A stretch of DNA of 20,000 nucleotides from an uncultured virus (IMG/VR IMGVR_UViG_3300032053_000012) (taxonomy: Duplodnaviria; Heunggongvirae; Uroviricota; Caudoviricetes), in IMG/VR virus record IMGVR_UViG_3300032053_000012; one strand, written 5' to 3'. This document shows, piece by piece, positions 1-20,000 of this stretch. The first letter of the stretch is position 1, and each line of letters starts with the position of its first letter. The translations under genes were made by a program, and so were the position numbers. The notes below the pieces were generated by a model, which was not told the DNA's origin, ran no database searches, and worked only from the letters and a program-made list of their open reading frames with translations.

Positions 1-1
1 C

Positions 2-1810
2 GTCGGCGTCCGGGTCGACGACGTCGTCCGCCGAGCCGGTCGCGCAGCGCGGCGGCGAGGAGCAGACCTGGCCGACGCCGACCTCCTCGATGGACACGAT
101 GGGCGACGTGGTGCAGGCGATGTACGCGGGGAGCGACCCGCGGCGACCGGCGTACCAGGACGCGAACTGGCCGACGCCGACGACGCAGGACTCGGAGAAC
201 GACGGGCAGGAGTCGCAGCGGCGGCGGCGCAGCCCGCCGCTGAACGCGAGGGTGGCGATGGCGGCCGAGGAGGAGAAGGCGACGGCGCTCTGGCCGACGC
301 CGACGGTCGAGGACGCGGGGAGGTCGGGGAGCCAGGAGATGGCCGACCGGTGGGCGGCGGGCGAGCGGGTGCCGGACACCCACCAGCGACTCAGGACGGC
401 GGTGCTCGCGCTCTGGCCGACACCGAAGGCGCAGGACGCGGAGAACGCGATGCGCGGGGCGCGCGCGCAGGGCGGCCCCTCGCTCGGGGAGCAGGTACGG
501 GAGCAGACAGAGCAGGACGCGCTCTGGCCGACGCCGACGGCGAGCGACCAGAACGGCGCGGGGCACGGCCTGCGCGGCGCGGGGAAGGGACCGGCGCTGA
601 CGACGGCGGTGGCGCTCTGGCCGACGCCGGTCGCGAGCGACTGCAAGCGGGGCGAGGTCGCGACGCCGGAGAAGCCTGGGCAGACGCGGAGCCTGGGCCA
701 CGCGGTGGTCGAGGAGCGAGTCGAGGAGCAGCGAGCGCCGACGACCGCGCTCTGGCCGACGCCGGTGACGACGGACGCGAAGGGGTCGCGCCGGTCGACG
801 GCGCGGACCGACGAGTGGGAGAGCCACGAGGGGACGACGCTGCTCGACGCGGTGCTCGAGGCCGAGGGGAGGGCCGACGAGCCACGAGATGCGCGACCTG
901 CGGCGCGCCTTCGCCGCGGCACCGCGGCGACTGCCCCTGGGCCGGGCGAGGCGTCGAGCGCGTCGGCGTCGGAGCCGACGCCTACCTCGCCTGCGGCTGC
1001 TGCGGCTTCGCCGACGGCGCCCACGACGCCGGCTGCGGGGCCGGTGGTGCCGACGCAGACGAGCATGTGGGGAACGACGACGACGGCGCAGCCGAGCACG
1101 AGCGAGAGGTGGCCGACGCCGACGGCGGCGACGTACGGTTCTTCGCAGAACGGGATCAACGGGGTCCACGGGGAGAACCGGCGGCCGAGCGCGGGGACGC
1201 CGAGCCTCGAGACGCGCGCGAAGATGGAGGGCGGCGCGCTCAACCCCGACTGGGTCGAGGCGCTCATGGGGTTTCCGGCGGGGTGGACGGACGTGCCGCT
1301 GCCGCACAAGCCGAGGAGGCCGAAGAAGCCGAGGGAGCCGGCCGAGCCCGAGCCGCCGCGCGGGAAACCGAGGGCGCCGAGGAAGCCGCGCAGGCCGCGG
1401 GACCCGACGCAGACCTCGACGACCTCGACCTCGACCTCGACCTCGACGACGAGGTCGACGAGGGGGCCGACCTCCACGTGATGGGGAAGGCGGGCGTGGT
1501 CTGCGGCGTCGAGCTCGACGAGGAGGACGACCCGGTGGTCCTGACCGTCCCCTTCCTGGCCGTACCCGACGAGCCGACGCGCGCGCGCGCGATCTCCGCG
1601 TGGTGCGGCTGGCCGGCGCCGCCGGGGCAGCCGCAGCGTCCAGGCGAGCCGCCGAGGACGACGGCGCGGTTCCCGACGAACGCGCGGCAGCGGAACCGCA
1701 GAGAACGACTGCGCGTGCTCGGCAACGCGGTGGTGCCCGCGGTCGGCGAGGTCGTCGGCCGCTGGGCGATGCGCCTGCTGCGCGAGGATCTGCCGGGAGG
1801 CGGCACGTGA
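2..1810 (+). CDS. DNA (cytosine-5)-methyltransferase, alpha-type frame, 5'-truncated by the window (carries motif X)
   Basis: Read by hand, this frame is stop-free from base 2 to TGA 1808-1810 (the ORF track begins it at 350). It ends in ...RRERLRVLGNAVVPAVGEVVGRWAMRLL, the C5-MTase motif X (GNAVVP at 1721-1738). Motifs I-VIII are not in the window. Confidence 0.75.
   Translation, partial: VGVRVDDVVRRAGRAARRRGADLADADLLDGHDGRRGAGDVRGERPAATGVPGRELADADDAGLGERRAGVAAAAAQPAAEREGGDGGRGGEGDGALADADGRGRGEVGEPGDGRPVGGGRAGAGHPPATQDGGARALADTEGAGRGERDARGARAGRPLARGAGTGADRAGRALADADGERPERRGARPARRGEGTGADDGGGALADAGRERLQAGRGRDAGEAWADAEPGPRGGRGASRGAASADDRALADAGDDGREGVAPVDGADRRVGEPRGDDAARRGARGRGEGRRATRCATCGAPSPRHRGDCPWAGRGVERVGVGADAYLACGCCGFADGAHDAGCGAGGADADEHVGNDDDGAAEHEREVADADGGDVRFFAERDQRGPRGEPAAERGDAEPRDAREDGGRRAQPRLGRGAHGVSGGVDGRAAAAQAEEAEEAEGAGRARAAARETEGAEEAAQAAGPDADLDDLDLDLDLDDEVDEGADLHVMGKAGVVCGVELDEEDDPVVLTVPFLAVPDEPTRARAISAWCGWPAPPGQPQRPGEPPRTTARFPTNARQRNRRERLRVLGNAVVPAVGEVVGRWAMRLLREDLPGGGT
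3..1481 (+). CDS. Nested alternative-frame MTase beta-type polypeptide with 8 WPTP repeats and motif IX, 5'-truncated by the window
   Basis: Stop-free from base 3 to TGA 1479-1481. WPTP at 69, 168, 291, 414, 525, 618, 753 and 1110; LNPDWVEALMGFPAGWT (1239-1289) resembles C5-MTase motif IX (LTPRE.ARLQGFP..F/W). Confidence 0.78.
   Translation, partial: SASGSTTSSAEPVAQRGGEEQTWPTPTSSMDTMGDVVQAMYAGSDPRRPAYQDANWPTPTTQDSENDGQESQRRRRSPPLNARVAMAAEEEKATALWPTPTVEDAGRSGSQEMADRWAAGERVPDTHQRLRTAVLALWPTPKAQDAENAMRGARAQGGPSLGEQVREQTEQDALWPTPTASDQNGAGHGLRGAGKGPALTTAVALWPTPVASDCKRGEVATPEKPGQTRSLGHAVVEERVEEQRAPTTALWPTPVTTDAKGSRRSTARTDEWESHEGTTLLDAVLEAEGRADEPRDARPAARLRRGTAATAPGPGEASSASASEPTPTSPAAAAASPTAPTTPAAGPVVPTQTSMWGTTTTAQPSTSERWPTPTAATYGSSQNGINGVHGENRRPSAGTPSLETRAKMEGGALNPDWVEALMGFPAGWTDVPLPHKPRRPKKPREPAEPEPPRGKPRAPRKPRRPRDPTQTSTTSTSTSTSTTRSTRGPTST
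69..1121 (+). repeat. Eight dispersed TGGCCGAC(G/A)CCG repeat heads encoding WPTP modules
   Basis: TGGCCGACRCCG at 69, 168, 291, 414, 525, 618, 753 and 1110, five of them preceded by GCGCTC; spacing 93-135 nt for the first seven, always a multiple of 3. Confidence 0.9.
1412..1447 (+). repeat. GACCTC hexamer tandem repeat
   Basis: Four perfect tandem copies at 1421-1444 plus one at 1412-1417; reads DLDDLDLDLDLD in one frame and TSTTSTSTSTST in the other. Confidence 0.9.
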
Positions 1811-2292
1811 GCGCGACGAACGACCGCGACCGAGACGACCGCGACGCTCGCGAGGGCGGCGGCACGGGGTCCGTCGCGCTCGACCGGCTCCTCGTCGAGG
1901 CGACCGACGCGGTGCTGACGGCCGAGCGCGCGGACCGCGCGGCTTCCATCGGTCAGCCTGTAGTCGTGCTTCTGCTTCGGACCGAGCGCGACGCCGTGGG
2001 CGTGCCGGGGATCCGCCACCCGACGCTGCACCGCGGGCGCGCGCTCGCCGGGTGCGTGGTCGACGCGTGGCTGCGGGTCGCGGCGGCGGAGGCGGCGATC
2101 CTCGCGTTCCTCTCGTCGCCGTCGTCAGAGGCGCGCGCGGTGACCGACCCGGCGAACCTCGTCGAGGTGCTGCGCCTGGTCTCGTCGCGCGGCGTCGACC
2201 ACGCGGTTCGCAGGGTCCGGGACGCGGTCGACGCTGAGCGGGCGGCGACCGACGCGGAGCGGGCGTGGGAGGCGTCGCCCCATGCCTGCTAG
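1807..2292 (+). CDS. Hypothetical protein
   Basis: GTG 1807 overlaps the MTase stop (GTGA), GGAGG upstream; protein-like 3' part of track ORF 889..2292. Confidence 0.65.
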   Translation: MSATNDRDRDDRDAREGGGTGSVALDRLLVEATDAVLTAERADRAASIGQPVVVLLLRTERDAVGVPGIRHPTLHRGRALAGCVVDAWLRVAAAEAAILAFLSSPSSEARAVTDPANLVEVLRLVSSRGVDHAVRRVRDAVDAERAATDAERAWEASPHAC

Positions 2293-2641
2293 CAAGCTCC
2301 GCGTGATCTGGAGCCACAAGATCATCCTCGGCGGCCCGGCGCACCTCGAGCAGTCGGCGCGCGCGCGGCTCGCGCGGGTGCTCTACGAGGGCGTCGCGGA
2401 GGGCTACGAGGGGGAAGGGTGGGACGGGCTGTCGGAGTGCTACTACCTCGACGACTCGGGGCGCGCGGCGCACTACGCCGACGAGATCGCGGCGGAGGTG
2501 CCCTACCAGGTGCGGGGGCGACGGATCGTGGTGCGCGTGGTCGAGCTCGACGTGACGTACAAGAACCCGCCGGGGCCGATGAAGTGGTGGGCGCGGATCC
2601 GCGACGGCGTGCAGACGGTCGAGGCGGGGGACGAGGTCTGA
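2282..2641 (+). CDS. Hypothetical protein
   Basis: ATG with GGAGG upstream, 11-nt overlap with the previous gene, globular composition (119 aa). Confidence 0.75.
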   Translation: MPASKLRVIWSHKIILGGPAHLEQSARARLARVLYEGVAEGYEGEGWDGLSECYYLDDSGRAAHYADEIAAEVPYQVRGRRIVVRVVELDVTYKNPPGPMKWWARIRDGVQTVEAGDEV

Positions 2642-2642
2642 C

Positions 2643-2936
2643 GTGAAAGGGAAGAGGAAGCGCATGACGAGCAAGGCGAGCGACGAGCAACGACCACCGA
2701 CTTCCTGCCGGATCTGCAGCGAGGTGTGCAGTTCCGAGCCGCACTACACGGGCCTGTGCAAGCGGTGCGGCAGCAAGCGGGAGGAGTACGCGAAGGTGCT
2801 GCTGTCGGCCGTCGCGCTGGGCGAACTGCGGGCGGCCAGTGGACCGGCGACGTGGACCGAGCGCGTGCGGCAGAGGCTCGACGACGTGTTCGCGCTCGCC
2901 GACGAGGCCGTGCGCCGCGACGAGAGGGCGGACTGA
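2643..2936 (+). CDS. Hypothetical protein with putative Zn-binding CxxC...CxxC
   Basis: GAGG upstream of GTG; CRIC...GLCKRC motif; fills the gap between neighbours exactly. Confidence 0.7.
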   Translation: MKGKRKRMTSKASDEQRPPTSCRICSEVCSSEPHYTGLCKRCGSKREEYAKVLLSAVALGELRAASGPATWTERVRQRLDDVFALADEAVRRDERAD

Positions 2937-2937
2937 G

Positions 2938-4149
2938 ATGACGACCGACGCCTACGATGCCGCGATCGACGCACTGCTAACGACGAAGAATGGCGTCCTC
3001 GATCTCGTGCGCGATTTCGTGCGCATGAACCCGTCCCTCGTCCCAGACGTCGCCCACGACGACGCCACGCACGCGCTCGACGTTCTTCTGAGGATGGCGC
3101 GCGACGCCGGCTTCAAGGCAGCGACGGAACAGACCAAGGGGAAGGGCATCCTCGAACTGCTGCGCGAGGCGGGCGACGACGCGGTCCTCATAACGAGGCA
3201 GAAGATGAAGGAGGAGATCGACGCCGAGGTCGCGGCGGCCTACCAAGCCGCGGCGGCCGTCTGCTACTTGGAGTCCGGCGGCGACGCCGCCCTCGTAGAC
3301 CTGGGCCTGCACGTACACCTCACGAGAGCCGCGCGGTCGCTGGGCGACCGGATCCTCGCGCTGACCCCGGCGTCTGCGCGGGCGGCGCTCCACGCGCGGC
3401 TCGAGGACGCGAGGGACCGCGCCGTCGGCGACGCGCGGGCGGCGTTCGACGCGGTGAGGGCGACCATCCGGGCGGAAGCCCGCGAGGAGGGTCGGGTCGA
3501 GGAGTCGCACACGCTCGACAAGCACCACGCGTACGTGGACAGGATCAAGGCGGAAGCGAGAGCGGAGGGGGCGGCCGAGGCCGAGCGTGGGATCCGTGCC
3601 GCGCTCGTCGACTGGTGCGACGACGACGAAGACGTCTTCGACGCGATCGATCACGTGAGCGAGGCGGCAGACGCGGGCGACGAGGCGGTCGCGAAGCTCG
3701 CCAGGACGACCGCGCCGTTCCGCGGGTCGACGACCGAGTTCCTGCGCCGCGAGCTCGGGGCGGAGGCGTTCGACGCGCTGTGGGGGCCGCACCTCGAGCG
3801 CGTGGGCGACGCGATCGACCTGCTGCGCGCGCGGGCGCACGCGGACGGGTTCGAGGAGGCGAGGCGTGCCGCGCGGAGGGAGTCGTGCGACCGCGCGCGG
3901 GGAGGGGCGCCGCCCATGCCGTCGCTGCCGGGGGTCGCCCCGCGGTGGGTCGTGCGCGGGCTGTTCCGGTGCGCTGAGTCGAGGGAGCAGGACGAGGGCG
4001 CGGCCGGCGGCTCCGGCCTGTGGGACGACGAGTCGCGCCGCGCGGTCGAGTGGATGCGCGCGAACGTCGCCGACCACGCGGGGAACATGCCCGCGTCCGA
4101 CGCGCCAGGCACGCCAGCCGAGCCAGCCGAGAAGGAGCCGTCGCGATGA
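2938..4149 (+). CDS. Hypothetical alpha-helical phage protein
   Basis: ATG 2938 lies 1 nt after the previous stop, GAGGG upstream; Ala/Glu/Arg-rich with recurring A-R-x-(E/D)-G motifs. Confidence 0.75.
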   Translation: MTTDAYDAAIDALLTTKNGVLDLVRDFVRMNPSLVPDVAHDDATHALDVLLRMARDAGFKAATEQTKGKGILELLREAGDDAVLITRQKMKEEIDAEVAAAYQAAAAVCYLESGGDAALVDLGLHVHLTRAARSLGDRILALTPASARAALHARLEDARDRAVGDARAAFDAVRATIRAEAREEGRVEESHTLDKHHAYVDRIKAEARAEGAAEAERGIRAALVDWCDDDEDVFDAIDHVSEAADAGDEAVAKLARTTAPFRGSTTEFLRRELGAEAFDALWGPHLERVGDAIDLLRARAHADGFEEARRAARRESCDRARGGAPPMPSLPGVAPRWVVRGLFRCAESREQDEGAAGGSGLWDDESRRAVEWMRANVADHAGNMPASDAPGTPAEPAEKEPSR

Positions 4150-4661
4150 CGACCACGACGACTGAGACCACGACCACGACCGCGACGAGGTCGACGAGCC
4201 CGTCGACGGAGCACCCGTCGTTCCCGCACGCGTTCAAGTCGCGCTACTACGTCGAGCGGGGCGACGGCTGGGACGCGACGGTGAAGGTCGACTACGACGG
4301 GCGGAATCCGCTCTCGATCCGGAAGATCATGTCAGCGAAAAAGATGATCGATCGACTGAGGCTTGTCGCCACGCGAGCTGAAGTCTCGCGAACGAAGAAA
4401 GGCCATCACCTACGCGTGTGGCTCCGTTCGCCTCATGGGCGACCTGTCCCGGCACGTACGATCCTGCGTCTTCAAGCCGTCTTCGGCGATGATCCAATGC
4501 GACAGAAGTTCAACACAGCTCGCGTGCGTCGTGATGAGCCAGGTTGGAACGTGCTATTTACATGCAAATACAGAAATGGCATCCTGCTCTACCGTGAAGA
4601 AGCAGACGCTGAGAAGACGATCGAGGTCTGTAAGACTCTCAACTTATGCAAGGTGGACTAG
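4146..4661 (+). CDS. Small AEP/primase-polymerase-like protein (putative)
   Basis: ATGA overlap, AAGGAG upstream; VKVDYD (hDhD), SRTKKGHHLRV (T/SxxGxH) and downstream FGDDPMR match the order of AEP motifs I-III. Confidence 0.55.
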   Translation: MTTTTTETTTTTATRSTSPSTEHPSFPHAFKSRYYVERGDGWDATVKVDYDGRNPLSIRKIMSAKKMIDRLRLVATRAEVSRTKKGHHLRVWLRSPHGRPVPARTILRLQAVFGDDPMRQKFNTARVRRDEPGWNVLFTCKYRNGILLYREEADAEKTIEVCKTLNLCKVD

Positions 4662-5157
4662 ACCACTCATCGACCGAAGGGGATGGCGAAGGAAACCGGC
4701 AGTTGAAAGGTTCAACGCGAAGGTAGACCGCAGCAAAGGTCGGGAAGCGTGTTGGCCGTGGCTCGGGTTCAGATCACGTAAGGGGTACGGTAGTTTTGGA
4801 GTCGATGGAAAACTGTGGATTGCCTCACGCGTGGCTTGGATCCTCGCGCACAAGCGAGACATTCCAAAAGGAAAACAGGTTCTTCACAAGTGCGACAATC
4901 CGCCGTGCATGAATCCTGCGCATATCTATCTCGGGACACCGAAGGACAACATGGACGACAAGAAAAGGCGCGGCCGAGATAACCGACCGAATGGTGAGGA
5001 CTTCAAGAGTGCGAAACTCACCGAACGACTCGTCGTTGACGTACGAAAGAGATTTGCCGCAGGCGAGAGCATGCGGAGTCTCGCTCGAGAGATCGGATGC
5101 AGTCATACGACGATCAAGGGCGCGATCAGGCGAGTAACATGGAAACACGTATCGTGA
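4576..5157 (+). CDS. HNH endonuclease (HNH_3-like) with C-terminal HTH; start uncertain
   Basis: ERFNAKVD...CWPWLG...GYGSF...VLHKCDNPPCMNPAHIYLGTPKDNMDD followed by AKLTE...SMRSLAREIGCSHTTI. The nearest in-frame starts (ATG 4576, GTG 4594) lie inside the upstream gene. Confidence 0.9.
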   Translation: MASCSTVKKQTLRRRSRSVRLSTYARWTRPLIDRRGWRRKPAVERFNAKVDRSKGREACWPWLGFRSRKGYGSFGVDGKLWIASRVAWILAHKRDIPKGKQVLHKCDNPPCMNPAHIYLGTPKDNMDDKKRRGRDNRPNGEDFKSAKLTERLVVDVRKRFAAGESMRSLAREIGCSHTTIKGAIRRVTWKHVS

Positions 5158-5984
5158 CCGCAGGGCACGAGGAGGGGGATAGGCGGCGCTCGCTCTCGCC
5201 GAACGTGACGTGTCGGATCTGTGGGACAGACGTCGGAGTCGACCCGCGCCACGCCGAGCTTGGTCACAGCTACTACTGCTCGATAAGCTGCTACGAGGGC
5301 GGGACGGACGCGATCGCCGGCACGCGGTCGACGATCGGCGTGCGGTCGATGGTCACCGCGGCGATCCCCGCACTGATGGCGGCCACGCCGGAGATGCTGG
5401 CGATCCACGGGAGCGAGGAGCGGGTCGCTGCGATCCGCCGCGGCGACCCCGAGGCGATCCGGGCGTGGACGGAGGACGTCGACGTCTGCCACTCCGAGCT
5501 CGGGCGCGCGGCGCTGCGCGGGCTGATCGCCGTCATCGACGAGCAGGAAATGGTCACCGGAAGATACGCGCTCGACCGCGCCGAGGCGAGGGCGCGATCA
5601 CGCGACCGTCGACAGGCCGAGGTCGCGGCGTGGGTCGAGCGCGTGTTCGGCGCCGAGTCGCTGGCGACGGAGGAGCGCGCGCTTCGCTTCGTCGAGGAGG
5701 CAGTCGAGCTCGCGCAGGCGACCGGGCTGCCGGCGCAGAGGGTGCGCGCGGTCGCCGAGCACGTCTACGCGCGGCCCGCGGGGGAGGTCGCGCGGGAGGT
5801 CGGCGGGGTCGGCGTGACGCTGGTCGCCCTGTGCGCGGTCCTGGGCGTCTCGGCGGAGGACGAGGAGGCTGCGGAGGTCGCGCGCGTGTTCGCGGTCGAC
5901 CCGGAGCACATGCGCGAGCGACACGAGCGGAAGGTCGCGGTCGGGATCGCGGTCGCGGCGCGGCGCGGCGGTGGTGGAACGTGA
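5154..5984 (+). CDS. MazG-like nucleotide pyrophosphohydrolase domain protein with N-terminal Cys motif
   Basis: GTGA overlap; C-terminal VAAWVERVFG...EERALRFVEEAVELAQA...REVGGVGVTLVALC fits the EExxE...E all-alpha NTP-PPase pattern; N-terminal CRIC...YYCSISC. Confidence 0.65.
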   Translation: MTAGHEEGDRRRSLSPNVTCRICGTDVGVDPRHAELGHSYYCSISCYEGGTDAIAGTRSTIGVRSMVTAAIPALMAATPEMLAIHGSEERVAAIRRGDPEAIRAWTEDVDVCHSELGRAALRGLIAVIDEQEMVTGRYALDRAEARARSRDRRQAEVAAWVERVFGAESLATEERALRFVEEAVELAQATGLPAQRVRAVAEHVYARPAGEVAREVGGVGVTLVALCAVLGVSAEDEEAAEVARVFAVDPEHMRERHERKVAVGIAVAARRGGGGT

Positions 5985-6724
5985 GCGACATCGACCCGCT
6001 GCATGGATGGCAACGACCAGACGAGTCGAGCGAGTCCGACGCGCTGCGGGCGTGGCGGTGGCTGCGACCGAGGCTCGACGACGCGTGCGCGCGCGCGGTC
6101 TGCCTCGGTCCGTCGGCCGTCGTGGAGATCGCCGCGGTCGAGGCCGCGCTCGAGCGCGAGTCCGCGACGCGTACCGGCCTGCTCGCGGTGCTCTACCGGC
6201 ACACCGGGTCCGACGTGCCGGAGCAGGACACGCTCGTGGAAAAGATCGACGCGGTGATGGTCGAGCGCGCGGCGAAGCTCTACGCGGCGGAGGGCGGCAA
6301 GCTGATGGTAGAGGCCCAGCGCGACGAGGCGTGGCGCGGCCTCGCCGAGACGAAGGCTCGCCTCAACGACATGCACCGCCGCGCCCAGCTCGCCGAGTCG
6401 GTCGCCCAGCCGCTGATCGACGGGCGACCGCAGGGACCGGCCGGTCGATCGCTGGGCCGCGCCCTCGCGAACCTCGGGGCCGCGCAGCAGCGGGATCGGG
6501 CCGACGCTGCGTGCGTCGAGGTCGCGCGGCTGCGCGCGGCGCTCGCCGACGCGGTCGAGGGCATGGAGGAGATGCGCGGCTCTAGGGCACATGGTCGCGT
6601 CTCGGAAGCGCACGTGCCGTCCTTCTTCGCGCAGAAGTGGGACCACGCCGGCTACGTCGAGCGCGCGCGCGCCGCGCTCCGCGAGGTCGACGAGACGGAC
6701 GAAACGGAGGAAGAGAAGCCATGA
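5981..6724 (+). CDS. Hypothetical coiled-coil phage protein
   Basis: GTGA overlap upstream and ATGA downstream; protein-like 3' half of track ORF 5210..6724. Confidence 0.7.
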   Translation: MSDIDPLHGWQRPDESSESDALRAWRWLRPRLDDACARAVCLGPSAVVEIAAVEAALERESATRTGLLAVLYRHTGSDVPEQDTLVEKIDAVMVERAAKLYAAEGGKLMVEAQRDEAWRGLAETKARLNDMHRRAQLAESVAQPLIDGRPQGPAGRSLGRALANLGAAQQRDRADAACVEVARLRAALADAVEGMEEMRGSRAHGRVSEAHVPSFFAQKWDHAGYVERARAALREVDETDETEEEKP

Positions 6725-6948
6725 ACAGAGACGGCGACGACGGGCGAGGGTGGCGCGAGTACCTGCACGTCCGACCGGCGAAGGAGGCGCGCTGCGAGGT
6801 GCACGACTGGCCGACGGCGGGCATGCCGCGGCGGCTGGTCGAGGCGATGCGCGCGCGCCACTGGAGCGGCGGGATCGACGTCTGCGGCGACTGCGTCGAG
6901 CGCGCGAAGAACGAGGCCGACCGCGAGCGCCAGGCGGTGACGCCGTGA
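6721..6948 (+). CDS. Small hypothetical protein, putative Zn-binding (CxxH...CxxC)
   Basis: ATGA overlap, GGAGG/GAGAAG upstream; CEVH...CGDC. Confidence 0.7.
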   Translation: MNRDGDDGRGWREYLHVRPAKEARCEVHDWPTAGMPRRLVEAMRARHWSGGIDVCGDCVERAKNEADRERQAVTP

Positions 6949-7478
6949 TCAACCTCGCCGGGCGGAGCGACTGCGACGAGTACATCGCGCGCGAACTGCG
7001 GCACGCGCGGATCACTCCTGAGCGATGCGAGCCGTCGGGACGAGAGGTCAACGCATCGATCGTCGGTCGCCTACCCGGCTTCCTCTTCAAGCGCGCCTGG
7101 TACTACTACGTGGTCGAGGGGCGTGTGCCGCTCGCGGTCGCGCACGCGCTCTACGAGGATCCGCTCGGGCGCGACGACGTGCGCGTGTCTGGGCACTGCG
7201 GCTGCCCGCCGCCCGCGGACCCGTGGCTGAAGTACGTCGACGCGGACGGCAAGGAACTGCTGACGCTCGGCGACCCGAGGCACGACGTGATGCATGGCGA
7301 CTCCGAGATCGTGCTTCGCGTGAATGCGGAGATGCGGGCGATGTACCGGTGGGTCGAGGACCGCGCCGCCGCGGCCTCCGAGGTCTTCGTCGACCTCTAC
7401 CATATCGACAGCGAGGCTGGGCTGCGGCTGTTCGCCGACGCCGTGCGGGACACCACGACCACCAGGAGGACGCCGTGA
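6945..7478 (+). CDS. Phage hypothetical protein
   Basis: GTGA overlaps at both ends; aromatic-rich globular sequence (FKRAWYYYVV, VRVSGHCGCPPP, YHIDSEAGLRLF). Confidence 0.8.
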   Translation: MINLAGRSDCDEYIARELRHARITPERCEPSGREVNASIVGRLPGFLFKRAWYYYVVEGRVPLAVAHALYEDPLGRDDVRVSGHCGCPPPADPWLKYVDADGKELLTLGDPRHDVMHGDSEIVLRVNAEMRAMYRWVEDRAAAASEVFVDLYHIDSEAGLRLFADAVRDTTTTRRTP

Positions 7479-7777
7479 GCACTAACAAAGCAGACGACCG
7501 AGACGACCCGGCGCGCCACGTCGCGCGCGCGGTCGAGTCGGCGGAGCGGCTGCGCGACGCCTGCCAGCAGGCGATCCTCGACCTCGGCGAGGCGATCGTA
7601 GCCAGGGACGACAGCGAGGCGCGGCTCGAGGCCGGGAGCGAGAGGGAGCGGGTCGAGGGGTCGACGCTGCGCAACCTCGCCGCGCTCAACCACACGCGCG
7701 TGCGGATCTGCCTCGAGCGGTGCGTCGAGCTCGGGCGTGGCCTCGGGCGGCTCGGGATCACGGGGAGGTCGCGGTGA
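7475..7777 (+). CDS. Hypothetical protein
   Basis: AGGAGG SD then GTG in a GTGA overlap. Confidence 0.7.
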   Translation: MSTNKADDRDDPARHVARAVESAERLRDACQQAILDLGEAIVARDDSEARLEAGSERERVEGSTLRNLAALNHTRVRICLERCVELGRGLGRLGITGRSR

Positions 7778-8706
7778 TCCACGACCGCCCCACCTACACC
7801 GCCACTGACCGCGTCCCCACCCGCGCGGAGGCCGAGGCTGCGGCGGCCGACGTGCTCGCCCACGCGACGCGCACCTATGTCGGCGCGGCCGTGGATTTCG
7901 CCGTCTTCGTGCGCGCGGAGGCGGCCGAGCGCGCGGACCTGGCCGGGTACGTCCGCATGCGGGCCGGGAACTGCCGCAGGACGGAGGCGGCGGCGATCGC
8001 GGTCGGCGACGTGCTCGCGGCCGCGACGCCCGAGGTCGCCCTCCTCCCGCCCGAATCGCGCGCACTGCTCCTTCGTCGCCCACTCGTCCCAGATCGTGCA
8101 GCCGTCCGCGCTTGGCGCCACTTCGGCGGCGACTACGGGTTCCTCACGAAGTATCCGCAGGCGCGATTCGCGGCGTCGATCGAAAACGGCTTCGACCAGA
8201 TCAAGTGGCTCGTCGCCGAGATCAAGAAGAACCCGAGCAGCCGGCGGCTCGTGGTCTCGGCGTGGCACCCGGTCGACGCGGGCGTCGTGGCACTGCCGCC
8301 GTGTCACACGTTGTTCCAGTGCTGCGTGCAGGGGCCGAGGGACGGCAGCACTGCTACCAGGAAGCGCCTGTCGCTCCACCTCTACATGCGCAGCGCCGAC
8401 TACTTCCTCGGCGTGCCGTTCAACATCGCGAGTTACGCGCTGCTGACGCACCTGCTGGCGCGCGAGGCGGACCTCGACGCGGGGACGCTCACCGTGTCGT
8501 TCGGGGACGTGCACCTCTACCGGAACCACCTCGACCAGGCGCGCGAGCAGCTGTCGCGCGAGCCGAGGTTGCTCCCTAAGGTCCTGTTCCAGGGAGACCA
8601 CACGGAGGTCCCGACCTCGATCCTCGACCCCGGGTGGAGAAAGGAGCACGTCTCGATCGTCGGCTACGACCCGCACCCCGCGATCAAGGCGGCGGTGTCG
8701 GTGTGA
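7774..8706 (+). CDS. thyA: Thymidylate synthase ThyA, rearranged: canonical from W at 8113 onward, N-terminal third replaced (possible pseudogene or chimera)
   Basis: GFDQIKWL, KKNPSSRRLVVSAW, ALPPCH (catalytic Cys), LYMRSADYFLGVPFNIASY (Asn at the dUMP-specificity position), GDVHLYRNH, YDPHPAIKAAVSV. DRTG, FPL.TTK, ELLWF and GPVYG are absent on this strand. Confidence 0.9.
   Translation: MIHDRPTYTATDRVPTRAEAEAAAADVLAHATRTYVGAAVDFAVFVRAEAAERADLAGYVRMRAGNCRRTEAAAIAVGDVLAAATPEVALLPPESRALLLRRPLVPDRAAVRAWRHFGGDYGFLTKYPQARFAASIENGFDQIKWLVAEIKKNPSSRRLVVSAWHPVDAGVVALPPCHTLFQCCVQGPRDGSTATRKRLSLHLYMRSADYFLGVPFNIASYALLTHLLAREADLDAGTLTVSFGDVHLYRNHLDQAREQLSREPRLLPKVLFQGDHTEVPTSILDPGWRKEHVSIVGYDPHPAIKAAVSV
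8029..8109 (-). pseudogene. thyA: Inverted 81-bp thyA fragment
   Basis: The minus strand translates to ADGCTIWDEWATKEQCARFGREEGDLG, the ThyA segment that normally precedes PVYGxQWR. Confidence 0.9.
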
Positions 8707-8966
8707 GCGTCGTGAGCGTCGCGGAGACGAGGACCAACGCTGACTACAGGGACGTCCTCCTCGACGGCGAGACGGGGCGCACGCTGCGCGTCTACCCGGC
8801 GGCGCAGGGCGCGATCGTAATGCGCGTGTTCTACGCCGCGGAGGGCGTGCTCGACCACTACGGCTACGGCGAGCTCGTGGTCGACCTCGACGCCGCGGAC
8901 GCCGTGGTCGAGGCGGTCGCGGCGACGGCGCGGGACGCGCGCGCGCGCGAGGGAGCCGGGCGATGA
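8703..8966 (+). CDS. Hypothetical protein
   Basis: GTGA overlap with the thyA stop; alternative GTG at 8712 within a GTGAGCGTC duplication. Confidence 0.7.
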   Translation: MSVVSVAETRTNADYRDVLLDGETGRTLRVYPAAQGAIVMRVFYAAEGVLDHYGYGELVVDLDAADAVVEAVAATARDARAREGAGR

Positions 8967-9412
8967 TGAAGCGAGCGACGCAGCTCGGGCGCTACCTCGC
9001 GCGCGCGGCCCACGCGCGGATCGGCAGCACGTCGGACGGCGTGTGCTACGTCGAGATCGACTTCGCGGTCGAGCGCATGGTCTTCGCCCCGCCGCAGGCC
9101 GTGCGCGGCGTGCCGATCGAGGGGCCGGTCTCGGGCGAGCACCTGCGCTGGCGGGGCTGGTACACGCGCGGTGGGGTTCACAGGGCGTGCAGCGTGGTCG
9201 CGACGACGGGCGGGACGCTCGAGCGCACGGACGGCAACGGGGTCGTGGTGGAGGACCCGACGAGCCTCGACGGGGTGGGGTCGCGGGCGTGCGTGGTGGA
9301 CGTGGTGCGGGTCGAGTGCGACGACGCGGAGGCGGCGGGTGCGCACAGGATGTTCGTGACGGCCGTGGAACCGGTCGACGGGATCGAGAGACAGGAGGAA
9401 GCGCGGCGATGA
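8963..9412 (+). CDS. Hypothetical protein
   Basis: ATGA overlap, GGGAG upstream, 149 aa. Confidence 0.65.
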   Translation: MMKRATQLGRYLARAAHARIGSTSDGVCYVEIDFAVERMVFAPPQAVRGVPIEGPVSGEHLRWRGWYTRGGVHRACSVVATTGGTLERTDGNGVVVEDPTSLDGVGSRACVVDVVRVECDDAEAAGAHRMFVTAVEPVDGIERQEEARR

Positions 9413-9681
9413 CCACGACGACGAAGACGAGGACGGCGGCGGACGCGACGACGCGGGAGGTCGTGGCGGCGTCGCTGCTGCGCGCGTACTACGACGGCAG
9501 GCGCGACGCGGCGCTGTCCCGGCTCGGGCGTCCGCCGCAGGGGCTCGACGACCCCCCGGACGACGAGGACCTAGTCCGGCTCCTCTGGGAGAGGGACGAC
9601 GCGGAGATGGAGGAGATGCGGCGCCGGGCGACGGAGGTCGCGGACGCGGTGCTCCTCGCGATCGAGGAGGCGCCGCGATGA
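9409..9681 (+). CDS. Hypothetical protein
   Basis: AGGAGG SD, ATGA overlaps at both ends. Confidence 0.72.
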   Translation: MTTTTKTRTAADATTREVVAASLLRAYYDGRRDAALSRLGRPPQGLDDPPDDEDLVRLLWERDDAEMEEMRRRATEVADAVLLAIEEAPR

Positions 9682-10169
9682 GAAGCGAAGAGGTCGACTT
9701 CGTGCGGTGGCTCTGCGTCTCGGTACCGACCCAGCGGTACCGCGCCGCCTTCCGCGAGTCGCGCGACGTGGGCGAGAAGGTGGTCACGCTCTGCGAGATC
9801 CTGAACGAGACGTGGTTCGGGTCGGCCTGGCGCGCGCGGATCCCCGACCGCGAGCGCATGGAAGCCAAGAGGCGCAGAACTGCGCGCGGCGTGCGCCTGC
9901 TCGTGCACATGGTCGCGCGCGACTCGACGGTGAACCTCACTCCGCCCTTCGAGAGCTCGCGCGACCGCATGTCCCTCGCCGAGGCAGCCGCGTGGTGCGA
10001 CGAGGAGTACCGGCGCTACGCCGCGCGTCCGTACCGAGGAGAGTCCGCGGCCGAGTACCAGGACGCCGGGTACCGCGCCGCGCTCGCCGAGGTCGCGGCG
10101 ATGTGCCGGAGCGGGCGACCGGCGCGACACGTAGGGATCGTGGGCGTGGCAGGCGGGCGACTGCCGTGA
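9678..10169 (+). CDS. Hypothetical protein
   Basis: GAGGAGG SD, ATGA overlap, 163 aa. Confidence 0.75.
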   Translation: MRSEEVDFVRWLCVSVPTQRYRAAFRESRDVGEKVVTLCEILNETWFGSAWRARIPDRERMEAKRRRTARGVRLLVHMVARDSTVNLTPPFESSRDRMSLAEAAAWCDEEYRRYAARPYRGESAAEYQDAGYRAALAEVAAMCRSGRPARHVGIVGVAGGRLP

Positions 10170-10369
10170 GCGCGAACGCGAGCACGACGGCCGAGATGCG
10201 GCGCCACCTGCGCGAGCTCGCGCGGGCGGTGATCAGGCTGCAGACGTGCGCGGCGCGGCCAGACGGCGGGTGCATGCTGCTGAGCCCGGACGGCCACCTC
10301 GACGCGGCCTACCGGCGCGCGGAGCAAGCCGAGGCGTTCCTGCGCGGGATCGAGCGGGCGCCGTCGTGA
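10166..10369 (+). CDS. Small hypothetical protein
   Basis: GTGA overlaps at both ends; 67 aa. Confidence 0.6.
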   Translation: MSANASTTAEMRRHLRELARAVIRLQTCAARPDGGCMLLSPDGHLDAAYRRAEQAEAFLRGIERAPS

Positions 10370-10842
10370 CTGACCGAGACACCGGGTACGTCGACCTCGA
10401 CGACGAGCGGCGCCGACGGAGGCGGCGTGCGCTCGACGAGATCGGTCGCAGGGCGCGCGCGCAGGGGGCGATGCTCGCCCAGCTCGCCGCCGCGGTCTCG
10501 CGCCTGGTCGAGGTCGACCGGGAGATCCTGCGCGCGGCGTTCGACCACCCGGTGCCGCCGATCTACGAGTCCGGCGTGCGCTACTGGCTCCGGCACGACG
10601 ACGAGTGGTGCGACCTGCGCGTGGTGCTCGAGCAGGGACACGGCGACGTGGTCGACCTCGCGGCGTGGCGCGCGGCCGAACTGCTGGAGGCCGGCGTCGA
10701 GGCGCGGGTCCGGTTCGTGCAGAAGTTCATCGGCAGGATGGATCTGCGAGGCGGCGGGTGCGGGTTCGGCGGCGGGTTCGTCGTGGTCGCCGAGGTGCTG
10801 GCGGGAGGCCGCGTCGAGCGACCCTACGAGGTGCTGCGGTGA
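10366..10842 (+). CDS. Hypothetical protein
   Basis: GTGA overlaps at both ends; protein-like 3' part of track ORF 10246..10842. Confidence 0.65.
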   Translation: MTDRDTGYVDLDDERRRRRRRALDEIGRRARAQGAMLAQLAAAVSRLVEVDREILRAAFDHPVPPIYESGVRYWLRHDDEWCDLRVVLEQGHGDVVDLAAWRAAELLEAGVEARVRFVQKFIGRMDLRGGGCGFGGGFVVVAEVLAGGRVERPYEVLR

Positions 10843-10964
10843 GCACGTCGAATTTCATCCAAGTCGACCGCGAGAGGATCGAGGTGCGTCAGCAAAACGC
10901 CGAGCCGCCCGCGCTGTGCGTCGCGGCACTCGAAGTCTGTTTGCGACGATGGAGGAAGCGATGA
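10839..10964 (+). CDS. Very small hypothetical protein (41 aa)
   Basis: Bridges its neighbours with GTGA and ATGA overlaps; no other support. Confidence 0.4.
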   Translation: MSTSNFIQVDRERIEVRQQNAEPPALCVAALEVCLRRWRKR

Positions 10965-11152
10965 CCAAAAAGGACCAACTCAAGCGGATCGAAAACGAAC
11001 GCGACGACGCCTATCTTGCCGGTCGCGCCGGCATGGTCCCCGCTGCGTGGAAGGAGCTTGCGTTGGCGCTGTGGACTGATCGCAAGCGCAGCCAGGCCCG
11101 CGTGGACGCCGCGATCGCGGCGCTCCGACGCTTGGGCGAGGAGCTACCGTGA
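10961..11152 (+). CDS. Small hypothetical protein
   Basis: GGAGG SD at 10951-10955, ATG 10961 (MTKKDQLKRIENERDD...). Confidence 0.7.
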   Translation: MTKKDQLKRIENERDDAYLAGRAGMVPAAWKELALALWTDRKRSQARVDAAIAALRRLGEELP

Positions 11153-11262
11153 GCAGCGCCGACGCCGACGCCGACGACGTGATGGTGTGGTGCGCCACGT
11201 TCAGCGAGCGCGTGCGGCACGCGCACGAGCCGCCGTCGGCCGTACGACTCCGAGGAGAAGCC

Positions 11263-12006
11263 ATGACGAGCACGACAATGTTCAAGTACGAGCTACCGAA
11301 GACGCTCTCGGACGCCGCGGTGGTCCTGCTCTCGGGCGGGATGGACAGCGCGGCGTGCCTCGCGCTCGCGCACCGGTGCTACCCGGCGGGGCGGGTGCGC
11401 GCGCTCGTGGTCGACTACGGCCAGCCGCACCGCGACCGGGAGACGACGGCCGCGGGGTTGATCGCCGGGCACGTCGGCGTCCCGAGCGAGCGGATCTGCG
11501 TCGCCGACGCGATGGCGGCGATGCGGCCGAGGCGCATGGCGAGGGCGGTGCACGAGCCGGCAGCGGGCGGCGCGCAGAGGCCGCACCCAGCGGAAGTACC
11601 GCAGCGGAACACGGTGCTGCTGTCGCTCGCGGCGGGGCACGGCATGGCGTGGTGGCCGGACGCGTCGCTCGACCTGTGGATCGGGGCGACCTCGGACGAC
11701 GCGGCGGGGTTCGCGGACTGCCGGCCCGAGTTCATGGCGGCGGCGTCGCACTGCTTCTCGACCGCGAGCCCGCGGACCGTGCGCGTGGTTGCGCCGCTGG
11801 TCTCGACGAGCAAGCGCGAGCTCGTGGCGAGCGCGAGCCGGGACGTGCTCTGGCTGCTACGGAGGTCGTGGTCGTGCTACCGGGGCGGGGAGCGACCGTG
11901 CGGCGAGTGCACGCCGTGCGTGCTGCGGGCCGACGCGTTCGAGGCGGCCGGGATCCTCGCGTGCGTCGACCCCGACCCCTCTCCGAGCCAGGGAGACCGG
12001 ACGTGA
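11263..12006 (+). CDS. queC: 7-cyano-7-deazaguanine synthase QueC (or QueC-family ATP pyrophosphatase)
   Basis: VVLLSGGMDS PP-loop, DYGQ, VPQRN, FADCRPEF, APL...K, and WSCY...CGECTPC Zn site. GAGGAG SD before ATG 11263; an in-frame coupled GTG at 11149 is an alternative start. Confidence 0.92.
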   Translation: MTSTTMFKYELPKTLSDAAVVLLSGGMDSAACLALAHRCYPAGRVRALVVDYGQPHRDRETTAAGLIAGHVGVPSERICVADAMAAMRPRRMARAVHEPAAGGAQRPHPAEVPQRNTVLLSLAAGHGMAWWPDASLDLWIGATSDDAAGFADCRPEFMAAASHCFSTASPRTVRVVAPLVSTSKRELVASASRDVLWLLRRSWSCYRGGERPCGECTPCVLRADAFEAAGILACVDPDPSPSQGDRT

Positions 12007-12521
12007 CGTGGTGCTACAACGCGACGCCACGCCCGCCGGTCGCCCTCGGCGTGAGGGCCTGCTGCCCGGCGAAGCGCGCCAGGAAGTCGCCCGTCACGCT
12101 GCGGATCACGCCGATCGAGGCCGCGGTCCTCCGCGACATCGTCCTGCCGTCGCGCTACCAGTGGAACGTGCAAGTCGAGTCGATCGTGGTCGGTCGCGAC
12201 GAGCTCGTCGAGCACGGGTTCGTGCTGGCGGCCGGGATGTTCTCGGCCGAGTCGGTCGGCGCCGGGATCGCCTCCGGGAGGACGATCTACCCGACCCTCG
12301 GCCTCTCCGTCTCGCTCCGGCGCCTGTCCTCGCCGACCCGCGCGGTCGTCCGGGCCGTGCGCGTGCGCAGGACGAGGGGCGGGTCGATCCACGTCGCGCG
12401 CGTGTGGCCGCCCGCGGGAGTGTCCAGGCGCGAGCGACTGAGCCTCGTGGTCGTCGTCGACCTCCTCCCAGATCCCCACTACGCCCCTACGTCCCCCCAC
12501 GCCCGACACGCCAGCGAATGA
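12003..12521 (+). CDS. Hypothetical protein between queC and the dpdA-like gene
   Basis: GGGAG upstream; GTGA overlap with the queC stop and ATGA overlap with the next gene. Confidence 0.6.
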   Translation: MTWCYNATPRPPVALGVRACCPAKRARKSPVTLRITPIEAAVLRDIVLPSRYQWNVQVESIVVGRDELVEHGFVLAAGMFSAESVGAGIASGRTIYPTLGLSVSLRRLSSPTRAVVRAVRVRRTRGGSIHVARVWPPAGVSRRERLSLVVVVDLLPDPHYAPTSPHARHASE

Positions 12522-13189
12522 TCGTCTACGTCGGCGACACGCGGTCGAGGAAGCTGCTCGCGGCCCTGCGAGCCGAGGGCATCGGCCAGGTGGCGGTGCG
12601 CGGCCGGCTGTCGGGCCGCAGGCTCGACCCGTGGTTCTACGACAACGGCGCCTTCGAGGACTACCGCGCGGGCGTGCCGTTCGACGAGGCGGCGTTCCGC
12701 GCCGACCTCGCGGTGCTCGACGCGCAGTCGGAGCCGCCCGCGTTCGCGGTGCTGCCCGACGTGGTCATGGGCGGCGCCGAGTCCTTGAAGCTCTCGATGC
12801 GGTGGTTCGAGGACGTGCCGCGCCGGGACTGGTACCTCGCGGTGCAGAACGGGGTCGAGGTCGGCGACGTCCCGTGGCGGAGCGGGATCGCGGGGGTGTT
12901 CGTGGGCGGCGACCTCGGGTGGAAGCGGGCGACGGGCGCGCGCTGGGTCGAGGCGGCGCACGCGCGCGGGCTGCGATGCCACGTGGGGCGCGTGGGGACG
13001 GTGCCGCGGATCGCGTGGGCGCGCGACGCGGGGGCCGACTCGATCGACTCGAGCCTGCCGCTGTGGAGCAACAAGAACATGCGTCGGTTCATGCAGGCGC
13101 TTCGGCAGTCGCACTTCTGGGCGCCCGACTACCGCCGTCCCGAGGAAGCGACGACGGAGAAGACGGAGAAGGCGAAGGCGAACCGGTGA
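12518..13189 (+). CDS. tRNA-guanine-transglycosylase-fold protein, DpdA-like (putative DNA 7-deazaguanine insertase)
   Basis: WFYDNGAF (cf. TGT DSGGF/DSGAF), VLPDVV, LAVQNG, VFVGG, HVGRV and GADSIDSS (cf. TGT G.D.FDS); two genes downstream of queC. Confidence 0.75.
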   Translation: MIVYVGDTRSRKLLAALRAEGIGQVAVRGRLSGRRLDPWFYDNGAFEDYRAGVPFDEAAFRADLAVLDAQSEPPAFAVLPDVVMGGAESLKLSMRWFEDVPRRDWYLAVQNGVEVGDVPWRSGIAGVFVGGDLGWKRATGARWVEAAHARGLRCHVGRVGTVPRIAWARDAGADSIDSSLPLWSNKNMRRFMQALRQSHFWAPDYRRPEEATTEKTEKAKANR

Positions 13190-13749
13190 CGACGCGCTGG
13201 GTCGTCTCCTACCGCGCGGACCCCTACGCGCGGCGGCTCGCGGACGGGCACTACTCGCGGCGCGCGGTGGGCGCCAAGCAGTTCGTGCCGCCCGGGCGGT
13301 GCGTGGTGCTGCGCACGATCGCGGGGGACGCCTACTGGGTCACGTCCTGGCAGGAGTACGTCGACCACCGCTGGCCGGGGGCGTGGATGTGCTCGGCGTT
13401 TCGGAACCTGTCGCCGCACCGGTCGAGCGAGCTCGTGGTCGAGGCGATGGCGGCGACGCGCGCGGTGTGGCCCGAGCCGCCGCGGGTGCCGGCGTGGGTC
13501 GTGGTCGGCAGGGAGCCTCACCGGACGATCCTCGAGCGCGATGACATCGCGTGCGTGACGTTCGTCGACGAGGACGCGGTGCGGAGGAAGCGCGACCCCG
13601 GGCGGTGCTTCCTGCGCGCCGGGTTCGAGGTGGTCGGGCGCACGCGGGGCGGGCTGGTCGCGCTCGGGATGAGGGCCTCGCGGCTCCCGGCGCCGGATCC
13701 CGCGATGGTCGAGCAAATCGGCCTGTTCCCCGAGACTCGGCTACACTGA
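13186..13749 (+). CDS. Mom-like GNAT-fold putative DNA base-modifying acyltransferase
   Basis: ADGHYSR, CSAFRN...SSELV, VTFVD, DPGRCFLRAGFEVVG resemble the HY ... S.L ... F.D ... G..Y.A..F..VG layout of Mom-type GNATs; GTGA-coupled to the dpdA-like gene. Confidence 0.55.
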   Translation: MTTRWVVSYRADPYARRLADGHYSRRAVGAKQFVPPGRCVVLRTIAGDAYWVTSWQEYVDHRWPGAWMCSAFRNLSPHRSSELVVEAMAATRAVWPEPPRVPAWVVVGREPHRTILERDDIACVTFVDEDAVRRKRDPGRCFLRAGFEVVGRTRGGLVALGMRASRLPAPDPAMVEQIGLFPETRLH

Positions 13750-13764
13750 CTCGGCTACACTGAC
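13734..13764. repeat. Perfect 14-bp tandem duplication GACTCGGCTACACT x2 (+GAC)
   Basis: Copies at 13734-13747 and 13748-13761, spanning the stop of the Mom-like gene. Confidence 0.92.
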
Positions 13765-13770
13765 GGGGCG

Positions 13771-14733
13771 ATGGAGGACGAGCGGTTCCAGAGCGAGGGC
13801 TACGTGGGCGCGGGAGGCCGTCGCTACCACGTCACGGTGACGCTCGCGGGCGCGCCGAGGTCTTCGTCTCCGATGTCTTCGTGGGTCCTGCCGCGCAGGC
13901 CGATCGAGGAGACGGCGGCCGAGGTCGTCCGGTCGGGGTCGTCGCCCGAAGTCGTCGCCCTCCACGTGGACGACCTGTCTGCCTCGTCGAGCGGCGCGAC
14001 CCTAGTCATGGAGTCCGCGACCCCTCCCCCGGCGATCCTCGCCAAGCTGCTGCGGGCGTGGGCGCGATCCAAACTCGTCCGCGTGAGGCGGGAGGGTCGG
14101 CAGTCGAGCCGGCTCGACCGGATGCAGGCGGCGAAGAGGGAGGTCGACGAGGCGCTGCGCACCGTCGGCCCCGTGCTCCCGGACCGACCGCTCGGGCCGT
14201 CCGTGCTGTGGGTCGACCGCGCCGTCGCGCAGGCGGCGATGGAGGTCGCCGCGGGGGTCGGCAGGGCGCGGGGGACGAGGGCACCGCCGAGGTCGTGGGT
14301 CTACTGGGTGACGGGCGCGGGCGAGATCGGGAGCCTCATGCAGGGGGGGCGAGCGCGCCTCGCCGGGATGGTGCGCGAGATGCAGGCGCGCGGGCTGCCG
14401 GTGCAGCTCGCGCGACTCGGCAGGAACAGGCGGAGCGTGCTCGTGGTGGGCGGCCGGGGCGAGGTCACGGACGCGTCGGTGGGGGGCGGGCGCTGGCTCG
14501 TCGACGAGCACACGGGCGAGATGCTGCGCGCGGTGACGTTCGACGACCTCGCGGCGGGGCTCGACGCGGACCCGCGCGCGGTGGGCGACCTGCAGCGCGG
14601 CGTAGACTACGCGTGGACGGAGCCGCGCACGGGGAGGCGCGTGCTCGTCGTGCCCGCCGAGTACGGGTCGAGGTCGTGGAGCAACCGGGCGAGGTCGAGG
14701 CCGAGGCCGAGAAGGAGGAACGCATGGCTCTGA
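13771..14733 (+). CDS. Hypothetical protein (320 aa)
   Basis: ATG after GGGG; fills the interval between neighbours; Arg-rich C-terminus. Confidence 0.65.
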   Translation: MEDERFQSEGYVGAGGRRYHVTVTLAGAPRSSSPMSSWVLPRRPIEETAAEVVRSGSSPEVVALHVDDLSASSSGATLVMESATPPPAILAKLLRAWARSKLVRVRREGRQSSRLDRMQAAKREVDEALRTVGPVLPDRPLGPSVLWVDRAVAQAAMEVAAGVGRARGTRAPPRSWVYWVTGAGEIGSLMQGGRARLAGMVREMQARGLPVQLARLGRNRRSVLVVGGRGEVTDASVGGGRWLVDEHTGEMLRAVTFDDLAAGLDADPRAVGDLQRGVDYAWTEPRTGRRVLVVPAEYGSRSWSNRARSRPRPRRRNAWL

Positions 14734-15440
14734 TCGACGACCCGGAGAAGACGCGCGCGAAGCTCGACGCACTGGCCGACTACGCCGCGCAGGTCGTGGC
14801 TGGGGCGAAGCTGAACCTGCGGAGCATGACGCGTGAGCCGCCGATCAACGTGCGGAGGGAGGAGGCGCGCGCACCCGAGCCTTGGCGGGACAGATACGAT
14901 CGACACGGCAGGCCATACTCGGTCGAGGTGCACGTCAGCGTGGTCATGCCAGACAACCCGAACGGGACGACCGGCTTCCCTGTGTTCCGAGCGAAGATGG
15001 GAAGACTCACCGCCTTCGGACCCACTGAAAAGTGGGGCGTGGTCGTGCAGCTCGGGCGCAGGTCTCCGGGCCGCGAGGCGCCCGAGGCCAAGACGCTCCC
15101 GAGCAAGGCGGCGGTGCGCAGGGCGGTGCTCGAAGCGGTCGAGCCGTACCTGCCGAGGGTGGGAGCGCGCGCGGACCCGCGCGAGGTCGCCGCGTTCGTG
15201 GCCGCCCAATCCTACATGGACCTCGAGCGGTCAGAGCGGTCAGAGCCGGGAGAGGTCCCTGGCACGCACCTCCGCTTCGCGACGCGGCAGCACGGCAGCG
15301 TCGGCGACGGGCGACCCGGGCGGGAGGACGTGCTGCACGCGCGCGAGCTCAAACGGGCACTGCATGCCGAGTACGGCCGGCGCGTCCGGGTAGCGGTGGA
15401 CACGGTCGACGAATGGACCGACCTCACCGTAGAGGTCTAG
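14724..15440 (+). CDS. Hypothetical protein
   Basis: AAGGAGG SD before ATG 14724 (MALIDDPEK...). Confidence 0.78.
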   Translation: MALIDDPEKTRAKLDALADYAAQVVAGAKLNLRSMTREPPINVRREEARAPEPWRDRYDRHGRPYSVEVHVSVVMPDNPNGTTGFPVFRAKMGRLTAFGPTEKWGVVVQLGRRSPGREAPEAKTLPSKAAVRRAVLEAVEPYLPRVGARADPREVAAFVAAQSYMDLERSERSEPGEVPGTHLRFATRQHGSVGDGRPGREDVLHARELKRALHAEYGRRVRVAVDTVDEWTDLTVEV

Positions 15441-15449
15441 GATGGGGGC

Positions 15450-15722
15450 ATGTCCGTAGGACGACGAGCACCAGCCCGACCCCGACCAGCGTACCCGCTG
15501 AGCCAGGAGGAGGTCGAACGCGTGTATGACGCGCTCGTCGAGATCAACGCGGGGAACCAGGAAATAATCGAGGCGATGGCGATCCTCATGGCCGGCTTCG
15601 GCGACAACGCGCTCGAGAGTATGGGGGAGGGCAAGCAGAGTGACCGCGAGCAGCGCGCCGCGGCGAAGCGCTACTACGCCGTCTCGAAGGCGCTCCACGA
15701 CCTCGTCGGTCGACTCCCGTAA
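15450..15722 (+). CDS. Small hypothetical protein
   Basis: GGGGG upstream of ATG; helical 90 aa; fits between neighbours. Confidence 0.68.
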   Translation: MSVGRRAPARPRPAYPLSQEEVERVYDALVEINAGNQEIIEAMAILMAGFGDNALESMGEGKQSDREQRAAAKRYYAVSKALHDLVGRLP

Positions 15723-15729
15723 GGAAAAC

Positions 15730-16587
15730 ATGCCCACGATCCAGATCCTGCCTGCGCCGACGCCGTCTCCCATGCCGTCCATCGGAGGGCGCGTCTTCCT
15801 GTGGGACTCCTCGACGACGTGGGACGTGATCTACGCCGCGGTCGTCGCGTCGGGAGGCGGTGCGGTCGTGCTCGTGCAGAACGACGGGATCAGTTCGAGG
15901 GAAATGACCCCGCTTCCTGGCGGCGGCGACACCGATCTGTCAAACATCCTGTTTGTCGGTCTGCTCGGGAGCGACGGGAAGCCGCCGACGATCCAGATCG
16001 ACAGCCTGGGCGCCGGCGGGTTCTCGCTCGGCGGCAACCACAACATCACGTCGAAGGACATCGACTGGGCGACGTACTACCGGATCGGGAGCGGGAGCCC
16101 GGCGTGCTGGCGGTTCGATGGCGGGAGCATGGCCTCTGCCACCGCGAGCGACGCCTACAACGCGCTCAGCTTCAAGTTCGTGCTGCACAACCGAGCGATC
16201 GTCGACGGCAGCGCGTGCACGGATGGACTCGTCACCGGGACAAACCAGGGGGCGAGCGTCTACATGACGACCTCGTCGCAACTCGGTCCGAAGGTGATCT
16301 TCTGCATGAAGGGTCTCCCGCCATACCCGACGTGGAGCGTGGAGCGCGACTCCTCCTGCTCACTCGACCCAAACGCGTTCCTCAACCCGGCAGGCGGCGG
16401 CACGCTGATCGACACGCTCTCGGACAAGAGCCAGTTCGTCGATCCATCGCGAGGGCCTACGCTCGCGAGGCCCACCCCCGCGTTCCCAGGCATCCTCGTG
16501 GGCCAGCAATACTTCGACACCGACCTCGGCTACCCGATCTGGTGGGACGGCAGCCAGTGGATCGACGCTAACGGCACGCCTGTGTAA
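15730..16587 (+). CDS. Putative tail fibre/spike-type structural protein
   Basis: AAGGA SD; G/S/T-rich beta-type sequence; C-terminal GPTLARP...GQQYFDTDLGYPIWWDGSQWIDANG module typical of phage fibre/spike proteins. Confidence 0.7.
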   Translation: MPTIQILPAPTPSPMPSIGGRVFLWDSSTTWDVIYAAVVASGGGAVVLVQNDGISSREMTPLPGGGDTDLSNILFVGLLGSDGKPPTIQIDSLGAGGFSLGGNHNITSKDIDWATYYRIGSGSPACWRFDGGSMASATASDAYNALSFKFVLHNRAIVDGSACTDGLVTGTNQGASVYMTTSSQLGPKVIFCMKGLPPYPTWSVERDSSCSLDPNAFLNPAGGGTLIDTLSDKSQFVDPSRGPTLARPTPAFPGILVGQQYFDTDLGYPIWWDGSQWIDANGTPV

Positions 16588-16605
16588 GCTCAAAGGAAAA
16601 ACACA

Positions 16606-17841
16606 ATGCCAGTAATCCCCATCCTTCCCGCTCCTACCCCATCTGGTGGAGCAGGCTTTCCGGTACTCGACAGCGTCTTCCTGGTTGAGAACGTCGTCGA
16701 TACGACCAAGCAATTCAACACGAACCTAAGCGGTCAAGGTCCTGGGACGACGACGACGCTGCGCACTACTGCGACGATCAGTCGTCCGTTTCGACTGCCG
16801 GACATTTCAGGCACCGCGATCGTTCAGGAAGACGCGACCGGCCAAGTTTTCATGGGGATTGGCGTCACGACGTCGCTTCACGGTTCAAACGCCGGACTTC
16901 AGTACAGCACCACGACGCCGAACCGCGCGCAGTTCCGAGAGAATCAGTACGGAGCGAACACCGCAGGCGCAGGGATTACGACGTTCAAGAGCAGAAACGC
17001 CGTGATCGGTGCGCTTGGCGCCGTGCTCCCCGGCGATCTAGTCGGACGCTGGACCTCGATTGGAGTCCCCGCGAACGGCGTGAGTCTGAACCTGTCCGCC
17101 TTGATTTCGGTGCAGGTACCAACCGCGTACGTGCCCGTGATTACCGATGCATTTCTGCCTACCGAATTTGAGATCGCGCTTGTCCCGATCACCGCCACGA
17201 CTGGCACGCGCCCGGTTTTCAAAGTCTCAAGCGACGGCGAGACGCAGACGCTACGAGGCAGCCGCGCCGGCGGCCCCTCGACGCTTCCGGCCGCCCTTGG
17301 CGCCGGCGCGCTTCGCTCGTCCGATGCCGTGCTACCCAACGGCGCGATCGTCGGAAGTCCTGGAGATTTCTACACCGAGACGACCACCGGAACCGCTTGG
17401 ATCAAGGAAACCGGGATCGGCACAAACACGGGATGGGTTTCGGCTCGTACGCCGCAAAACCTACAATTTGCAGGCACTATCATTGGTGCAGGCGCCGCCG
17501 TGCCTGGGTTCCTCTCAAATAGTGCGTTCACCGCTACCGGCCCGGTGGCGCCGTCCTATCGACGTGGCACCGCGAGTCGCTTCCTACAAGTCTCCTGGAA
17601 CATCACGATCAACACTTTGGCCGTGACCTCGAGCCTGCAGGTATTACGCAATGGCGTGGTGATCCCAGGCTGGCCCCTCTTTCTCATCCTCGCCGGAAGC
17701 CTTGGCGGCCCTACCAATTTCGGCGGCACGTTCACCGTCGCATTTGCTCCCGGCGATACGATCGACGTCTCGTTTGGCTCGAACGGCCCAGCGATCGGAC
17801 AGACAGCACAAATCGCAGTGTCGATCGATCTCATCCCATGA
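16606..17841 (+). CDS. Putative tail fibre-type structural protein
   Basis: AAGGA SD; 411 aa G/T/A-rich; PNGAIVGSPGDFY...WIKETGIGTNTGW resembles a common phage fibre motif; lower GC than the flanks. Confidence 0.68.
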   Translation: MPVIPILPAPTPSGGAGFPVLDSVFLVENVVDTTKQFNTNLSGQGPGTTTTLRTTATISRPFRLPDISGTAIVQEDATGQVFMGIGVTTSLHGSNAGLQYSTTTPNRAQFRENQYGANTAGAGITTFKSRNAVIGALGAVLPGDLVGRWTSIGVPANGVSLNLSALISVQVPTAYVPVITDAFLPTEFEIALVPITATTGTRPVFKVSSDGETQTLRGSRAGGPSTLPAALGAGALRSSDAVLPNGAIVGSPGDFYTETTTGTAWIKETGIGTNTGWVSARTPQNLQFAGTIIGAGAAVPGFLSNSAFTATGPVAPSYRRGTASRFLQVSWNITINTLAVTSSLQVLRNGVVIPGWPLFLILAGSLGGPTNFGGTFTVAFAPGDTIDVSFGSNGPAIGQTAQIAVSIDLIP

Positions 17842-17872
17842 ACTGAGCGAAATCGAAAAGGGAGATTCTTCA

Positions 17873-18340
17873 ATGAGCAAGTACCAACAGCAGTCCGTCC
17901 TGAAGCCGAGCCTGATCACCGCTGGGGAAGACGAGGTCGTCCCGCTCCTGTTCGGGGCGGTGATGATCGACTCGACGGTCGAGGTCGCGACGTTCTCGGA
18001 CGCGCTGTCGCACGACCTCGGCGTGATCGCGTTCCAGGACGCGCGCACCAACGCGGGCCTCGTGTTCGTCACGGCGCACGACGACGCGGGTAGCCGGCGC
18101 GCGCTGACGGAGGCGCTGTTCAGCGTCTCGAGGTTCGGGTCGGGGCCGGTCGCGCTGGCGGCGATCCCGGTGCCGCAGGTGGGCAACGGCTATTACCCGG
18201 ACGTGGTCCCGTGGAACACGATCACGGCAGACGTAGTCGACCCGTCGCCGAGCAGCATCGGAGTACGGGTCAAGGGCCTCGCGGGCGTGTCGATCCGGTG
18301 GAAGGTAAGCGTGATGGTCTTCGGCACGCAGTCGAAGTAG
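17873..18340 (+). CDS. Hypothetical protein, possibly virion-associated
   Basis: AAGGGAG SD before ATG 17873; beta-rich composition; follows the fibre genes. Confidence 0.72.
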   Translation: MSKYQQQSVLKPSLITAGEDEVVPLLFGAVMIDSTVEVATFSDALSHDLGVIAFQDARTNAGLVFVTAHDDAGSRRALTEALFSVSRFGSGPVALAAIPVPQVGNGYYPDVVPWNTITADVVDPSPSSIGVRVKGLAGVSIRWKVSVMVFGTQSK

Positions 18341-18347
18341 GAAGGCG

Positions 18348-18875
18348 ATGACCGTCACCCTCTGGCACGGAGCGCAGCGCTGGACGGGGCCGCCGCGGAT
18401 CCTACCGGCCAAGACACACAAGGACGTCGAGTACGGCCCCGGGTTCTACCTCACGACTAGCCCCGAGGTCGCGCGTAAGTACGCGAAGGGCGGGGGCAGA
18501 CTTCTCCGCTTCGAGGTCGAGACACCGCTGGTCTGGGTCGACTCCGTGCGCGTGCCAGCGAAGGACGTGATCCGCTTCGTGCGCGAAGTGCCGAGACTGA
18601 AGCAGAGGAAGGCCCTGCTCGACGACGTCGTAGAACACGCACTGCGCGCCGAGCAAGCCGGGCGATCCGGGGTCGTCGCCGACGTACTCGGCAACCTAAT
18701 GAACTACTACAAGACCGACCACGGCGAGCCAGGCGTCGAGCTTGTGAGGTTCTACCTAGACCACGGGATCGACGCCGCTCGCGTGACCCGCAAGGGTCTC
18801 GCTGGACAAGACGAGTACGTGATCCTCTACGACCTGAGCAAGATCAAGGCGTGGACTATGCAGTCGTCGAAGTAG
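18348..18875 (+). CDS. ADP-ribosyltransferase-fold protein (H-Y-E type)
   Basis: LWHG, YGPGFYLTT, ARKYA and GIDA...DEYVI in the canonical ART strand order. Confidence 0.75.
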   Translation: MTVTLWHGAQRWTGPPRILPAKTHKDVEYGPGFYLTTSPEVARKYAKGGGRLLRFEVETPLVWVDSVRVPAKDVIRFVREVPRLKQRKALLDDVVEHALRAEQAGRSGVVADVLGNLMNYYKTDHGEPGVELVRFYLDHGIDAARVTRKGLAGQDEYVILYDLSKIKAWTMQSSK

Positions 18876-18890
18876 GAGTAGGAGGCAGAG

Positions 18891-19133
18891 ATGACCAAGC
18901 GAGCGAGTCCGCGTTACGTCCTGACGCCCGTGTCGAAGAAGACGGGGAAGCGACTGACTTTCTACGTCAGCCGCAAGGACGTCAACAAAGTGACGAGGGG
19001 GCCAGGCGTGAAGGGCGTGGTCACCGATCTCGACACGAAGGAGACATACCGCATCGAGGGCAAGGAGTGCCCCATTCCTGGCTGCTACTGCGACGCGTAC
19101 GCGACGCGTCTCTCGAACTCTGGGCCGAAGTGA
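18891..19133 (+). CDS. Small basic hypothetical protein with C-terminal Cys cluster
   Basis: AGGAGG SD; CPIPGCYCD. Confidence 0.78.
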   Translation: MTKRASPRYVLTPVSKKTGKRLTFYVSRKDVNKVTRGPGVKGVVTDLDTKETYRIEGKECPIPGCYCDAYATRLSNSGPK

Positions 19134-19137
19134 CGAC

Positions 19138-19977
19138 GTGCGACGCGAGGACAACCGTCGTGTCGGCGGGGGGCACACGTTCTCGCGTGGGTCGCGTGGA
19201 CGACTGAGCGAAAATCACGCTCGCCCCATCCCGGTCGACAAGCGGCTCGTCGAGCAGGACGCCGTCCGCCTCGACCGAGCCCTGCGACTCCACCTGGAGG
19301 AGCGCGAGCGTCGCCTCGGCGACTGGAAGATCGGCGCCACGAACCCAGGCTGGCCGCTCGTCGAGATCGCCGCGCAGCACCTCGCCGAGCTGAGAGAGGT
19401 ACGGAAGGGTAGTGCGCGCACGCTCTCCGGACTGAGACTCGAGGTGCGCTCCCGGGACAGCGACAGACCGTCCGTGTTCCTCGGAGGCCAGTACGAGGGC
19501 GGGCGAGACCCGAGGATCGTGTTCGTACTGAACGGCGCGCGTACGCCCGCCGAGGTGCTCAAGTACGACGTCCTCGGCTACGTCGCGAAGGTCCTCCTGC
19601 ACGAGGTCACGCACGCGATCGACGTCCTGCCGCGTGAGAGCAGTTCGCAGGCGCAGAGGTACGCGGAGGCGACGGAGTCGATAAGGATCGGCGCCGCGGG
19701 ACAGCGGGAGTTCGTCGCGTACTACAACGACCCGATGGAGGTACGCGCGTTCATGCAGATGGTGGTCGACGAGGCGAGGCAGATCGGCCCTCGGCTCCGC
19801 TTCCCGAGGGGGGCGAGCCCGCGGTTCTACGTCGAGGCCGTGCTGCGGCAGAGTCCGACGTGGACGACGATCGAGCCTCACCTGCGCCGTGAGAACTACC
19901 GGAGGATCCTCAAGGCGGTGGTGACCGCGCTTGAGCAGACTCCGGGGACGAGCCTTCACACCACGACGACGAAGTAG
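19138..19977 (+). CDS. Zincin-like metallopeptidase-domain protein; start uncertain
   Basis: LLHEVTHAID (HExxH) with downstream YYNDPMEVRAF supplying a likely third Glu ligand. Confidence 0.72.
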   Translation: MRREDNRRVGGGHTFSRGSRGRLSENHARPIPVDKRLVEQDAVRLDRALRLHLEERERRLGDWKIGATNPGWPLVEIAAQHLAELREVRKGSARTLSGLRLEVRSRDSDRPSVFLGGQYEGGRDPRIVFVLNGARTPAEVLKYDVLGYVAKVLLHEVTHAIDVLPRESSSQAQRYAEATESIRIGAAGQREFVAYYNDPMEVRAFMQMVVDEARQIGPRLRFPRGASPRFYVEAVLRQSPTWTTIEPHLRRENYRRILKAVVTALEQTPGTSLHTTTTK

Positions 19978-20000
19978 CGAGCTCGCGCGCGGTAGCGTTC

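Follow-up and report, generated by a model that had tools for sequence, protein, structure and literature searches.

A thyA pseudogene fused to a truncated neighbouring gene in an uncultured phage, probably the product of a recent natural rearrangement

Results and discussion

A three-part open reading frame at the thyA locus

The stretch of DNA analysed here (the window, 20,000 nucleotides) has a GC content of about 72%, and the contig of the fused open reading frame (ORF) at its thyA locus is 132,043 bp long. The ORF lies between two hypothetical genes, A and D, and joins the beginning of another hypothetical gene, B, to a short inverted piece of thyA and to the remainder of thyA in the sense orientation. 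The features of the locus are as follows, with L031 numbers referring to a relative described below.

7475..7777, plus strand: gene A, conserved hypothetical, unaffected (GC3 0.93; its TGA stop at 7775–7777 overlaps the GTG at 7774)
7774..8706, plus strand: fused ORF of 310 codons, made up of gene B codons 1–85, 27 antisense-derived codons and ThyA residues 106–303
7774..8028, plus strand: gene B codons 1–85 (a 110-codon hypothetical gene in relatives), from blastn against L031 and the coding signature
8028..8029, no strand: left junction, L031 1637 joined to the reverse complement of thyA (L031 2200/2199), with one shared base (g, 8028)
8029..8109, minus strand: inverted thyA codons 74–100, the minus strand reading ADGCTIWDEWATKEQCARFGREEGDLG (tblastn, blastn, GC3)
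8110..8111, no strand: right junction, with 2 nt (gc) common to L031 2118–2117 and L031 2215–2216
8110..8706, plus strand: thyA codons 106–303 and the stop codon (tblastn, PF00303)
8703..8966, plus strand: gene D, hypothetical, located directly after thyA in L031 and L032; its GTG start overlaps the thyA stop (GTGA)

GTG 7774 is a sensible start for the fused ORF because it shares a GTGA with the stop codon of gene A, and gene D is translationally coupled to the fused ORF through a second GTGA overlap. Gene A has no Pfam or PHROG family; its protein is 99–100% identical in the relatives L031 and L032, where the gene sits immediately upstream of gene B.

The thymidylate synthase family PF00303 does not match the window ORF over its whole domain and covers only the last 194 residues, with residues 135–328 of the ORF 7720–8706 aligned to profile positions 90–266 of 266 (184 bits, Pfam). 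The profile is covered from position 2 to 266 in intact relatives (317 and 297 bits). We used the closest intact ThyA relative (P0002, 303 aa) as a tblastn query against the 20-kb window. Its residues 106–303 matched 8110–8703 on the plus strand with 98.5% identity and its residues 74–100 matched 8109–8029 on the minus strand (24 of 27 identical, E 6.5e-13), whereas residues 1–73 and 101–105 found no match better than E 2.3 anywhere in the 20 kb. At the nucleotide level, the inverted 84 nt form a reversed match of 92% identity (blastn, E 5e-28), which is far beyond chance, and the piece is likewise reversed relative to L031–L034, with 90–95% identity.

The codon-position GC profile follows the same boundaries. 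A plus-strand coding signature runs through 7774–8028 in the same frame as thyA, and the high-GC third position falls in the minus frame over 8029–8109, a segment that the plus strand reads as 27 meaningless codons. That the ORF is nevertheless unbroken is unremarkable in DNA of about 72% GC, since an ORF of 529 codons spans the same region on the minus strand.

The thyA remnant retains the PCH, SRR, RSAD, FN and HLY motifs, which correspond to invariant columns in a 22-sequence alignment (window residues P176, C177 and H178; S156, R157 and R158; R206, S207 and D209; N217; H247 and Y249). The roles of the P-C-H cysteine, SRR, RSAD, the FN asparagine and H-x-Y are known from the enzymology of the Escherichia coli and Lactobacillus casei proteins.

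Pfam, tblastn, blastn and the GC profile bear out every detail of the three-part ORF described in the original prediction. The alignment likewise agrees with its claim of a canonical ThyA C-terminal part with PCH, RSAD, N and HLY intact, and the DRTG, TTK, ELLWF and PVYG motifs that it reported missing from the window belong to an enzyme whose residues 1–73 and 101–105 remain unmatched in the 20 kb. The first 85 codons had been called unrelated to ThyA and foreign: they are indeed unrelated to ThyA but are not foreign, as they correspond to the start of gene B in relatives.

The intact locus in relatives defines the breakpoints

The relatives L031, L032, L033 and L034 are DNA recovered from a metagenome collection via protein matches. 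Two of them, L031 and L032, carry the intact order A–B–C–thyA–D. In L031, whose flanks are 98% identical to the window, gene A ends at 1386 and is followed by gene B (1383–1715, 110 codons), gene C (1712–1903, 63 codons), thyA (1900–2811) and gene D, so that gene B stands two genes upstream of thyA. The gene order is the same in L032, with 95% identity for genes B and C. For gene B, no Pfam match exceeded the cut-off. Gene C encodes two CxxC pairs (CxxC...CxxC) and weakly matches PHROG 18256, a family to which no function is assigned (E 1e-4).

Alignment with blastn resolves the window into three blocks: 6734–8039 pairs with L031 343–1647 (98%), 8028–8111 pairs with L031 2200–2117 in reverse (92%) and 8110–11246 pairs with L031 2215–5324. 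The same three-block pattern is obtained with L032. These alignments place the breakpoints to the base. Window position 8028 equals L031 1637, and the following 479 nt of the relative (L031 1638–2116), which comprise gene B codons 86–110, the whole of the 63-codon gene C and thyA codons 1–73, are missing from the window. The next 84 nt (L031 2117–2200), corresponding to thyA codons 74–100 and the junction bases, are present as the reverse complement. A further 14 nt (L031 2201–2214), containing the PIYGF codons (thyA codons 101–105), are missing as well, and collinearity returns at L031 2215. Altogether, 577 nt of the parental sequence have been replaced by 81 nt of reverse-complemented thyA sequence, a net loss of 496 nt, or 1 modulo 3. 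In the parent, the reading frames of gene B and thyA are offset by one base; the loss of 496 nt corrects for this offset and so fuses them.

The event is recent, because the inverted piece keeps its minus-frame GC3 signature and differences from L031 are few. Within the thyA remnant, 12 of 597 nt differ from L031, eight of them at third codon positions, and they result in three amino-acid changes.

The short piece sits inverted inside a gene, as would be expected of a programmed invertible or shuffling segment flipped by a recombinase. We give this reading almost no credence: none of the 12 inverted pairs listed in 7850–8300 brackets 8029–8109, no recombinase family was detected among the 33 ORFs of the window (Pfam/PHROG), thyA is plainly collinear in the relatives, and re-flipping the 81–84 bp piece leaves thyA unrestored since 493 nt are missing. 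The original prediction had itself noted that re-inversion alone would not restore the gene, a point upheld by this deficit. Its suggestion of a rearranging locus with the 5' half of thyA elsewhere in the genome finds no support, given that thyA is contiguous in the relatives, that tblastn detected no other thyA piece in the window and that no inverted repeats surround the flipped piece.

Independent assemblies and the origin of the junctions

We compared positions 7300–8900 of the window with Logan contigs, rather than raw reads, of four sequencing runs (X1–X4). The phage genome stems from a sediment metagenome, and the runs that best match the window are sediment metagenomes. X1 contains 99% of the sampled words of the window and is possibly its source sample; its contigs have depths of 88.6–92.3 and show no difference from the window. 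One X1 contig (341 nt, depth 89.2) covers 8057–8397 without a single difference and spans the right junction, with 53 nt on one side of it and 288 nt on the other. Bridging by an independent assembly is limited to this junction, and that assembly is from the possible source run. At the left junction, positions 8029–8056 are uncovered among the X1 contigs listed, one of which ends exactly at 8028.

The other runs document the parental form. An X2 contig (1472 nt, depth 9.6) holds the complete intact arrangement, with the additional 479 and 14 nt and with the 84 nt on the other strand. A 668-nt contig from X4 and a 346-nt contig from X3 each follow the window without a difference as far as 8028 and diverge beyond it, and a second X4 contig has the intact orientation at 8028/8110. 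Intact-joint contigs are reported for X2 and X4, and none for X1 among those listed. The breakpoints are specific to the genome of the window because the X2–X4 contigs either keep the intact form or diverge exactly at 8028. The parental allele is found in this type of habitat too. At least one of the novel junctions is present at full depth.

Both X1 and X4 also contain a contig in which at least 255 nt of unmatched sequence join the window from 7999 onward. This contig may come from another organism or another variant.

These data bear on whether the rearrangement arose in vitro, as a library-amplification chimera of the multiple-displacement (MDA) type or as an assembler chimera, in a phage that really has an intact thyA. 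The allele is known from one sample only. According to Lasken and Stockwell (2007, PMC1855051), MDA chimeras are mostly inverted sequences with intervening deletions, primed by 2–21 nt of complementarity; the left junction resembles the chimeras described there in its inverted sequence, its intervening deletion and its short complementarity.

Random chimeras are, however, individually rare and have a single junction, whereas the window allele combines two junctions 81–84 nt apart and stands at the depth of its flanks; a single molecule with two switches at a distance of 84 nt would be rarer still. A chimera is expected in a minority of reads and at a depth below that of its flanks, but the second, independent X1 assembly spans the right junction at a depth of 89.2 versus 88.6–92.3. 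The intact joint, found among the listed contigs in X2 and X4, is absent from those of X1. A de Bruijn assembler can make a misjoin only at a shared repeat; the junctions have no more than 1–2 nt in common, which effectively excludes an assembly chimera. An amplification artefact is unlikely, and we regard an in-vitro origin as a whole as improbable. The amplification or assembly chimera listed in the original prediction is accordingly disfavoured by the 1–2 nt overlaps and by the bridging of the right junction at full depth.

Our preferred reading, to which we assign a probability of roughly 80%, is that a recent natural complex rearrangement, most simply described as a two-step template switch, gave rise to a thyA pseudogene fused to gene B.

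Proposed mechanism of the rearrangement

We infer that a two-step replicative template switch is the most economical mechanism. Synthesis of the nascent plus strand would have halted inside gene B (L031 1637) and restarted some 560 nt ahead, at L031 2200, where about 1 nt paired with the template of the opposite strand. Backward copying of 84 nt (L031 2200 to 2117) would then have been followed by return to the original template at L031 2215 with 2 nt of pairing, 14 nt past the first landing point.

FoSTeS and MMBIR are replicative template-switching models of complex rearrangement. The present allele resembles FoSTeS/MMBIR-type and quasi-palindrome-type strand switches in having two junctions with minimal microhomology (1 nt and 2 nt), a nearby inverted template and flanking deletions, and its parental allele is known (L031, L032 and the X2 contig). 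It further resembles template-switch events in that the return point lies close to the first landing point. The inverted copy stems from nearby sequence and the return occurs 14 nt beyond L031 2200, as a switch-and-return model predicts. The allele differs from such events in occurring naturally in an uncultured phage whose sister populations carry the parental form, and in that the mechanism is read from the product only.

The same natural event and the same dead gene could have come about through breakage and end-joining, with a small fragment re-ligated in reverse. Overlaps of 1 and 2 nt are typical of non-homologous or microhomology-mediated end joining and would fit break-and-join repair as well as template switching, and the HNH endonuclease gene located 3 kb upstream makes nuclease-made breaks conceivable. 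This route would, however, require four breaks within about 600 bp (L031 1637/1638, 2116/2117, 2200/2201 and 2214/2215) versus two switches, and random breaks do not predict a return point 14 nt from the landing point. Moreover, no end-joining gene was detected in the 20 kb (Pfam/PHROG), although the host could supply one. We consider end-joining possible, if rather unlikely, and retain template switching as the preferred mechanism.

The left breakpoint is the centre of a weak, GC-rich quasi-palindrome (L031 1622–1651, 83% complementary), to which we give no weight because 26 such pairs occur in 900 nt. Among the possibilities raised by the original prediction, the evidence favours the template-switch rearrangement yielding a dead or a neofunctionalized chimera, and this in its dead form; the neofunctionalized form is far less likely.

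Fate of thyA and of the fused protein

The remnant resembles ThyA (PF00303, PHROG 160, the subtype with the ATxEQCARFGR insertion, phage or bacterial), since residues 106–303 are 98.5% identical to the 303-residue relative. It differs from a complete PF00303 domain in that residues 1–73 and 101–105 are deleted and residues 74–100 lie on the other strand. The DRTG, TTK, ELLWF, IWDEWA and DLGP(I/V)YG motifs are present in 21 of 21 aligned relatives and none is encoded in sense in the window ORF. The ORF thereby lacks the N-terminal elements (the DRTG arginine, LLTTK, the ELLWF glutamate and the IWDEWA tryptophans), with IWDEWA found on the opposite strand only, as well as the tyrosine loop of DLGP(I/V)YG, the PIYGF codons being deleted. 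These elements take part in substrate and folate binding in the ThyA of E. coli and L. casei.

Structure prediction had been proposed as a check in the original prediction. The AlphaFold2 model has a mean pLDDT of 59.8, with values below 50 for residues 1–85 and 98–111 and of 70–89 across the greater part of the remnant. Confidence is lacking for the N-terminal 111 residues, as is consistent with a remnant. Judging from its sequence, the fused protein is almost certainly catalytically dead because the N-terminal third of the ThyA fold and the PIYG tyrosine are missing. As a description of the gene, a thyA pseudogene joined to a truncated gene B fits best, and gene C has been lost entirely. We infer that, in that sample, the phage can dispense with thyA, gene C and the C-terminal end of gene B.

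A plausible advantage of the in-frame fusion is that translation can still proceed to the overlap (GTGA) with gene D. The in-frame outcome could equally be a 1-in-3 accident, and an open frame says little about selection, given this prior and the occurrence of long ORFs in all frames.

ThyA is an obligate dimer in which the partner subunit supplies the arginines of the SRR motif. A functional chimera would be either a new protein built on the C-terminal two thirds of ThyA or a dominant-negative subunit acting with the ThyA of the host. The frame is preserved, the allele stands at full depth in X1, the SRR, PCH, RSAD, N and HLY motifs are kept, and the relative L032 also has an ORF-preserving scramble within its thyA. 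Yet the frame has a 1-in-3 chance of being preserved, and open frames are to be expected at 72% GC; no confidence is reached in the model of the first 111 residues, and the ThyA core is incomplete. The event, known from a single occurrence, is also too young to show a signature of selection. We consider a functional chimera highly improbable. Retention of the chimera as a dead ThyA subunit that throttles host dTMP synthesis, or recurrent ORF-preserving remodelling by template switching within the phage group, would be a similarly long shot; recurrence is hinted at because a second ORF-preserving scramble is found in the thyA of L032. The pseudogene remains our preferred description of the fused ORF.

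The scramble in L032 (10280–10460, encoding P0003) is itself a small complex lesion. The 17 nt encoding IRWLV of the conserved GFDQIRWLV helix are displaced upstream by about 75 nt, the usual site lacks 26 nt, and there is one additional C. The frame is still open (308 aa), but about 30 residues are scrambled, and GYGFDQ and IRWLVA can be read in the other two frames. The DQ(I/L) motif is kept in 20 of 21 aligned relatives. The lesion appears to be a second, independent and ORF-preserving one in the thyA of this phage group.

Occurrence and significance

The rearranged allele was seen in one sample only, and the protein cluster of the ORF 7774–8706 has a single member from a single contig. Coverage of the query does not exceed 79% for any of the 119 other proteins listed in a protein search; the best matches, P0002 (98%) and P0003 (84%), are full-length ThyA proteins of 303–308 residues that align only with the C-terminal 64% of the query. 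When the junction peptide was searched for in a collection of 5.8 billion clusters, the one match among 111 candidates was an ordinary gene B. Named phage records contain no close relative: the best DNA matches cover at most 21% of the query and the best protein matches at most 70%, all of them confined to the C-terminal part of thyA. The viral contigs of IMG/VR gave 30 loci, with a best identity of 48%, and none was useful.

The locus provides a clean natural example of a deletion-plus-inversion in which the parent and derived alleles occur in related environmental samples and the breakpoints are base-exact. It also indicates a phage that manages without its own thymidylate synthase and two small neighbour genes. 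For annotation it carries a warning, as a domain search would name the ORF "thymidylate synthase" though a third of the enzyme is missing. In other respects this is ordinary gene loss, a pseudogene and a complex rearrangement rather than a new system, unusual only for its clean reconstruction, and the thyA remnant does not open a new biological question.

Genomic context

Profile matches suggest that the window is phage genome, based on the following ORFs.

3–1481: match to a DNA-methyltransferase-like PHROG
4363–5157: HNH endonuclease with a C-terminal helix-turn-helix (PHROG 1872, E 3e-28; Pfam HNH_3)
11149–12006: QueC-like protein (Pfam PF06508, E 7e-39; PHROG 1550)
15730–16587: match to a virion-protein PHROG

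Family matches are otherwise sparse, and several of the ORFs belong to phage-only families without an assigned function; tRNA and Rfam scans of the window were empty. Between 1807 and 15440, nearly all starts overlap the previous stop by 4 nt (ATGA/GTGA) in a run of at least 20 consecutive plus-strand genes, which indicates tight translational coupling across this region.

Comparison with L032 reveals further differences in gene content. A low-GC island (4146–5157, about 59–60% versus about 72%) holds the HNH gene and resembles a mobile homing-endonuclease cassette; at this site L032 contains another, longer insert. A region with a GC content of 61–66% (15728–17858) is missing from L032, and a 411-codon ORF at 16606–17841 has no Pfam or PHROG match. 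Further inserts specific to the window lie at 14715–15381 and 18371–18842. The QueC-like and methyltransferase-like ORFs suggest that the phage may modify its DNA, possibly through a 7-deazaguanine pathway. Just upstream of the QueC-like gene, L032 carries about 1.6 kb of extra sequence, placed between window positions 11045 and 11226.
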